DNA from: a virus
Taxonomy: Duplodnaviria; Caudoviricetes
Length of the DNA: 60,760 bases
IMG/VR virus record: IMGVR_UViG_3300030060_000709
Coordinates: 1-60,760 of that record
Direction: 5' to 3' (one strand)
Notes under the pieces: generated by a model
What the model saw: only the letters and a program-made list of their open reading frames with translations
The model's database searches: none
Told to the model about the DNA's origin: nothing
Program-made: the position numbers and the translations under genes
In this document: one piece after another, positions 1-60,760 of the stretch
Position numbering within the stretch: the first letter of the stretch is position 1
Layout: each line of letters opens with the position of its first letter

Positions 1-1
1 T

Positions 2-124
2 GAGTCTAACATTACAATACCGCTTATTGATACAAGCACTATGATGCCTGTGCTGATGGGTATGTTAGGACTTGGTGCAATGAGAAGCGTTGAAAAAGTA
101 CAAGGAGTATCGAGAGAAAAATGA
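2..124 (+). CDS. C-terminal fragment of a probable 3TM holin (truncated by window start)
   Basis: Manual translation ...IPLIDTSTMMPVLMGMLGLGAMRSVEKVQGVSREK*; hydrophobic LMGMLGLGAMRS-EK tail resembles GTA-type 3TM holins; lies just upstream of the lysozyme. Confidence 0.65.
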   Translation, partial: ESNITIPLIDTSTMMPVLMGMLGLGAMRSVEKVQGVSREK

Positions 125-297
125 TTGGTTGGCTATATGAAAAACATTTGAAGTTATTTTTTGGGCGCGAGTTCAAACGTGTTCGTGCGCGAGACAACAA
201 AGGACGTTACGTAGCAGATGACAAATCTACGCCTGATAAGAACGAAGCGTATATTAATGTGTCGGCTGCATTAAACGCTGGAAAAAATGAAGACTAG
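121..297 (+). CDS. Small phage hypothetical protein (58 aa)
   Basis: Manual translation MIGWLYEK...RARDNKGRYVADDKSTPDKNEAY...; start overlaps upstream stop (ATGA) and end overlaps lysozyme start. Confidence 0.6.
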   Translation: MIGWLYEKHLKLFFGREFKRVRARDNKGRYVADDKSTPDKNEAYINVSAALNAGKNED

Positions 298-739
298 CGC
301 AGAAGGTGTTGCCCTCATTAAAAAATTTGAAGGCTGCAAGCTGGAGGCTTATCAATGCAGCGCGTCAGTTTGGACAATTGGCTGGGGAACAACTAAAGGA
401 GTTCAAGAAGGGGATACCTGTACGCAAGACGAGGCTGATGCTTTTCTGGAGGATGACCTGTTTGAATTTGAAAAGACAGTACACAAACACGTTAATGTAC
501 CTCTCCAACAAAATGAATTCGATGCGCTCGTATCTTGGGTATACAATCTTGGTGGAACTAACCTTCGGGAATCTACTCTTCTTATTCGCATTAATGACAA
601 CACTGACAGCAGCCGCGCTGATATTCCTTATCAAATTAGAAGATGGAATAGGGCTGGCGGCAAAGTTTTAGATGGGTTGGTTAGACGCAGGGAAGCAGAA
701 GCATTATTATGGCAAGGTAAAGATTGGACTCATGTGTAG
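287..739 (+). CDS. Endolysin, GH24 phage lysozyme
   Basis: IKKFEGCKLEAYQCSASVWTIGWGTT catalytic region, FDALVSWVYNLG, GLVRRREAE. Confidence 0.93.
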   Translation: MKTSAEGVALIKKFEGCKLEAYQCSASVWTIGWGTTKGVQEGDTCTQDEADAFLEDDLFEFEKTVHKHVNVPLQQNEFDALVSWVYNLGGTNLRESTLLIRINDNTDSSRADIPYQIRRWNRAGGKVLDGLVRRREAEALLWQGKDWTHV

Positions 740-746
740 GTGACAT

Positions 747-2597
747 ATGCCGTTACAAAAGATAGCTTTCAAGCCCGGAGTTGACCGTGAAAACACTCGT
801 TACACCAGTGAAGGCGGTTGGTACGAAAGCGATAAAGTGCGTTTTAGACAGGGTATGCCTGAGAAGATCGGTGGTTGGACTCGTCTATCTGATAACACTT
901 TTTTAGGTGTCTGTCGTTCTTTACACTCATGGGTTACTTTAGCTAATTTAAAACTAACTAGTGTAGGCACACACCTTAAATATTATATAGAACGTGGTGG
1001 TGAGTATAATGATGTAACACCTCTACGTGCCACTGTGTCTCTTTCAGGACCGTTTGCTACTTCTAGTGGGTCTACTACTGTTACTGTTACAGATGCTAAC
1101 GGTGGATATAAAAATAATGATTTTGTTACGTTTAGTGGAGCTTCTGCTGTTGGAGGATTAACACTAAACGGTGAGTTTCAAATAACGTACAGCACAGGTA
1201 ATACATACACCATAACAGCTTCTTCCGCAGCGAGTTCTAGTGCTTCTGGTGGAGGCACTGTATCAGCAGCTTATCAGGTAAATACAGGAGCAGAATTAGC
1301 CGTTCCGCTTGAAGGATGGGGTGCGGGTGATTGGGGAGAAGGCACTTGGGGTGTAGGTGGTACAGGTGTAGAAAGGTTAAGAGTATGGAGTCAAGGTAAC
1401 TTTGGAGAAGATTTAATAATTGGATTTAAAGGCAGTCAGTTATTTTTCTGGGATGCGTCTGAATCAACTCCTCTGTCCACCAGAGCTACTTTATTAAGTG
1501 CAGAATCTGGTGCTTCTAACATACCCACGGCACAAAATATAATACTTGTATCTGACAATCGTTTTGTATTTTGTTTTGGTGCGAATACGCTAGGTAGTTC
1601 AGCACAAGACCCTCTTTTATTGCGGTGGTCTGACCAAGAAAACGCTGTTAATTGGACCCCTTCTGCTACTAATCAGGCAGGTAGTTTAAGGTTATCACGA
1701 GGTTCTGAGATAATAGCTGCCGACCAGATACGACAAGAGATATTAGTTTGGACTGACTCTTCGATATACGCATTACAGTATGTAGGCGCACCCACCGTAT
1801 GGACTTCTCAATTAGTTGGTGAAAACATTTCTATCATATCGCAGAAATGTGTGGCTGTAGCTGATAACGTAGCTTACTGGTTTGGTAAAGATAAGTTCTA
1901 CATGTATGACGGAACAACAAAAGTGCTTCCATGTAATGTCAAAAAGTATGTGTTTAATGACATAAATTTAGATAATTCAGAGCAGATATTTGCTGGTACT
2001 AATGAGGGTTTTGATGAAATATGGTGGTTTTATCCGTCTGCTTCTAGTTCTACTAATGACAGGTACGTTATATATAATTATGTCCAGCGTATATGGTATT
2101 ACGGAACTCTTGCTAGGACTGCTTGGTTAGATGTAGGTATAAATGACTTTCCTAGAGCCGCTACCAGTAGCAGTAATAATTTAGTACAACATGAAGTAGG
2201 TGTGGATAATGCAGAAACAGCTACCCCTGCTGCTATAAACGCATCTATAAGTTCTGCCCAGTTTGATTTAGATGATGGGCATAATCTAATGTTAATATCT
2301 CGTATGATGCCTGATGTTACATTCTCAGGATCTACATCAGATTCACCCTCTGTTGTTATGTCTGTATCCGCGTTGAAAAACTCTGGGTCTGGTTTTAATG
2401 ACCCGTTATCTGAAAGCGGCAATAGTAGTGGCACCGTAACAAGAACTGTAACCACACCTATAGAACAGTTTACAGAACAGATATTTTTACGTGTACGCGG
2501 TAGACAAGTTTCTTTTAAAATAGAATCTACGGAAACAGGTGTAACTTGGCAACTGGGTTCGCCACGGCTTGATATGCGACCAGACGGGAGGCGGTAA
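747..2597 (+). CDS. Tail nozzle / DNA-stabilisation protein (P22 gp10 / tail tubular B-like)
   Basis: 616 aa beta-rich protein, RWSDQEN..W motif, C-terminal WQLGSPRLDMRPDGRR; precedes the ejection-protein block. Confidence 0.65.
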   Translation: MPLQKIAFKPGVDRENTRYTSEGGWYESDKVRFRQGMPEKIGGWTRLSDNTFLGVCRSLHSWVTLANLKLTSVGTHLKYYIERGGEYNDVTPLRATVSLSGPFATSSGSTTVTVTDANGGYKNNDFVTFSGASAVGGLTLNGEFQITYSTGNTYTITASSAASSSASGGGTVSAAYQVNTGAELAVPLEGWGAGDWGEGTWGVGGTGVERLRVWSQGNFGEDLIIGFKGSQLFFWDASESTPLSTRATLLSAESGASNIPTAQNIILVSDNRFVFCFGANTLGSSAQDPLLLRWSDQENAVNWTPSATNQAGSLRLSRGSEIIAADQIRQEILVWTDSSIYALQYVGAPTVWTSQLVGENISIISQKCVAVADNVAYWFGKDKFYMYDGTTKVLPCNVKKYVFNDINLDNSEQIFAGTNEGFDEIWWFYPSASSSTNDRYVIYNYVQRIWYYGTLARTAWLDVGINDFPRAATSSSNNLVQHEVGVDNAETATPAAINASISSAQFDLDDGHNLMLISRMMPDVTFSGSTSDSPSVVMSVSALKNSGSGFNDPLSESGNSSGTVTRTVTTPIEQFTEQIFLRVRGRQVSFKIESTETGVTWQLGSPRLDMRPDGRR

Positions 2598-2791
2598 TGT
2601 CTACAGATCTTACAGATTACGGCATTGATTTTCGTGCTCCTGTACTACCTCGTCCCCCTATTGATTATTCTCAAGAAGCATTTGATAGATTTAATAATAC
2701 CCTGCGTCTGTACTTTAACCAGTTAGACGATGCGTTACGTAACGACACGTTGGTAAATCAGGGTGAAGCAATGAGTTGGTTTATAAGCTAA
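2597..2791 (+). CDS. Small virion-module hypothetical protein
   Basis: 64 aa, translationally coupled to both neighbours (LRLYFNQLD). Confidence 0.6.
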   Translation: MSTDLTDYGIDFRAPVLPRPPIDYSQEAFDRFNNTLRLYFNQLDDALRNDTLVNQGEAMSWFIS

Positions 2792-3114
2792 TGGCTAATA
2801 CATACGTAAATGCAAAGGTTGATCTTACTACTACTGACATAACTACGTTGTATACGTGTGCTGCACTTACAACAGGTATTGTCAAATCTATATTAGTCTC
2901 TGATGATTCTGGTAGTGGAGATACTATAACAGTCACTATTACCAATGCTTCTGATGCAATATTCAGTTTGTTCAAGGTAAAAGCTGTAAGTGCTAATACA
3001 ACAGTAGAATTACTAACTGCACCACTTGTTGTACAGACAGGAGAGATATTAAAAGTACAAGCTGCAACAGCTAATAGGCTTCATGTAGTAGCCAGTATTC
3101 TGGAGGTTACATAG
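2791..3114 (+). CDS. Small beta-rich virion protein
   Basis: Start moved to MANTYVNAK (TAATG overlap with upstream stop); coupled to next gene. Confidence 0.65.
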   Translation: MANTYVNAKVDLTTTDITTLYTCAALTTGIVKSILVSDDSGSGDTITVTITNASDAIFSLFKVKAVSANTTVELLTAPLVVQTGEILKVQAATANRLHVVASILEVT

Positions 3115-6100
3115 TGGCTGACGTAGAAGAAAAAGATCCAAATGACACTTTAGATCAAACACTTCCTAATAACCCAGATCAATCTGAAGCAACAGAAAGT
3201 GACTCTTACTGGAATTTTCTTGAAGATGATGAATTTCAATATAAGTTATCAAATACAGAACTATTTCAAGAATGGCAAGACAGTGCGCCTAGAGATCGTT
3301 TTACTGAAGAGTTTTCTTTAGCTCGTTATCCTAAACAAGGGGTAGCAGGGTCTGGCCCTTTTGCTGTTCCAGAGTGGTTTCCTAAATCTTACATCGCGTA
3401 TGCAAATACGTTTGATCCTTATATGTCCAACCGTTTACAAGAAACGGTGTTTCCTTCTTTTGGTAATGTTACCGAAGAATACTTAGATGATTTAACAGGT
3501 TTAGATTCATCCGTAGGTGATTTTCTTATTATAGGAATTACCCCACCTGATATTCTTGCTGCGAGTACAGACATAGAAAAATTGTGGAATCCAGAAACGC
3601 AAGCCTTTGAACCTAACCCAAATTACAACCCTGATGTAGGTGGATATGACAACATATACGATTTATACATCAACGATAAAACATATCTAAGAGATACAAA
3701 CCAGATAGGTACTTTGAGTGGAGAAAGTCTTGCAGATCAAGATTGGTTTGATGAAAGTAAACAAGAAATATTACGTAAGTTTGTAGAAAATCAAAGTCAT
3801 CCTAATTTTGATGATAACTATTTAGATGATACTGCTTCTATAGGTAAAGCTATAACGTGGGGAGAGTTTAGAAAAGCGTTAGCTAAAGGTGTAGATCCTG
3901 ATAAAGTATTTGCAGAACTAGAAAAACTATCTGAGTTACCCCAAGAAAAGTTTGCAGAAGGGCCGTTAGTTGATACAGCACAAAATTTAGTTGTTGAACG
4001 ATTTAAAGAAACTAGAGATGCTTTTTATAGCGAACTAAATGATTTTCGTGAGAATGATGGCACTGCATTTGTAGAGACATATGCATACCTACCCGTCCAA
4101 GACAAACTGCGATATTTAAACTCTTTGTACGATAGTAAAGAAATAAGTGAAGAGGAGTACGAAGGACTATTTGTACAAGAAATAAACGCTTTATATAACC
4201 CTGAGTTTACTCCTAATAATTTAAAGTTTGTAGAAATAAACGACAAATTTTATCTCGACACGTCTGGCTCTCAAGAAACAAAAGAATACCACCTTTATGA
4301 CGCTGATAATCAATTTTATGGCGACTATGATGATTATGAGTTTTTTAGTCAACTAGGTGGTACAAAAGGTGGTCCTACTGATGACTTTGATCCTAGTGGA
4401 TGGGACTTTCTTGACCCTATTGTAAGCGTAGTCTCTATGTTTGCTCCTGTTGTAGGTGCTATTTATACAGGAGTTAAAGCCCTGTCAGGAGAAGGTTTAA
4501 ATACAGGTGATTGGCTACGAGCGTTGCCGGGAATTGCCCAAGGGATTGAAATGGGGGCTGAAGCAGCGGGGTTTCCAGATTTTAAAACAACAACAACTCT
4601 TGGTGACTTATTTCCTGTTTTTAAAGGCACAATAATAGGAGGCACGACTGTAGGTATACCCACAGGAGGGGCAGGAAATGTTGCGGCACAAGCAGGATCA
4701 ATATTAGCCGGAGAAGGTGGGATATTTAAAGAGATAGGCGAAATAATAGTTGCTGCTGATACAGTTTCTAAACTACCTAAAGATCAAACAAGTGATACTG
4801 ATATAAATGGTAACGGAGTGTCTGATTTTGAAGAGGGTATAATCGTAAACTTTAGAGGAGCTATGGAAGACGAAGGAATTTATATTCCTGAAGACGTTTT
4901 TGCTGTAAATGATTACGGACAGTTTATAGGTGTTGACGGTAATCCTATAAGTTTTATTACTGTAATAGAACAAATTACCGATATTTTTAGAAAAGAAAAA
5001 CCTAGAGCCTTTGCTGATATGGTGATTAACACACCTAGCGAATATGCTGTCACTTTAAAAGATTTTCTTGGTGCTGCTTATTATAATTTAGCTGTATCTT
5101 TTGTGGCAGAAAAATCTTTAGATGAAGGTACAAAAGAAAGTTTATTTAGCGAAATGGCTCGTGAAGGTTTTTTACAAGCCTCACAAAACATAGCTGAAAT
5201 GGCTAACGGTCTGTTAGAAGCTGAGAATCTTTATTTTGAAAATGCAGAATTTGCTAGGTATGCAGAACATATTAATAAATTAGCAGAAAGTGGAAGAAGT
5301 CCAGAAATAGCAGAAAGCATGAAAGCCTTTGATGAGTATATGAGTAGCTACATAGACGTAGATACTATAACCGTTCCTACTAAAAAAGAAACAATAGAAG
5401 AAATAAAAGAAACTAATTTTTTAAATATCCTTCTTGCAACTGATGATAGGGTAAGAGAAGAAAGAGAAAAAGTAGCCACCGAAGGTTATGTAGGTTCTGA
5501 TGGAAAACTTTATACAGGAGAAGAAGCAACTACTCGTTGGGATGCTAATAAGATAGAAGAAATAGCCAAAGATAGAATAAGTGCTATAACAGGATTTAAT
5601 GGTGCTGTTAACGGTGTTAGATCTATGACAGGAGCCATAGTAGAAGCACCAATAGCTGTTGCTGTAGAAGTGATTAGTGAAGTATTTGAAGAAGTCCCAA
5701 GTATACTTACTCAAATGATTGCTACTATGGGGGCTAAAAAGTATTTAAAAGGATTAAATAAAGCCGTTCCTGACAAATACATTAAATTATCTCAAGACAG
5801 AATAAAAGACATGGCTGTTAAAGCTGGCCTTACCGCTGGTTTTGCTTATGATTTTGCAGAAGGCTATGGGTTGGGTGTAAGTGAAGGTTTTAATGCTGCA
5901 ATGGAAACTCAGTATGAAGTGCTTTATAACAAGTATAAAAATTCAGATGTGTTTAAAAATTATACAAAACAACTAAACCAACAAGTTAGTGATGGCATTT
6001 TACCTGAAGAACAGTACAACGAAAAAGCTCAAGAATACCTTAAAAGTTTAGTAGAGACTCCAGAAAACATGGAGTTTATAAGAGGACGAGCTATTGAAGT

Positions 6101-9100
6101 TGGTCAAGAACAAGGAATGTTTAGCGCATCTATACAAACAATGATGGGTGCAATGGGATTTAGTTCAGCAGCAGACAAACTAACGCTTGAAAAAATATTT
6201 GGTAAAAAAGCCATTAAAGAAATATCTAAAGTAGCTGATGGCACAGTTTGGAAACAAATAAAAAGTTATGCAGAACGCACAGGGAAAAATTTTACTACCG
6301 ATGTAAGAGAATTAGCTAATTCATGGTTAAAAGAAGCCTTTGGAGAAGGTGTAGAAGAAGGAGCACAAACAGATAATCTAAATAAGCAGCTTCTTAATTT
6401 AGACCCAGATAATGTTACAGGTATAGATAGACCTAAAGATGCTTTCGCTTCTGCAACGCTTGGAGCAGTTTTAGGTCTTGAGTCTTCTTCTCTTATGACA
6501 TCATCTATGTGGGCGGTAGATACATCGTTAAATTTAGCAGAAGCAGGAATTGAGATACCTTATATATTAAGAGAAAATTATATTCAAGGAGCTTATAAAA
6601 ATTCTGTTACTACGCCTAGTGGTGAAGTACTAGAAGGAGAATATATACCTGCTAGAGCAAATTCTGAAAACAGTATTGCTACTAATGCAGTAGTTTTATT
6701 TAATCCTCAAGTTAACAATGCACTAACACTTAATTCTGACGGCACTCCTGTATTTACTGAAACTGAAGTAATTCAAGTATTAGATAACGTAGGAATAACC
6801 ACTGATAGTTCTCCTCGTGTATATACAAGTATATTAAACGAAATTGATGACGAAAATTATATTAGTCCTTTTGAAGCAAAAGAGGTATTTGCAGATGAAG
6901 ATTATGTACCTACAGAAGCAGAAGTAGATCAGTTTATAGGTAATACTTTTGGTGATAGCACTATCGGTCAAGGAATATATGAATATGTAGATCCTCGTCA
7001 GTTAACTGAAGAAGAACTTGATTTAATTATAGGAGATATAGATGTAACACTGACTGCCGAACAAAGAGCAGAACTTATACGTCAGTATACCGAACCTTTA
7101 GATAACCAAACTAGAGTTCAAAATTTTATAGATAGCTTAAATTTAGAGCCTGAACCAGAGCCTACTACCTATACTGCTGGTGAACTGGTTGGTCCAGATG
7201 AACAAGGCAGATACCGTATTGCAGGTGAGGACGGTGAAACACTAAGTGAAGAATTCTACGATAAAGATGGTAATCCTTACGTAGCTCCTACTACTACTAC
7301 TACTACCTATACTGCTGGTGAACTAGTTGGCCCAGATGAACAAGGTAGGTATCGTATTGCAGGTGAGGACGGTGAGACACTAAGTGAAGAATTCTACGAT
7401 AAAGATGGTAACCCTTATGTAGCTCCAGATACTACTACTACTACTACCACTACTACCTATACTGCTGGTGAATTAGTTGGTCCAGATGAACAAGGTAGGT
7501 ATCGTATTGCAGGTGAAGATGGTGAAACATTAAGTGAAGAATTCTACGATAAAGATGGTAATCCTTACGTAGCTCCAGACGATACAGGTGGTAAAGACGA
7601 TACAGGGGGTAAAGATACAGACGATACACCTACTACCACCACACCTACTCCTGCTACCACAAGTATTCCACAGTTTAGTAAAGAAAAAGACTATCTTGAA
7701 GGGGATGTTGTTACTGATGTAAATGGAGTTCTTTATAGAGCAGATAGACTTGTAAACAAAAATACTGCTGGATTAGGTAATGATTATTATTGGCAACGAA
7801 TAGTTACTATAGACTACGATCCCAATCTTGAGTATAGACAAGGTGATATTGTAAATCGAAATGGTGTTTATTATAGAGCCAAAAGCGAAATAATTGCTAA
7901 CAGTGCTGGATTAGGTAATACAGAGTATTGGGCACCAGTACCAATTTCGGGTAATGCTAGAAACTTTACAAATTTAGATAGAGACACAGGTGCAGATACA
8001 GATGCAGATCCAGTAGGTACAGATGCAGATCCAGTAGGTACAGGTGTAGATCCAGATACAGGTCTTACAGAAGATCAAATAAAACAGATAGTGCAGGGAG
8101 TGTTAGACGGTCTACCTGCTAGTATATCCACTGAAGATATGCAAAATGCTATAGCAACAGCATTAGCCAATCTACCTGCTGGTATATCCACTGAAGATGT
8201 GCAAAATGCTATAGCAACAGCATTAAATAACGCTGATTTATCTACCCTAACAGAGGCACAAGTACAAGGTATTGTAAATAACGCTGTAGAACAAATAACA
8301 GGTGATATAAGTGATGTACAAGGCACTGTAGATAGTATTACAGATCAAGTAACTAAAGCAGAAGAAGCAGGAATAGCAAGGGACGAAGCCTTAGAAGGTG
8401 CTATAGATCAGGTTGCCACAGACTTAGGATTAACCAGAACACAATTACTAGAAGCTATAGGTGAAACAGAACAGACGCTACTTAGTAGATTGGGTGAAGT
8501 AGAGACAGAACTTTCTAGTGATATACAGTTAGTATCAGAGTTTGTAGGTAAACCTGCCCAACAAGTAACGCAAGATGACATAGATTTTGTTGCAGATGTT
8601 ATAGCTCAACAAGAAGCAACGACAGAATTAGCAGTTCTCACTGAACAGCAATTACAGTATGATGTTAATCAAGATGGCGTGGTTGACATAAATGATCAAG
8701 TCATGTTAGAACAGGCTATGGCAGGGCAAGATGTTGCATTACAGGGACGTTTTGCCCCCACAGGTTTATATGAACAGGCTGCACAGACACAACAAGATAT
8801 AGAAACAGCCCAAGAGTTAGCTACACAACAGGCAATACAAACACAACAGCAGATACAAAGCACTGCTGCTGAACAAACAAGACAAAGAAGAGAAGATCAA
8901 TTTTTAAGAGATTTGTTGCTTGAAGAACCACAAACAGCAACAACGCAACAGATGGGTGTAGCTAATATACCGTATTTATACGATATAAGTGGGCAGAGTA
9001 TATTTGCACCTACAAACAGAACGCAGTTGTTTTCGCCATACGGGGATAGTAACGTGGTGCCAATAACACCACAGAACCAACAAAATAAACCACAGTTAAG

Positions 9101-9167
9101 GCCATTTGCAAAAGGTGGTTTGATAAGACGTAACAATGCGCTGTTACGGTTAATAGGAGAAGATTAA
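3114..9167 (+). CDS. Giant acidic internal virion protein with internal repeats, two CBM5/12-like modules and an EF-hand-like loop
   Basis: 2017 aa, GTG start overlapping upstream stop; 3x TYTAGELVGPDEQGRYR repeats; Y..GD.V..NG..YRA...YW modules; YDVNQDGVVDIND loop; C-terminal FAKGG. Confidence 0.6.
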   Translation: MADVEEKDPNDTLDQTLPNNPDQSEATESDSYWNFLEDDEFQYKLSNTELFQEWQDSAPRDRFTEEFSLARYPKQGVAGSGPFAVPEWFPKSYIAYANTFDPYMSNRLQETVFPSFGNVTEEYLDDLTGLDSSVGDFLIIGITPPDILAASTDIEKLWNPETQAFEPNPNYNPDVGGYDNIYDLYINDKTYLRDTNQIGTLSGESLADQDWFDESKQEILRKFVENQSHPNFDDNYLDDTASIGKAITWGEFRKALAKGVDPDKVFAELEKLSELPQEKFAEGPLVDTAQNLVVERFKETRDAFYSELNDFRENDGTAFVETYAYLPVQDKLRYLNSLYDSKEISEEEYEGLFVQEINALYNPEFTPNNLKFVEINDKFYLDTSGSQETKEYHLYDADNQFYGDYDDYEFFSQLGGTKGGPTDDFDPSGWDFLDPIVSVVSMFAPVVGAIYTGVKALSGEGLNTGDWLRALPGIAQGIEMGAEAAGFPDFKTTTTLGDLFPVFKGTIIGGTTVGIPTGGAGNVAAQAGSILAGEGGIFKEIGEIIVAADTVSKLPKDQTSDTDINGNGVSDFEEGIIVNFRGAMEDEGIYIPEDVFAVNDYGQFIGVDGNPISFITVIEQITDIFRKEKPRAFADMVINTPSEYAVTLKDFLGAAYYNLAVSFVAEKSLDEGTKESLFSEMAREGFLQASQNIAEMANGLLEAENLYFENAEFARYAEHINKLAESGRSPEIAESMKAFDEYMSSYIDVDTITVPTKKETIEEIKETNFLNILLATDDRVREEREKVATEGYVGSDGKLYTGEEATTRWDANKIEEIAKDRISAITGFNGAVNGVRSMTGAIVEAPIAVAVEVISEVFEEVPSILTQMIATMGAKKYLKGLNKAVPDKYIKLSQDRIKDMAVKAGLTAGFAYDFAEGYGLGVSEGFNAAMETQYEVLYNKYKNSDVFKNYTKQLNQQVSDGILPEEQYNEKAQEYLKSLVETPENMEFIRGRAIEVGQEQGMFSASIQTMMGAMGFSSAADKLTLEKIFGKKAIKEISKVADGTVWKQIKSYAERTGKNFTTDVRELANSWLKEAFGEGVEEGAQTDNLNKQLLNLDPDNVTGIDRPKDAFASATLGAVLGLESSSLMTSSMWAVDTSLNLAEAGIEIPYILRENYIQGAYKNSVTTPSGEVLEGEYIPARANSENSIATNAVVLFNPQVNNALTLNSDGTPVFTETEVIQVLDNVGITTDSSPRVYTSILNEIDDENYISPFEAKEVFADEDYVPTEAEVDQFIGNTFGDSTIGQGIYEYVDPRQLTEEELDLIIGDIDVTLTAEQRAELIRQYTEPLDNQTRVQNFIDSLNLEPEPEPTTYTAGELVGPDEQGRYRIAGEDGETLSEEFYDKDGNPYVAPTTTTTTYTAGELVGPDEQGRYRIAGEDGETLSEEFYDKDGNPYVAPDTTTTTTTTTYTAGELVGPDEQGRYRIAGEDGETLSEEFYDKDGNPYVAPDDTGGKDDTGGKDTDDTPTTTTPTPATTSIPQFSKEKDYLEGDVVTDVNGVLYRADRLVNKNTAGLGNDYYWQRIVTIDYDPNLEYRQGDIVNRNGVYYRAKSEIIANSAGLGNTEYWAPVPISGNARNFTNLDRDTGADTDADPVGTDADPVGTGVDPDTGLTEDQIKQIVQGVLDGLPASISTEDMQNAIATALANLPAGISTEDVQNAIATALNNADLSTLTEAQVQGIVNNAVEQITGDISDVQGTVDSITDQVTKAEEAGIARDEALEGAIDQVATDLGLTRTQLLEAIGETEQTLLSRLGEVETELSSDIQLVSEFVGKPAQQVTQDDIDFVADVIAQQEATTELAVLTEQQLQYDVNQDGVVDINDQVMLEQAMAGQDVALQGRFAPTGLYEQAAQTQQDIETAQELATQQAIQTQQQIQSTAAEQTRQRREDQFLRDLLLEEPQTATTQQMGVANIPYLYDISGQSIFAPTNRTQLFSPYGDSNVVPITPQNQQNKPQLRPFAKGGLIRRNNALLRLIGED
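7164..7578 (+). repeat. Three near-identical ~40-codon intragenic repeats separated by poly-Thr (ACT)n linkers
   Basis: TTYTAGELVGPDEQGRYRIAGEDGETLSEEFYDKDGNPYVAP x3, visible at DNA level. Confidence 0.95.
8111..8226 (+). repeat. 60-bp tandem duplication in the giant virion gene
   Basis: tctacctgct(a/g)gtatatccactgaagat(a/g)tgcaaaatgctatagcaacagcatta repeated at 60-bp period. Confidence 0.9.
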
Positions 9168-10855
9168 TGAGTAGTCTTTGGGATGATTTTACAAGTTCTG
9201 TAGGCAGTGCTGCAACACAAGCAGGAAATTTTCTTACTACAGGTACGGGTAATAAATTAGGTAATTTAGCACTGGGTTTAGGGGCCGGATACCTTGCTGA
9301 CAAAACAGGTCTTCTTGATGCTAACATACCCCAAGTAGGGTATCAGGGAGATATTCCTGACTATACAGCGGTTAGAGAACGTGTAGACACTGATCCAGAA
9401 AGACGTACTGGTGGTAGAAATCAACGTTATTTTACTGACTTACAGTTTGCAGAAAATCCTAATACTTCTGCTCCATCTATGACTCAAGCGCAAGCGCAAG
9501 CTGCACAACAAAGAAAACTTTTAGAAGAACGTAATAAATTAGTTAAACCTATGGCTACTGGTGGCATAACTAATTTAAGTCAAGGACGTTATTTGTCTGG
9601 TTCTACTGATGGTATGGCAGACGTTGTACCTGCACGTATAGATGGGGGGCAAGAAGCACGTTTGAGTGACGGTGAGTTTGTTATTCCTGCTGACGTTGTA
9701 AGTCATCTTGGTAACGGTAACTCTGATGCAGGTGCTAAACAACTGCACGGTATGATGGACAATGTACGTATGGCACGTACAGGTAAAAAAGCACAAGGCA
9801 CCCAAATAAACCCCGATAAATTTATGCCTAAAATGGCACAAGGTGGTATAGCTAAATTTAGCAATGGAACGAAAAATCCTATAACAGGTACAAATCTTTT
9901 ATCTTCTGCGGCTGCAAAAACAACTGATAGTGGTGTAAATCAAGTTGCAGGTAAAGAGTCTTCGTTATCTAGTTATGTAGGACCATATGTAACAGAGATG
10001 CTAGGACGAGGACAAGCTCTAGCTAGCCAACCTTACCAAGAGTTTCAAGGACCGCTTACAGCAGGTACTACGCCCTTACAACAAAAAGCATTTGAAGGTA
10101 TTGGTGCACTACAAACACCAACTATGGGTGCTTTTACCCCAACCACTTTCGGCACAGAACAAGCTACCCAATACATGAATCCATATCTAATGACTGCTTT
10201 ACAACCGCAGATAGATGAAGCTAGGCGACAAGCAGAAATACAACGTGTAGCAGACGCAGGTAGATTGACCAGAGCAGGTGCGTTTGGTGGTTCACGTCAA
10301 GCAGTCATGGAGGCAGAAGGTAGACGTGGTTTAGCAGATCGTATTGCTAGAATAACTGGAGAAGGCTACAGAGATGCATTTAACAGAGCACAGCAACAAT
10401 TTAATGTAGAACAAGAACGCGAAAAAGCTGCTCAACAAATGGCTAACCAGTACGGGTTTGAAGTTCTTGGTGGATTTGGATCAGCAGGTGCTAAACAAAG
10501 AGCGATAGAACAACAAGGTCTATCCGCAGACATGGCGCAGTTTGAAGAAGAAAGAGACTTCCCGTACAAGCAAGTTCAGTACATGCAGTCTTTATTACAA
10601 GGTTTACCTTTAGAAGCGCAGTCAGTGCAATATTCACAACCTAGCACGTTGTCTCAAATTTTAACGGGCACTAAAACAATAGATGAATTAGTTGGTAATG
10701 TTGGCGGTTTAGGTGATTTATTTGGGTTAAACCTTTCTGGGCAACCTGCAAATAATATACCTGATAATGCAAATCCAAGTTCTGTACCAGTGACTGATTT
10801 GAGTATGACAACTCAACAGATTGACAACCAAAATCAAGGGAATTACACAATATGA
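9167..10855 (+). CDS. Internal virion / DNA ejection protein
   Basis: 562 aa; ARLSDGEFVIPADVV, YMNPY and GAFGGSR motifs, Q/A-rich helical stretches typical of podophage ejection proteins. Confidence 0.65.
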   Translation: MSSLWDDFTSSVGSAATQAGNFLTTGTGNKLGNLALGLGAGYLADKTGLLDANIPQVGYQGDIPDYTAVRERVDTDPERRTGGRNQRYFTDLQFAENPNTSAPSMTQAQAQAAQQRKLLEERNKLVKPMATGGITNLSQGRYLSGSTDGMADVVPARIDGGQEARLSDGEFVIPADVVSHLGNGNSDAGAKQLHGMMDNVRMARTGKKAQGTQINPDKFMPKMAQGGIAKFSNGTKNPITGTNLLSSAAAKTTDSGVNQVAGKESSLSSYVGPYVTEMLGRGQALASQPYQEFQGPLTAGTTPLQQKAFEGIGALQTPTMGAFTPTTFGTEQATQYMNPYLMTALQPQIDEARRQAEIQRVADAGRLTRAGAFGGSRQAVMEAEGRRGLADRIARITGEGYRDAFNRAQQQFNVEQEREKAAQQMANQYGFEVLGGFGSAGAKQRAIEQQGLSADMAQFEEERDFPYKQVQYMQSLLQGLPLEAQSVQYSQPSTLSQILTGTKTIDELVGNVGGLGDLFGLNLSGQPANNIPDNANPSSVPVTDLSMTTQQIDNQNQGNYTI

Positions 10856-12813
10856 TCCCACAACAAAACGTAGCTCCTGCACCAGCAACAGTTGGCATAG
10901 GTACTCTTCAAGATCAAATAGACGCTCGTAAAACTATATATGGCGGTAATCCTGATGCTTTAGCAGCTAGACAAGGTGTAACTAAAGCCATAGTAGACGC
11001 TGCTGCTTTAGAAAATGTTGTATCTTCAGCAGAAGCAGGTGCAAGACAAATAAATGCTGCTCAAGAGTTAGCTGATAAAAATATAATTGAACAAAATCTT
11101 GACCAAGCTGTTGCTTTAGTGTCCAGAGAAAAAGCCGCTGCAATGGACAAAGTAATGACAGAACGTGAAAAAGATCGTCGTAAAAATTTACGAGAAGTGG
11201 GCACTCCTACTATTTCTAGTGGTCCTCAAAGTGAAATTTTAGTTGCTAGTGCAGGTGGACTTATGCCCATACCTCGTCCTGCCCTACAGAAAATGTCACA
11301 GGGTGGAATACTAGGTTTTCAAAGAGGTGCTACTGTCCCTGCTGCAACAGAAACAACAGATGAAGAACAAGGTGCTCTTGACAATTTTATTAATTTTGTA
11401 ACAGAAAATTTTAATGAGTTAGGTCTTGCTGGTGTTATAGCTTATGACCAACTTAGAAATAGACGAATAGACCAAAAAGTTGTTAATTTTTTTAAAAATG
11501 CAAAAGTGCCCGGACCAGCAGGTAAAGTTTTCAATTTCGCTAAAGGACTTGCAGATAAAGTATTTAGACGAGAAAGAAGAACTGAGCCAGTTGCAGGAGT
11601 GTCATCGGGGCCAAAAGCAAAAGAAATTACAATTCCGGGGCCAAAAAGTGGTAGAGAACTTGACCCTAGTGCAATAGCTATTGGAACAACAGCAGGAATT
11701 AGTGCTGTGGATACACTTCTTGGCGATGATGCTACTCCAATAACTGAAGAAGAACAAAAAGTAGCTACAGAAGCTGAAGATAAAAGTAAAGGTCAAGGTA
11801 TAGGTCAAGTTGGAACAGGACAAGAGCCAAGTGCTACGGATACAGCAATAGCAGGTATATTATCTCAACCCACTCCCACTAGAGAAGGTATAGATAAAAC
11901 AAAAGTTAGCGGTGCTTTAGAACGCACTGGAGTTTTAGGTAATTTACAAGATGCTTCTAAAAGAGATCCTCAAGCAGCAATGGACTCCCAATTAGAAGAC
12001 TACTACAAAGATGTTGATAGGACAGGTATAGCATCGAGATTAGGTGATAGACTACAAAAAATTGAAGACTTTGATGCAGAGCGTTTTTCACCTGAAGCTA
12101 GAAGAAGAGCAAGGGGTCAAGCCTTTATTGAAGGAGCTATACAAGGAGGCACTGCTAGGACTGGTGTATTAGCGGCTGAAAGATTTGGTAGAGACACACA
12201 AGCCGCAGAACGTGCATCTCTTCTTGAATATTTAGAAAAAGATAAACAAGCAATAGATGTGGATAGGCAGATAGTCAAAGATGGAAGGACTGTAGCTGCT
12301 CAAATATACGGAGATGTTTTAAAAGAAAGGTCTGATGCAAATTCAGCTTTAGCTAACGTATCTGCTAGAGATGCAGAAGCAGCAGATAGAGAATTTAAAA
12401 TGCGTTTAGAAGCTAACAACAACAAACTAGCAAGAGCTTTAGATGCAATAAGAATAAGAAGTCAAGAAAAAATAGGTACTATAAACAATGACATACAAAG
12501 AGATCAGTTAGAGATTGAAGCTATTACAGCTATAGAAGATATTCGTGCCACACAACAGGCGTTACTTGCTACCGATGAGCGATTTGTAGCTGGAAGAGCT
12601 GTAGCTGCTGAACGAGCTGCGGGTAAAAAAGAATTTAATGATGAAGATAAAGTAAATTTATTTTATTACGAAAACGCTAAAAAACTTTTAGATGAATTAA
12701 GTGGCGTATCAGGACTAACAAGATTTATAGGTACAACGGCTAAACAAGAAGTTAAAGATAAAAACGAAGATGTAGAAAGTCCTCTTGAAAAAATTATTGC
12801 AGATGCGACTTAA
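10852..12813 (+). CDS. Putative internal virion / ejection protein
   Basis: 653 aa, helical/coiled-coil, MSQGG motif, coupled to upstream ejection gene. Confidence 0.55.
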   Translation: MIPQQNVAPAPATVGIGTLQDQIDARKTIYGGNPDALAARQGVTKAIVDAAALENVVSSAEAGARQINAAQELADKNIIEQNLDQAVALVSREKAAAMDKVMTEREKDRRKNLREVGTPTISSGPQSEILVASAGGLMPIPRPALQKMSQGGILGFQRGATVPAATETTDEEQGALDNFINFVTENFNELGLAGVIAYDQLRNRRIDQKVVNFFKNAKVPGPAGKVFNFAKGLADKVFRRERRTEPVAGVSSGPKAKEITIPGPKSGRELDPSAIAIGTTAGISAVDTLLGDDATPITEEEQKVATEAEDKSKGQGIGQVGTGQEPSATDTAIAGILSQPTPTREGIDKTKVSGALERTGVLGNLQDASKRDPQAAMDSQLEDYYKDVDRTGIASRLGDRLQKIEDFDAERFSPEARRRARGQAFIEGAIQGGTARTGVLAAERFGRDTQAAERASLLEYLEKDKQAIDVDRQIVKDGRTVAAQIYGDVLKERSDANSALANVSARDAEAADREFKMRLEANNNKLARALDAIRIRSQEKIGTINNDIQRDQLEIEAITAIEDIRATQQALLATDERFVAGRAVAAERAAGKKEFNDEDKVNLFYYENAKKLLDELSGVSGLTRFIGTTAKQEVKDKNEDVESPLEKIIADAT

Positions 12814-12818
12814 AATTT

Positions 12819-15800
12819 ATGGCTACTTTAGCTCAAATAGATCGTGCTATAGAGAAATATTCTGAACGTGGTAATCAAGAATTAGTTGATGAGCTATTTA
12901 AAGAACGAGCTAGAATACAAGATATTATATTAGAAAGACGTTATGGTAAATCTGTTTCTGATGCGGGCATACTTGAAAATATAGGCAAAGGTCTTGGCAC
13001 AGGGTTTACAGGGTTTTTAGAAACTTCTGCAATAGGTGCTGCTACTCTTCTTGAAGAAGAAAACGAACTTGCAGCCCGTAAAAAAATCAAAGACTTCTTC
13101 GATATAGAAGCTCTAAAAGGAGCAGACGAAGAATCCCTACCGTTTCAAATCTCTGCTGGTCTTGGCTCTATAGCAGCCCTAGCTCCTACCGCATTTCTTG
13201 GTGGTTCTGCTCTTCCTACTGCGGGTGTTTTAGCTGCTGGTGCTGGTGCTGGTGAAGCTAGTGAACGTGCTCGTGACTTTGGTGCAACTGAAGGAGAACG
13301 TAGTCTTGCAGCTTTAAAAGGTATTGCTGTAGGAGCCACAGAAGTATTACCACTTGGCAGAATATTCCAAGGTCTTGATAGGTTTGGAGATTTAGGTAAA
13401 AACTTACAGATTCCTGAAATACAAAAAGTGTTAAACAAACTTGGTCCCGAATCTATAGACGGTATAAAAAGTAGAATACAAAGTGCAGCAGGGACAACAG
13501 TGGTAGAGGGCGCACAAGAAGGTGCAGCCGCAATATTACAGAATCTTATCGAACAAGGATACAACCCAGAAAAAGAGCTAGTAGATGCTGGAGTGCTAGA
13601 AGAAGCGTTCATAGGCGGTACTGCGGGTGGTATATTCCAAGGACTTGTTGATTTTCTTGTTAAAGGAAAGGACAGAACACCTGACACAGATACAGACACA
13701 GATACAACTGTTGATACTGATGAAGCGGCAAGGCTCGGTGCTACTGGCATTGACGAAGAGGCAAGGCTCGATGCTACTGCTGTAGTTACAAAAGAAGAAG
13801 CTGCTGACATTGATAAAAAAATTATTGATGAAGTTGCAGGAGAAGAAGGAAAAGTAACTGAAGAAGATCCAACAATAATAACTGAAGAGGAAGATGCTAA
13901 CCTAGAATACCAAGCTATGTTAGAAAGGTATGATAAAGAGGCTGAACTAAAAGCAGAAGAATTAATAAAAGAAATAAATGCAGAAATAGATGCTGCTATT
14001 AATGCGGGTGCTAGTGATGCAGAACTAGCTGCCATAGTGGAAAGTTATGGTGGAAAAGAAAATATTTATCTTAAAGCTGCAATGCTACGTAGTAAAAAAG
14101 AACGAGAGACTACTGATGCTACAGGAAAAGAAGATTTATCGGCTGTTAGCACCAAAGAACTAAAAGCTAGACTTATTGCAGAAAAAAATAACGAAGCAAT
14201 ACAAGTTGAACTAATGCGTAGATCTCAAAAGGAGGCTGATGATGCAAGAGTTGACGAAACAAGAGTTGGAACTGGCGTTTCAGATGATACATCAGGCCAA
14301 ACTGGAAAGGATGTCACTACAGTTACAGAAACTGACGATGCAAGAGTGGTTAGTGATGGAAAAGGTGTTAGAACTACTGATGTACGAAAAACAGAAGAGC
14401 GAGGTGCATTAAACGATCCTCGGTTTGCTAGTTATTTATCTAACCTAAACCCAAAAGGGACTATAAATCAAATAGCAGAACAAAATAGTGAAGGGTTCGA
14501 TATTAAGTCAATGGACGAATTTATTGCTATAAATAATGACACAAAAAAACTTAGATTTAGAGAAGGTAACACACCAGAGTTTATAAAAAACATACTTGGC
14601 CCAAAGGTAGAATCACTTGACGTAGACAAACTACAAAGATTAAAACAACAACAAAAAGCAACACAAAAAGTAGATAAACAAATTGGCACAAAAGAAGAAT
14701 ATGAAGAAAGTGTTAGAAAAAGGTTAGAAAAATATCCTGATGCAGAAACAGTACCGTATGAACAAAGAAGGGCTGAGTATAATAACCAGCTTAAAGTAGA
14801 TCGTTACGTAGAAAAATTTGATAACCCTACCGATGCCATAGCTAATGCAATCTATGAAGTGGCTGATGAACAAGCTCAAACTCAAAAAATTAAAGAAGGA
14901 ACAGAAGAAAAAGGTGAAGAAGATCTTGGGTCGGATATAGACCCATTAGAAAATGTGTACGAAGGGTTAGGAGGAGCAAACGCTGAAGCTCTTATAACTT
15001 GGACACAACAAAACCTCTCTGAACCCGTGCGAAACAGAATAGCAGCTAGATTAGAAGCAACTAGGGATGGTATATCTGCTATAAGACAAAGAGTTGAAGA
15101 GGGACTAGAAGAAGGTTTTGATACAGATGCGTTTCGTAATGCAGAACTTTTAGACAGATACGTAAACGAAAAAATAAATTTTCAAACAGTTGATCTTTCA
15201 AAAACAAGAACAGACACTGGGCCAAATGAATTTTTTGATACAAGAGCAGACGCTCTTTATAGAACAAGACCTTTTATTACTGATACAGAGTTAACAAAGT
15301 TAAAAAAAGACCAAGACAAAACAAGCGTTGTTTCCACAGGTGCAGAAGTTTCTACAATAGAAGACGATGTTGGAGATGACGATGTTGGAGATACAACCGA
15401 TGTTGATCCAAGAATAAATGTAATTCAAGCAGCAGCTAGAAAAGTTCAAACTAAAGAAGATAAAACTAAAAAAGTAACTCCTTTTCAACAAAGAGTAGAT
15501 GATCTTGTAAACGCTAAAATAGAAACTTTATCTAAAAAAGATAAAACTAAACTTTCTGGTATGGGTAAATCTTTAAAAGATACGTTAGACACAACGCTTC
15601 GTTCTATACGGATGCAAGAATTAGAAGATACTAAATCAAAACAAAGAGACCCTGACGAATTTGACAGAAGAATTTCTTTAGAAATAGCTGATAATTATTT
15701 TGCAACGATGAAATCCGACGATTTAATAGATGCAGCGGAATTAGCAAGCCAAACCATTGATATGCTCAAAAATAAATTACCGACAGGGTATGTCAACAAG

Positions 15801-18800
15801 TTAGACGGTATGGTGGACGACTCTGTAGCAACTCTAATTAAAGAGGGTGATTTAAGTGGTGCTCTCCAAGAATTAAGTAACACCTCCACAGACAAAAGAG
15901 TAAAGCAAATTGCTCGTGTTCTTTCTGGGGCTGTAGGAACAAACGCTAAAGTTGAAATTATGGAGTCAGGCGATAACTACGCTAAAGGTAACATAGCTTA
16001 TATAAACCAAAATAAAGAAACAGACGGTGGGTTATATGTACACACGGTGTTGCATGAAGCAGCGCACGTTGCTGTAAATAACATAACAGATAATAAACCC
16101 TCTCACCCCATGACTAGACAATTAAATAGATTGTTTGAACAGGTCAAAGATAATTTAGAAGGTGACTATGGAGTTAACAACCTACAAGAGTTTATATCTG
16201 AGGCATTAAGTAATTCTAGTTTCCAAAGTAGTCTAGCTGCTATATATCCTGATGGTAAACCCATAACTGCTTTAGGGCGTTTCTTTAGAAGTATCACTAA
16301 TTTCTTACGTAAGATAGCAGGTATGGAAACCAAACCATTAGATTCTGCCTTAGATCTTGTCGATAGAGAACTTATAGCATTTTTATCGCCTACCCCGGCT
16401 ACTAGAGATAGTGGGTCTATGAGTGCATACGCATCACGAGATGGTGCAAAGAAACTTGCCAAAGAGATAGGTGACATACAAAAAGGTTTTGCTCGTCCTA
16501 CACCTAAATTTCAAGATGACTTTGGTAGAGAAACCTTAGATATAACAGATAAAATGGCTAACATTGCATCTAAATCAGGCATATTTTCTACTTTTGATAG
16601 TTTAACTATGGGAGATGTAGCGAAGGCAAGAGGTTTTGGTGATTTAGGTACACAACTTCACCAGTTAATACAGTCAGTGCGTGGTAAAAAAGCAGAATCC
16701 GACAGGCTAGTAAAAGAAGAAGTAACTAAAGTTTCAAATTGGGCAAAGAAAAACCCTAAAGAAATGGAAATGTTAAATGACTTAATTTACAGCCGTGAGT
16801 ATGGTGCCACTATATACCAAGTGGACCCAACATTGACTCTTCAACAGGCTAAAGATAGATATATAACAACAAACAAAAAAGGAGAATCTAAATACGAAGT
16901 TGACAAAGAAAGCGGTAAAGAATTGTTTAGTATATGGAACGAACAACAAAAGATATGGAGTAAATTAGAAAAAAGCGGTGGGCACAAAATATACACTGGT
17001 ATGCGAGATATGTACAAACGGCAGTACAAGCAACTTGAAAGAGTTATCAGGGGTCGTTTAGATGAAGTTGTAGGAGAAGATAAAAAAGCTGCTGCCGAGT
17101 TAAAGAAGTCTGTTTACGATAGACTTTTTGATAATAAAACTTTAGATGTGTATTTCCCGTTAGTGCGGTCAGGTAAATACAAGCTGACTTATTCCCAACC
17201 AGTAGAAAAAGGTAAAGAATTAGCTGAACGAGATACATTTGTTGTTTTGATGTTTGAGACCGAAGCAGAAAGAGATGCTCAAGCAATGAAAGCAAGAGCC
17301 GACAAAAAATTAAACATAACGGTTAGTGATGGTGATATAAGTTTTGACAGTTACAGAAACAACCCAGACGGTTCTTTTGTAAACCAAGTGTTAACTACTT
17401 TAGAGAAAGCGCAAGCATCGAATGAAGTTAAACAGGAAATAATGGATCTGTTTGTGAAAGCACTACCTGAGACCTCTTTTGCAAAATCACTAGCACGTAG
17501 AAAAGGTTTTGAAGGGTACGAAAAAGACGCTATATTTGCTATGCGTTCAAAAGCCTATGATCTTGGTGCCCAAGTAGAGCGTCTTAAAGTAACAGGTGAA
17601 ATATATAAGGTAGAGGATGCAATAGTAAAAAAAGGTGAAGAGTTAAATAGGGCTTTAGAAACAGCTAACCAAAAAAGCACCACCAATGCGATTGTTGATG
17701 ACTTGTTAAAACGTGCTAAATTTACTAAATTCGGTGCATCAAACAAAACGCTTGACGGTATCGCTAGGAATCTAAACCAAGGAGCGTTTATCTATACAAT
17801 AGGATTTAACGCTTCCTCTGCGTTAGTTAACGTAAGCCAACTCCCCATGTTTGTATACCCTATGTTGTCTGCCCGTTATGGAGCATCTAAAACTTATCAG
17901 GCAATGCAAGAAGCTACAGGTATAACTTTCTCCAGTAGGAATGCTATAGATGCTTATTTTGATGCAGAACCCGTAATTGAAAAAGACAAAGATGGTAATG
18001 ACGTACCAACAGGAGAAGTAAATTATACTCTTAAAAAAGACCTACCTAAAAATCTTGAAAAAGTTTTTGGTCCTCTTGATGTATTAGTTAAACGAGCGTC
18101 CCAAAGATCTTATCTAACACAATCCTTTTTAGCAGACGCTTTAGGGTTAGATGAGTCTACCCAAACTTGGGAGTTTTTATCTGAGAAATTAGGTTTAGAA
18201 CGAGCTAAAAGAGTGCCTTCATCTGACATAAATCCTTTTACAAAAGCATTAAATTCCATATCTGCCACGTCTGCAATTATGTTCAATGCAGGAGAAAAAT
18301 TTAACCGTCAAACTACTTTGGTAGCATCTTACAATTTAGCGTTAGGAGAGATAACTAAAAACAATCCAAAAGACAAAGATGGCAATCCTAAAAACGTAAC
18401 TGACGCACAAAAAGCAGAAGCCGCAGATCAGGCTATGGATATGACCACACAATACAACGGTGGTGCAGTAATAGAGACAGGTGCGAGAATATCACAAGAT
18501 AGTCTTGGTCGTGTTGCATTTATGTACAAAAATTTTGGTATGCGTATGTATACTACGATGTTCCAAACAGGTAAAAGATTTTTAGATAATGCATACGCTC
18601 CATCACCAAACGAAACAGCGGCTGAGAAAGCGCAACGAATATTAGAGCGAAACATAGCAGCAAAACAGTTAATTGGTATACATGCATCGTCCATATTGTT
18701 AGCAGGAGCACAAGCAGCCCCCCTATACAGTTTGTATCAATTAATTGCGGGTGCATTTAATTTACTTTATGAAGAAGACGAAGAAGGTAAAGCTAGATTA

Positions 18801-19565
18801 GATGATGTCGATACAATGGCACGTCAATACCTAACAGAAGGTTGGTATAAAGGTCCGTTGGTTCAGTTATTAGGTATAGATTTTTCAGAGAGAATTAGAT
18901 TAAATAATTTACTTTTTCAAGAAAACAGGTTTAATTACAATCCTTCTCTTGAAGAGAATCTATTTTATTACTTTGGTGGTCCTGCATTTAGCACAGCTAA
19001 AAGATTTGAAAGAGGGATTGAAAATTTAAGAGCAGGAGAAGTTGAAAGGGGTATAGAAAATTTTATACCTCCCGCAATTACTAACGCCTATAGAAATACA
19101 CTTGGTCGTTACGCTGAAGAGGGGAGCATATTAACAAGAAGAGGAGATCCAATAGCTTCTGATTTAAATGCGGGAGATTTATTTGCAGGTGCTATAGGAT
19201 TCCCCCCGATTGAATATACTCAAGAACAAGACTTTAAAAATACTGAACAGCGTATAAAGAAAGAAGTCAATGCAGAACGAGCAAAAATACTACGAGATCG
19301 CAACATAGCTATAAACAACGGTGACGCGATTGGTATAAGAGAAGCAACTCAAAAAGCCATTGATTTTAACCGTAAGTATAGAGATGTAACTACTAACCGT
19401 ATAACTTTTGAATCTATGAAAAAATCTTTATCTGCCTTTAGAAGATATACTGAAGAGATGAGGGGTACTTCATCTAATATGTCAGGTGGGTACGAACGTT
19501 ATTTCTTAGATAAAAGAGATACGTATGACAACTCTACAATCTTATCTCAGTTGCTAGGGGACTAA
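12819..19565 (+). CDS. Large polyvalent-type virion protein with zincin metallopeptidase motif
   Basis: 2248 aa; TVLHEAAH (HExxH) followed by LQEFISEALSN; last gene of the ejection block. Confidence 0.65.
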   Translation: MATLAQIDRAIEKYSERGNQELVDELFKERARIQDIILERRYGKSVSDAGILENIGKGLGTGFTGFLETSAIGAATLLEEENELAARKKIKDFFDIEALKGADEESLPFQISAGLGSIAALAPTAFLGGSALPTAGVLAAGAGAGEASERARDFGATEGERSLAALKGIAVGATEVLPLGRIFQGLDRFGDLGKNLQIPEIQKVLNKLGPESIDGIKSRIQSAAGTTVVEGAQEGAAAILQNLIEQGYNPEKELVDAGVLEEAFIGGTAGGIFQGLVDFLVKGKDRTPDTDTDTDTTVDTDEAARLGATGIDEEARLDATAVVTKEEAADIDKKIIDEVAGEEGKVTEEDPTIITEEEDANLEYQAMLERYDKEAELKAEELIKEINAEIDAAINAGASDAELAAIVESYGGKENIYLKAAMLRSKKERETTDATGKEDLSAVSTKELKARLIAEKNNEAIQVELMRRSQKEADDARVDETRVGTGVSDDTSGQTGKDVTTVTETDDARVVSDGKGVRTTDVRKTEERGALNDPRFASYLSNLNPKGTINQIAEQNSEGFDIKSMDEFIAINNDTKKLRFREGNTPEFIKNILGPKVESLDVDKLQRLKQQQKATQKVDKQIGTKEEYEESVRKRLEKYPDAETVPYEQRRAEYNNQLKVDRYVEKFDNPTDAIANAIYEVADEQAQTQKIKEGTEEKGEEDLGSDIDPLENVYEGLGGANAEALITWTQQNLSEPVRNRIAARLEATRDGISAIRQRVEEGLEEGFDTDAFRNAELLDRYVNEKINFQTVDLSKTRTDTGPNEFFDTRADALYRTRPFITDTELTKLKKDQDKTSVVSTGAEVSTIEDDVGDDDVGDTTDVDPRINVIQAAARKVQTKEDKTKKVTPFQQRVDDLVNAKIETLSKKDKTKLSGMGKSLKDTLDTTLRSIRMQELEDTKSKQRDPDEFDRRISLEIADNYFATMKSDDLIDAAELASQTIDMLKNKLPTGYVNKLDGMVDDSVATLIKEGDLSGALQELSNTSTDKRVKQIARVLSGAVGTNAKVEIMESGDNYAKGNIAYINQNKETDGGLYVHTVLHEAAHVAVNNITDNKPSHPMTRQLNRLFEQVKDNLEGDYGVNNLQEFISEALSNSSFQSSLAAIYPDGKPITALGRFFRSITNFLRKIAGMETKPLDSALDLVDRELIAFLSPTPATRDSGSMSAYASRDGAKKLAKEIGDIQKGFARPTPKFQDDFGRETLDITDKMANIASKSGIFSTFDSLTMGDVAKARGFGDLGTQLHQLIQSVRGKKAESDRLVKEEVTKVSNWAKKNPKEMEMLNDLIYSREYGATIYQVDPTLTLQQAKDRYITTNKKGESKYEVDKESGKELFSIWNEQQKIWSKLEKSGGHKIYTGMRDMYKRQYKQLERVIRGRLDEVVGEDKKAAAELKKSVYDRLFDNKTLDVYFPLVRSGKYKLTYSQPVEKGKELAERDTFVVLMFETEAERDAQAMKARADKKLNITVSDGDISFDSYRNNPDGSFVNQVLTTLEKAQASNEVKQEIMDLFVKALPETSFAKSLARRKGFEGYEKDAIFAMRSKAYDLGAQVERLKVTGEIYKVEDAIVKKGEELNRALETANQKSTTNAIVDDLLKRAKFTKFGASNKTLDGIARNLNQGAFIYTIGFNASSALVNVSQLPMFVYPMLSARYGASKTYQAMQEATGITFSSRNAIDAYFDAEPVIEKDKDGNDVPTGEVNYTLKKDLPKNLEKVFGPLDVLVKRASQRSYLTQSFLADALGLDESTQTWEFLSEKLGLERAKRVPSSDINPFTKALNSISATSAIMFNAGEKFNRQTTLVASYNLALGEITKNNPKDKDGNPKNVTDAQKAEAADQAMDMTTQYNGGAVIETGARISQDSLGRVAFMYKNFGMRMYTTMFQTGKRFLDNAYAPSPNETAAEKAQRILERNIAAKQLIGIHASSILLAGAQAAPLYSLYQLIAGAFNLLYEEDEEGKARLDDVDTMARQYLTEGWYKGPLVQLLGIDFSERIRLNNLLFQENRFNYNPSLEENLFYYFGGPAFSTAKRFERGIENLRAGEVERGIENFIPPAITNAYRNTLGRYAEEGSILTRRGDPIASDLNAGDLFAGAIGFPPIEYTQEQDFKNTEQRIKKEVNAERAKILRDRNIAINNGDAIGIREATQKAIDFNRKYRDVTTNRITFESMKKSLSAFRRYTEEMRGTSSNMSGGYERYFLDKRDTYDNSTILSQLLGD

Positions 19566-19777
19566 TAAGTTCTCCATATACGAACTCCTAATTTACAGTC
19601 CTCAATTAATATCCTAGTTTCTATACCCCAACTTTTCAATTCAAATATGCGTTTACACTCTGTGATAGTTTTCTTTGTGTTAATGCAAGGTATAAAAACA
19701 GAAGCGTTTATTACCATACTATTCCAGTCAACTATTATTTTTATACCGTCTGGATCTAAATCATCCAACATCAACAT
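19562..19777 (-). CDS. Small hypothetical protein
   Basis: 71 aa ending GVRIWRTY; last gene of the replication operon, converges on the late block. Confidence 0.55.
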   Translation of the reverse strand: MLMLDDLDPDGIKIIVDWNSMVINASVFIPCINTKKTITECKRIFELKSWGIETRILIEDCKLGVRIWRTY

Positions 19778-22487
19778 CTTTTGGCTCTATCAAATTCATA
19801 CCACTACAATTTATAAGTAACACTCTCGACACACCTAAGTCCAAAGATACCCCTTTACTCAGTCGAATAGTCGTGGATTTAGCACCCATCTTCTCTTTTA
19901 GATCCTTAACGAAAGACCCCCAGTTTATTGATTGTTTCAAACAAGAAGCCTTGAGGTGTTTGGGCAGCAGGTATATTAGTTCAGTGTCTGGTTCGTAACG
20001 TCCTACTATTCGTATCTTAGGATCTGTCTCTGGTATAACCAACTCATCACTAGCTCGTAGATCAGCAGTGCTTTTTATCCTTAGTATGTTACCCCAGTTC
20101 TCGTATATGTAAGCAGTTACTACATCCTGTACAGATATTGCCATATCTTCAATGTTCCTTTTGTTCTCTTCTATAAGTTCTAGTGCGAATGCAGCCAATC
20201 GTTTGCTAGAGTAATCTATCAAACCAAGTTTTGTAGCTATCAGAGCACCTGCTAAAGTACATGCCACTTTCCACGACCAGAATCTATTCTCAGGTTTTAA
20301 ATCAGCCTTCTCGTCTATCTTCTTTTGTATCGTCAGCAGTATACGTCTAGTTTCGTCTATGTTGTTGATTACCCACTGTATGTATATTGGCCCTGCATGA
20401 CCGTAAACACTTTTTGCTTTGGTCTGATGTTTATCGGTCAATGCCTTACTCAAAGTATTATCAAATAGTTTAATGGGTCGGCACTCCATCATTCTCTGTG
20501 CCTCTGCTTCTGGTGCATCTTTCACAGTAGATATACATTCTAGTACGCTTTTGTTACCTGACGTAACAGAAATCAAAGCCCACGGTTCACCCCTGCTTCT
20601 TTCTAAGTTCGCGCCTCCTGTCATACGGTTTCTCTGTCTACCACTTGACAGTTGGTAAACAAAGTCAGATAACTCCTTGGGGTCTGCGTTGGTCAGTTCG
20701 TCAACATAGAATGGTAAGTTATGGTATATCTCACCACGTAACATCAAGCTAGAGTCGGTGTCCACTCTATCAAGCACCAGTTCTTCTGGTTTACCCCATG
20801 CCCCCATTGCTACGTGTTTAGCGGTTGTCTTACCAAGACCAGATTCCTGACTGTGTAAATGCAAGCTGCCACAAGCTACAGGAGTGAGAGCCATGAGAGG
20901 AGAGCCAAAGGATGTGGCTACTATATACTGGTGTAACTCGAACCCTTTGCGGTTGTAGAAGTTGGCAGTCTCTGTCCATTCTTCCAAAGTGCCTTTAGGT
21001 TCAAAAGCATAGAACAAATTCTTAGTGGCCTTTGAGGGAGGGTTATCCTCTATCCTATCCCCGAATATCTGCTTGTCGCCTACTATGAACGATTCAAACT
21101 CCTCACCCACCCATCCAAACTGTGTGTGAGCATCTTGTGTTTCTGTAGTAGCCTGTAATTCGTTTATCCATTTAATTGTGTAGTGCATTATGTCATCCAT
21201 CCTCGCTACGGCAACACCGTGTTTAGTCATCCCTTTACGAAATTCTTGTGGTGAAGTAACAACAGTCAAAGGTATTGTAAATTCACGCATTGGATCTTTT
21301 GGTAAATGCAGTCGCATAACCACGCTCTCTCCCTCATCAGGATCTTCTATGCGTTTAGTTACATAAAGATCGTAAGGGTATATCTGTCTCTCTTCTGTCT
21401 CTCCGTCTTTATCTTTAGTTCTTATGTAAACACCACCGTTTGCCCCTCTAAAATAGGGTGGGGGGTATTTAGGTATGTTGGGTGCGTTACCTTCCTTTAT
21501 ACGTATACCCAATGTTATAGGCGAAGACTTCTTACTCCAGTGTGGGCAGTCACCACACACTCCAGTACGGTGCTCGTTTATAGTTTCACATTTATGCACG
21601 TACTTTGTTGTGTCGTATTTATTATCTGTCTCTTCTGGATCGTATGCAGAATATTTACTTGATAATTTGTGTGCTCCATCCCTACCCCCGTCTACACAGT
21701 GTTTGACTATGGAGATTGCATCAAACCATAACGGTTCACTCACATCCTCTGGATTCTGCCATACGTGTTTCATCTGAGCGCATTTCTTGAGCACGTCCTT
21801 AAAATAACTTTCTTTGTTACTTAACAGCCGTTGTGCCAGAACACCAAAGTCCTCCATCTTAGATGGTTCACCTATGGGTTCATCTCCCACCAGAGTAGCG
21901 AAGGCTTCAAAGTCTATCAGCCCTCTGCCTCTCAAACATTTAACTGGAGTTGGTGGATCTGTCTTGTGGTTATGCGTGTTAGGTAAACGAAGCACTCTAG
22001 CCGCATCAGATGTAACAGCGGCATCTGCTTTGAGATCGTGTGTAGCACAAAGTTTTTTTAGTCGCTCTGCTACTGGAGACCAATCTTCATATACAACATG
22101 TTCAGACAATGCCCAATAAGCATGTATACCCCTGCCAGAATTAACGATGATTGGTGCAGGGAATTGACACGTCTTACAAAATCTTTTTAAATCTTTTATA
22201 GCTTCCGATTGATTGGGATAATCTTTACCCTCACCGCAATCTAAATCCAAAAAGAAAGATTTAAGTTTGTGTGTGTTCGTAACCTTACGTGAGTCGCTTT
22301 CTTTAAATGTGCTAAGAGCAAAATAAGAGTCGTAACCTTTCTCGTCTAAATCCTGAGATTCCTGTATAAGTTCTGCGAATGTGGAATGAAACTTCTGTAC
22401 TCTTTTTCTACTTTGCGTGTTGTATGCAAACGTGCAATACAACCCTTCATCTGACACGACCTTTTCTAAAAATTCTTGTGTATCCAT
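19761..22487 (-). CDS. Primase-helicase (N-terminal primase, DUF927, C-terminal P-loop NTPase)
   Basis: FFLDLDCG and SGRGIHAYW primase motifs, RVLRLPNTHNHK, Cys cluster, Walker A SGLGKTT, Walker B FYVDE. Confidence 0.85.
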   Translation of the reverse strand: MDTQEFLEKVVSDEGLYCTFAYNTQSRKRVQKFHSTFAELIQESQDLDEKGYDSYFALSTFKESDSRKVTNTHKLKSFFLDLDCGEGKDYPNQSEAIKDLKRFCKTCQFPAPIIVNSGRGIHAYWALSEHVVYEDWSPVAERLKKLCATHDLKADAAVTSDAARVLRLPNTHNHKTDPPTPVKCLRGRGLIDFEAFATLVGDEPIGEPSKMEDFGVLAQRLLSNKESYFKDVLKKCAQMKHVWQNPEDVSEPLWFDAISIVKHCVDGGRDGAHKLSSKYSAYDPEETDNKYDTTKYVHKCETINEHRTGVCGDCPHWSKKSSPITLGIRIKEGNAPNIPKYPPPYFRGANGGVYIRTKDKDGETEERQIYPYDLYVTKRIEDPDEGESVVMRLHLPKDPMREFTIPLTVVTSPQEFRKGMTKHGVAVARMDDIMHYTIKWINELQATTETQDAHTQFGWVGEEFESFIVGDKQIFGDRIEDNPPSKATKNLFYAFEPKGTLEEWTETANFYNRKGFELHQYIVATSFGSPLMALTPVACGSLHLHSQESGLGKTTAKHVAMGAWGKPEELVLDRVDTDSSLMLRGEIYHNLPFYVDELTNADPKELSDFVYQLSSGRQRNRMTGGANLERSRGEPWALISVTSGNKSVLECISTVKDAPEAEAQRMMECRPIKLFDNTLSKALTDKHQTKAKSVYGHAGPIYIQWVINNIDETRRILLTIQKKIDEKADLKPENRFWSWKVACTLAGALIATKLGLIDYSSKRLAAFALELIEENKRNIEDMAISVQDVVTAYIYENWGNILRIKSTADLRASDELVIPETDPKIRIVGRYEPDTELIYLLPKHLKASCLKQSINWGSFVKDLKEKMGAKSTTIRLSKGVSLDLGVSRVLLINCSGMNLIEPKDVDVG

Positions 22488-22564
22488 TATTTATTCCAAG
22501 GCAGGGTAGCAGGGGTGCATAAGCACCCTTTTCGGTATTCCTAGCTACTTGGTTTGTTTGGCTG

Positions 22565-23230
22565 TTAGTCATCCCACTCATCAACAATATCAGATATGTC
22601 TGTATCGTCATCAGTAGGCTTACTAGCCTTTTTCTTCACTGCCTTCTTTGGTTCTGGTGTTGGTTCTTCCTCTTCAACCGAATCAAAGATATCTGCTGTT
22701 ACCGCTTCACCTCCATCAAGACTATAACCATCAGTAGCCTCAAATGGTGAACGTGCTTCTGGTGTTTTAAGCTCCACCACTTGTATAGCAACTGGTCTCA
22801 ATCTTACACCGCCAGTCATCCCGTGTGGGTGAAACGTCACTGCTATGTTAGCAACACTGCCAGACCCTAACTGAAATCCTTCTGGAAATTCCTTGTTCTT
22901 GGAATCAAAAATTTTAGGTGGTGTAACAGGGTTACCGTCATAAGCAGCGGTTTGTCTACACTTACCAACAAATTTATCATCCTCTGACTTCTCAGGTTGA
23001 GGTACTTTTGCGGGCCACCCCTTCTGCTTTTTCTCTTGATAGGCTTTTGACATTTCAGTCCATAGATCTTTTGCTTGATCCTTGTCCATCAAAAACTGTA
23101 CTTCATATACTGCACCGTCATCAGTAGGGTCACAAGGTACACTTCTACCTCGTTCACCTGCACTGCTATCAAATCTATAGGGACGGTCAACTTTGGGGTA
23201 CAACACTTCTACTTGCTTCAATATATACAT
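22565..23230 (-). CDS. Single-stranded DNA-binding protein (T7 gp2.5 / DUF2815-like)
   Basis: LGSGSVANIAV...GVRLRPVAIQVVELK motif; acidic tail ending DEWDD. Confidence 0.7.
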   Translation of the reverse strand: MYILKQVEVLYPKVDRPYRFDSSAGERGRSVPCDPTDDGAVYEVQFLMDKDQAKDLWTEMSKAYQEKKQKGWPAKVPQPEKSEDDKFVGKCRQTAAYDGNPVTPPKIFDSKNKEFPEGFQLGSGSVANIAVTFHPHGMTGGVRLRPVAIQVVELKTPEARSPFEATDGYSLDGGEAVTADIFDSVEEEEPTPEPKKAVKKKASKPTDDDTDISDIVDEWDD

Positions 23231-23243
23231 GAGTTTTTCCTTC

Positions 23244-23894
23244 TTACGTTGCGTTTAGTTCAAAGCCTTCAGTAACATCAAAGGGAGAGTTTGGTATGAC
23301 AATAAAACTGGTTGCCATATGTGCGTCTACATGGTTCTGCATTTCATCCACCGTAGACAACTCCTCACCCGTCAATGATCGCATTGGCTTGAAGAAAAGT
23401 TTTGGTACATTACTGCTTGAGTCAAAGTACATTCTTGTTAGAACGGACGATATCTCGCTACCTCTGCTAGACAAGAACTTCATGTACTCTTGCATTGGTA
23501 GATGGCCCCCTTTTGCTTTTCCGTATATGGACGTAGCAGGGAGTTTTAGTCTATACATAGTATCGAACTGTCCTTCAAAAGCAACAGCTATATTCTGTAT
23601 AAACTTGCAAGCTCTACCACGATTCTGTCCTGACCCACGTATGTTGTGCGTACAGTCTAAACAGCGGTTTGCTTGTTTATTTTCTTCAAGGACACCTTCT
23701 GCGGGACGTTGGTTATCGACAGACCAACACGTAGGTGCTTTCTGAATATTCTGCTCATACTCGCCCTCGTAATAGACTCTCGACACATTAGCCATATCCA
23801 CCACAACAATGTCCTTGAAGTTTGCATCCATCGTAGTCCGTTGTCCGTGTCCCACGATAGAGAATTTTTTATTGCGTATACTGATTCGACGCAC
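23244..23894 (-). CDS. Cys-rich replication protein (possible Zn-binding ssDNA-binding/annealing protein)
   Basis: RRISIR start, PTCWS, CxxC, GSG..GRAC; between SSB and HTH genes. Confidence 0.55.
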   Translation of the reverse strand: MRRISIRNKKFSIVGHGQRTTMDANFKDIVVVDMANVSRVYYEGEYEQNIQKAPTCWSVDNQRPAEGVLEENKQANRCLDCTHNIRGSGQNRGRACKFIQNIAVAFEGQFDTMYRLKLPATSIYGKAKGGHLPMQEYMKFLSSRGSEISSVLTRMYFDSSSNVPKLFFKPMRSLTGEELSTVDEMQNHVDAHMATSFIVIPNSPFDVTEGFELNAT

Positions 23895-23896
23895 AC

Positions 23897-24124
23897 TTAG
23901 AAATCCAAGTCTACCATTTCATCACTAAACTCAATCGGTGCTTCTTTCTTTTCCGACTTCTTAAAAGATGCTTCGACCTCAGATATTTTAAATCTGTATG
24001 TCTTAGCAATCTTTAAATAACATTCACTGGGTAGAGTTTTATTGCTCATCCAAGAACGTATCGTAGGAATAGATACTGCTAAATGGTCTGCCAGTTCCGA
24101 TATAGAAACATATTTTTCTGTCAT
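23897..24124 (-). CDS. Excisionase/AlpA-like helix-turn-helix DNA-binding protein
   Basis: YVSISELADHLAVSIPTIRSWM...YRF winged-HTH pattern. Confidence 0.75.
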   Translation of the reverse strand: MTEKYVSISELADHLAVSIPTIRSWMSNKTLPSECYLKIAKTYRFKISEVEASFKKSEKKEAPIEFSDEMVDLDF

Positions 24125-24516
24125 TTCTTCCTCACTGCGATAGCATATTCGCTGTCTACGTTAAGACCCTTCGGCACAAGGTCGGGATTCTCTTCCAAAA
24201 ACTGTCTAACATTGCTTTGGTTGAGACGTTTATCAAAAAACTCTGGCACTTGATTCTCCATAATAAATTCATACATGGACGACCAATCAGATGTCCAATA
24301 CCTTGTCTTGGTTGATCTGTAGAATAAACCTGCTGAAGTACGTACACTTTCAACATTTTGTTCTGCACAGTAATCAAGCAACGCTTGTTTGACCTTATCA
24401 AGTTGATTCGTAAGAGCAGAGTCCTCTTCCTTATATTTGGCAGATAGTTCAGACCTACGATCTTTTATCTTCAAGTAAGTCTCAACTAATTTTTCTGGTG
24501 TCAATGCCACAGACAT
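24121..24516 (-). CDS. Phage replication-module hypothetical protein
   Basis: 131 aa, N-terminal coiled coil, SVRTSAG..Y, DW, VPKGL. Confidence 0.7.
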   Translation of the reverse strand: MSVALTPEKLVETYLKIKDRRSELSAKYKEEDSALTNQLDKVKQALLDYCAEQNVESVRTSAGLFYRSTKTRYWTSDWSSMYEFIMENQVPEFFDKRLNQSNVRQFLEENPDLVPKGLNVDSEYAIAVRKK

Positions 24517-24540
24517 TCTCCGTTTGGTGATAAAGGGTAT

Positions 24541-24569
24541 AGAATAATGATATTTGATTACTTAATCAA
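24541..24569 (-). promoter_or_regulatory. Possible sigma70-type promoter for the SSB/primase genes
   Basis: Minus strand TTGATT-17 nt-TATTCT, 25 bp upstream of the 24516 start. Confidence 0.4.
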
Positions 24570-26091
24570 GTATTTCTTGATATAAACTGATAATTTGTGT
24601 GTGAACGTCTATCCTACTGTCCAGTAATTTATACACACGTTTCTCTATGCCTGACCCTTGGAGTTGCACGACTGTGCATTTGTGATCTTGACCTGACCTG
24701 TGTACACGGGCATTGGCTTGGGCATACGTTTCTAAACTACTGGTCGGCCCCCACCATACAACTGTGTTAGCTGCTGTAAGCGTTACACCATGTGCTGCTG
24801 CTTGTGGCTGTATCACGAGCACACGTATATCGTCTTGTGTTTGAAAGCGTTTAAATATATCGGTTCGTTTTGGAGCAGACACATCTCCACGTATATACTC
24901 TGTGCGTATGCCATCTTTGTTTAGTTTGTCAGTAATTAAATCTATAGCATGTTTGAACGGTACAAACACAAGCACTTTCTTACTTGATTCGTCTATGACC
25001 TCACGCAATACTTTATAGCGGTGCGATATATCAAACTCTAAAGCATCTCCTTCGTCTGTATACACAGCACCACTCGATATCTGTAAGAGTTTGTTCATGT
25101 TGACTGCTGCATTGACCGCTGTTATCTGCTCACCTGCGGCTTGCATGACCATCTTACCTTTCAATTCTTTATAATATTTCTTCTGTTGTCGTGTCAGTTC
25201 TACTTCTCGTTTTGTGTATACCATAGGAGGTAGATCAAGACACTCCTCTTTAGTGAAACGTATCGCAGGTTGTAACGCATTATAAACAATAGTCGATGAA
25301 TCTGGTTTTGGCATCCACTTAAACTGGCTTACCCTTATCATTACCTGATCTCTAAACGAACCGTAAAATCTAGGAACACTGTTGGGGTTTATTATTTTAG
25401 CTAAACCGTATGCATCCAAAGGACTCTGTGCAGCAGGTGTGCCTGTCATCATCCACACCCACGTATCAGGTTTGACCATCCTGTTAAGAACTTTCCAACG
25501 ATCTGTACGAGCATTTTTGTAATGCGTTGCTTCGTCTACAATTATTAAATCTCTATCCTGTAAATCTTTTTCAAGTATCGCTAACCCATCGTAGTTAGTG
25601 ATTATGTACTCCGCATCGTTGGCTACTATTTCTTTACGCTTCTTAGCAGAACCATACGCTATGTCTACAGTTCTATGCATAGCAAATTTAAATAAGTCAT
25701 CCCGCCAAGCAGAATCCATAATAGACAGTGGGCATACAATAAGCACACGGTTAATTATGCCTTGGGATAATAAATAATCAGATGCCCAGATAGCAGAGGC
25801 AGTCTTACCTGTCCCCTGTTCATTGAAACAAAAGGCTTTTTTACGAAGTGTTAAAAATGCAGCGGTGGTTTTCTGGTGTTCAAACGGTGCGTATTGCCCT
25901 GTCCATTTGTATTTCTTTTCTATCGGAGAGGGTGCTTTGATGTTCATGTCCCTCAAAATCCTACACTCATCAAGCCCCCATCTGACCACTACTTTGTTGT
26001 CTGGTAATACTTTGCTATGACTTATGGCATCACTTACTTTATGTGGGTCTCTGACTCTAAGAACGAGTGCTCTATCATCTATTATTTGCAT
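24562..26091 (-). CDS. SNF2-family (SF2) helicase
   Basis: EQGTGKT, IIVDEATH, MTGTP, HGVTLTAA, QANARVHRSGQ. Confidence 0.93.
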   Translation of the reverse strand: MQIIDDRALVLRVRDPHKVSDAISHSKVLPDNKVVVRWGLDECRILRDMNIKAPSPIEKKYKWTGQYAPFEHQKTTAAFLTLRKKAFCFNEQGTGKTASAIWASDYLLSQGIINRVLIVCPLSIMDSAWRDDLFKFAMHRTVDIAYGSAKKRKEIVANDAEYIITNYDGLAILEKDLQDRDLIIVDEATHYKNARTDRWKVLNRMVKPDTWVWMMTGTPAAQSPLDAYGLAKIINPNSVPRFYGSFRDQVMIRVSQFKWMPKPDSSTIVYNALQPAIRFTKEECLDLPPMVYTKREVELTRQQKKYYKELKGKMVMQAAGEQITAVNAAVNMNKLLQISSGAVYTDEGDALEFDISHRYKVLREVIDESSKKVLVFVPFKHAIDLITDKLNKDGIRTEYIRGDVSAPKRTDIFKRFQTQDDIRVLVIQPQAAAHGVTLTAANTVVWWGPTSSLETYAQANARVHRSGQDHKCTVVQLQGSGIEKRVYKLLDSRIDVHTQIISLYQEILD

Positions 26092-26320
26092 ATTGTGTTT
26101 ACATCACCAAATGGTTTACGTGGCAGCTCCGGGGAGTAACTGAAGATAGCATAGAAGATAACCTGTATGATCCTGCTTCGCCCCTCGATAGGATCAGGTC
26201 GAGAATATTGGGAAAAGGAACAAAACCCTCGGACTTCCTAGATTTTGTATAGCCAGATGAAATCAAACACCCCATGGAGAACGAGGAGCTATACCTTTTA
26301 CAGACGGATCTAAGCACCGT

Positions 26321-26680
26321 CTACGCCCACACTTTGCGTTTCTTGCCACCCCAATACTCCACGGCATGGCCTTGTTTAACCAGTATCTCGCAAATATTTT
26401 TGCCATCTGATGTGTAAGGAATACCAAGCACTCTCCCATACTTACCCTTACCTAACGACTCCAATAATATTTCCTCTCCACATAGCAGCTTGAGTTTCAT
26501 AGCAGCAGCTTTACCTAAAACTTTTTCTGCCTTGTTACGTGTGCGTGACTCAGGTGTGTCAATTCCTGCAAGCCTTACTCGTGTTTTGTGCCATATGTCA
26601 AAGCCCAAATCCAAGTTCACATCGATAGTGTCACCGTCCACCACCCTGAGTACCTTTGCGTTATAGCAGAAAGGCTTCAT
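26321..26680 (-). CDS. Thermonuclease (SNase-like)
   Basis: RVVDGDT, VRLAGIDTPE, GKYGRVLG. Confidence 0.92.
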   Translation of the reverse strand: MKPFCYNAKVLRVVDGDTIDVNLDLGFDIWHKTRVRLAGIDTPESRTRNKAEKVLGKAAAMKLKLLCGEEILLESLGKGKYGRVLGIPYTSDGKNICEILVKQGHAVEYWGGKKRKVWA

Positions 26681-26949
26681 TTCTTTTTCTTCTTTAAGTT
26701 GCGGCTACGGTTTGCTGATTTACTTTCTATACGCACACCATCTTTGTTTTTACCACCTCTACTCAATGCTTTCTTGTGGCTAACGTCCTTACCTTCACGT
26801 TTGTCAGCCCGACCATCTTTATTAGCATCTTTTCCTGTTCTATCCATCTTACGCCTCGCACGTTGGCGTTCCATCCTTGCCTTATGTTCTTTACTACCCA
26901 CAGGTGGGTTCTTTTGTTTCTTACGATCTGCTTTGTTTTTGTACGGCAT
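26677..26949 (-). CDS. Small basic HNH-like protein
   Basis: DVSHKKALSRGG.N....IESKSANRSRN degenerate HNH pattern. Confidence 0.6.
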   Translation of the reverse strand: MPYKNKADRKKQKNPPVGSKEHKARMERQRARRKMDRTGKDANKDGRADKREGKDVSHKKALSRGGKNKDGVRIESKSANRSRNLKKKKK

Positions 26950-27620
26950 TAGTTCCTCCCGTTATACACACACTCTGTGACTACACAATGTTGTCTACAA
27001 AGACCACTAGGATTAGCGTTCCAAACGCCAGTTTCATATGCTTTCTCCATCCTGTCAAACCCCTTGTACCATTTGACCCATAAGCTCGATGCTGTCGAAT
27101 AGTCATAATTTTCTTTCACCAGTTCTTTGCATACAACAAACAGTAGCCCTGCACGTACCCTTTCCACCATTGGAAAGTGTTTGAACACAGAAAGCGACAT
27201 TAGTTCTAACTGTCCTTTGTCTGCATACCGACTATTTTTACTGGTTTTATAATCAACAACCCACGCTAAGTTGTCCTCTTCATCTAAGATAATCAGATCA
27301 CATATACCCCTGTACCAAGCGTTACGGTCACTAAAACGGCAAGGTTCTAAATCCTCTGTAAGACCCATCCTGTGTTCACATATCTTAGTCCCTTTCTTTG
27401 CCATCAAAGAATCTAACACGGGTTTACCGTACATAAATTTAGGTGGTAAAGGTTCTCCATCTCTGACATAACGCTCTGCCGCCCTGTGAAACTCGTTGCC
27501 ATAAAACATCGCACTGGACGGTTTCTCTACATAATCCTTTGCAACTTTCAAATGGTAGAACTGCTTGGGGCATTGCTCAAACGCTTTCAGTCTGGAGTAT
27601 GACCACGGTGCGGCACTCAC
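26949..27620 (-). CDS. PD-(D/E)XK exonuclease (Cas4/RecB-like)
   Basis: WSYSRL..FEQCP, GICD, VVDYKT, QL, C-terminal GLCRQHC...C. Confidence 0.88.
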   Translation of the reverse strand: MSAAPWSYSRLKAFEQCPKQFYHLKVAKDYVEKPSSAMFYGNEFHRAAERYVRDGEPLPPKFMYGKPVLDSLMAKKGTKICEHRMGLTEDLEPCRFSDRNAWYRGICDLIILDEEDNLAWVVDYKTSKNSRYADKGQLELMSLSVFKHFPMVERVRAGLLFVVCKELVKENYDYSTASSLWVKWYKGFDRMEKAYETGVWNANPSGLCRQHCVVTECVYNGRN

Positions 27621-29440
27621 TCTTCACAATCTCCGTATGATTTACCTGTGAACGCTTCACAGTCTAGCGGCAGTCCCTCTGCCCACTCTGGTGTCTCACG
27701 CATACATTCCTCTATAAAGTGCTTGGCTTCTGTCACCTCATCATCCAACACACAACATACCAACGAGTCATGCACAGTCAACACAACCCTATGTTTCTTG
27801 TTAATTTTTAGCATCTGTTCTGCTATAATACACCGCGCAAACGCTTGGCACACGTTCTCTATCACCTTGCCACCGTATATCTTGGTTCGGCCTCTACGAG
27901 ATTTATAATCGAACTGCAACCCTCTTTCTTCTTGTTTAGATTTAATATCTTCGTACTGCATCATAATCCCTGACGGTAATAGTATGCCGTTGTCTTTGTA
28001 CTTTATAATGCCGTTTGTGCCGTATCTTCCCTTGTCTTTGTTGACTAGATCTACCAACATGTTCTGTGCTTTCTGCCATAGGTCAACAATCTTATCGTTA
28101 GTCTCACGATAAACTTTTACAATCCTACGACTTTCCTCAATGCTTATGTCTACACCAAAAGTTGCCAACTGATCTTGGAATCTATATGACCCCATGCCGT
28201 AGCCACAACCCAATATGGTAGTCTTACCAACAAACCGTTGTTCTTTTGTGACCTCACTTTCGGGCACACCATAAATGCTCGATGCCATCTTTACATACAC
28301 ATCTTCTTTATTGGTAAAAGCCTTCACCAAGTCTTTTTGCTCTGCCACCCACGCCAACACACGGGCTTCGATCTGAGATGAATCACAGTCTATGAGTGTG
28401 TAGCCATCAGGTGGGACTATGCACTTCTTTAAAACTTTACCGTTCTCGCCACGACTTGGTAAGTTCTGTATGTTGATCTTGTCATCACCACCCCATCTTC
28501 CTGTATGTGCAGCATAGTATCTTATCGGTACAGGTAGTAATCCACGCTTGGCTATGTCGATAAACCTTTCAGTGCGTGTCTCTTCAAGTGTGCTTTTAAC
28601 ACCAAGGCGTGTAGTCACAAGTGTTTGCACCATGAAGTTGTCGTGATCTAACAGGTTGGTAAACTTCTCATCCGTCTTAGCAAAAGCAAATGTCATCTTA
28701 CCGTTTGCAGGACTCTTCTTCATTGGTGGTTTTACACCATGTTCTTCTAGTATCTTTGCAAACTTGGGGTTACTCATTAACTCTTCTCTGCTGAGTCCAG
28801 AGAACTTTAGCATCTGTTCTTTCTTGTGGCGTGTAGCGTCTAGGTGCTTCTCTAGTTTCGCCAAGTCAAGATCTATCATAGGTTGTGTAAACATCCTAAG
28901 AGTCTTGTCAATGATGTGCATCTCTTTCTTTGGAAACTTCGGTGCCATGCGCTTGAACAAACCATAGGTCAATTCGACATCGTTTATACAATAGTCACCA
29001 AACTTGTCCAGTTCAGCGTCAGTAAAGTCATTGCGACCTTTACCTACGGTGTTCTGTATCTCACCACCTTTCGCGCCAAGTCCATAAAGTTTAGCCAGTG
29101 AAGCCAAACTAACGCTAGTTTCGACACCATGTATAGCACGACCCATACACATAGTGTCAGCATATACGCGAGGGTTAATACCAAAAATCCAACTAAGTAT
29201 AGACCCATCAAACATGGTATTGTGAGCCAGTAAAAAACTTTTGTCCCAATCAAAATCTTCAAGATAGTCTTTAATTTCTCCATGCGTACCGCTCGCCCAT
29301 TCTGTTTCTTCGTTGTTTAGTTTTACTCCTACACCAATCACTTCAAAACGAGGATCACGTATGTATGCCTCTGTGGTCATCTTACGCAAAGAAAACGTCT
29401 TGTCATAGTACGTTTCAAAATCTAGAGTTATCAAATTCAT
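27617..29440 (-). CDS. polA: DNA polymerase family A with 3'-5' exonuclease domain
   Basis: LDFETYY (ExoI), AHNTMFD, HTGRWGG, NIQNLP, DSSQIEARVLA (motif A), KTTILGCGYG (motif B), TVHDS (motif C). Confidence 0.95.
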   Translation of the reverse strand: MNLITLDFETYYDKTFSLRKMTTEAYIRDPRFEVIGVGVKLNNEETEWASGTHGEIKDYLEDFDWDKSFLLAHNTMFDGSILSWIFGINPRVYADTMCMGRAIHGVETSVSLASLAKLYGLGAKGGEIQNTVGKGRNDFTDAELDKFGDYCINDVELTYGLFKRMAPKFPKKEMHIIDKTLRMFTQPMIDLDLAKLEKHLDATRHKKEQMLKFSGLSREELMSNPKFAKILEEHGVKPPMKKSPANGKMTFAFAKTDEKFTNLLDHDNFMVQTLVTTRLGVKSTLEETRTERFIDIAKRGLLPVPIRYYAAHTGRWGGDDKINIQNLPSRGENGKVLKKCIVPPDGYTLIDCDSSQIEARVLAWVAEQKDLVKAFTNKEDVYVKMASSIYGVPESEVTKEQRFVGKTTILGCGYGMGSYRFQDQLATFGVDISIEESRRIVKVYRETNDKIVDLWQKAQNMLVDLVNKDKGRYGTNGIIKYKDNGILLPSGIMMQYEDIKSKQEERGLQFDYKSRRGRTKIYGGKVIENVCQAFARCIIAEQMLKINKKHRVVLTVHDSLVCCVLDDEVTEAKHFIEECMRETPEWAEGLPLDCEAFTGKSYGDCEE

Positions 29441-29658
29441 CGCTCCAACCTTTCTATCTCTGCATCAATATAAAATTTAATTTTCTTGGCATCACGTAAC
29501 TTGTCACTGTGGGATGCCTCACCGTATCGGTAGCACGATCTAAATATCTCCCCGATCTGTGCGTTCATGTCCTTGTGGCTAATCAGGTGTTGAAGTTCAG
29601 TTGCGTGTTCGGGTAGTTGGTAGTAAGACGCTGTGCTGCCGTCACTTTTGTTTGTCAT
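29437..29658 (-). CDS. DUF3310-like small protein
   Basis: 73 aa, ASYY...GEIFRSCYRYG...DAKKIKFY pattern. Confidence 0.6.
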   Translation of the reverse strand: MTNKSDGSTASYYQLPEHATELQHLISHKDMNAQIGEIFRSCYRYGEASHSDKLRDAKKIKFYIDAEIERLER

Positions 29659-30043
29659 TTTTTCTCCTATTCACCATCTCTTTGTGTGTAAACACTGCAC
29701 CAAGGCTCGATGCTGCCGAGTCTGAGACCAGTTCCCGCGTCTGTTTGTTGTATGCTATGTAGTCCTGTATCAACCTCACAACATCATCGACGTTCTCTTC
29801 GTTTATCACCAGTGCTACACCTCCTGCATCTCTTATGTCTTTCAAGTTCTTCTCTTGCAGTGGCGTGGGTTTGTTCTTACCTGCCTTGCACTCAAGCCCA
29901 AAGAACATGCCTTGGTAGCACCCAACGATATCGGGCACACCCGACTTACCATACCCACCTGTCACTGGATAGAAATGGTACGTGTCCATCTCTTTAAGAT
30001 ACTTCATCACCTTCTGTTTCACTTTGCTCTCTGGCGTAGCCAT
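29642..30043 (-). CDS. VRR-NUC domain nuclease (putative Holliday junction resolvase)
   Basis: PESKVK, GVPDIVGC, LECKAGKNKPTPLQ. Confidence 0.9.
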   Translation of the reverse strand: MATPESKVKQKVMKYLKEMDTYHFYPVTGGYGKSGVPDIVGCYQGMFFGLECKAGKNKPTPLQEKNLKDIRDAGGVALVINEENVDDVVRLIQDYIAYNKQTRELVSDSAASSLGAVFTHKEMVNRRKNDKQK

Positions 30044-30084
30044 CTGCTATATCCTCTAGTGCGTCAACAATATACTCCAACAAC

Positions 30085-30267
30085 TCAACTACCTCTTGGT
30101 TGTCTATGCTCACTTCTATCTTTATCTTCACTCACTATGCCCCTGCGTAACCACGCATCGCTTTTTATTATAGCTTCTAATTGCTTCTTTCTTTCTACTA
30201 CCAATGTGGGTTTACTATTTGCCCTGTCAACATAAGATGTGTGGTAACTTTGTATCTTTGCTTTCAC
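30085..30267 (-). CDS. Small hypothetical protein
   Basis: 60 aa, GTG start preceded by AGGAG. Confidence 0.45.
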   Translation of the reverse strand: MKAKIQSYHTSYVDRANSKPTLVVERKKQLEAIIKSDAWLRRGIVSEDKDRSEHRQPRGS

Positions 30268-30289
30268 ACCTACTCCTGTATTCTTCTAC

Positions 30290-30314
30290 TGTATGACCAA
30301 ACTCTGGTCATACA
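30290..30314. promoter_or_regulatory. 25-bp palindromic element, copy 1 of 6
   Basis: TGTATGACCAAACTCTGGTCATACA. Confidence 0.8.
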
Positions 30315-30323
30315 CTTGGGCAT

Positions 30324-30346
30324 AAAAAAAGGGAGCCGAAGCTCCC
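30324..30346 (-). terminator. Rho-independent terminator closing the early operon that contains the tas-array locus
   Basis: Minus strand GGGAGC-TTCG-GCTCCC followed by T7. Confidence 0.85.
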
Positions 30347-30379
30347 TCAAAAGTGCTGATTGTTATTGGAGAAACATTA

Positions 30380-30640
30380 TCAGCTAGGTCGTAAACCGTA
30401 AACCAAGTATTCGTTTTCACGCAGTCTTTTACCTATACCATCCACCGCACGTACCCAATCGGCTTCTTTCTTGCTCGTAATATATAGAACTGCCAAACGT
30501 CCTTGCATCCACTCTGGGAGTTTATCTATCGAATCATACGCTCCCAAAAGTTCGTTGTCAATACATTCCATACCAATACATGATATATCGACACGTTTAG
30601 TATTATTGTCTATTACTACGTAATAAGCACTGTTGTCCAT
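30380..30640 (-). CDS. Hypothetical protein (86 aa), similar to the C-terminal domain of 32412-33614
   Basis: Start moved to MDNSAYY (AGGAG upstream); LPEWMQGRLAVL...VDGIGKR...YLVY. Confidence 0.7.
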   Translation of the reverse strand: MDNSAYYVVIDNNTKRVDISCIGMECIDNELLGAYDSIDKLPEWMQGRLAVLYITSKKEADWVRAVDGIGKRLRENEYLVYGLRPS

Positions 30641-30676
30641 GCTATTCTCCTGTTTGTTATAACATGTTATAACTTT

Positions 30677-31552
30677 TGACTCGTTCAATCAGACTGGTTT
30701 TCTTGAACTTCTTGACTCGCTTGCTCGAACTGGTTTTCTCCTGCGGCATGACTCGCTTTGTACTCGTTGGTTTTCTAAACTTCCATGACTCGCTAACACT
30801 ATTTGGTTTTCTACATAAATGTGACTCGCTTTTGACCGTTGGTTTTCTAGAGTGTTGTGACTCGCTTGATCAATCTGGTTTTCTCCCTAATCCTGACGCG
30901 CTATTCGGTCATGGTTTTCTTCCTTTTTGTGACTCGCTTTTTTGCCTAGGGTTTCTCGTTATTGATGACTCGCTAACTGGAAATGGTTTTCTTGTCCTCG
31001 ATGACTCGCTTGATTTTTAATGGTTTTCTCACCATCTTTGACTCGCTTACCGACTCTGGTTTTCTCCAAATGGTTGACTCGCTTTCCAATTTTGGTTTTC
31101 TGTTTAACGCTGACTCGCTTCATTGAGGTGGTTTTCTAATTCTCATTGACTCGCTCATTTGCCGTGGTTTTCTCCACTGGTGTGACTCGCTTTGCTTTGC
31201 TGGTTTTCTTGTTCCATGTGACTCGCTCATGGGAAATGGTTTTCTTCCTTGCCCTGACTCGCTTTTTGGTTATGGTTTTCTCAAAATCTTTGACTCGCTC
31301 ATCCACGTTGGTTTTCTTGGGAACCCTGACTCGCTTGGCCTAGCTGGTTTTCTTCCTTTTTGTGACTCGCTTACCGACTCTGGTTTTCTCTAAATGGTTG
31401 ACTCGCTTTTTCATTTTGGTTTTCTTTAATAGAATGACTCGCTCCACGCGGCTGGTTTTCTCCACATGGTTGACTCGCTTTCCTTCCTTTGGTTTTCTGC
31501 GTTAATATGACTCGCTCGTCCATGTTGGTTTTCTTTCCTAACTTGACTCGCT
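30677..31552 (-). repeat. TIGR-type tandem interspaced guide RNA array, 24 units of 36 (three of 37) nt
   Basis: 25 copies of TGACTCGCT and 24 of TGGTTTTCT (+ strand) alternating with variable 9-nt (three 10-nt) spacers; sense unit AGTCA-N9-AGAAAACCA-N9-AGCG; begins 3 bp after the stop of the Nop/IS110-like gene. Confidence 0.93.
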
Positions 31553-31555
31553 TGG

Positions 31556-32419
31556 TTATGCGACCTTGTGGTGTATGCCCAACTTGGCTTTGCTGTACTC
31601 GTCTGCGACAGGTAGACCTTCCAGTGTTCGCCATGCTGTGTACAGATCCACAAGGAACCGCTTGACAGTATAGCGTATCGCCATGTTGTTTATGTGTGCC
31701 TTGGTTTTCTCAGCGTGAACTGGCATGTGTTGTATGCGGCTCTTGTAATTATCGTAGACCTCACGGTACTTACCATTGGTCTTAACAAACGAAGAACCCA
31801 AAACACCAATCAATTTAGTCTTCATAAAGGGATTGAACGATATACCTTTCTTGGTCTGCTCCTTACCCTCTGAATCCAAATAAGTCTGATCCACCAGATG
31901 TTCTTTTATGCGAGACCGACCCTTATCACCCACGACATCAAGCCCTGCGTATGCCCATAATGAACTCGCATACTGCGCTTTGTGAATGTCGAAGCCACTA
32001 ATTATGACAGCCGCCATCGTTGGGCCGACACCTTTCACATCTTCCAAGAAATGCTTGTAGATCGGAAACTTCTTGACCGCATAGGTGATCTGCTTGAGTG
32101 CGTTCTCTTCTGCCGCCACCAGATCGAAATACTGCTGTATCAATGAGAACTCACTGTACTCCGAGATCAACCCATCTTCCTTGAATCGACGTGGAGTCAT
32201 GGTCACAATGCCATCGGTAATCTTCTTGTAACTTGTTCTAAGATTACTCAGTAACAACTTGGCATCAGTGTCCAGAGTCTCCTCCGACTTGCTTGGTTCC
32301 TGACCAATCTTGATCTTGAAGTTTGCTACTACATTATTACCTACTCTGATGCGTGTCTTCTGCATACTATAGAACCCATTGACTGCTGCTTTTAACATTG
32401 CACTTTGAATATCACTCAT
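31556..32419 (-). CDS. tasA: TIGR-associated Nop-domain protein, nuclease-less (TasA-type)
   Basis: 287 aa from MSDIQ (GGAGAAAGGA RBS, overlaps upstream stop); FYSMQKTRIRVGN helix, VKGVGPTMAAVII HhH, SSLWAYAGL, FNP..KTKL, HINNMAIRY..K.FL..LY..WR; related to IS110 C-terminal/Nop fold; no RuvC (DEDD) or HNH domain visible; abuts the dual-repeat array. Confidence 0.85.
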   Translation of the reverse strand: MSDIQSAMLKAAVNGFYSMQKTRIRVGNNVVANFKIKIGQEPSKSEETLDTDAKLLLSNLRTSYKKITDGIVTMTPRRFKEDGLISEYSEFSLIQQYFDLVAAEENALKQITYAVKKFPIYKHFLEDVKGVGPTMAAVIISGFDIHKAQYASSLWAYAGLDVVGDKGRSRIKEHLVDQTYLDSEGKEQTKKGISFNPFMKTKLIGVLGSSFVKTNGKYREVYDNYKSRIQHMPVHAEKTKAHINNMAIRYTVKRFLVDLYTAWRTLEGLPVADEYSKAKLGIHHKVA

Positions 32420-33614
32420 TTCCTTTCTCCTCGTCGTTAATGTATATAAAGTATAAGTCCTCGTCGTGTCTGAACCCCACGTCCTCCACGTTGTCACCCA
32501 CCTCTAGCATCGACAACACACTAAGTGAACCACGTAAACTCTCGCTTATGTTGTCATTGGTAAATGTCATCGGGCGGTTGTCATCGTCAGTCAACTCCCA
32601 TATTTCTCTTTCATAAGCGGTGGCGTTAACGATGCGGTGTAAACTATATCTCTGCACACCATGTCTATCTTCGTAGACCCGCACTGCATCCATGTCGTAG
32701 GTCTTGCCACGTATTTCTTCGTAGTGTTTGTACACGTCACGCAACTCTCTCACCCTCTGTTCAACCACGTTGGATAGAAACTCATGCCCTGTGTCTAGCA
32801 GATTGTAAAGCTCTTTTGCCAACTTAGAATTGGCGCTACCGATAAGCTCCCTAACCTTTTCAAGTTTGTCATCCTTATCGTGCGCTCTATCGCGTCTATG
32901 CTGATTGGCTTTGTAACCTGCATCATCTATGGTTTGTCTCAATGATTCTGCCTCAGTAAACGGTCTGAACTCTGCTGAAGCACGGCTTACTGCTGCTTCT
33001 TTTGCACCATAAAATGCCATGTGATAAATCTTATTCTCTGGGATGGATTTATTATTGATGATGTGTCTTGAGTACAACACGTACTTCTTCTTGCCTGTCT
33101 TGGTTTTTGAGTAATCACCGTAAGCAATCCACCCAAGGCAATACATATCTTGTGGACGGTACACATGGACTTTAGCAGGTGCTTCATAATTAAAATCTCT
33201 TACCCATTCATACTCGTCATAGTCATAGATTTTATCTAGGTCTACCTTACCATCCCTCTCGTGAAATATATCTCTGGGGTAATTTACGCGACCCAAGTCA
33301 CCGAAGAAACTAAGTGCCCCACCAAACGATTTATGTAGTGAGCGGATATAGTTCTTCAAACAGTTTGTGCTACGGATAACTCGACGCATATTTTCCAACT
33401 TTGATTCACCACGCCTTATGTCGTGCCTTTCTAAACGGTCGTTGTAAGAATACGCAGATACGTAAAACTTACTTTCGTCGTGTACTTCCATATCTTCTGA
33501 GTCAATAAGTATTTGCTTGCTACCTTTCTCAACCAGTTCAGATACTTGTATTGGTCGGTGTTCGCCATACAATTTATAACCTGTTTCCTTACCTGTCAGC
33601 TTTCTAAACTTCAT
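32412..33614 (-). CDS. Early hypothetical protein (400 aa)
   Basis: Long ORF coupled to neighbours; C-terminal LRGSLSVLSMLEVGDNVEDVGFR domain. Confidence 0.8.
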   Translation of the reverse strand: MKFRKLTGKETGYKLYGEHRPIQVSELVEKGSKQILIDSEDMEVHDESKFYVSAYSYNDRLERHDIRRGESKLENMRRVIRSTNCLKNYIRSLHKSFGGALSFFGDLGRVNYPRDIFHERDGKVDLDKIYDYDEYEWVRDFNYEAPAKVHVYRPQDMYCLGWIAYGDYSKTKTGKKKYVLYSRHIINNKSIPENKIYHMAFYGAKEAAVSRASAEFRPFTEAESLRQTIDDAGYKANQHRRDRAHDKDDKLEKVRELIGSANSKLAKELYNLLDTGHEFLSNVVEQRVRELRDVYKHYEEIRGKTYDMDAVRVYEDRHGVQRYSLHRIVNATAYEREIWELTDDDNRPMTFTNDNISESLRGSLSVLSMLEVGDNVEDVGFRHDEDLYFIYINDEEKGNE

Positions 33615-34509
33615 CTTCGTTCTCCTGTCGTATGGGTAGATACTTGTAAAAGTCGCAGTGTGTGTTCACCAGATTGTTGATCTGTGTCTTGAATTTGTTT
33701 CTGTCGGTGAACTGTTCGGGGTACACATACTCACGTTTAACATTGTCCCAATGCATACTGTGACCGCTTGTTCGTATGTGTCGCATGAAATAAGTCAGTA
33801 GATCAACACGCTGTGTGTCGTCATATCTTCGTAGTATTGTTCGTACCCTTTCTGTGGTGGGAGTATCAGCAACGGTTGGTCTGTGCTTATCTATGCCGCC
33901 CTTCAGAACTGGAGCCATGATGCAAGCCCAATCAGAGAAGTCACGTATCGCACTGGCATACTCACGCTTGGTCTCTTTGTCCACCAACTTCTTAGCACGT
34001 AACCATCTAGGCGTGAGAAGTGACCATACCACCAAATCGTGACGAATTTGCTTTCTCTCAAACAGATACTCTCGGTACTCAGTGGCTTGCATTACATATG
34101 CACCTCCGCTCGTCGTTGCCCACGAACCTACAGATGGGGGTAGGTAATACTTCTCACCTTTAAGGTGTATGTGTTGTGATGCGTAGTCCATCGGGTACGG
34201 CACATACCTATTAAGAAAGCTGATGACTGCATTTGAGTGGGAACTTATGCCATGACATATCGTGACAAACTCCCTACTCCTTCCTTCTCGTTCCCAAGTG
34301 ATGAGTGGGTAAAGATCCCCATTGGGTATGTGTCCTGAGTATTCACCTGTCATGCCTAGCACGTACTTGTCATCGTTTACTTTGACGATCCGTTCATGCT
34401 TGCGCCTACGATCACCTATGGGTCTTATGTCATCCTCCAACGTGTGGTGTTTACTCTTCATGGGTTTGATACTGTCGTACCAGTTTTCTACTTCTTCAAA
34501 AGTATTCAT
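33604..34509 (-). CDS. Early hypothetical protein (301 aa)
   Basis: GAGGAG RBS; TFEEVENWY..IKP...DIRPIGDRRRKHERI N-terminus. Confidence 0.8.
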   Translation of the reverse strand: MNTFEEVENWYDSIKPMKSKHHTLEDDIRPIGDRRRKHERIVKVNDDKYVLGMTGEYSGHIPNGDLYPLITWEREGRSREFVTICHGISSHSNAVISFLNRYVPYPMDYASQHIHLKGEKYYLPPSVGSWATTSGGAYVMQATEYREYLFERKQIRHDLVVWSLLTPRWLRAKKLVDKETKREYASAIRDFSDWACIMAPVLKGGIDKHRPTVADTPTTERVRTILRRYDDTQRVDLLTYFMRHIRTSGHSMHWDNVKREYVYPEQFTDRNKFKTQINNLVNTHCDFYKYLPIRQENEDEV

Positions 34510-34534
34510 CTGTTTCTCCTCTGTATAAATTTAC

Positions 34535-34559
34535 TGTATGACCAAACTTTGGTCATACA
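34535..34559. promoter_or_regulatory. 25-bp palindromic element, copy 2 of 6 (perfect 12-1-12)
   Basis: TGTATGACCAAACTTTGGTCATACA. Confidence 0.8.
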
Positions 34560-34560
34560 C

Positions 34561-34710
34561 CTAGCCTTGTTGTATCCGCTTCCATGCGGCTTCGATTTCT
34601 TCCTTGGTGTATGGGTTAGCCGCACCATTGAACCACGGAGATGTGGCGTACTTCACCAAAAACTCCATGATCGCCTTTGCTTCACCCCATTCCATTCTCT
34701 CGTCAGTCAT
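34561..34710 (-). CDS. Small hypothetical protein (49 aa)
   Basis: Manual translation MTDERMEWGEAKAIMEFLVKYATSPWFNGAANPYTKEEIEAAWKRIQQG*; start overlaps VWA gene stop (TAATG). Confidence 0.6.
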   Translation of the reverse strand: MTDERMEWGEAKAIMEFLVKYATSPWFNGAANPYTKEEIEAAWKRIQQG

Positions 34711-35903
34711 TACATATTCCTCGATTCAATATGAGTTACCTTGCCCACGTTAGGCTTGGCTCCCTTGTTATCCAATATTGCCCAGAGTAAAGGGCAACTC
34801 CAATCACCCCAACTACCTGCCAAGTAGCCATCAGTCAGAACAATGACTGCTTGGGGAGTGATGCGTTCTTCCTTCATGTACTCAGTGACGCACTCAACCT
34901 CTGTGCCGCCACCACCCACAGGTTTAGTAGACTTGGTGAGATTATCTATCTCGTCCATCTCATAGGTCTCGTCACCTGCTATCTTGTGACCCCAGTAGAT
35001 CAATCGCACCTTGTCTGGTTTTACTGTGGTGCATATCCCCTTGACCTCAGTGAGAAACAATGTGAGTTCACGCTGTCCGATAGACCCAGACGTATCGACT
35101 GCGAGTACAAGTTCTTCGACCTTCTCTGAGACACCACTTGGCATGTAGATACCCTGCCCAATGAATCTGCGGTTCGGTCTGTTCCATGTCGAGAAGTCCT
35201 TACCTGCACAGGTAGCGTTGATAAACTCACGTAACATCTCACGCCAATCGACTTGTGGCTTGAGCAACTCATCGAAGTCACGATCAACGTTATGTCCCAA
35301 CTTACCTGCCGACAGCGCACCTTGGCGTATGGCTTCATCGATGTCCCGTTCGAGTTGACGTTCTTCATCTTCTGATAGACCGTCAGCACCCTCCCAGTCA
35401 TGTTCGTCCAGTGGCTCGCCATGTCCACCTCCGCCACCTCCACCACCGCCTTCTTCTTGGTCTTGCTTGAGGATGTCGAATACTTGCTTGGCGTTCATGC
35501 CACGGAATCGTTCATCGATGCACCCACCATCAGGTAGCTTGGCGAACCCATCCCTGTTCTCATCTTGTATCTTGAGATTGATGACGAAATCACATGCCAT
35601 GTTTGCCAGTTTGCCATCTTGATCCCACAGATCACGCCACGTTGTAAGGTGTCGAAACAACTTGTGGTAGTTTTCGTGCAGTACCAGCCCGCGCAACTCA
35701 GCGTCAGTCAGTCCAATAATAAACTTGCGACCATACCTCTCGTCACGTCCGTTGGTATAGGCTGTTGGCACGTCATCTTCTACTGTCTTGTCACCAATCA
35801 TCAGTACACCTGCCAGTGCTGTGTACTTAGGTTCAGCCATGATAGCGACCACTGCCTTGTTCAGACGTTCTTCGCCTGTCAGTTCTCTGTTACCAATTAA
35901 CAT
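34710..35903 (-). CDS. DUF2201-type metallopeptidase-VWA protein
   Basis: PTAYTNG, VLHENYH (HExxH), N.ACD..IN, VDTSGS MIDAS, GGGT, LTDG. Confidence 0.88.
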   Translation of the reverse strand: MLIGNRELTGEERLNKAVVAIMAEPKYTALAGVLMIGDKTVEDDVPTAYTNGRDERYGRKFIIGLTDAELRGLVLHENYHKLFRHLTTWRDLWDQDGKLANMACDFVINLKIQDENRDGFAKLPDGGCIDERFRGMNAKQVFDILKQDQEEGGGGGGGGGHGEPLDEHDWEGADGLSEDEERQLERDIDEAIRQGALSAGKLGHNVDRDFDELLKPQVDWREMLREFINATCAGKDFSTWNRPNRRFIGQGIYMPSGVSEKVEELVLAVDTSGSIGQRELTLFLTEVKGICTTVKPDKVRLIYWGHKIAGDETYEMDEIDNLTKSTKPVGGGGTEVECVTEYMKEERITPQAVIVLTDGYLAGSWGDWSCPLLWAILDNKGAKPNVGKVTHIESRNM

Positions 35904-35914
35904 CTTGTCACCTC

Positions 35915-37012
35915 CTACTTCTTGTCTGCACTGAACAGATAGTTGTTAGCTACCGCCCAGTCTGTGAATTTACCATTAGCTACAACCACCTTGCGATGTT
36001 GGTATGTCTCGCGTATGGCTTGGTTGACAAACATACCCTGCGCTTCAGTGTCGAGCCGCACCATGTAATCCATCCATGCGTCAATCCACTTGTTACTCAT
36101 CTCCATCAGTGCCTTAGTCACCACCATGCAAACTGCCGCTGTACTGTCAGGCACAACTGCGGTCTTGGGGTTGTTCTTGAGTGACTCAAGTGATGGTAGC
36201 TGATCGCCAATCTTTACAAACGCCATCAAGTCCATCGCTGTACGCTCACCAACAGCACCCATGAGTAGTGCAGTCAGGGTGTGATCGTCTAGGTTGTGAC
36301 GTTGCTTGAGTACGTCAGATGCAGCATGACCACTGCGCGGTGTGAAGAATGACCTACGCTCTTGACGTGGGTGGAAAATGTACAGATTGTCATCGGGATC
36401 TTTGACCTGTGTGAAGTCTTGGAACAATGCGGTCTTGTACTCTTTGACGAACCCAAGCAATGCCAGATCAAAGTCGTTGCGTATGCCATAGGCTATGTAG
36501 TCATCAGCCGTTGGCTTCTTCATACGGACTAGGACAAGTCTATTCCGTGCATGGGGTGGTAGCATGTCACCCACGTTCTCAGCGCCAAGGTTAGTGGTGG
36601 CAAATATTATCGAGTCAGGGTGTAGTGTGTAACCACCGATCTTGCGCTCCAACATAAGTCGTAGCAGTGAGTTCTTGACGGCAGTGTTAGCCTTGCCATA
36701 CTCGTCAATCATCAAGAGCACTGGTTTGTGGTGATGTGCGCCCAGTTCTTCGTTGGTCAAATACTGAACGTACCCAGAGCCGTCATCCATGTGGGCGATG
36801 TTAGGTATGGTGATATCACCCAAGTCCTTGGTGGTACAGTCAAAGTAGCAAGGCATGTGCGTGGCTTTGACTGCGGCTAGCATCGGTAGCATCGATGACT
36901 TGCCAGTGCCCATGTGACCTTCGACCAACATAGTCCGTAGGTGACCTGTGTGTAACAGTGCGTTAACACACTGATCGATTGATAATGCGTAAATATCTTT
37001 TGCGTCTGACAT
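35915..37012 (-). CDS. AAA+ ATPase (MoxR-like), partner of the VWA protein
   Basis: GHMGTGKS Walker A, LLMIDE Walker B, ATTN, RNR, TPRS; adjacent to the VWA gene. Confidence 0.88.
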   Translation of the reverse strand: MSDAKDIYALSIDQCVNALLHTGHLRTMLVEGHMGTGKSSMLPMLAAVKATHMPCYFDCTTKDLGDITIPNIAHMDDGSGYVQYLTNEELGAHHHKPVLLMIDEYGKANTAVKNSLLRLMLERKIGGYTLHPDSIIFATTNLGAENVGDMLPPHARNRLVLVRMKKPTADDYIAYGIRNDFDLALLGFVKEYKTALFQDFTQVKDPDDNLYIFHPRQERRSFFTPRSGHAASDVLKQRHNLDDHTLTALLMGAVGERTAMDLMAFVKIGDQLPSLESLKNNPKTAVVPDSTAAVCMVVTKALMEMSNKWIDAWMDYMVRLDTEAQGMFVNQAIRETYQHRKVVVANGKFTDWAVANNYLFSADKK

Positions 37013-37030
37013 AATAGTTCTCCAATGTGG

Positions 37031-37055
37031 TGTATGACCAAACTCTGGTCATACA
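37031..37055. promoter_or_regulatory. 25-bp palindromic element, copy 3 of 6
   Basis: TGTATGACCAAACTCTGGTCATACA. Confidence 0.8.
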
Positions 37056-37061
37056 GTTAGT

Positions 37062-37970
37062 TTACATATCAAGTGTGGGTATCTGTGCTATCGCGTCATC
37101 CATAGCACGTTTGGTTTCGGCACGGAGCCGAGAGTCTTGCCGTACAGCATCAGGTGTAATGCCATGCAGTGCATCTTCAATCCGCAAGCGCATTGCTTCC
37201 ATCTGACAGTCGCCAGTGACATTGCACGTCTTGAGCATTTCAAGCATGTGATGCATATTGGTAAACAACGTATCGCGGAACGTCTTTGACCCTGTCTTTG
37301 TTGCTTTGTCATCTTCCGTAGGTTCGGCAAACTTGTCCGACATATTCGACAAGCAAGTATGCAACTGAGTCCAAAGGTCATTCATTGCCCCTGAAATCTG
37401 TTCGTTGTAATACTCCTTGTAGTGTGTGGTCAATGTTTGCTTGGTTTCGTTACCAACGTCCACACGAAAGTCACCTGCATCAGGCACAGGCATATAGCTA
37501 ATGTGGAATCGGAACTTATCGCGGATCTGATCGGGGTGGGGATAGTCGCTAGGATCGAACAAGTCACCCAGACGAACTTGAGCTTGAGCCAACTCAAAAG
37601 GGTAGGCGCGGTCGAAGTCATCGACCAGTTTGTAGAACTCGTTCTGCCACTCAGTCATCTCAGGATGAAACTTGAAATACTGTTCAGTGGATAGCAAGCG
37701 CGGTCCGGTGTCTGCCCAAGGTAGGGTGCGCTTGTAGGATGCGTTACGTGCGTTCTTACTTTGCTTGTCAATCGCGTGTAGTGTGGCACAGTCACCCAGT
37801 AACTTCTTAGTGACAGTAGCCGTACCGCGATCTGCCTTCTTGTCGGTGGTTACTTCCTCGGACACAGCCTTGTCCTTCTTGCGTCCTGTCCAACAGTTGA
37901 TGCGAACCTCAACTAACATTGCGCTAGAAGAGATACTTGGTGTGTCGATCTCAGTTGCTTCAAAGTTCAT
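37062..37970 (-). CDS. DUF3150-like early protein
   Basis: WTGRKKD, TLPW...G.RLL, LGDLFDPSDYP, PVPDAGDFR; sits next to the AAA/VWA pair. Confidence 0.7.
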   Translation of the reverse strand: MNFEATEIDTPSISSSAMLVEVRINCWTGRKKDKAVSEEVTTDKKADRGTATVTKKLLGDCATLHAIDKQSKNARNASYKRTLPWADTGPRLLSTEQYFKFHPEMTEWQNEFYKLVDDFDRAYPFELAQAQVRLGDLFDPSDYPHPDQIRDKFRFHISYMPVPDAGDFRVDVGNETKQTLTTHYKEYYNEQISGAMNDLWTQLHTCLSNMSDKFAEPTEDDKATKTGSKTFRDTLFTNMHHMLEMLKTCNVTGDCQMEAMRLRIEDALHGITPDAVRQDSRLRAETKRAMDDAIAQIPTLDM

Positions 37971-37997
37971 AATGTTTCTCCAATGTTGTTTTGAATC

Positions 37998-38022
37998 TGT
38001 ATGACCAAAGTTAGGTCATACA
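37998..38022. promoter_or_regulatory. 25-bp palindromic element, copy 4 of 6
   Basis: TGTATGACCAAAGTTAGGTCATACA. Confidence 0.8.
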
Positions 38023-38059
38023 CCTAAATGTAAAATGTAGGATACACCTTACATTTTCA

Positions 38060-38088
38060 ATTATGACATAAATACCATTCTGTGTCAA
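38060..38088 (-). promoter_or_regulatory. Strong sigma70-type early promoter
   Basis: Minus strand TTGACA-17 nt-CATAAT with extended -10 TGn; points into the 37970-30380 operon. Confidence 0.8.
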
Positions 38089-38099
38089 GTCATCACATT

Positions 38100-38465
38100 T
38101 TGTATTATATAGTAATAAGTAGTGTTATGTAACACATTGTAACACATTGTAACAACATGAGATGTCGTAAGTTATTGATAATTAAGTAGTGTTACAATGT
38201 TACGTTTTTTCGGGAATTTTGAGGGGAAATATTTACGCGAGGGTGGGAGGGAGATTTTTGTTACAAAGCAAAAAAACCCAACGTAACCATAAACATTCTA
38301 TATAAAATGTTACATTATAAATATATAGATAGAATAGTACTAGATGTTACAGTTTATTAAGTAGTATCTGGTACTCATTGTTATGATGTATCACAATATA
38401 TCACTAGATAATAATGTAACATTATTTTGTTACATTGTGTTACATTGTGTTACGTTTGTTACATT
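38100..38465. repeat. AT-rich non-coding region with inverted clusters of TGTAACA/TGTTACA repeats (candidate origin or packaging/end region)
   Basis: TGTAACACAT-type x3 from 38128 and TGTTACATTG-type x4 from 38428 at ~10-bp period, plus scattered copies between. Confidence 0.7.
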
Positions 38466-38468
38466 AGG

Positions 38469-38604
38469 CTCAACGCAGTATCGGAACTGGTTTCTTTGCC
38501 TGTATGACCAGAGTTTGGTCATACACATGACTGACTCAGCGCAGCAGGGGAACTGGTTTCTGTGATGTGCGTAATGACTCAACGCGGCAAGGGAACTGGT
38601 TTCG
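38469..38604. repeat. Three imperfect ~26-bp direct repeats CTCA(A/G)CGC...GGAACTGGTTTC
   Basis: Copies start at 38469, 38535 and 38578. Confidence 0.75.
38501..38525. promoter_or_regulatory. 25-bp palindromic element, copy 5 of 6
   Basis: TGTATGACCAGAGTTTGGTCATACA (reverse complement of copy 3). Confidence 0.8.
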
Positions 38605-38611
38605 TGGGGCG

Positions 38612-38637
38612 AAAAAAAAGCCCCACCGAAGTGGGGC
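38612..38637 (-). terminator. Rho-independent terminator
   Basis: Minus strand GCCCCAC-TTCG-GTGGGGC + T8, right after the 38643 stop. Confidence 0.85.
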
Positions 38638-38642
38638 ATTGG

Positions 38643-38867
38643 CTAGTTGGAGAGTCCAACAATTTCTTTTAGGTATTCAATGCCAGTCTTATCTTGCTGA
38701 CACAATAGTTGGTAGGTTTTTATTTGCGGATTGATTGATTGGATTATGTCACCCATATCGTTATGAAACATTAGTTCTATATGTTCACTAGGGATCATGT
38801 TGCGGAGCTGGATCAATTGCTGTTCCAGTTTTAACAGTTCGTTCAATGTGTGCTTGTGACTATACAT
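38643..38867 (-). CDS. Small early hypothetical protein
   Basis: 74 aa, GGAG RBS, followed by terminator. Confidence 0.65.
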   Translation of the reverse strand: MYSHKHTLNELLKLEQQLIQLRNMIPSEHIELMFHNDMGDIIQSINPQIKTYQLLCQQDKTGIEYLKEIVGLSN

Positions 38868-38878
38868 ATCTTAAACTC

Positions 38879-38906
38879 CAAAAAAAGAGGGGCCATCCTT
38901 GGCCCC
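38879..38906 (-). terminator. Rho-independent terminator
   Basis: Minus strand GGGGCCA-AGGA-TGGCCCC-TC-T8 after the 38915 stop. Confidence 0.7.
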
Positions 38907-38914
38907 GTAGTTGG

Positions 38915-39592
38915 TTAGTGGGTGGGTTCCCCAAGTGCATCGGGAGATAACTTGATACCATTATCTTGCAATGTACCGCGAAGCGTATCTAGCAAAGATA
39001 GCAGAGACATATTTTCTGGCATGTCTTGCGGCTCTAGTTTCTGAAGTGCTCTTAGCAGATTGTTAGCTTGCTGTGTAGCAATATCAATGGGTGCCCTCGC
39101 GTTCTTGATAGCTTGGTTTTCTTCGCTATCTTCGCGCTTAGTTGGATCTAAACCTCGGTCCACTTTATTACAGTACGTCCTAGCGGCATCGCACTTTTTA
39201 TCGAGCCATTTGGGAAAGTTACTGACAGTTTTACGATACTGCTTGTAAAACTTGTGTTTGCTGTTACCAGCAGACTTGGCCCAAGCTGGCGGAAACCCAG
39301 CCAAATAGCTGGCTCTAAAGCCGTCATAAAATGCATCGCCACCCAATCGCAGAGTATCATTCTTGGGTAGCAAGTACCGCCACATATCTGGGCCGTACTG
39401 CTTGTGCATTTCTTCCAACAGGGTATGAACTGCTTTTACTTGGGTTGATCTAAGCGTTTCAATCTTACCCTTGAACGCTTCCTTTTGCTTCGCTAATAAC
39501 TTCTTAGCGGTAGCTTCTTTTGTAGAGCATTCATGCTCTGCTTGCACAGTTATTTTTACTGCTTGTGCAACAGTATGCTTTACTTTAGCCAT
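38915..39592 (-). CDS. First early gene, basic helical hypothetical protein
   Basis: 225 aa, AAGGA RBS, own promoter and palindrome upstream. Confidence 0.8.
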   Translation of the reverse strand: MAKVKHTVAQAVKITVQAEHECSTKEATAKKLLAKQKEAFKGKIETLRSTQVKAVHTLLEEMHKQYGPDMWRYLLPKNDTLRLGGDAFYDGFRASYLAGFPPAWAKSAGNSKHKFYKQYRKTVSNFPKWLDKKCDAARTYCNKVDRGLDPTKREDSEENQAIKNARAPIDIATQQANNLLRALQKLEPQDMPENMSLLSLLDTLRGTLQDNGIKLSPDALGEPTH

Positions 39593-39625
39593 GGCTAAAT
39601 ATTCCTTTTTTAAAGTTAATAAAAG

Positions 39626-39650
39626 TGTATGACCAAACTTTGGTCATACA
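39626..39650. promoter_or_regulatory. 25-bp palindromic element, copy 6 of 6 (perfect 12-1-12)
   Basis: TGTATGACCAAACTTTGGTCATACA. Confidence 0.8.
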
Positions 39651-39682
39651 GTGAATCGACATGACTTGCTGTCGATTGTTCC

Positions 39683-39710
39683 AATATAGCATAGAATGGA
39701 ATTATATCAA
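39683..39710 (-). promoter_or_regulatory. sigma70-type early promoter
   Basis: Minus strand TTGATA-16 nt-TATATT with extended -10 TGn. Confidence 0.6.
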
Positions 39711-39945
39711 GGCAAATGGGGGTATTTAGTACTGTATCTTATGGTGACCCCCCACCCCCCTCGCTGCTGCTCTGGTTCCATACGTGTCTATATATTACTA
39801 ATTTTCACGAACAAATCTGATTTTCCCAGAACTCACACCCCACCCCCTCTATATAGGGAAGTACCCCCCTTTGGAGTCCCAGAGCCTTGTAATCAAAAAA
39901 TTTTTCTGGTATATAGGCACTTTCGGTTTAGACCTGCGAACAGAT

Positions 39946-40554
39946 ATGACACTTACACTCAAACCAGAGTTAGGTATTGCCATTCCCGACGAGGTAAAAC
40001 AGCTAGATCTACCTGAAAGAATGGAGGCTGCTGCTAACACAGCCGTAGCATTAGAAGATCACGGTTTAGATATTGTCCCCAGCAGAGAAGACAGGGATGT
40101 CGCTGCTACTTTGACTAACGCTTATGCGGAAGATCCCGAAAAATTATCTAAAAAAGCCAACGCGAATCGTGTTTCTGAGTTAACCCCCGCATCAATCGTA
40201 CTAACAAGTAACCTTTTACAAGAATTTGGACACGCAGTTGTCGAATCTTCAGTGCAAGTCAGGCATTTGGTAACAAACAAACTACTTCTGGAGACTGAAA
40301 ACGCTGATCCCAAGCACCGACTCAAGGCTTTAGAGCTTCTGGGTAAGATTTCAGACGTAGGATTGTTTGCCGAGAAGTCCGAGATCACTATAACCCACCA
40401 ATCGACAGACGATTTACGTGCAAAACTACGTGGTAAGCTAGAGAAACTGGTAAACCCACCAGAAGATGAAGAAGATATTGTTATATTTGACGATGAACCG
40501 ATAGATGTTTGCGAAGAACTGGGGTTTGACGATGAGGAAGAAGAAAGATCCTAA
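39946..40554 (+). CDS. Probable terminase small subunit
   Basis: Start moved to ATG of MTLTLKPE; RLKALELLGK helix; first late gene, upstream of TerL. Confidence 0.6.
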   Translation: MTLTLKPELGIAIPDEVKQLDLPERMEAAANTAVALEDHGLDIVPSREDRDVAATLTNAYAEDPEKLSKKANANRVSELTPASIVLTSNLLQEFGHAVVESSVQVRHLVTNKLLLETENADPKHRLKALELLGKISDVGLFAEKSEITITHQSTDDLRAKLRGKLEKLVNPPEDEEDIVIFDDEPIDVCEELGFDDEEEERS

Positions 40555-40822
40555 AGTAGGTACAGGTAAAAAGCCAAAAGGTTCGGGTCGTAGGCTGTAT
40601 ACAGACGAGAACCCCAAGGATACAGTGCCTATAAAGTTTGCGACAGAGGCAGATGCTCGTGATACGGTACGTCGAGTCAAAAATGTCAACAAACCCTTTG
40701 CCAGAAAGATACAAATCCTTACAGTTTTGGAACAAAGAGCTAAAGTTGCAGGTAAACCCAAGCAAGCAGCCATAGCTAAACGTGGGAAAGAGGCTATCAG
40801 GCGTAAACATGGACGAAAATGA
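40532..40822 (+). CDS. Small basic hypothetical protein
   Basis: MRKKKDPKVGTGKKPKGSGRRLYTDENPKDTV..., Lys/Arg-rich. Confidence 0.7.
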   Translation: MRKKKDPKVGTGKKPKGSGRRLYTDENPKDTVPIKFATEADARDTVRRVKNVNKPFARKIQILTVLEQRAKVAGKPKQAAIAKRGKEAIRRKHGRK

Positions 40823-42356
40823 GTTTTCTGAAGATGAAATCCAGCGGATGTTGGACAATATCGACTCTTTTTCTACAGAAGAGGTGGTAGAGATCAATCG
40901 TATCGTGGATGAACTGGCAACTCGTAGACAAAACAAACTAGCATACGACGATTTGATAGAGTTTTGCAAGCGAATGCAGCCAGATTACATAGTGGGTAAG
41001 CATCACAGGATTCTGGCTAACATGTTGATGGATATTGAGAAGGGAGCTAAGGATAGAGTCTGTGTAAACATCCCCCCACGGCATGGTAAGTCCCAGTTGG
41101 TGTCTATTTTCTACCCAGCGTGGTTTCTTGGCAGGAATCCTACGAAAAAAGTGATGATGGTGTCGCATACCACGGACTTGGCGGTAGATTTTGGTCGAAA
41201 AGTACGTAATTTGATCTCAACTGACGAGTATGCACAGATATTTCCTACGGTAAAGTTGGCAATAGACTCTAAATCCGCAGGTCGGTGGAACACGAACTCA
41301 GGTGGTGAGTATTATGCCTGTGGTGTAGGTTCAGCACTGGCTGGTCGTGGAGCAGACTTACTATTGGTAGATGACCCCCACTCAGAACAAGATGTAATTA
41401 ACGGTAACTTCTCGACATTTGAGAAAGCCTACGAATGGTATACGTTTGGAGCACGAACACGTCTGATGCCCGGAGGTCGGGTAGCTATAGTCCAGACACG
41501 TTGGCATATGGATGACCTGACAGGGCGTGTAGTTAAGGATATGGCGCAGAATGAACGCTCAGATCAGTTTGAGGTCATCGAGTTCCCTGCTATTTTAGAG
41601 ATAGAAGATGCCGAAACTGATGAGATAGTAGAAAAACCGCTGTGGCCTGAGTTTTTTGATCTTGAAGCTCTGCTTCGTACTAAGGCATCCATGCCTACAT
41701 TCCAGTGGAACGCACAGTATCAGCAGGAACCCACGGCAGAAGAAGCTGCACTTGTGAAGCGGGAGTGGTGGAATATGTGGATGGCTGATGAACCGCCCAT
41801 ATGTGAGTATATAATTATGTCGCTCGATGCTGCGGCAGAAAAACACAATCGTGCTGACTACACAGCACTGACTACATGGGGTGTGTTTCTCAACGAGGAA
41901 ACAAACGAGTATAATATAATTTTACTCAATAGTATAAAACAGCGGTTAGAGTTCCACGAACTGAAAGAGTTGGCATTGGAAGAGTATAAGTTCTGGGAAC
42001 CTGACTCGTTTATTGTGGAGAAAAAGAGTTCTGGGGTTGCACTGTATCAGGAAATGCGTAGGATGGGATTACCTGTGTCGGAGTATACCCCACATAGAGG
42101 GTCAGGTGACAAGCTCGCACGGTTAAATTCTGTATCTGATATTGTAGCTTCTGGGTTGTGCTGGGTTCCACCGACAAGGTGGGCCGAAGAAGTTGTTGAA
42201 GAGATAGCAGGGTTTCCGTTTATGAGTAACGATGACCTTGTGGATTCTACCGTCATGGTGTTAATGAGGTTCAGACAGGGTGGGTTTATACGCTTGCCGA
42301 GTGATGAGCCAGAAGATCAAAGATATTTCAAGCGTAAAGCGAGTGGGTATTACTGA
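40809..42356 (+). CDS. terL: Terminase large subunit
   Basis: IPPRHGKS Walker A, GRGADLLLVDD Walker B, QTRWH..DL, QYQQ.P, nuclease SLDAA...DDLVDS. Confidence 0.95.
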   Translation: MDENEFSEDEIQRMLDNIDSFSTEEVVEINRIVDELATRRQNKLAYDDLIEFCKRMQPDYIVGKHHRILANMLMDIEKGAKDRVCVNIPPRHGKSQLVSIFYPAWFLGRNPTKKVMMVSHTTDLAVDFGRKVRNLISTDEYAQIFPTVKLAIDSKSAGRWNTNSGGEYYACGVGSALAGRGADLLLVDDPHSEQDVINGNFSTFEKAYEWYTFGARTRLMPGGRVAIVQTRWHMDDLTGRVVKDMAQNERSDQFEVIEFPAILEIEDAETDEIVEKPLWPEFFDLEALLRTKASMPTFQWNAQYQQEPTAEEAALVKREWWNMWMADEPPICEYIIMSLDAAAEKHNRADYTALTTWGVFLNEETNEYNIILLNSIKQRLEFHELKELALEEYKFWEPDSFIVEKKSSGVALYQEMRRMGLPVSEYTPHRGSGDKLARLNSVSDIVASGLCWVPPTRWAEEVVEEIAGFPFMSNDDLVDSTVMVLMRFRQGGFIRLPSDEPEDQRYFKRKASGYY

Positions 42357-42364
42357 GGTGATGT

Positions 42365-44812
42365 ATGGCTGTTGATAAAGGTATAACCGTTGCCCCCCAA
42401 GGTATAGACGAAGCGGCTCTTGCGGAAGAACCGACAGAGTTGGAGATAGAGATTGTAAATCCAGACATGGTGACTTTGGATGATGGTAGCGTTGAGTTAA
42501 CACTCATACCCGATGCTATGCCCCTAGATATGACACCATTTGATGCTAATCTGGCAGAGTTTCTTGATGAGAGTTTTCTAGCTAGTTTAGCAAACGAGAT
42601 GTTAGAACTTGTAGATTCTGATATGGACAGTCGGAAAGAGTGGGCAGATACCTACGTCAGGGGATTAGATATTATAGGTTTTAAATATGACGAGCGCACC
42701 ACTCCTTGGGAAGGAGCCTGTGGTGTGAACTCTACAGTGCTTGCCGAAGCGACTATACGATTCCAAGCAGATACAATGAGTGAGACTTTTCCTGCGGCTG
42801 GTCCTGTTCGTGTAAAGATTATAGGCGAAGAAACTAAAGAAAAGGATGATGCAGCTATTCGTGTAAAAGCTGACATGAACTATCAGTTGACCGAGAAGAT
42901 GGTAGAGTACCGCCCTGAACATGAACGCATGTTGTACAGTCTTGGTTTGGCAGGTTCTGCGTTTAAGAAGGTTTACTTTGATCCTAATATAGGTAGACAG
43001 GTCGCTATATACATTCCGGCAGAAGATGTCATTGTACCTTATGGTGCGTCTAACATAGAGTCTGCGGAACGTGTTACTCATGTAATGCGAAGAACAAAAA
43101 ACGATGTCCGTAAACTACAGGTTAACGGGTTTTATAGGGATGTAGATCTAGGAGAGCCTGTACCTTATCACAGTGATATTGAAGAGAAGAAAGCCGAGGA
43201 TGGTGGATTCTCTATGACTGATGACGATAGGTATTCTCTATACGAAATACATGCTGATGTTGTTCTTGAGGGATTAGATGACGATGAGGAGGAGATAGCA
43301 AAACCTTACGTTATTACTATGGATCGTGGTAGTAGTGAAATACTAGCCATAAGACGTAACTGGAACCCTGACGATGAGTTGATGTTAAAACGTCAACACT
43401 TTGTACATTATGTCTATGTGCCCGGATTTGGTTTTTACGGTCTTGGTTTGATACACATCATAGGGGGGTACGCTAAAGCAGGTACATCTCTCATAAGACA
43501 GCTTGTAGACGCTGGAACACTGGCTAACCTTCCGGGCGGTTTGAAGTCTCGTGGGCTACGGATCAAAGGTGATGACACCCCCATAGAGCCGGGGGAATTT
43601 AAGGATGTAGACGTACCATCAGGTAGCATTCGTGAGAACATCATGCCCTTGCCGTACAAGGAACCTAGTCAAACACTTCTTGCACTTCTTAACCAGATAA
43701 CTGATGAAGGCCGTAGGTTAGGTGCAATCAGTGACATGAACATATCTGATATGTCAGCTAATGCACCTGTGGGAACAACGCTTGCTTTACTTGAAAGAAC
43801 TTTGAAGCCAATGGCAGCGGTACAGGCTCGTGTTCACTATGCTATGAAGCAAGAGTTCAAGATGCTCAAAACCATAATAGGTGAATACGCTCCGGCAGAG
43901 TATGGGTATGAACCGTTTCGTGGAGCTATAACAGCACGTAAGTCTGATTACATGATGGTAGATGTTATACCTGTCAGTGATCCCAATAGTTCTACGATGG
44001 CACAACGTGTGGTTCAGTATCAAGCTGTCTTACAGATGGCTCAACAAGCTCCACAGATTTACGATCTACCACAGTTACACCGCCAGATGATTGAAGTGTT
44101 AGGTATAAAGAATGCAGATAAACTTGTACCCACTAAAGACGATGCTAAACCCGCAGATCCTGTAAGTGAAAATATGAATGCTCTGAACGGTACACCACTA
44201 AAAGCGTTTATCTACCAAGACCATGACGCACACATGGCAGCACATCAAGCGTTTATACAAGATCCAACCATAACTCAAACCATTGCACAGAATCCTCAAG
44301 CACAACAGATAAATGCTGCGCTCCAAGCACATATAGCAGAGCATCTTGGGTTTAAGTATCGTAAAGAAATGGAAGAGAAAATAGGTGCGCCACTACCTAA
44401 TCCTAACGCAGAACTTGCAGAAGAGTTAGAAGTTCCGTTATCAAGAATGTTGGCTAAAGCAGGAACACAACTTAACCAGAAACATCAACAAGAGATAGCT
44501 CAAGCGCAAGCACAAGCTAAAGCACAAGACCCTGTACTACAGTTACAACAAGCAGAGATACAAGTTAAACAAGCTGAAGTACAGCGCAAGACACAAAAAG
44601 ATCAAGCAGATACTCAGATTAAACAAGCAGAACTACAGTTGAAAGCACAGAAGACTCAATCAGATGCGAATATGGATGCTGCTCAACTTGCACTAGATAA
44701 ACAAGAGTTAGATTTAGACGCTCAAAAAGCAGGAGCAAAACTTGCTGCGGATAGAAGAAAAGATAATACCAAATTAGATTTGGATTTACTAAGGGAGACT
44801 ACCAAGAGGTAA
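42365..44812 (+). CDS. Portal protein (P22-like, long C-terminal coiled coil)
   Basis: 815 aa directly after TerL; GSAFKKVY, GFYGLG, Q-rich C-terminal helix. Confidence 0.88.
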   Translation: MAVDKGITVAPQGIDEAALAEEPTELEIEIVNPDMVTLDDGSVELTLIPDAMPLDMTPFDANLAEFLDESFLASLANEMLELVDSDMDSRKEWADTYVRGLDIIGFKYDERTTPWEGACGVNSTVLAEATIRFQADTMSETFPAAGPVRVKIIGEETKEKDDAAIRVKADMNYQLTEKMVEYRPEHERMLYSLGLAGSAFKKVYFDPNIGRQVAIYIPAEDVIVPYGASNIESAERVTHVMRRTKNDVRKLQVNGFYRDVDLGEPVPYHSDIEEKKAEDGGFSMTDDDRYSLYEIHADVVLEGLDDDEEEIAKPYVITMDRGSSEILAIRRNWNPDDELMLKRQHFVHYVYVPGFGFYGLGLIHIIGGYAKAGTSLIRQLVDAGTLANLPGGLKSRGLRIKGDDTPIEPGEFKDVDVPSGSIRENIMPLPYKEPSQTLLALLNQITDEGRRLGAISDMNISDMSANAPVGTTLALLERTLKPMAAVQARVHYAMKQEFKMLKTIIGEYAPAEYGYEPFRGAITARKSDYMMVDVIPVSDPNSSTMAQRVVQYQAVLQMAQQAPQIYDLPQLHRQMIEVLGIKNADKLVPTKDDAKPADPVSENMNALNGTPLKAFIYQDHDAHMAAHQAFIQDPTITQTIAQNPQAQQINAALQAHIAEHLGFKYRKEMEEKIGAPLPNPNAELAEELEVPLSRMLAKAGTQLNQKHQQEIAQAQAQAKAQDPVLQLQQAEIQVKQAEVQRKTQKDQADTQIKQAELQLKAQKTQSDANMDAAQLALDKQELDLDAQKAGAKLAADRRKDNTKLDLDLLRETTKR

Positions 44813-44815
44813 TTT

Positions 44816-45013
44816 ATGGCTAAAACCGTCTTTGACGTGCTACGAGATAAAATCGAAGAAGATAAATCTTCTGCATCAGAATTTCTAAATAGTGGGGGAG
44901 CACAAGACTATTCCCAGTATAGAGAAATAACAGGCATGATCCGAGGTCTGAATGCTTGTTTAAACCACGTTAATGACCTCTCGCGCAATTACTTGGAAGA
45001 TGATGATGACTGA
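44816..45013 (+). CDS. Small hypothetical protein
   Basis: 65 aa between portal and GroES-like gene (Y...GMIRGL). Confidence 0.7.
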   Translation: MAKTVFDVLRDKIEEDKSSASEFLNSGGAQDYSQYREITGMIRGLNACLNHVNDLSRNYLEDDDD

Positions 45014-45383
45014 ACCAATGCAACAATCGTTGATAGATGATGACTTAGAACTTGAATTACCAATACCTGTGGGATACAGAGTCCTAGTGGCTATGCCTGA
45101 TGTTGAAGAAACATTCGGTGATAGTGGCATTATTAAATCCAGTAAAGAAATACATCTGGATACCGTGATGTCTACTATTGGTCTTGTATTAGATGTAGGT
45201 GAAGAAGCCTACTCTGACAAAGATCGTTTCCCCAGTGGGCCTTGGTGTAAACAAGGGGACTATGTAATGTTCCGCATGAATACAGGTACAAGGTTTAAAG
45301 TACGTGGTAAAGAATATCGTCTGATGAATGACGATTCAATCGAAGCAGTTGTAGCCGATCCTCGTGGCGTAACACGAGTGTAA
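45006..45383 (+). CDS. GroES/Cpn10-like co-chaperonin
   Basis: PVGYRVLV, SGII, VLDVGEEAY, GDYV, YRLMNDDSIEAVV. Confidence 0.85.
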   Translation: MTEPMQQSLIDDDLELELPIPVGYRVLVAMPDVEETFGDSGIIKSSKEIHLDTVMSTIGLVLDVGEEAYSDKDRFPSGPWCKQGDYVMFRMNTGTRFKVRGKEYRLMNDDSIEAVVADPRGVTRV

Positions 45384-45393
45384 GGAGTATAAA

Positions 45394-46365
45394 ATGGCGT
45401 TTCAAAAAGTTGAGTACACATTTCCTGAAGGGGAAGATGATAAGGAAATTGAAGTAGAACCTGCAAGTGAACAGAAAGTTGAGAAACCCTCTAACGCTAA
45501 GAAGGAGAGTGATAATGAACTTGAAATCGAAATTGTGGATGATGTACCTAAAGCTGACCGTAACCGTAAGCCTTCTGAGCCTCCGACTGAGGTTACAGAT
45601 GAGGAGTTGGAAGATTATTCTGACAAAGTACGTAACCGAATTAAACATTTTAGCAAAGGTTACCACGATGAAAGACGAGCTAAAGAAGCTGCTCTTCGGG
45701 AAAGAGAAGAATTTGAAAGATATGCAAAACAGTTAGTTGAAGAAAATAAAGAGCTTAAAGGCACTGTAGATAAAAACCAAGAAGCTCTTTTAGAACAAGC
45801 TAAGAAAACTGCTGCTGGTGAAATGCTTATTGCTAAACGCCAGTATAAACAAGCCTATGAAGCAGGTGATGCAGATAAGGTAGTTGAAGCACAAGAAAAG
45901 TTGACTGCTGCTAATATAAAAGTAGACAGACTTAAAAACTTTGAACCTAGTGCTTTGCAGACCAGTGAAGAAACTCCTAAAGCACCAACATCGCAACCAG
46001 TTGATGAAAGAGCCGCAGAATGGGCGAAAGAAAACTCGTGGTTTGGTTCTGATAAAGAGATGACAGGTTATGCAATGGGGTTGCATGAGAAACTTGTTTC
46101 GGATAATATCGACCCAAATAGTGATGAATACTACGAGACTATAAATTCTCGTATGCGGAAGTTGTTCCCAGAACAGTTTGATGAAGAAATTATAGAGGAA
46201 GAACAAGAAACTAAACGACAGCCTAATGTAGTCGCACCCGCTACGCGGAGCACAGCACCTAAAAAGGTTCGACTATCTTCGACACAGGTGGCTATTGCTA
46301 AGAAACTTGGAGTTCCTTTAGAACTATACGCCCAAAAGGTTGCAGAAGAGATGAGGAAAGCGTAA
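45394..46365 (+). CDS. Probable capsid scaffolding protein
   Basis: Acidic N-terminus, long coiled coil, C-terminal QVAIAKKLGVPLELYA; upstream of capsid genes. Confidence 0.7.
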   Translation: MAFQKVEYTFPEGEDDKEIEVEPASEQKVEKPSNAKKESDNELEIEIVDDVPKADRNRKPSEPPTEVTDEELEDYSDKVRNRIKHFSKGYHDERRAKEAALREREEFERYAKQLVEENKELKGTVDKNQEALLEQAKKTAAGEMLIAKRQYKQAYEAGDADKVVEAQEKLTAANIKVDRLKNFEPSALQTSEETPKAPTSQPVDERAAEWAKENSWFGSDKEMTGYAMGLHEKLVSDNIDPNSDEYYETINSRMRKLFPEQFDEEIIEEEQETKRQPNVVAPATRSTAPKKVRLSSTQVAIAKKLGVPLELYAQKVAEEMRKA

Positions 46366-46814
46366 TGGCTAAAAACAGAATTGACCGTGAACACGAAACC
46401 CGTGAGAAAACGGCCCGTAAACAGGCTTGGAGTAGGCCAGAAGTATTGCCTTCACCTAACGACGAGCCGGGCTACGCATTTCGCTGGATACGAGTAAGTA
46501 CACAGGGTAATGTTGATGCCCCAAATGTTTCCTCAAAATTACGCGAAGGTTGGGAACCTGTCAAAGCAACGGATCATCCCGAAATTACTATGGTTACCGT
46601 AGAGCAAGAACGCTTTAAAGATAATATAGTAATTGGTGGGTTAATGCTTTGTAAGGCTCCATCAGAATTAGTTGAAGAACGTACAGATTATTACGATTTG
46701 CAAGCTAAGTCTCAGATGGAGTCCGTGGACAACAACCTCATGCGCGAAAACGATCCACGAATGCCTCTTTTTAATGACCGTAAAACTAAAGTTACTTTCG
46801 GTAAAGGGGCGTAA
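46365..46814 (+). CDS. Head-module hypothetical protein
   Basis: FRWIR, REGWEPV, GGLMLCK motifs; coupled to scaffold gene. Confidence 0.7.
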   Translation: MAKNRIDREHETREKTARKQAWSRPEVLPSPNDEPGYAFRWIRVSTQGNVDAPNVSSKLREGWEPVKATDHPEITMVTVEQERFKDNIVIGGLMLCKAPSELVEERTDYYDLQAKSQMESVDNNLMRENDPRMPLFNDRKTKVTFGKGA

Positions 46815-46842
46815 CTGAAAATTATACTTTGAGGAAAGTATC

Positions 46843-47667
46843 ATGGCATATCCAACGATAGATGCCCCATACGGGTTAAAGCCTGTTAACCTCATCGGAG
46901 GTCAGGCGTATGCTGGGTCTACTCGTGAATATCCTATCCTTAATAACTTGGGCACCGGAATCTTCTATGGAGATTTAGTGGCTCTGGTTAGGGGGAATCT
47001 ACAGAGAATCAGTGTTACCACTGGTACGGCTGGTACTGTAGTAGGTGTATTCTTGGGCTGTAGTTATACAGATCCCAATACGAGCCAACCCACTTTTAGG
47101 CAAAACTATCCTGCTAGTACAGCGGCTGGTGATATAGTAGGTATTGTAGCTGACGATCCTGACTTGGTTTTCAAGGCAGTGGTCTGCTCTGCAACTACTA
47201 CTGTTGCATCTGGTGCTCAAGCAATGGTAGGACAGAATCTTGCGATGATAAACAATACTGGTAGCACTTCTACTGGTAACTCCAAGAATGCTGTTCTTGC
47301 CCCCGATGACACTCCTGCAACTACGGATGCTTTACCGCTTCGTATGCTGAGTGTGGTTGAGGATAGTCTAGTGTCACTTGGCACTGCTACTTATGCTTCT
47401 ATTTCTACTGCTACTGTAACTTGTTCGGCATTGCCGCAAGCTCTGGTGGTTGGTACAGATGTAGGATCACTAGATAGCAATGGCAACTACGTTGCTTCTG
47501 GATCTTTTGTAGACACGGCTGCTGCGGCTGGAGCAACTACGGTTGTTCTAAACCAAGCACCGATTGCTACACTGAACTCGACTCTTGTGTTCAGGCAGTA
47601 TCCAGAGGTTCTTGTTAAACTCAACTTCGGTCAGCATGAGTATTACGATGCTACCGGAACTGCGTAA
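46843..47667 (+). CDS. Capsid decoration / minor capsid protein
   Basis: APYGLKPV, IFYGDLV, GVFLGCSY, DDP; immediately upstream of MCP. Confidence 0.6.
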   Translation: MAYPTIDAPYGLKPVNLIGGQAYAGSTREYPILNNLGTGIFYGDLVALVRGNLQRISVTTGTAGTVVGVFLGCSYTDPNTSQPTFRQNYPASTAAGDIVGIVADDPDLVFKAVVCSATTTVASGAQAMVGQNLAMINNTGSTSTGNSKNAVLAPDDTPATTDALPLRMLSVVEDSLVSLGTATYASISTATVTCSALPQALVVGTDVGSLDSNGNYVASGSFVDTAAAAGATTVVLNQAPIATLNSTLVFRQYPEVLVKLNFGQHEYYDATGTA

Positions 47668-47680
47668 GGAGGTCTGAGAA

Positions 47681-48589
47681 ATGGCTATTTCAAGAGCGCA
47701 ATTACTTAAAGAACTCCTTCCCGGCCTTAACGCTTTGTTTGGGTTGGAGTACGCAAAGTATGGTGAGGAACATTCTGAGATCTATGAAACAGAGACTTCA
47801 GATCGATCCTTTGAAGAAGAAACTAAGTTGTCTGGCTTCTCTGCCGCACCTGTTAAGAATGAAGGTGCTGCAATTGAGTATGATAATGCTCAAGAAGCGT
47901 TCACGGCTCGCTATACGCACGAAACAGTGGCGATGGGTTTCAGTTTGACAGAAGAAGCTATCGAAGATAATCTCTACGATACTTTGTCAGCCCGATACAC
48001 CAAAGCACTTGCTCGCGCAATGGCGTACACCAAGCAGGTTAAGGCTGCGGCAATATTGAACAATGCGTTTAGTTCTACCAACGTCTATGGCGATGGTGTT
48101 TCGCTTTGTTCAACGGCTCATCCACTTGTTGCTGGTGGCACTAACTCAAACCGTCCTACCACGGCTTCTGATCTTAACGAAACTTCTTTGGAAGCGGCTG
48201 TTATTCAGATTGGTCAGTGGACTGATGAGCGTGGCCTGTTGATTGCTGCACAACCTACTAAACTCATTATTCCCTCAAACCTGCAATTCGTTGCAACTCG
48301 TTTGTTGGAGACTGAGGGACGAGTAGGAACGGCAGACAACGATCTCAATGCAATCCGCAATAACGGTGCTATCCCTCAAGGTTATTCAATTAATCATTAC
48401 CTGACGGATACCGATGCGTGGTTCTTGATGACAGACGTGCCTAATGGCTTGAAGCACTTTGTTCGTACCCCAATGTCTACATCTATGGATGCAGATTTTG
48501 ATACGGGCAACTCTCGCTACAAAGCCCGTGAGCGTTACTCCTTCGGTGTATCCGACCCACTTGGGATATTCGGAAGCCCCGGAGCTTAG
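47681..48589 (+). CDS. Major capsid protein
   Basis: 302 aa; MAISRAQLLKELLPGLNALFG, GDGV.L.S..HP, YKARERYSFG; strong AAGGAGG RBS and downstream terminator. Confidence 0.9.
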   Translation: MAISRAQLLKELLPGLNALFGLEYAKYGEEHSEIYETETSDRSFEEETKLSGFSAAPVKNEGAAIEYDNAQEAFTARYTHETVAMGFSLTEEAIEDNLYDTLSARYTKALARAMAYTKQVKAAAILNNAFSSTNVYGDGVSLCSTAHPLVAGGTNSNRPTTASDLNETSLEAAVIQIGQWTDERGLLIAAQPTKLIIPSNLQFVATRLLETEGRVGTADNDLNAIRNNGAIPQGYSINHYLTDTDAWFLMTDVPNGLKHFVRTPMSTSMDADFDTGNSRYKARERYSFGVSDPLGIFGSPGA

Positions 48590-48608
48590 ATTAGTAAGGC
48601 GGCATACT

Positions 48609-48634
48609 AAGGGGGGCTTACGCTCCCCTTTTTT
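48609..48634 (+). terminator. Rho-independent terminator after MCP
   Basis: AAGGGGGGC-TTAC-GCTCCCCTT followed by T-run. Confidence 0.8.
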
Positions 48635-48755
48635 ATTTGACATCGTTTAAGGTATCATGCAGTATTGATACATATCGGGATTATCCGGTAAATCTGACAG
48701 GCCCGACTGACGACATGCAGACAGATTTACTTAACTCGCATGTGAGGACAACTTA

Positions 48756-49373
48756 ATGGCGAACACTACTTTTAACGGACCAGTCCGTTCAGAAAATGGC
48801 TTTCAGGATATTTCTGTAGCCGAAAGCACTGGTGTAGAAACCACCAACTCTACTTATAGCAACAATGCTTCTATTGGCGGCACATTAGCTGTAACTGGTG
48901 CAACTAGCTTATCTTCTACGTTAGTTGGTCAATTGTTTCCGGTTACAAGTGCAACTGATGCTACACTTGCACCTACCGCAGCACAATCTGGCACTATTTT
49001 TAGTCTTAATAGAGCAGCAGGTATAACAGTTACGTTACCTGCGGCTTCTGCTGGTATATTCTACGAGTTCCATATTGGCACTACATTTACGGGCACCTTT
49101 ATATTACAAGGAGCTTCTAGTGCAGATACTTTCCAAGGAATGGTGTTCCAACTTGATAAAGATGAACTTGGTAGTGTTGTAGCTTTAAACGAAGATATCG
49201 ACACTGCCGGATGGAATGTTCCTGCCGCTGCTGATTATAGATTAACTATGGATGCTGATACTGACGGACGTTTTATTGGTGGGCATATTCGATGCGTAGC
49301 TATTACAGATGCTATATGGCTTCTGAATGGACATGTATTTGGTGACGGCACTGTTTCTCATAGCTTTAGTTAA
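48756..49373 (+). CDS. Virion structural protein (possible head fibre/decoration)
   Basis: MANTTFNGPVRSENGF start, TVTLPAA motif, Thr/Ala-rich. Confidence 0.6.
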   Translation: MANTTFNGPVRSENGFQDISVAESTGVETTNSTYSNNASIGGTLAVTGATSLSSTLVGQLFPVTSATDATLAPTAAQSGTIFSLNRAAGITVTLPAASAGIFYEFHIGTTFTGTFILQGASSADTFQGMVFQLDKDELGSVVALNEDIDTAGWNVPAAADYRLTMDADTDGRFIGGHIRCVAITDAIWLLNGHVFGDGTVSHSFS

Positions 49374-49388
49374 TCTAGGAGGTTAACA

Positions 49389-49994
49389 ATGTCCTCTGAT
49401 ATTCAATCGACTTTTATAGAGGCCGCAACTGCTGATCCTGATGGTATATCTACAGCCGCTGCTGTTGGTAATAATGCTGCGCTTACCATCGGAGGTGCTT
49501 TAGCCTCTGGTGGTAGTGTTACATTTGACCAACCTAGAAACATCACTATATTAAGTGCTGGCGATGACTCCGGTATTTCTTTTACCGCAGTAGGGACTGA
49601 TGAAACGGGTGCAGCCGCTACCGAATCTATAACAGGTGTAGATAGTGATACAGCAACAGGATCACAAATATTTGCTACGATTACATCCATAACTGCTGTT
49701 GGAGATCCAGCGGGTAACGTAAGTGCCGGATCGGGAACTTCTATTCTTGCTCCCATGTTTCAAGGACGTATGCGGTTAAAAGGGTTGTACGCAGTAAACA
49801 CTGGCACTGCTGGAACTATTACGTTTCGCCAGACTAATTCCTCTGGAGAGATACGTATGCAGTTTAATACGGTAGCCGCAGCAAACTCTACAGAATATCC
49901 AGATGTACCTGATGATGGGATAGTATTTGTAGATGGTGGATACATATCGTACACACAAACTACTATGTCTTCGATAACTGTGTTTTATGCGTAG
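49389..49994 (+). CDS. Virion structural protein
   Basis: 201 aa Ala/Gly/Thr-rich, AGGAGG RBS. Confidence 0.65.
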   Translation: MSSDIQSTFIEAATADPDGISTAAAVGNNAALTIGGALASGGSVTFDQPRNITILSAGDDSGISFTAVGTDETGAAATESITGVDSDTATGSQIFATITSITAVGDPAGNVSAGSGTSILAPMFQGRMRLKGLYAVNTGTAGTITFRQTNSSGEIRMQFNTVAAANSTEYPDVPDDGIVFVDGGYISYTQTTMSSITVFYA

Positions 49995-50301
49995 TTATTA
50001 CAAAAAAGGTGGTGGTGTCCGTAAAGACAAGGGCATGAAAGGTATGTCTATAAAGAGTGGGGATAAACGCCCCACTAAGTCTGGCGCGGGTATGACAGCT
50101 AAAGGGGTGGCTAAATACAGACGGCAAAATCCCGGCAGCAAACTTAAAACAGCCGTCACAGAAAAGAAGCCTACAGGTAAAAGAGCAACTAGGCGTAAGT
50201 CTTACTGCGCTAGATCTGCTGGGCAGATGAAAAAATTTCCAAAAGCAGCCAAAGATCCTAATTCTAGGTTAAGGCAAGCGAGAAAAAGATGGAGATGCTA
50301 A
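49987..50301 (+). CDS. Small highly basic protein
   Basis: GAGMTAKGVAKYRRQNPGSKL...RRKSYCARS...ARKRWRC. Confidence 0.75.
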   Translation: MRSYYKKGGGVRKDKGMKGMSIKSGDKRPTKSGAGMTAKGVAKYRRQNPGSKLKTAVTEKKPTGKRATRRKSYCARSAGQMKKFPKAAKDPNSRLRQARKRWRC

Positions 50302-50991
50302 GTGGCATATTTGCAATCGAATATACCTCACTTCAAATGTTGGGTGAGGAGAGAGTATACGCACAATCACAATCAGTATCATGGAGAGTATCTTCATGCA
50401 CTTGCAATAGCGGTAACGTGTATACCCGATAGATGTTTAAGTTTTCATTTAGTTTTTACGGGAGCAGAAACATACGATGATGACAACGAGCCAAACGTAC
50501 ATGGTGGCGCAATGTGGGCACGTATGCCTATCACTGCATTAGTAGGAGACACTATATTAGACGAATGGCCTGAAGCTATGACACCAAGATTATGTCAGCC
50601 TTGGGATTGTAGTTCTCGTAATCATCAGGTACATATCTACGACAGAACAAGTTCTAGTCCTTGGATATGTAAAATAAACGGAGAGTTTCATACTGGCAGG
50701 TATATGTTTACAGTAGATTACACTGACAGCCACATATCAGATGATCCTGCTCAACATAAACAGAGTCATGTGTTGGAACTGACAGATGCCGGACCTTGGA
50801 CAGGTAATATAGTAGCTCTACCTAACAACAGAGTAAGAGTTACTAATCCCGCACTTTGGGAGTGTGGAGAAGGCGCACCAGATTTTAGACCCAGCCAGTG
50901 GACACATAGTGCTGAGTGTGATGATAGTTATATGGACCCAAGCATAACATTTGATAATTTATACGCGGAGACTGAAGATGGCGAAGAGTAA
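50302..50991 (+). CDS. Phage hypothetical protein
   Basis: 229 aa, GTG start; GGAMWARMPI, YMFTVD, HKQSHV, ALPNNRVR. Confidence 0.75.
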   Translation: MAYLQSNIPHFKCWVRREYTHNHNQYHGEYLHALAIAVTCIPDRCLSFHLVFTGAETYDDDNEPNVHGGAMWARMPITALVGDTILDEWPEAMTPRLCQPWDCSSRNHQVHIYDRTSSSPWICKINGEFHTGRYMFTVDYTDSHISDDPAQHKQSHVLELTDAGPWTGNIVALPNNRVRVTNPALWECGEGAPDFRPSQWTHSAECDDSYMDPSITFDNLYAETEDGEE

Positions 50992-51109
50992 AGCAAAGAC
51001 GACAAAGAAACCTGCGGCTACATTAACTAAAGCACCCGCAGCAGAACCAATTATTAAAATCGTATCTAAGGCTGATGCAAAAGCGGCAGCTAAAGCAGTG
51101 CAAAGTTAA
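50978..51109 (+). CDS. Small Lys/Ala-rich protein (43 aa)
   Basis: Manual translation MAKSKAKTTKKPAATLTKAPAAEP...; GGAG RBS. Confidence 0.5.
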   Translation: MAKSKAKTTKKPAATLTKAPAAEPIIKIVSKADAKAAAKAVQS

Positions 51110-51121
51110 GGAGAATTTATC

Positions 51122-52339
51122 ATGGCGTTACCAGCAATTGCAGCAGCATTAGCTCCCGTGGTTACCGCAGTTACGCGGCAAGGTATGGCAAAAGCAATCC
51201 AAAAATTTGGTAAAGATAAAGTACAAAAAGCAGCCGCTGCCTACGCAAAAAAAACAGGTAAAAAATTAAAAAAAGGTGGTACAGGAGGAGTACAAGCTCC
51301 TAAAGATGATACTGCTTCTATGATAGCTAAAGATGTAGCTAGAAAAAAACGAGGAGCAAAACAAAGAGTAGCTACTAGCTCTCAGAGTAAAGATTTTAAC
51401 GCTCCGGGGTTGGGCGTTTCTGGCAAAGCTCCTGCTACTAGAGGACCAAGGGGTGTAGCTACTAGAGGAGGAAGGGGTGTATCTGCCAGAACTAAAGATG
51501 CAGCTTCAGCAGCTTCTACGGGAGAGGCTTTAACAGGTGAGTTAATTAAAAAACGTAGAGGCCCAAGAACAAGTGTAGTAGCAGGTGTAGGGGCAGGTGC
51601 TCTTGGCGGGGCAGCATTAACTAGCGGAGATAAAAAAACCACCGCTGATAAAACAACTTCTAAAGATACTCCAACTAAAACAAAAACAGGAAGACCCTCA
51701 GTTAATACCAGAGCTACTGCTCCCAAACCAAAAAAACCAGATGCAAGACAAGGAATGGGGCCACGTAGCGGTAAAGATACAAATATTGCCTCAAGAGGTA
51801 GTAAAAAACCTGCTGCATCTGGTGACTATACAAAATATAAAAGTATCGCTGCGGCTAAAAAAGCAGGGTCTCTGTATTATGATAAAGACGGTAAAAAAAT
51901 GGCAGCGGTGTTCAAAGAAGATTTGGGTGAAGGTGAATCTTTACGTGATTTTATGAACAAAAAACTTGGTAAGACCCGAAGAAAAGATTTGAAAGGAGGC
52001 GGCATGATGAACACCAAGATGAGTACCAAGGGCGGCATGAAAGGTGGTGGCATGACCAAAGGTTACAGTAGAGGTGGTCTTAAAAAACCTACCGCAGACC
52101 AGAAAGGTTTAAAGAAACTACCAACAAAAGTTCGTAACAACATGGGCTTTATGAAAGCTGGTGGTATGGCTACCAAAGGTTACGCCAAGGGTGGCATGTC
52201 TACTAAAGGTGGTATGAAAGGTGGTGGTATGGCTACCAAAGGCAACACTAAAGGTGGTGCTAAGAAGACGACAGGTAAGGGTAAAGTCCGAGGAGCAGGA
52301 ATAGCCAAGCGTGGTGTACGTCCAGCTAAGATGCGATGA
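51122..52339 (+). CDS. Basic low-complexity protein with repeated xxKGG motifs
   Basis: 405 aa Lys/Gly/Ala-rich; AAGGAG RBS; possible internal DNA-condensing protein (inference). Confidence 0.7.
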   Translation: MALPAIAAALAPVVTAVTRQGMAKAIQKFGKDKVQKAAAAYAKKTGKKLKKGGTGGVQAPKDDTASMIAKDVARKKRGAKQRVATSSQSKDFNAPGLGVSGKAPATRGPRGVATRGGRGVSARTKDAASAASTGEALTGELIKKRRGPRTSVVAGVGAGALGGAALTSGDKKTTADKTTSKDTPTKTKTGRPSVNTRATAPKPKKPDARQGMGPRSGKDTNIASRGSKKPAASGDYTKYKSIAAAKKAGSLYYDKDGKKMAAVFKEDLGEGESLRDFMNKKLGKTRRKDLKGGGMMNTKMSTKGGMKGGGMTKGYSRGGLKKPTADQKGLKKLPTKVRNNMGFMKAGGMATKGYAKGGMSTKGGMKGGGMATKGNTKGGAKKTTGKGKVRGAGIAKRGVRPAKMR

Positions 52340-52497
52340 GACGATACTATAAAAAAGGTGGCAAGATTTGTCCGGCTGGTAAGTCTTGGGCAAAACGTAC
52401 CTTTGATACTTACCCATCAGCTTATGCAAATATGGCTGCTTCTAAATACTGTAAAGATCCTAATTACGCAAAGGGATCTAAGAAGAAGAAAAAGTAA
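52336..52497 (+). CDS. Small basic protein (53 aa)
   Basis: Manual translation MRRYYKKGGKICPAGKSWAKRTFDTYPSAYANMAASKYCKDPNY...; overlaps both neighbours. Confidence 0.65.
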   Translation: MRRYYKKGGKICPAGKSWAKRTFDTYPSAYANMAASKYCKDPNYAKGSKKKKK

Positions 52498-52826
52498 TGG
52501 GTGAGTTAAAGAAGTGGGTTAACCAAGACTGGGTGCGTATAGGCACTGACGGTAAGATCAAGGGTAAGTGTGGTACGTCTAAAGACAAAAAGAACCCTGA
52601 TCGTTGCTTACCTAGAAGTAAGGCGCAATCGCTTAGTAAGAGTCAGAGAGCAGCTACGGCTAAAAAGAAAAAACGTGCAGGGTCGAAGGGGAAAACTGTG
52701 GTTAAAAACACGAAACCAGCTACGGTAAAAATGAGTGGTGGTGGACTTGCCAGAAGAAAGCGAAAGATAGCCAAAGGTTGTGGTCAAGTCATGGAGAACA
52801 GGCGAAAGAAAACTCTTCATATATAA
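52497..52826 (+). CDS. Small basic protein
   Basis: LKKWVNQDWVRI...CG...RCLP..KA. Confidence 0.7.
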   Translation: MGELKKWVNQDWVRIGTDGKIKGKCGTSKDKKNPDRCLPRSKAQSLSKSQRAATAKKKKRAGSKGKTVVKNTKPATVKMSGGGLARRKRKIAKGCGQVMENRRKKTLHI

Positions 52827-52835
52827 GAGGTAATA

Positions 52836-53525
52836 ATGGCTACTTCGGGAACTACAGCATTTGACATGAACTTCACGGAGATCGCTGAAGAGGCGTGGGA
52901 ACGTGCAGGTCGTGAAATGCGTTCTGGTTATGATCTTAGGACTGCCAGACGTTCTATGAACTTGTTAACTATAGAATGGCAGAATCGTGGTATTAATCTC
53001 TGGACCATAGATGAAGGCACTATCAATATGGTCGAGGGTACTTCTCAGTATGATTTACCCGCAGATACTATAGATTTATTGGAACAAGTTATTCGCACAA
53101 ATAGCGGAGTAACTGCAACACAATCTGATCTTAACATAACACGTATTAGCGTAAGCACCTACGCATCAATCCCTAACAAGTTAACGCAAGGTAGACCTAT
53201 ACAGGTTTACATTGAGAGGTTACGTGATAACCCGAAGATAAACGTGTGGCCTGTTCCAGATCAAAGTAGTTATTATGTTTTTAAATACTATCGTATGAGG
53301 CGTATACAGGATGCTGGTAGCGGTGTAGAAACAGCCGATATGAATTTTAGATTCTTGCCTTGTCTAGTGGCAGGATTAGCTTATTACATAGCCATGAAAG
53401 ATCCTGACTTGGCTCCTAGAATAGAAATGCTAAAAGTCATGTACGAAGAACAGTTTGCGTTAGCTGCTGGAGAAGATAGAGAGAAAGCCCCTGCTAGGTT
53501 TGTCCCTCGTATAGGGTATGTTTAA
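52836..53525 (+). CDS. Head-tail adaptor / tail tubular protein A-like
   Basis: EEAWERAG, ARRSMNLL..EWQNRG, GRP, VWPVPD, CLVAGLAYY. Confidence 0.7.
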   Translation: MATSGTTAFDMNFTEIAEEAWERAGREMRSGYDLRTARRSMNLLTIEWQNRGINLWTIDEGTINMVEGTSQYDLPADTIDLLEQVIRTNSGVTATQSDLNITRISVSTYASIPNKLTQGRPIQVYIERLRDNPKINVWPVPDQSSYYVFKYYRMRRIQDAGSGVETADMNFRFLPCLVAGLAYYIAMKDPDLAPRIEMLKVMYEEQFALAAGEDREKAPARFVPRIGYV

Positions 53526-53884
53526 TGGCTAGGTTTGCTTCTAACAAAATAGCTATAGCTGATTGTGATATATGTGGGTTTCAATATAAGTTAAGGGATC
53601 TACGAGATTTAATAGAGAAAGGACGCAACACTAACTTAAAGGCTTGCAATGAGTGTTGGAATCCAGATCATCCACAGTTAAAGTTAGGTGAGTTTCCTGT
53701 AGATGATCCACAAGCTATACGTGATCCACGTCCAGATAAAAGTATAGTAGAATCTGGACCGTTTAGTAGTAGAAACATACAGTGGGGTTGGTATCCTGTT
53801 GGGGGAGGACAAGATCCTTTTGGTTTAACACCTAATGATTTGGTAGCAACAGGTAGCGTAGGTACAGTTACAGTAACAGTTTAA
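53525..53884 (+). CDS. Small CxxC-containing protein
   Basis: CDICG and C.ECW..DHPQL motifs. Confidence 0.7.
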   Translation: MARFASNKIAIADCDICGFQYKLRDLRDLIEKGRNTNLKACNECWNPDHPQLKLGEFPVDDPQAIRDPRPDKSIVESGPFSSRNIQWGWYPVGGGQDPFGLTPNDLVATGSVGTVTVTV

Positions 53885-53894
53885 GGAGTATTGT

Positions 53895-54026
53895 ATGAGA
53901 AAGAAAATGAAGCCCATGAAAATGAAGAATGGTGGTCCGGTGAAGAAGCCCACTAATCGTAAAATAAAAGTGCGTGGTACAGGTGCCGCTACTAAAGGTT
54001 TATTTGCTCGTGGTCCAATGGCATAA
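53895..54026 (+). CDS. Small basic protein (43 aa)
   Basis: Manual translation MRKKMKPMKMKNGG...RGTGAATKGLFARGPMA*; AAGGAG RBS. Confidence 0.65.
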   Translation: MRKKMKPMKMKNGGPVKKPTNRKIKVRGTGAATKGLFARGPMA

Positions 54027-54029
54027 ATT

Positions 54030-54665
54030 ATGACAATGACCTATACACAGCTAAAAACAAATATTAACGACATTTGTGAAAACTCGTTTACAGATAGTCA
54101 GTTAGCTTTGTTTACTGAACAGGCTGAACAAAAAATATATAACGCAGTTCAGTTTCCTGCGTTACGTAAAAATGTGACAGGCACAATGACTTCAGGTAAT
54201 AAATACCTAACAATGCCCAGTGATTTTTTGTATTCTTATAGTCTAGCTGTTATTAGTTCTAGCGGAGTATATACATTTTTGTTAAACAAAGATGTTAACT
54301 TTATGCGTGAAGCATACCCTAATCCTGATACTACAGGTACTCCTGCACATTACGCCTATTTTGACCAAGACAGTTTTATATTAGGACCAACTCCCAGTAG
54401 TAGTTTTTCTACTGAGTTACACTATGGGTACTACCCACAGTCTCTTGTAGATGCGGGTACAACATGGCTTGGTACTGAATTTGATTCGGCATTGTTAAAC
54501 GGAGCGTTAGTAGAAGCTATACGATTTTTGAAAGGCGAACCAGATATGGTGGCTATGTACGACAAGATGTATTCTGAGTCTTTACTGTTACTTAAAAATC
54601 TTGGTGATGGGAAATTACGTGCTGACACATATCGTTCTGGTCAACCCCGATTACAGGTGCAGTAA
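54030..54665 (+). CDS. Second adaptor/connector-like protein
   Basis: MTYTQLK, AEQKI, G.P.HYA, LGPTP, ALLNGALVEA. Confidence 0.65.
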   Translation: MTMTYTQLKTNINDICENSFTDSQLALFTEQAEQKIYNAVQFPALRKNVTGTMTSGNKYLTMPSDFLYSYSLAVISSSGVYTFLLNKDVNFMREAYPNPDTTGTPAHYAYFDQDSFILGPTPSSSFSTELHYGYYPQSLVDAGTTWLGTEFDSALLNGALVEAIRFLKGEPDMVAMYDKMYSESLLLLKNLGDGKLRADTYRSGQPRLQVQ

Positions 54666-54666
54666 C

Positions 54667-54954
54667 ATGTTTGATTTAGCTGTATCAAGTGTAGGTTCGG
54701 TAGGAGTAGCTACCACAGAGTATAAAGGACATGATCCTGAGTTTTGGGCAAAAGAAGCAACAGATAAAATAATATCTATAGGAGATAGAAGTCATCCTGC
54801 TATAAGAGAACAGGCAGAGGCGTTTAAGAATCATGTATACTCTGTTATCCTTTATAATATAAAGGAAGCAATTAAAAGCGATAGGACCACTTTATCAGGA
54901 ATGCTTGAAAAAAATCAACAGAAAGAAATGGCAGATATAATTAGGAGATTGTAA
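54667..54954 (+). CDS. Hypothetical protein
   Basis: Start moved to MFDLAV; HPAIREQAEAFK, SDRTT. Confidence 0.65.
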   Translation: MFDLAVSSVGSVGVATTEYKGHDPEFWAKEATDKIISIGDRSHPAIREQAEAFKNHVYSVILYNIKEAIKSDRTTLSGMLEKNQQKEMADIIRRL

Positions 54955-55382
54955 TGGCTATAACTCAGGCTATGTGTACGTCTTTCAAGAAAGAGCTACT
55001 TGAGGCAAAACACAATTTTTTAGCAAGTGGCGGCAACAGTTTTAAATTGGCTTTGTATACAAGTTCAGCAACTATAAACGCAAGCACTACGGCATATACA
55101 AGTTCTAATGAAGTGAGTGGCACTGGTTATTCAGCTACTGGAGCAGCACTGACTAATATTAACCCATCTTCTGGCAGCACAACAGGGTTTACCGACTTTG
55201 CTAACCTGACGTTCTCTACAGTAACTATTACAGCAAGAGGCGCACTAATTTATAACGACACTAATTCAGATCGAGCAGTATGTGCTTTAGATTTTGGCGG
55301 AGATAAAACGGCAACGGCAGGAGATTTTACTATAACTTTTCCAACCGCAGATGCAAGTAACGCGATTATCAGGATAGCTTAA
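54954..55382 (+). CDS. Tail-associated structural protein
   Basis: SFKKELL, FKLALYTSSA, EVSGTGY, ARGALIYN, LDFGGDK. Confidence 0.7.
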   Translation: MAITQAMCTSFKKELLEAKHNFLASGGNSFKLALYTSSATINASTTAYTSSNEVSGTGYSATGAALTNINPSSGSTTGFTDFANLTFSTVTITARGALIYNDTNSDRAVCALDFGGDKTATAGDFTITFPTADASNAIIRIA

Positions 55383-55684
55383 TGGCTAATTTAACAGGTT
55401 GGGGACGGGGTTCATGGAACTCTAGCACATGGGGTGATCCTGATGTATTAGTCCTTACAGGTGTAGCTGCTACCAGTGCTTTAGGAACTGTTACTACACT
55501 TGGCGATGTTAATGTGGCTCCTACAGGTATAGCTGCAAATTCTGCTCTGGGAGATATTATTACAGGTATATCTGTAACTTTTGCGATAACAGGAGTTTCA
55601 GGTACAGGTGCAGTGGGCACTACAAATGTATGGGGACTGATAGATACAGAACAGACACCAAACTGGGAAGAAATAGCCGCGTGA
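55382..55684 (+). CDS. Tail-associated protein
   Basis: GWGRGSWNSSTWG and TGV repeats. Confidence 0.65.
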   Translation: MANLTGWGRGSWNSSTWGDPDVLVLTGVAATSALGTVTTLGDVNVAPTGIAANSALGDIITGISVTFAITGVSGTGAVGTTNVWGLIDTEQTPNWEEIAA

Positions 55685-55694
55685 GGTTTATAAA

Positions 55695-57842
55695 ATGGCA
55701 ACTTATGTAAATGATTTACGATTAAAAGAAATAGGTACAGGCGAATCTTCAGGTACGTGGGGCACCGAAACGAATGTTAATTTAGAATTAATAGGCGATG
55801 CTCTAGGGTTTGCAACTAAAGCAGTCGCTAATGCTTCTACAGATACTTTGACCATTCCTGATGGCACAGCAACAAATGGTGAACCTCGTGCTATGTATCT
55901 AAAACTCACAGGTGGTGGTCAGGCATGTACGGTAACGCTTGCTCCAAATACTGTGTCTAAACTTTGGTTTATAGAGAATGCCACTAGCTACACTCTTTCG
56001 TTTACTCAAGGATCTGGAGCAAATGTAGATGTTCTCGCAGGACAAACTAAAGCCATTGCTTCTGATGGAGGAGGATCGGGCGCGATTCTTTACGATGTCT
56101 TTACTGATCTTTCTGTAGCAGGAGATTTTTTTGCTGCAAATACTATTCAGCCCGGAGGGGATACAGCTTCTGGTGACGCTGCCGCAATAGGATATACTTC
56201 TGCTGAAGGTATTATAGTAACAGGTCAAGGCTCTACATCAGATGTAACAATTAAAAATGATGCTGATGGTACAGTTCTTACCATAGCTACTGGCACTACT
56301 AATGTAGATATAGTAGGCGATGTTACAGCTTCTACTGTAAACGCAGATGGTGACACTGCTGCTGGTGATAATGCCGCAATGGGCTACACTGCCGCTGAAG
56401 GTTTAATTCTTACAGGTCAAGGTAGCACTAACGATGTAACCATTAAGAATGATGCCGATGCAGATGTATTGACCATTGCAACAGGCGGTACAAATGTAGA
56501 TATAGTAGGAGATCTTACCGCAGCGTGTTTTATACCTGACGGGGATACAGCCTCTGGTGATGCAGCAGCGATAGGTTACACTGGTGCAGAAGGTATTATT
56601 GTCACTGGTCAGGGTTCTACATCAGATGTTACTTTAAAAAATGATGCAGATGGTACAGTTCTTACCATACCTACGGGCACAACTAATGTTGATGTTGTTG
56701 GAGACTTAACTGCTGGAACATTAAATGCTGATGGAGATACGTCTTCTGGTGATGCAGCAGCGATAGGTTACACTGGTGCAGAAGGTATTATTGTCACTGG
56801 GCAGGGTTCTACATCTGATGTAACGCTCAAAAATGACGCTGATGGTACAGTTTTAACTATCCCTACAGGTACAACTAATGTTGATGTTGTTGGAGACTTA
56901 ACTGCTGGAACATTAAATGCTGATGGTGATACAGCCGCAGGAGATGCTGCTGCCATAGGCTACACAGCCGCTGAAGGTTTAATTCTCACTGGGCAGGGTT
57001 CAACTAATGATGTAACAATTAAGAATGACGCAGATACCGCAGTCTTTCAAATACCTACAGGTACAACAAACGCTACAATTGCAGGAACGCTTGGTGTGGC
57101 GGGTGGCTCAACAAATGGAGTAGCCATTAGTCAGGGTGCAATTTCTATAAAAAATGGTGGAGCGCAGTCTTACATTGACTTTTATTGTGAAAGCTCAAAC
57201 GCTCACTATGCAAGGATATTAGCTCCTGCACACAGCGCATTTAGCGGCAACATCACGCTGACATTACCAGCCACCACGGATACGTTGGTGGGTAAAACAA
57301 CGACTGATACGTTGACCAATAAAACTCTCACCACACCAACTCTCACAACGCCCATAGCAAATGCAGGGATACAGCTTAAAAATGGTGCGACAAGCGCAGG
57401 ATTTATTGAGTTTTTTGAAGACTCAGATAACGGTACAAACAAAGTTACATTGATTGGCCCTGCTTCTACCGCAGATATAACGCTAACATTACCTAGCTCT
57501 GATGGTGATGACGGACAGGTTTTGACAACTAATGGTTCTGGAGTGTTGTCATTTTCTACCGTTGGTGGAGCCTACAACGCATGGTTGGTAAAAACAGATT
57601 CATATACTGCTCTGGCGGGAGACCAACTTATTTGCAATAAATCTAGCGCAATGACTATCACACTTCCTGCTTCAGCAAGTGCTGGAGATACTGTTACCCT
57701 TAAAAATGTTGGAAATGGGTTAGTCACTGTAGGTCGTAATTCGCAAAACATTGATTCGGTAGCAGCAGATGGTAGCTTACCAAAAGGTAATGCCGTGCAA
57801 TTAGTTTATGTTGATGGGACGATTGGGTTCGTAAGTCTGTAG
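55695..57842 (+). CDS. Tail fibre protein with five ~62-aa internal repeats
   Basis: N-terminal GE.SGTWG..TN.NL anchor; GDAAAIGYT.AEG...GQGST.DVT.KNDAD x5; TDTLTNKTLT; TITLPASASAGD. Confidence 0.85.
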   Translation: MATYVNDLRLKEIGTGESSGTWGTETNVNLELIGDALGFATKAVANASTDTLTIPDGTATNGEPRAMYLKLTGGGQACTVTLAPNTVSKLWFIENATSYTLSFTQGSGANVDVLAGQTKAIASDGGGSGAILYDVFTDLSVAGDFFAANTIQPGGDTASGDAAAIGYTSAEGIIVTGQGSTSDVTIKNDADGTVLTIATGTTNVDIVGDVTASTVNADGDTAAGDNAAMGYTAAEGLILTGQGSTNDVTIKNDADADVLTIATGGTNVDIVGDLTAACFIPDGDTASGDAAAIGYTGAEGIIVTGQGSTSDVTLKNDADGTVLTIPTGTTNVDVVGDLTAGTLNADGDTSSGDAAAIGYTGAEGIIVTGQGSTSDVTLKNDADGTVLTIPTGTTNVDVVGDLTAGTLNADGDTAAGDAAAIGYTAAEGLILTGQGSTNDVTIKNDADTAVFQIPTGTTNATIAGTLGVAGGSTNGVAISQGAISIKNGGAQSYIDFYCESSNAHYARILAPAHSAFSGNITLTLPATTDTLVGKTTTDTLTNKTLTTPTLTTPIANAGIQLKNGATSAGFIEFFEDSDNGTNKVTLIGPASTADITLTLPSSDGDDGQVLTTNGSGVLSFSTVGGAYNAWLVKTDSYTALAGDQLICNKSSAMTITLPASASAGDTVTLKNVGNGLVTVGRNSQNIDSVAADGSLPKGNAVQLVYVDGTIGFVSL
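56150..57080 (+). repeat. Five tandem ~186-bp repeats within tail fibre gene
   Basis: Repeats visible in protein and DNA; units 3 and 4 nearly identical. Confidence 0.85.
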
Positions 57843-57853
57843 GAGATTAAATA

Positions 57854-58549
57854 ATGGCTGTGTTAGGAAACAAAAAAACATTTAACAAAGACCCATTAAT
57901 GATGCCAAGAGTTATGATTCATAATAGTTATCACTATCGCTTGGTTCCAAGCACTACTTACAATAGTAGTGATAATGCTAGAAATAGGGGTCTTACCAGT
58001 TTTTTCTATAATGATAATAGCAGAGGAAGTCCATATAGTTTTATTACTAGTGCTTCGGCAGCAGACACTTATCGTACTATCGTTAATTTGTCAGGTTTTG
58101 GTGGTTTTCTAACTTATTGTATGGGGCCATACGCAGGAGGAGGGTCAACAACTTGGAAAATTACAGTTGATGGTGTAGAAACAGAAATACTTTGTAGCAC
58201 TGATGGAACTAGCCAAGCAACTGGTGACTTATCTTCAGCGTTAGGGCCAAAAATAAGAGCTATACCTAATTCAGCGGCTATCTATGGAACTGCGGCAGGG
58301 GGTGCAGGTTATACATCTGGTCAAGTTTGGAATTACACTACTTTTAATTCAGATAGAACGACTTATAATCTAGGTCATATACAAAGTTCTTACTATGGTT
58401 TTGATCCTCATCCGCTTGATGCACTAGAATCAAAAGATGAAATTGTTCGATTTGATGTAAGTTTAAAAGTAGAAGTCAAATGTGCTAATGCACAGGCTAC
58501 AAATTCCTCTAGGTCTTATGCTGGTGTTATATACTTTAGGGATCAATAG
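57854..58549 (+). CDS. Putative receptor-binding / distal tail fibre subunit
   Basis: 231 aa Ser/Gly/Tyr-rich, AGGAG RBS, followed by a tail chaperone-like gene. Confidence 0.5.
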   Translation: MAVLGNKKTFNKDPLMMPRVMIHNSYHYRLVPSTTYNSSDNARNRGLTSFFYNDNSRGSPYSFITSASAADTYRTIVNLSGFGGFLTYCMGPYAGGGSTTWKITVDGVETEILCSTDGTSQATGDLSSALGPKIRAIPNSAAIYGTAAGGAGYTSGQVWNYTTFNSDRTTYNLGHIQSSYYGFDPHPLDALESKDEIVRFDVSLKVEVKCANAQATNSSRSYAGVIYFRDQ

Positions 58550-58551
58550 AT

Positions 58552-58851
58552 ATGGAAATAGTTGAAAAAACTTTGCTCAATAATGGTTTGACAAGACACC
58601 TGTATGAAGATGGTTCTTATGTAGATGTTGAGGTAAATCCACCTTTGCCACCAAAAACAGAAGCTGAAATTTTAGCTGAAAACAAAATTAGTGCTAGAGT
58701 TTGGAGAGATTTAGCACTTCAACAGTGTGATTGGATATGTCCAGTTACAGACCACCCAATGTATGAATCGTATATGCTATATCGTAAGACGTTACGTGAT
58801 TGGCCCAGCACTACAGATTTTCCAGATAAGAAACCAGTTTTAGGGAGTTAA
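58552..58851 (+). CDS. Tail fibre assembly chaperone-like protein
   Basis: ARVWRD..L...D...YR..LRDWP...FP..KP. Confidence 0.7.
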   Translation: MEIVEKTLLNNGLTRHLYEDGSYVDVEVNPPLPPKTEAEILAENKISARVWRDLALQQCDWICPVTDHPMYESYMLYRKTLRDWPSTTDFPDKKPVLGS

Positions 58852-58854
58852 TTT

Positions 58855-59850
58855 ATGGCAATTTTAGGTGCGAAAGATCAATCAAGTGTGCTACCGAGAT
58901 TTATTTTTCAAACAAGCCTAACTTGGGCTTGTCCAGTTGCTATGGAAGCTATTGTTTATGTGATTGGTGCTGGGGGAAGTGGTGGTCATGTAGGATTTAG
59001 TCAGAACGCAGCAAAGACTTGTAACGGAGGAGGTGCTGGTGGTTGCGCTATTTCTAGGTTAAGTTTTTCTGCACAAAATTACACTGTGACCATAGGTTCA
59101 GGAGGTGCAAGAACAGACGGAAATAATAATGGTTCTGCTGGTAATGCAGGAGGAAACTCTGTTTTTTCAGGAACTGGTATTGACACGATGACAGGGAATG
59201 GTGGAGGTGCAGGTAATTATGGTAGTGGAGTTTCTGCTGTAGCTGGAGGTTCGGCTTCAGGCGGCAATATTTCTAACAATACAGGTGGAGGAAGTCCTCT
59301 TGCACAAAATTTAAATAATAGTTGTGGAGGTGGAGGAGTAAACTTTGGAACGGCTGCAAGTCAGGTTGATGGAATGGCATCATTGGCTATGTTTGGATCT
59401 AATTCTGCTTATGCTTATATTCCGGGCGGATCTATGAGAGGTACACTTGGAACGGGTAATAATGGTACTCAATATCATTTAGATAAAACAAACGGTTATG
59501 ACGGACGAAATGCAATGCTCGGTTTTGATTTGTTCAATATAAGAATGCATCATGGATTTGATGATCTCTCTTCTAATGACACTCTGAATACTTCGGGTGT
59601 TATGGGAGGGGATAAACGACAATATTTTTACTACAATAGTTCAAGTCAAGTAACCTTTGCTCAAGCACCTCCTTTTGAAGGTGGTTTTAGTGGGGCTGCA
59701 TCTTATGGTAATAGCACTACAGTTCGTGGTAGTGCTGGAGGTGTGGGCGCAGGTGGTGGTGCATTTACTAATAATAGTAATGGAGGCACTACCTATTCAG
59801 GGCCGGGCGGTTCAGGTTTAGTAATGATCTTTCCAATTACAATGGGGTAA
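58855..59850 (+). CDS. Glycine-rich tail fibre / receptor-binding protein
   Basis: VIGAGGSGG, GGGAGG, YTVTIGSGG, GGSGLVMI glycine-rich domain. Confidence 0.7.
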   Translation: MAILGAKDQSSVLPRFIFQTSLTWACPVAMEAIVYVIGAGGSGGHVGFSQNAAKTCNGGGAGGCAISRLSFSAQNYTVTIGSGGARTDGNNNGSAGNAGGNSVFSGTGIDTMTGNGGGAGNYGSGVSAVAGGSASGGNISNNTGGGSPLAQNLNNSCGGGGVNFGTAASQVDGMASLAMFGSNSAYAYIPGGSMRGTLGTGNNGTQYHLDKTNGYDGRNAMLGFDLFNIRMHHGFDDLSSNDTLNTSGVMGGDKRQYFYYNSSSQVTFAQAPPFEGGFSGAASYGNSTTVRGSAGGVGAGGGAFTNNSNGGTTYSGPGGSGLVMIFPITMG

Positions 59851-59854
59851 AAAT

Positions 59855-60172
59855 ATGTCTGTCTATAAGGTTTATAAAGATACTGACCCGGCTGGAAAAT
59901 TTAATGAAATATTGGCTGATGAAAATTTTGTAAAAGAAAATTACTCTTCTGATGGTTGGTCTTATGAGCTAATAAAAGAATCTGGGCCAACTCAAGATAA
60001 AATTAATTTAGAAGCTAGAATTTGGAGAGATCAAGAGCTTGCAAACACAGACAACATAGCTCAAACACCTGACTTCCCTAACCGCGATGTTTGGTTGTCT
60101 TATAGAAAAGAACTTCGCGATTGGCCTACAACTTCAAGTTTTCCTAATACCAAACCGTCTAAACCAGCGTAA
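59855..60172 (+). CDS. Tail fibre assembly chaperone-like protein (paralog of 58552-58851)
   Basis: ARIWRD.EL..TD...YRKELRDWP...FP..KP. Confidence 0.7.
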   Translation: MSVYKVYKDTDPAGKFNEILADENFVKENYSSDGWSYELIKESGPTQDKINLEARIWRDQELANTDNIAQTPDFPNRDVWLSYRKELRDWPTTSSFPNTKPSKPA

Positions 60173-60181
60173 GGAGTTATT

Positions 60182-60478
60182 ATGGAAATTAAACTTTCTA
60201 GTCTAATAAACCTTGCCCCAGCGTTACTGGTCGGTGCTGGTTTAATTGCAAGCTACACAACACTCGAAGCACAGTCTCAGGAAAACGCAGAGGACATCAG
60301 TGAGCTTAGTGAGCAAGTCGATGAAATCGAGGATGAAGTAAATCAACTGCAAAACCAAATGACACGTTCCGAGATCATTCAACAAAACACCGCAGAAGAT
60401 TTGAGCGATGTTAAAGCAGATACGAAAGTTATACTCAACCTTCTCCAACAAAATCAAAGACGGTCTACAACGGACTAA
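60182..60478 (+). CDS. Membrane-anchored coiled-coil protein (possible lysis accessory)
   Basis: N-terminal hydrophobic helix followed by heptad coiled coil. Confidence 0.55.
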   Translation: MEIKLSSLINLAPALLVGAGLIASYTTLEAQSQENAEDISELSEQVDEIEDEVNQLQNQMTRSEIIQQNTAEDLSDVKADTKVILNLLQQNQRRSTTD

Positions 60479-60479
60479 C

Positions 60480-60665
60480 ATGCCTACCGTCAAGGAAGCC
60501 ATTGCACAGATCGAGGTTCACGAGAAGGAATGTGCGCTCCGATATTCTGCCATAGAACAACGCCTAGAGTCAGGATCTAAAAGATTTGACAAATTAGAGC
60601 TAATGTTATGGAGTATGTATCCGTTTATTATAACTGTGGCGGCAGTTTTTAAATGGGTTGGTTAA
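60480..60665 (+). CDS. Small coiled-coil protein with C-terminal TM helix (XhlA/holin-like)
   Basis: HEKECALRY...RL..GSKRFDKLE + hydrophobic tail. Confidence 0.55.
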   Translation: MPTVKEAIAQIEVHEKECALRYSAIEQRLESGSKRFDKLELMLWSMYPFIITVAAVFKWVG

Positions 60666-60760
60666 ATGGAAATCATAGTTTTTGCGTTGATGGTGCAACT
60701 TGCGCCAGAACAAGACGAGCGAGTGGCAAGCTATTGGATTAATCAAAAACAATGTGTGCA

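Follow-up and report, generated by a model that had tools for sequence, protein, structure and literature searches.

A nuclease-free TIGR-TasA protein and its 24-unit dual-repeat guide array in the genome of a marine tailed phage

In the viral genome IMGVR_UViG_3300030060_000709, whose complete 60,760-base record is the window analyzed here, a gene for a 287-aa protein is followed on the same strand by an array of paired repeats and spacers. The gene, tasA, occupies positions 31556–32419 of the minus strand, with an ATG start codon at 32419 and a TAA stop codon at 31558–31556; a longer ORF of 313 aa starts at a GTG, yet relatives of 287 aa align over 100% of TasA. The stop codon is separated by a three-base linker (CCA, 31555–31553) from the first edge repeat, which starts at 31552. 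The TIGR array itself spans 30686–31552 on the minus strand and comprises 24 units, and the terminal edge repeat AACGAGTCA (30677–30685, minus strand) closes unit 24. The units were parsed one by one, and Tandem Repeats Finder returned periods of 36, 72 and 108 over 30749–31553. The first-pass annotation had described a 287-aa gene with a 24-unit same-strand array 3 bp past its stop, and every detail of this description was re-derived on the minus strand.

Each unit is composed of the edge repeat AGCGAGTCA, a 9-nt spacer A, the loop repeat AGAAAACCA and a spacer B of 9–10 nt, and measures 36 nt in 21 of the 24 cases and 37 nt in the other three (units 2, 15 and 22, each with a 10-nt spacer B). 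The edge repeat AGCGAGTCA heads 23 of the 24 units, with AGCGCGTCA at the head of unit 19, and the loop repeat reads AGAAAACCA in 23 of the 24, with AGAAACCCT in unit 17; together with the closing AACGAGTCA, these are the only repeat variants in the array. The unit scheme proposed earlier thus holds throughout, its ‘AA’ variant being the closing AACGAGTCA and its ‘CCT’ variant the AGAAACCCT of unit 17. Both repeats begin with AG and end with YCA.

The same organization was found in relatives of the locus. An array could be parsed in 23 of 30 related viral loci, all with the same loop repeat and with an edge repeat that reads AGCGAGYCA or AACGAGTCA; since this repeat pair follows tasA in so many loci, with differing spacers, the array is not a product of chance. 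Across the 294 internal edge repeats of the clade, positions 2 and 7 form G-C in 198 cases, G-U in 64, A-U in 24 and other combinations in 8; an A at position 2 is paired with a T at position 7 in 24 of 26 instances, and positions 3 and 6 are C-G in 291 of the 294. In the loop repeat, positions 2 and 7 are G-C in 301 of 318 copies, around an A-rich centre. According to the description of the TasR structure, both repeats open with a box D and close with a box C, each box contributing one base to a pair between them (PMC12045711). Judged from their sequence, the repeats of the window agree with the published tigRNA architecture and with the box C/D pair of the TasR structure. Two departures from the published dual-repeat systems were observed: box D is AG here, whereas TasR arrays are described with UG, and box C of the edge repeat is UCA, which gives a G-U pair. 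The use of AG instead of UG is a variant inside the range allowed by PMC12045711.

The spacers also show a base bias at position 9, where C is almost absent from both (3% and 2%) and where spacer B carries A in 66% of 205 unique pairs, so that the last spacer base appears to be partly constrained. Complementarity between the ninth bases of spacers A and B was observed in 54 of 175 pairs against 38.9 expected (z 2.4, not significant after correction); it was the second-largest of 162 position-pair tests, the largest being a shortfall of identity between the same two positions (z 2.5). No enrichment of a ribosome-binding site plus ATG was detected in the guides (best P 0.04 in the window, uncorrected; none in the relatives). 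Rfam holds no family for the array, and its only two matches, both sub-threshold, lie on the terminator hairpin described below. A CRISPR array was considered and rejected: each unit has two different 9-nt repeats and two spacers, and no cas-like family was found among the 54 ORFs with PHROGs.

TasA was assigned by sequence and by predicted structure. In a phmmer search against the sequences of solved structures, the best match was TaTasR (9mty_A, E 3.3e-13, residues 92–273), and TasH of Salicola phage CGphi29 was matched at E 3.8e-6. An AlphaFold2 model built from an alignment of 60 homologues (mean pLDDT 89.4, pTM 0.83) starts with three long helices; the rest is a mostly helical domain that includes one beta hairpin. 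The protein has an N-terminal coiled coil at about residues 3–115 and a C-terminal Nop domain. When the model was compared with the PDB by Foldseek, as the first-pass annotation had suggested, ranks 1–10 were all occupied by TasH and TasR chains (E 9e-9 to 7e-7, probability 1.00), followed by the recombinases IS621 and ISCro4 (E 3e-4 or worse) and then by Nop5, Nop56/58 and Prp31 (E ~0.3–1). The helix-hairpin-helix (GVGP..AA) and SLWAYAGL motifs noticed earlier are both present in the translation, as VKGVGPTMAA and SSLWAYAGL. The proposed lack of a RuvC or HNH domain is likewise borne out: Pfam contains no nuclease family that matches TasA at E up to 1, and residues 1–115 are modelled as long helices only. 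The only Pfam matches are sub-threshold, to Transposase_20 (18.7 bits against a cut-off of 21.3; residues 123–163) and HHH. An identity as an IS110 family transposase was rejected, with no match to DEDD_Tnp_IS110 and with Transposase_20 sub-threshold and confined to those residues.

A homodimer of TasA was predicted with a score of 0.74, compared with 0.06 for the best control; of 30 proteins solved as pairs, 20 reach this score, as does 1 of the 23 solved as single chains. At least 97% of contacts were the same from run to run, the partner pLDDT was at least 81, and the predicted interface is formed by residues 4–37 and 87–117. Because Tas dimers have already been solved, this result may reflect only the likeness of TasA to them rather than independent proof of dimerization.

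In dual-repeat systems, autonomous and metal-independent maturation of the precursor is assigned to a Tyr/His pair of the C-terminal loop (PMC13421893; 10.64898/2026.09.09.750476), which in SpTasH consists of Y289 and H296. In a HMMER alignment with the residue numbers of SpTasH in register, Y275 of TasA aligns with Y289, and it is invariant in a six-protein alignment. H284 lies three residues past a conserved KLG in this clade, whereas H296 of SpTasH lies one residue past it; given this offset of two residues, the histidine of the dyad is assigned by conservation and not by exact position. Both Y275 and H284 are conserved in at least 90% of 60 homologues. TasA may therefore cut its own guide precursor, with Y275 and H284 as candidate residues.

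Homology to TasR and TasH, the fold, the lack of a nuclease, the array architecture, the paired box motifs and the maturation dyad all agree with the earlier assignment, and on these grounds TasA is a Tas protein of the nuclease-free TasA type, belonging to a dual-repeat TIGR system. Such systems were published in 2025 (Faure et al., PMC12045711), with FpTIGR-TasA of Flavonifractor plautii as an example. Compared by description, the two loci are alike in a solo-Nop, nuclease-free protein of ~290 aa, in an array directly downstream of the gene, in a phage-borne location, and in two alternating 9-nt repeats with 9-nt spacers, a 36-nt period and matching box D/C ends. The present array is longer than is usual, with 24 units where PMC12045711 states ‘most often 5 to 15’. 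Its first edge repeat is full, whereas those of published dual-repeat arrays are 5'-truncated, and an 86-aa ORF intervenes between the array and the terminator, whereas in the typical published layout a terminator follows directly.

The best structural match is SpTIGR-TasH of Salicola phage CGphi29 (PDB 9w03, 9w04 and 21kl; NAR 2026, PMC13421893), with a Foldseek E of 8.9e-9 and ~26% identity over residues 86–281. It shares with TasA the Nop domain, the tyrosine aligned to its catalytic Y289, a nearby conserved histidine and a dual-repeat phage array; it differs in its N-terminal HNH nuclease and in cutting DNA, TasA having no nuclease domain. TaTIGR-TasR (PDB 9mty), the best sequence match among solved structures, resembles the present system in its coiled-coil dimer, its A-rich loop repeat and the second C-G pair of its edge repeat, but carries a RuvC nuclease that TasA does not have. 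The IS110/IS621 bridge-RNA recombinases and the archaeal Nop5 box C/D RNPs have an RNA-binding domain of the same fold and likewise follow a two-part guide logic. Unlike them, the present system has many tandem guides and lacks a recombinase catalytic domain, fibrillarin and L7Ae, and their structural scores are much weaker than those of the Tas chains.

The gene content is that of a tailed phage: the plus strand encodes terminase, portal, capsid and tail proteins, and a minus-strand block encodes DNA polymerase, helicase, primase, ssDNA-binding protein and nucleases. tasA lies within this DNA-metabolism block and overlaps by 8 nt the stop of a 400-aa gene without an assigned function. Downstream of the array is the 86-aa ORF (30380–30640, minus strand), which is preceded by an AGGAG ribosome-binding site, has no match in Pfam or PHROGs and no homologue in 35 related loci, and probably shares a transcript with the array. 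The first terminator-like hairpin downstream of the array is located at 30329–30348 (minus strand) and consists of GAGGGAGC-TTCG-GCTCCCTT followed by T5.

At the operon head, a promoter-like site at 38060–38088 (minus strand; TTGACA, 17 nt, TG-CATAAT) lies 5.6 kb and five genes upstream of tasA. This site had been proposed as an early promoter that drives the locus. Its sigma-70 match (11/12) is the highest in the region, where such sites are, however, no commoner than in shuffled sequence (17 vs 17.1). Co-transcription of the array with the operon is plausible, and the putative link to this promoter is read from sequence. Two RNA-library runs yielded one contig each (30443–30683 and 30502–30680), which leave the array uncovered; such libraries may contain DNA.

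The closest cultured terminases, those of pelagiphages HTVC027P and HTVC023P, are 46–47% identical, too distant to name a host; a scan of genome contigs for TasA returned one contig of an uncultured MAG and two weak soil matches, with no host clue. A megablast of the genome against the phage collection gave no match, no tRNA genes were found in the phage genome, and no integrase was found among the 54 ORFs with PHROGs.

A word-indexed search with TasA returned 933 relatives at E up to 0.001, many of them from marine surveys, and an exhaustive search returned 2,637 cluster representatives at the same threshold. Among cultured phages, tblastn identified ORF034 of Ralstonia phage RSL1 (36% identity, annotated as ‘transposase’), as well as proteins of a Microcystis phage, the TasH of Salicola phage CGphi29 and proteins of Sulfolobales and Acidianus viruses.

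The 23 related arrays contain 294 units with 190 unique spacer pairs. Their TasA proteins are 78–93% identical to that of the window, and none of the 24 guides of the window recurs in them, even with four mismatches allowed across both spacers. The related arrays have units in common among themselves, in a partly rearranged order. Within the window, units 5 and 14 have the same spacer B and A spacers that differ in a single base, and units 6 and 18 have the same spacer A and unrelated B spacers; these pairs suggest duplication as well as recombination at the repeats. In another seawater sample, contigs hold units 9–14 of the array with four differences and with other units flanking them. New guides thus seem to arise by duplication with point change and by recombination of half-guides.

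The surroundings of the cassette vary as well. In 35 loci, tblastn (E up to 1e-5) matched none of eight neighbour genes of the window next to tasA, and the sole match of a neighbour gene was a polymerase fragment, 23% identical, elsewhere in one locus (L024). Scattered genes in common were detected elsewhere by tblastx, e.g., a terminase (L014) and a 73-aa protein (L016). The cassette therefore sits in different, unrelated phage backbones.

Targets of the guides were sought with a layout derived from the published text. TIGR cleavage is stated to leave 8-nt 3' overhangs, and only spacer A followed by the reverse complement of spacer B gives 3' overhangs, so this order was taken as the functional one. 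Every local search was run in all four spacer arrangements, and gaps of 0–2 were allowed in the phage's own genome. In the 60,760 bases of that genome, no site with at most two mismatches was found for any of the 24 guides in any of the four arrangements, and at three mismatches the functional and the three control arrangements were alike (2, 3, 5 and 3 sites). When 210 unique guide pairs of the clade were searched against 379,944 bases (the 30 viral loci and the window, arrays masked), none matched at one mismatch or fewer; the four arrangements gave 7, 11, 12 and 10 sites at two mismatches and 186, 165, 186 and 167 at three, which is the level of chance. Against the arrays themselves, the guides had no match at one mismatch or fewer in the functional arrangement; the few close matches belong to a control arrangement (A directly, then B) and come from spacers that resemble the loop repeat.

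The search of predicted targets in viral and metagenome collections, proposed in the first-pass annotation, was carried out for guides 5/14, 7, 10, 11 and 13 in viral contigs and for 5/14 in metagenomes, and yielded chance-level matches. Viral contigs were scanned for spacer A, a gap of 0–2 bases and the reverse complement of spacer B. Guide 5/14 had no hits and no unique sites, guide 7 had one hit at one site, guide 10 eight hits at four unique sites, and guide 13 three hits at two. Guide 11 gave seven hits at four unique sites, one of which lies in a capsid-like phage gene on four contigs; its control in the opposite arrangement gave ten hits at six unique sites. As the control arrangement is equally rich in sites, all matches of guides in viral contigs were counted as chance. 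In metagenomes, guide 5/14 had 19 hits at 13 unique, unrelated sites. A natural target was therefore not found in the phage's own genome, the related loci, the arrays or the scanned viral and metagenome collections; according to preprint 10.64898/2026.09.09.750476, natural targets have likewise not been found for the family at large.

Separately, a guide that is common to seven related arrays and absent from the window gave 12 hits in a scan made without a control arrangement. Its site is kept just upstream of a small ORF in two phage lineages that are 80% alike, a suggestive observation.

Taken as a whole, the locus is a genuine, intact dual-repeat TIGR-TasA, whose mechanism we borrow from characterized relatives. 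With high confidence, we propose that the window belongs to a lytic-looking tailed phage of marine origin, whose early/DNA-metabolism operon carries a dual-repeat TIGR-TasA cassette acting as follows. The array and tasA would be transcribed as one precursor. A TasA dimer, joined via the N-terminal coiled coil, would bind each unit where its edge and loop repeats begin with AG (box D) and end with YCA (box C), as homology and prediction suggest, and the Tyr275/His284 loop, by extrapolation from Y289 and H296 of SpTasH, would cut inside the edge repeat to release 24 tigRNAs of 36–37 nt. Each tigRNA would read ~18 bp of dsDNA, with spacers A and B directed at opposite strands. In analogy to the TasA proteins that have been tested, the nuclease-free complex would then bind and bend DNA and thereby block transcription or replication. 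The earlier suggestion that the system binds rather than cuts DNA is consistent with published TasA work, whose repression and EMSA data concern stem-loop TasA (MbTasA) and not dual-repeat systems (10.64898/2026.09.09.750476).

Two other explanations can be set against this mechanism and its outward aim. An IS110-type recombinase remnant, or a box C/D-like guide system for RNA modification, in place of a DNA-binding TIGR-Tas could account for the match to phrog_4285 ‘transposase’ (E 2e-33), for the weak Pfam Transposase_20 signal and for the presence of IS621 and Nop5 among the fold matches. However, IS621 ranks under all ten Tas chains and Nop5/Nop56 reach only E ~0.4, the 287 aa contain no DEDD/RuvC-like catalytic domain, and the array is a tandem of 24 guides in place of a single bridge RNA, with no fibrillarin or L7Ae partner in the 54 ORFs (PHROGs). 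The ‘transposase’ label is an annotation inherited from likeness to the IS110 C-terminus, as with RSL1 ORF034, and we consider this explanation highly implausible. Regulation of genes of the phage itself, whether the array serves as a temporal switch or aids integration or packaging by bending DNA, is improbable, if not to the same degree: gene regulation and help to an integrase are both raised as possibilities in the Discussion of PMC12045711, but with two mismatches allowed no guide fits the phage's own genome, where three-mismatch counts resemble those of the controls, and an integrase is missing from the PHROGs annotation.

Of outward aims, the DNA of competing phages or other mobile elements is one to which we would give about an even chance. 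The guides might instead silence host genes during infection, as part of host takeover, to which we assign appreciably less than an even chance. The position of the cassette in an early/DNA-metabolism operon would suit this role; a TasA represses a chromosomal E. coli gene, and the role is listed as possible in 10.64898/2026.09.09.750476; and, as often holds for host DNA, the spacers (~43% G+C) resemble the phage (41.5%) in base composition. Guides against conserved host genes should, however, be common to related arrays, and none of the 24 is; the occurrence of the cassette in unrelated phage backbones also argues against this role. Given that guide content turns over completely and that the cassette is mobile, we favour interference with mobile elements over silencing of host genes.

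A more far-reaching proposal is that tasA and its array form a horizontally mobile, fast-diversifying guide library for warfare between marine phages. We regard this as rather unlikely; it would agree with the switching of backbones at 78–93% TasA identity, with the complete turnover of guides and the occurrence of the same units in other array contexts, and with the apparent origin of new guides by duplication and recombination. If this proposal were true, the population biology of TIGR arrays would resemble that of CRISPR arrays, without an adaptation machine.

The kind of system is already known, given the published family and the 20,096 tas loci and 6,685 annotated arrays stated in 10.64898/2026.09.09.750476, and the significance of TIGR-Tas as compact, PAM-free, RNA-guided reading of DNA is already in print. 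What this copy offers is an intact dual-repeat TasA locus of 24 guides within a complete phage genome, well suited to the question of the natural role of nuclease-free TasA, and a clear negative, i.e., guides that fit neither their own phage nor ~320 kb of related phage DNA. It also provides hints at the population level: complete guide turnover at ~90% TasA identity, differing backbones, and arrays that are mosaics in seawater samples from elsewhere. Such hints concern the way in which guides are acquired and lost by TIGR arrays.

At the junction between tasA, the gene for the 287-aa nuclease-free Tas protein (31556..32419, minus strand), and the TIGR array of 24 units (30686..31552, minus strand), the arrangement found in most of the related viral loci (L001-L030) is one in which the first edge repeat is truncated at its 5' end and includes the tasA stop codon TGA (…CTTGAGCCA), the edge repeat being one of the two alternating 9-nt repeats of the array. 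In the window and in L002, tasA ends with TAA, followed by CCA and then by a full edge repeat. The interval from the last edge repeat to the next ORF (window 30643-30676) contains two copies of the self-complementary 8-mer GTTATAAC, spaced 2 bases apart and positioned immediately 5' of an AGGAG ribosome-binding site.

Upstream of tasA, the same operon contains a gene pair (34710-37012). One member encodes an AAA-type ATPase (PHROG 1297); the other encodes a DUF2201 metallopeptidase/VWA-like protein, matching Pfam PF13203 and PF09967, whose PHROGs label, 'HNH endonuclease', lacks Pfam support. Elsewhere, two very large ORFs of 1,914 and 2,248 aa (3423-9167 and 12819-19565), with almost no family matches, are situated in the block separating the endolysin and structural genes from the replication module.

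The minus-strand early block holds all six copies of a perfect 25-nt hairpin or palindrome, TGTATGACCA-N5-TGGTCATACA, against 0.02 expected from shuffles. The copies (30290-30314, 34535-34559, 37031-37055, 37998-38022, 38501-38525 and 39626-39650) are intergenic in most cases; one is flanked by the promoter-like site at the head of the operon (38060..38088) and the first gene, and another lies directly past the terminator hairpin downstream of the TIGR array (30329..30348). None of the guides, i.e., spacer A and spacer B pairs, matches this palindrome, which could act as an operator or, at the RNA level, as a processing or regulatory hairpin.

A guide common to seven related arrays and absent from the window array fits, with a 1-base gap, a site at approximately positions 601-619 of L063/L073 and L068/L072, directly ahead of a small ORF's start codon. 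The site is kept in two marine phage lineages that are 80% alike and is a tentative candidate for a natural target.

In the Ralstonia phage RSL1, ORF034, annotated as a 'transposase', shares 36% identity with the window TasA. Downstream of it lies a 1.4-kb unannotated gap (L032 3984-5410, corresponding to record positions 14217-15643), inside which a degenerate repeat array with a period of ~36 nt displays recurring AGTCACCC-like and AGTG-like motifs. Considering this identity together with the degenerate array, the sequence of this cultured jumbo phage therefore seems to carry a TIGR-TasA locus under a transposase label.

What the first reader, a model, noticed from the sequence alone, without database searches (positions are those of the whole stretch)
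30686..31543. Guide repertoire shows duplicated guides and re-paired half-spacers
Seen: units 5 (31372-31398) and 14 (31048-31074) share spacer B GAGTCGGTA and differ at one base in spacer A (ACCATTTAG vs ACCATTTGG). Unit 3 spacer A (ACCATGTGG) is one mismatch from unit 14. Units 6 and 18 share an identical spacer A (CAAAAAGGA, 31354-62 and 30921-29) with unrelated B spacers. In the joined target A+revcomp(B), the unit 5/14 difference is synonymous in two reading frames (CAT TTA/TTG GTA; reverse GGT ACT/ACC AAA TGG). Inference: guides diversify by duplication and recombination at the repeats, and units 5/14 may track two alleles of one coding target. No Cas1-like or RT acquisition gene is visible nearby.
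Basis: partly seen in the sequence, partly recalled or inferred. Interest (0 to 1): 0.7.

Follow-up and report, generated by a model that had tools for sequence, protein, structure and literature searches.

The report
Duplicated and re-paired TIGR guide units
A marine phage carries a 24-unit array of two-part guide RNAs (TIGR-TasA) in which some guides are near-copies or share one half, and related phages show that such arrays change by copying, swapping and recombining units at their short repeats.

Summary
Window 30677-31552 (minus strand) is a dual-repeat TIGR array of 24 units, 4 nt downstream of a 287-aa nuclease-free Tas gene. Units 5 and 14 are 17/18 identical. Units 6 and 18 share spacer A. 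Unit 3's spacer A is one base from unit 14's. No shuffle of 1000 reaches these counts.

In 52 related arrays the same pattern is common: 30 arrays are affected, and sharing keeps the A or B role. Two arrays show DNA-level segment duplications that carry rare repeat variants along and break at loop repeats, making chimeric units. Near-identical arrays differ by in-place replacement of single units.

So "duplication and recombination at the repeats" is supported. "Tracking two alleles" is not. The synonymy argument holds for about 9 of 10 random transitions, and no credible target was found. No Cas1 or reverse transcriptase is in the genome.

Caveat: the sample holds several array variants, and all three pairs straddle a branch point in its contig graph. 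Their presence on one molecule is therefore unproven.

The system is a known kind. The mode of array change bears on an open question.

The parts
31556..32419 (-). tas gene: 287-aa nuclease-free Tas (TasA type). Start taken at the ATG where homologues begin; the listed ORF starts upstream at a GTG (32497).
   Evidence: ORF list. Homologues match from residue about 25 of the 313-aa ORF. phmmer finds TasR 9mty_A at E 3.3e-13 and TasH 21kl_A at E 3.8e-6. AF2 model has pLDDT 81.9, and its 10 best Foldseek hits are all TasH or TasR chains. Pfam shows no HNH or RuvC. Y275 is invariant and the C-terminal KLG..H motif is conserved.
30677..31552 (-). Dual-repeat TIGR array: 25 edge repeats, 24 loop repeats, 24 units of 36-37 nt.
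31372..31398 (-). Unit 5: ACCATTTAG - loop - GAGTCGGTA.
   Evidence: An exact copy is unit 11 of L029, where it is single-copy.
31048..31074 (-). Unit 14: ACCATTTGG - loop - GAGTCGGTA, 17/18 identical to unit 5.
   Evidence: This allele was seen only in the window.
31444..31470 (-). Unit 3: ACCATGTGG - loop - GCCGCGTGG. Spacer A is 1 mismatch from unit 14; spacer B is unrelated (6 of 9 differ).
31336..31362 (-). Unit 6: CAAAAAGGA - loop - GCTAGGCCA. Spacer A is shared with unit 18. Spacer B recurs in L028 unit 14 with a different A (ATACAAAAG).
30903..30929 (-). Unit 18: CAAAAAGGA - loop - TGACCGAAT. Spacer B is 2 mismatches from L028 unit 11, which has a different A (ATGAAATCG).
31192..31227 (-). 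Unit 10 with its upstream edge repeat: a branch node in the contig graph of run X1. Upstream is either unit 9 or the tas 3' end.
   Evidence: contigs 30928-31227 and 31198-31426; joint 31218 to 31544 at depth 10.3.
30975..31001 (-). Unit 16: TCGAGGACA - loop - TTTCCAGTT. Spacer B is identical in L027-L030, with other A halves there. The family also occurs with A and B swapped in L035.
30380..30643 (-). Small ORF directly after the array, with AGGAG then ATG at 30643. No family found.
30329..30348 (-). Terminator-like hairpin with T run, the first one downstream of the array.

Best explanation
This is the guide array of a phage TIGR-TasA system. [quoted passage not shown] Its two 9-nt spacers read the two strands of an 18-bp site, A followed by revcomp(B).

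The duplicated guide (u5/u14) and the shared half-spacers (u6/u18, u3/u14) are products of DNA-level change of the array, not of a spacer-capture machine. The steps proposed are:
1. Units are copied, lost and exchanged as cassettes among co-circulating phage variants. Shared units and the 9-10-nt repeats serve as homology.
2. Now and then a breakpoint falls in a loop repeat and joins the A of one unit to the B of another.
3. Copies then drift by point mutation, mostly transitions.

Units 5 and 14 are either a duplicate that took one transition, or two strain alleles of one unit brought into one array by unequal exchange.

Shown: the anatomy, the statistics, the role-preserving pattern, explicit duplications with loop-repeat breakpoints in relatives, and single-cassette replacements. 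Inferred: that the same processes made the three pairs in this window, and which enzymes act.
For: System identity.

Excess similarity in the window: 0 of 1000 shuffles reach it.

In 52 dereplicated arrays (934 units), within-array same-role half matches number 34 at d=0 (expected 0.22) and 45 at d=1 (expected 4.4). Cross-role matches number 0 at d=0 and 11 at d=1 (expected 3.4).

By class, against column-shuffle means:
- whole-unit duplicates 22 (0.03)
- A-only 22 (2.75)
- B-only 20 (3.65)
- swapped within an array 0
- 30 of 52 arrays affected.

DNA-level duplications:
- L063 units 19-23 are a 72-nt loop-to-loop tandem duplication. It carries a rare loop (AGACAACCT) and a rare edge (AATCAGTCA) and yields the chimeric unit CGCATGTTG.GTGGATTAA.
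- L092 units 2-4 match units 9, 11 and 12, with rare loop AGAAAACCG, and the left boundary lies at a loop.

The cassette is the module. Given a shared half, the loop partner is kept in 518/686 and 493/720 cases, the edge neighbour in only 85/617 and 77/650.

In-place replacements: L005/L024 differ at 11 of 958 nt, all in unit 2. L006/L023 differ at 14 of 1030 nt, 10 of them in unit 19, which in L006 is a copy of its own unit 7.

The same kind of pair (one base apart) stands in L009=L010=L011, three assemblies.

Variant junctions at unit boundaries coexist in one sample.

No RT and no Cas1. Transitions make up 133 of 209 substitutions between near-identical units.
Against: - Units 5/14, 6/18 and 3/14 carry only consensus repeats, so no rare repeat variant marks them as DNA copies. 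Their neighbours are not co-duplicated.
- Among 10 closely related array pairs, 0 of 95 changes were half replacements, so loop-repeat breakpoints are rare events.
- No parental unit for the A half CAAAAAGGA was found outside the window.
- Two guide families occur with A and B swapped in different arrays. Repeat-guided recombination cannot do that. It points to target-level selection or to some capture process as well.
- A capture process with a fixed orientation would also preserve roles.
- Phase of the window's pairs on one molecule is unproven.
- My array parser uses mismatch thresholds and dropped a few degenerate units.
- Position 9 of spacer B is A in 60-80% of units, which slightly inflates B-B matches. 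The column shuffle allows for this.
Confidence: 0.62

Rival explanations
1. Target-driven similarity. The similar guides were gained independently, or kept by selection, because they read alleles or paralogues of one target (u5/u14), or sites that share a 9-bp half (u6/u18, u3/u14).
For: Two guide families occur with A and B swapped in different arrays, so the same double-stranded site is encoded in both orientations. That makes 9 pairs at 2 or fewer mismatches among 426,411 between-array pairs, in two independent families.

Both families match neighbouring sites at the 3' end of gene 62 in T4-like phage contigs.

Variants of one family (TTAAAACTA, TCAAAACAA, TCGAGGACA with the same B) look like diverged versions of one site.

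Some variant halves differ by a one-base shift (L030 units 11/15; L006 units 7/11, by eye).

That is a lead, not evidence.
Against: - Within arrays, sharing keeps its role: 42 same-role half-only pairs against 11 cross-role, where chance gives 4.1 and 5 of the 11 belong to one family. There are 0 swapped duplicates. Capture without a fixed orientation would give about equal numbers.
- Rare repeat variants travel with duplicated units.
- The u5/u14 target has 0 hits in the viral collection and 3 chance-like hits in genomes, all the G allele.
- The synonymy argument is uninformative.
- Substitutions between near-identical units are spread over all spacer positions (chi-square p 0.065).
Confidence: 0.2
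2. Assembly chimera. The window's array joins the arrays of two or more co-occurring strains at a shared unit. On this view u5 and u14 (and u6/u18, u3/u14) are versions of units from different phages, not members of one array.
For: Run X1 holds alternative junctions: tas directly to u10 (depth 10.3), u17 to an A21-like unit (6.1), and u4 to a foreign unit to u16 (4.4). Contigs break at u10. The contig with u1-u4 has depth 5.6 against 11-14.5 for the rest. All three pairs straddle the u10 node. No other assembly holds this array order, and the u14 allele is unique to the window.
Against: The six X1 contigs agree with the window at every base, and no second continuation downstream of u10 was listed (12 loose ends were not shown). 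The window is a 60.76-kb contig rated 98% complete. The same kinds of pair occur in arrays recovered identically from several assemblies: L009/L010/L011, L035/L036, L003/L004. Even if the array is chimeric, the half re-pairing would still be real between strains.
Confidence: 0.2
3. Chance resemblance among short AT-rich spacers.
For: Pairs at 2 mismatches and reverse-complement matches are at chance level. Many A-only matches of window units to distant arrays are at the level expected by chance (my estimate).
Against: Two identical 9-mers and 4 pairs at 1 mismatch or fewer, against 0.2 expected; 0 of 1000 in three kinds of shuffle.
Confidence: 0.01

Closest known systems
Dual-repeat TIGR-TasA systems (for example FpTasA of Flavonifractor plautii; Faure et al. 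2025, PMC12045711, sections 4-10 and figure legends read)
   Same: Solo Nop-domain Tas protein. Array of two alternating 9-nt repeats and 9-nt spacers. 36-nt unit. A-rich loop repeat. Array directly downstream of tas. Phage-borne. No adaptation genes.
   Different: The repeats begin with AG and end with CA, instead of the UG...CCA described for TasR arrays. There are 24 units, where the paper most common. A small ORF lies between the array and the first terminator-like site. The paper gives no analysis of how arrays change and calls that an enigma.
TasR (PDB 9mty) and TasH of Salicola phage CGphi29 (PDB 9w04, 21kl)
   Same: Sequence and fold of the Nop domain and coiled coil. C-terminal Y/H loop conserved, as reported for dual-repeat systems (Xu et al. 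2026 preprint, section 10; alignment).
   Different: No RuvC or HNH domain. The first 90 residues or so are helical. The protein would therefore bind rather than cut, as shown for other TasA proteins (Xu et al. 2026, section 12).
CRISPR arrays: spacer duplication, loss and recombination between repeats (my own knowledge; touched on in Faure et al. discussion)
   Same: Repeat-guided deletion, duplication and exchange of spacers, and arrays that differ among close strains.
   Different: No Cas1-Cas2 and no leader-end polarity. Changes are internal and in place. Repeats are only 9 nt. Two repeat kinds give two classes of breakpoint, one of which re-pairs half-guides.
Clustered box C/D snoRNA genes that spread by tandem duplication (my own knowledge; clusters are mentioned in Faure et al. 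discussion)
   Same: Guide RNAs with two antisense elements bound by a Nop-domain dimer, and families that grow by duplication and divergence.
   Different: These are RNA-methylation guides in cellular genomes, not DNA-binding guides in a phage array. No membership is claimed.

Membership tests
TIGR-Tas (dual-repeat) | Tas protein with a Nop domain | tested here: met
   phmmer finds 9mty_A (TasR) at E 3.3e-13 over residues 92-273, and TasH at E 3.8e-6. Foldseek ranks 1-10 are all TasH or TasR chains, probability 1.00, TM 0.51-0.63; IS621 recombinase and Nop5 rank lower.
TIGR-Tas (dual-repeat) | Array of two distinct alternating 8-12-nt repeats with spacers of about 9 nt and a 36-nt unit | tested here: met
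   25 edge and 24 loop repeats of 9 nt. 45 of 48 spacers are 9 nt and 3 are 10 nt.
TIGR-Tas (dual-repeat) | Edge and loop repeats share co-varying end motifs (box D at the start, box C at the end), and the loop repeat is A-rich | tested here: met
   AGCGAGTCA and AGAAAACCA both start with AG and end with CA, and the loop has AAAA. The letters differ from the UG...CCA of TasR arrays. The paper says the motifs may diverge but co-vary.
TIGR-Tas (dual-repeat) | Array next to tas on the same strand | tested here: met
   The first edge repeat starts 4 nt after the tas stop codon.
TIGR-Tas (dual-repeat) | Truncated edge repeats at the array ends, followed by a rho-independent terminator | tested here: inconclusive
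   The first edge repeat is complete and the last has 1 mismatch (AACGAGTCA). The nearest terminator-like site is about 330 nt further on, after a small ORF.
TIGR-Tas (dual-repeat) | C-terminal Y/H processing loop | tested here: met
   Y275 is invariant in 17 of 17 sequences. The C-terminal KLG..H is conserved wherever the alignment reaches it. The feature is described in Xu et al. 2026, section 10. Catalysis was not tested.
TIGR-Tas (dual-repeat) | Array transcribed and cut into 36-nt tigRNAs that guide DNA binding | not testable with these tools
   No RNA run holds the stretch (one search lists 0 on record as RNA).
TasA subtype | No nuclease domain fused to the Nop domain | tested here: met
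   287 aa. Pfam shows no HNH or RuvC. The model has only helices before residue 175.
CRISPR-Cas | Cas1 integrase, and repeats of 25-36 nt of a single kind | tested here: not met
   PF01867 has no match in the whole genome. There are two repeat kinds of 9 nt.
Reverse-transcriptase-driven diversification (DGR-like or RT-linked capture) | Reverse transcriptase gene | tested here: not met
   PF00078 has no match in the whole genome.

The most novel reading that the evidence does not exclude
TIGR arrays have no capture machine at all. Their repertoire is made by combinatorial reshuffling in a phage population. Whole units move as cassettes between co-infecting relatives, and rarer loop-repeat crossovers re-pair half-guides to make new 18-bp specificities. 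The guides are aimed at rival phages. Two guide families of this clade, each found in both A/B orientations, point at the gene 62-regA junction of T4-like marine myoviruses.
Probability: 0.15. Interest if true: 0.85.

Novelty: new member of a known kind. Interest (0 to 1): 0.6.

Why it matters
The two TIGR papers I read both state that how arrays arise and gain spacers is unknown, and that natural targets are undetermined (Faure et al. 2025 discussion; Xu et al. 2026 preprint discussion). Three literature searches found no paper that treats TIGR array change. Supplementary files could not be opened, so a treatment there would have been missed.

This window and about 90 related loci form a natural data set in which the modes of change can be read directly:
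- cassette replacement in place
- duplication
- loop-repeat breakpoints that re-pair half-guides
- point drift.

If this holds, TIGR repertoires are shaped by recombination in phage populations rather than by adaptive capture. That changes how their targets should be sought, and how stable engineered multi-guide arrays can be expected to be.

Tried and rejected
1. Self-targeting. The 24 window guides searched against the window, in both joint geometries, give a best of 3-6 mismatches, like shuffled guides.
2. Relatives' guides against this phage. 783 distinct units give 8 hits at 2 mismatches or fewer over three gap sizes, about what chance gives.
3. u5/u14 target. 0 hits in viral contigs. 3 hits in genome contigs (Sphingobacteriales, Furfurilactobacillus, Prolixibacteraceae), all the G allele, in unrelated genes. 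Judged chance.
4. Targets of u10, u9 and u16. 1, 0 and 1 hits, in unrelated small ORFs. About one random hit per 18-mer seems normal for that collection.
5. Enrichment test for T4-like targets. 734 guides against 686 kb around gene 62 in 85 contigs give nothing beyond the hits that seeded the idea. At gap 0 there are 6 exact and 4 one-mismatch hits, all seeded. Two-mismatch counts are like the controls. A third guide (L092 unit 5) lies 2-3 mismatches from the same gene 62 site in 14 loci, which by my rough estimate is not significant alone. No window guide stands out.
6. L099 and L107, which hold an SNF2 gene with an exact family-1 match, are not relatives of this phage. Only the SNF2 gene matches, at 26% identity.
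7. Reverse-complement or tiling relations between spacers (such as B9/A10) are at chance.
8. Positional constraint on substitutions (seed against edges) is not significant.
9. Co-duplication of neighbours of the window's pairs. B4/B13 differ at 3 of 9 positions, which is marginal.
10. Raw-read phasing was not possible: all runs offered were contigs. Parts of the array without cover in runs X2-X4 say nothing.
11. An RBS/start-codon look of some joined targets was seen by eye and not tested.
12. Earlier notes of this scan on this genome or on look-alike sequence: none.

Full report
WHAT IS THERE

The window is a whole virus record of 60,760 bases, rated 98% complete. Its G+C is about 41%. Its DNA polymerase is only about 33% identical to those of Pseudomonas KPP25-like and Rhizobium phages, so the host is unknown.

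On the minus strand, a 287-aa gene (32419-31556) is followed after 4 nt by an array of period 36 (31552-30677). The array has 25 copies of AGCGAGTCA, 24 copies of AGAAAACCA, and 48 variable stretches of 9 nt, three of them 10 nt.

This is the anatomy that Faure et al. 2025 define for dual-repeat TIGR arrays: edge repeat, spacer A, A-rich loop repeat, spacer B (PMC12045711, section 4). The evidence on the protein is:
- It matches solved TasR (9mty_A, E 3.3e-13) and TasH by sequence.
- An AlphaFold model from 17 homologues (pLDDT 81.9) has TasH and TasR chains as its ten best Foldseek hits.
- It has no HNH or RuvC domain, so it is of the TasA type.
- The tyrosine and histidine of the C-terminal processing loop reported for dual-repeat systems are conserved.

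TasA proteins have been shown to act as RNA-guided repressors (Xu et al. 2026 preprint, section 12).

THE OBSERVATION

The 48 half-spacers hold 2 identical pairs and 4 pairs with at most one mismatch, where 0.2 are expected. None of 1000 shuffles of three kinds reaches that. Weaker resemblances (2 mismatches, reverse complements) are at chance level.

That is my derivation from section 7 of Faure et al..

The synonymy remark is true (2 of 6 frames) but empty. 72% of random transitions are synonymous in exactly two frames and 89% in two or more.

No reverse transcriptase and no Cas1 is encoded anywhere in the genome.

IS THE ARRAY ASSEMBLED RIGHT?

Only contigs of public runs were on offer, not raw reads. 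In run X1, which holds 0.93 of the sampled words and is probably the source sample, six contigs tile the array without a single difference. Units 5 and 6, unit 14 and unit 18 each lie inside a contig with unique flanks.

The contigs end at branch points, and the same run holds other junctions:
- the tas 3' end joined directly to unit 10 (depth 10.3)
- unit 17 followed by a unit that starts like unit 21 (depth 6.1)
- unit 4 joined through a unit known from L029 to unit 16 (depth 4.4).

Several array variants therefore coexist. All three pairs of the finding straddle the unit-10 node, so their co-residence on one molecule rests on the original assembly alone. I put the chance of a chimeric path at about 0.2. 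Even then the re-pairing would be real between strains.

RELATED ARRAYS

The Tas protein found 25 loci in the viral collection and 68 in metagenomes. I parsed 75 arrays of at least 5 units. After dropping arrays that share 80% or more identical units, 52 arrays with 934 units remained. Some viral and metagenome loci are the same contig and fall out at this step.

The closest arrays (L026-L030, Tas 95-98% identical) hold whole-unit counterparts of 15 of the 24 window units, in other orders. Specific cases:
- Unit 5 is found exactly in L029, once. The unit-14 allele is found nowhere else.
- Spacer B of unit 6 stands in L028 with another A. Spacer B of unit 18 stands there too, at 2 mismatches, again with another A. 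So two B halves that have different partners in a close relative both carry CAAAAAGGA in the window.
- Seven window units have B-only counterparts in L026-L030 and none has an A-only counterpart (binomial p 0.016).

HOW GENERAL, AND BY WHAT PROCESS

Within the 52 arrays, same-role half matches are far above expectation. There are 34 identical (0.22 expected) and 45 at one mismatch (4.4 expected). A-to-B matches are not above expectation: 0 identical, and 11 at one mismatch against 3.4.

By class, against column-preserving shuffles:
- 22 whole-unit duplicates (0.03)
- 22 A-only pairs (2.75)
- 20 B-only pairs (3.65)
- 11 cross-role pairs (4.14; five belong to one family)
- no swapped duplicate within an array
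- 30 of 52 arrays affected.

Half-sharing units lie within two units of each other in 15 of 42 cases. Against a rough null of 0.19 this gives p about 0.01.

Role preservation is what copying and crossing-over at the repeats predict. Capture from targets without a fixed orientation would give equal numbers.

Two arrays show the process itself:
- In L063, units 19-23 are a 72-nt tandem duplication running from loop repeat to loop repeat. A rare loop variant and a rare edge variant are duplicated with it. The junction unit joins the A of unit 23 to the B of unit 19.
- In L092, units 2-4 recur as units 9, 11 and 12 with a rare loop variant. The left boundary is at a loop repeat.

Between arrays the unit is the module. 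A shared half keeps its loop partner in 518 of 686 and 493 of 720 comparisons. It keeps its neighbour across the edge repeat in only 85 of 617 and 77 of 650. By my estimate about 210 of the broken pairs are chance matches.

Ten closely related array pairs differ by 58 unit indels, 16 unit replacements, 21 point-changed units and no half replacement. L005 and L024 differ at 11 of 958 bases, all in the two spacers of unit 2. L006 and L023 differ at 14 of 1030 bases, ten of them in unit 19, which in L006 is a copy of its own unit 7.

A pair of units one base apart, like units 5 and 14, stands in L009, L010 and L011, from three assemblies. Substitutions between near-identical units are mostly transitions (133 of 209) and are spread over all positions.

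WHAT THIS MEANS FOR THE FINDING

The inference of duplication and recombination at the repeats is supported for the clade and is the most likely origin of the window's pairs. The pairs themselves carry no marker that proves it.

Loop-repeat breakpoints are the rarer event, and most change is by whole cassettes. Shared units (up to 54 identical bases with their repeats) give ample homology for exchange between co-infecting variants. That would explain why units stay intact, and why unequal exchange can bring two alleles of one unit into one array. This last step is inference.

TARGETS

The window's guides do not match the window, and the relatives' guides do not either. The u5/u14 site was not found in the viral collection. 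It has three hits in the genome collection, in unrelated taxa and genes, all with G.

A side result argues that targets nevertheless matter. Two guide families occur with A and B swapped in different arrays, which encodes the same double-stranded site. These are 9 pairs at two mismatches or fewer among 426,411, in two independent families. Repeat-guided recombination cannot make that.

Scans with their joined sites hit the 3' end of gene 62 (small clamp-loader subunit, in the order 45, 44, 62, regA) of T4-like marine myovirus contigs:
- 2 of 2 hits for one family
- 3 of 10 hits for the other, one or two codons downstream at the homologous position and about 15 nt before the regA start.

I rate that coincidence as unlikely by chance, very roughly 1e-4, judged after the fact. 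A test of 734 guides against 686 kb of such contigs found nothing further. Three more scans with window guides gave 0 or 1 unrelated hits. It is a lead, not a result.

VERDICT

This is a real and statistically solid feature of an ordinary new member of the TIGR-TasA family. The value lies in the open question it touches. Both TIGR papers I read call array growth and natural targets unknown. Three searches found no paper on either, and supplementary files could not be read.

Noticed in passing
L027 unit 12, L029 unit 16, L030 unit 10 against L035 unit 10; L005 unit 6 and L009 unit 4 against L020 unit 4: The same guide occurs with spacers A and B swapped in different arrays: TTAAAACTA.TTTCCAGTT against TTTCCAGTT.TTAAAACTA, and CAGATTTGT.CACGGAGCA against CACGGAGCA.GAGATTTGA. 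The second case spans clades with different loop repeats. Both orientations encode the same double-stranded site.
   Followed up: partly
L104:10224-10241, L103:2193-2210, L106:132-149; L098:6476-6493, L097:4507-4524: The joined sites of those two swapped families lie next to each other at the 3' end of gene 62 (clamp-loader small subunit), just before regA, in T4-like marine myovirus contigs. This is a possible natural target in rival phages. It was not borne out by an enrichment test on 686 kb.
   Followed up: partly
window 30928, 31011-31397, 31218-31544 (run X1): One seawater run holds at least three other unit orders of this array at depths 4-10, so array variants coexist in one sample.
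   Followed up: partly
L005 against L024 (unit 2); L006 against L023 (unit 19): Otherwise identical 1-kb stretches differ only in the two spacers of one unit. In L006 the replacement is a copy of the array's own unit 7. This looks like cassette conversion bounded by 9-nt repeats.
   Followed up: yes
L009:1476-1730 (the same in L010 and L011): The array is split in two by about 250 nt that hold a small ORF, and the array resumes afterwards.
   Followed up: no
all arrays, spacer B position 9: The base before the edge repeat is A in 60-80% of units in most arrays, so the edge repeat is in effect about 10 nt long.
   Followed up: no
window units 2, 5/14, 6, 15, 16, 19, 21 against L026-L030: Compared with the closest arrays, seven window units keep spacer B but have an unrelated spacer A, and none shows the reverse (p 0.016). 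In the pooled within-array data, A-only and B-only sharing are equal at 22 and 20.
   Followed up: partly
L003, L006, L008, L022, L023 and others: first and last units: The first unit (..ACGGG.AAGAGCAAG type) and the last two units (GAAGGACAT.TCCTTACGA and ATAGGGTGG.AAAGGACAT) hold their place while the interior is reshuffled. There is no sign of growth from one end, as there is in CRISPR arrays.
   Followed up: no
L001, L031, L032: Close relatives of the tas gene (92-93% identical) carry short, decayed arrays with many repeat mismatches.
   Followed up: no
window 30380-30643 and 30329-30348: A small ORF of no known family sits between the array and the first terminator-like hairpin, so it may be co-transcribed with the array.
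   Followed up: no
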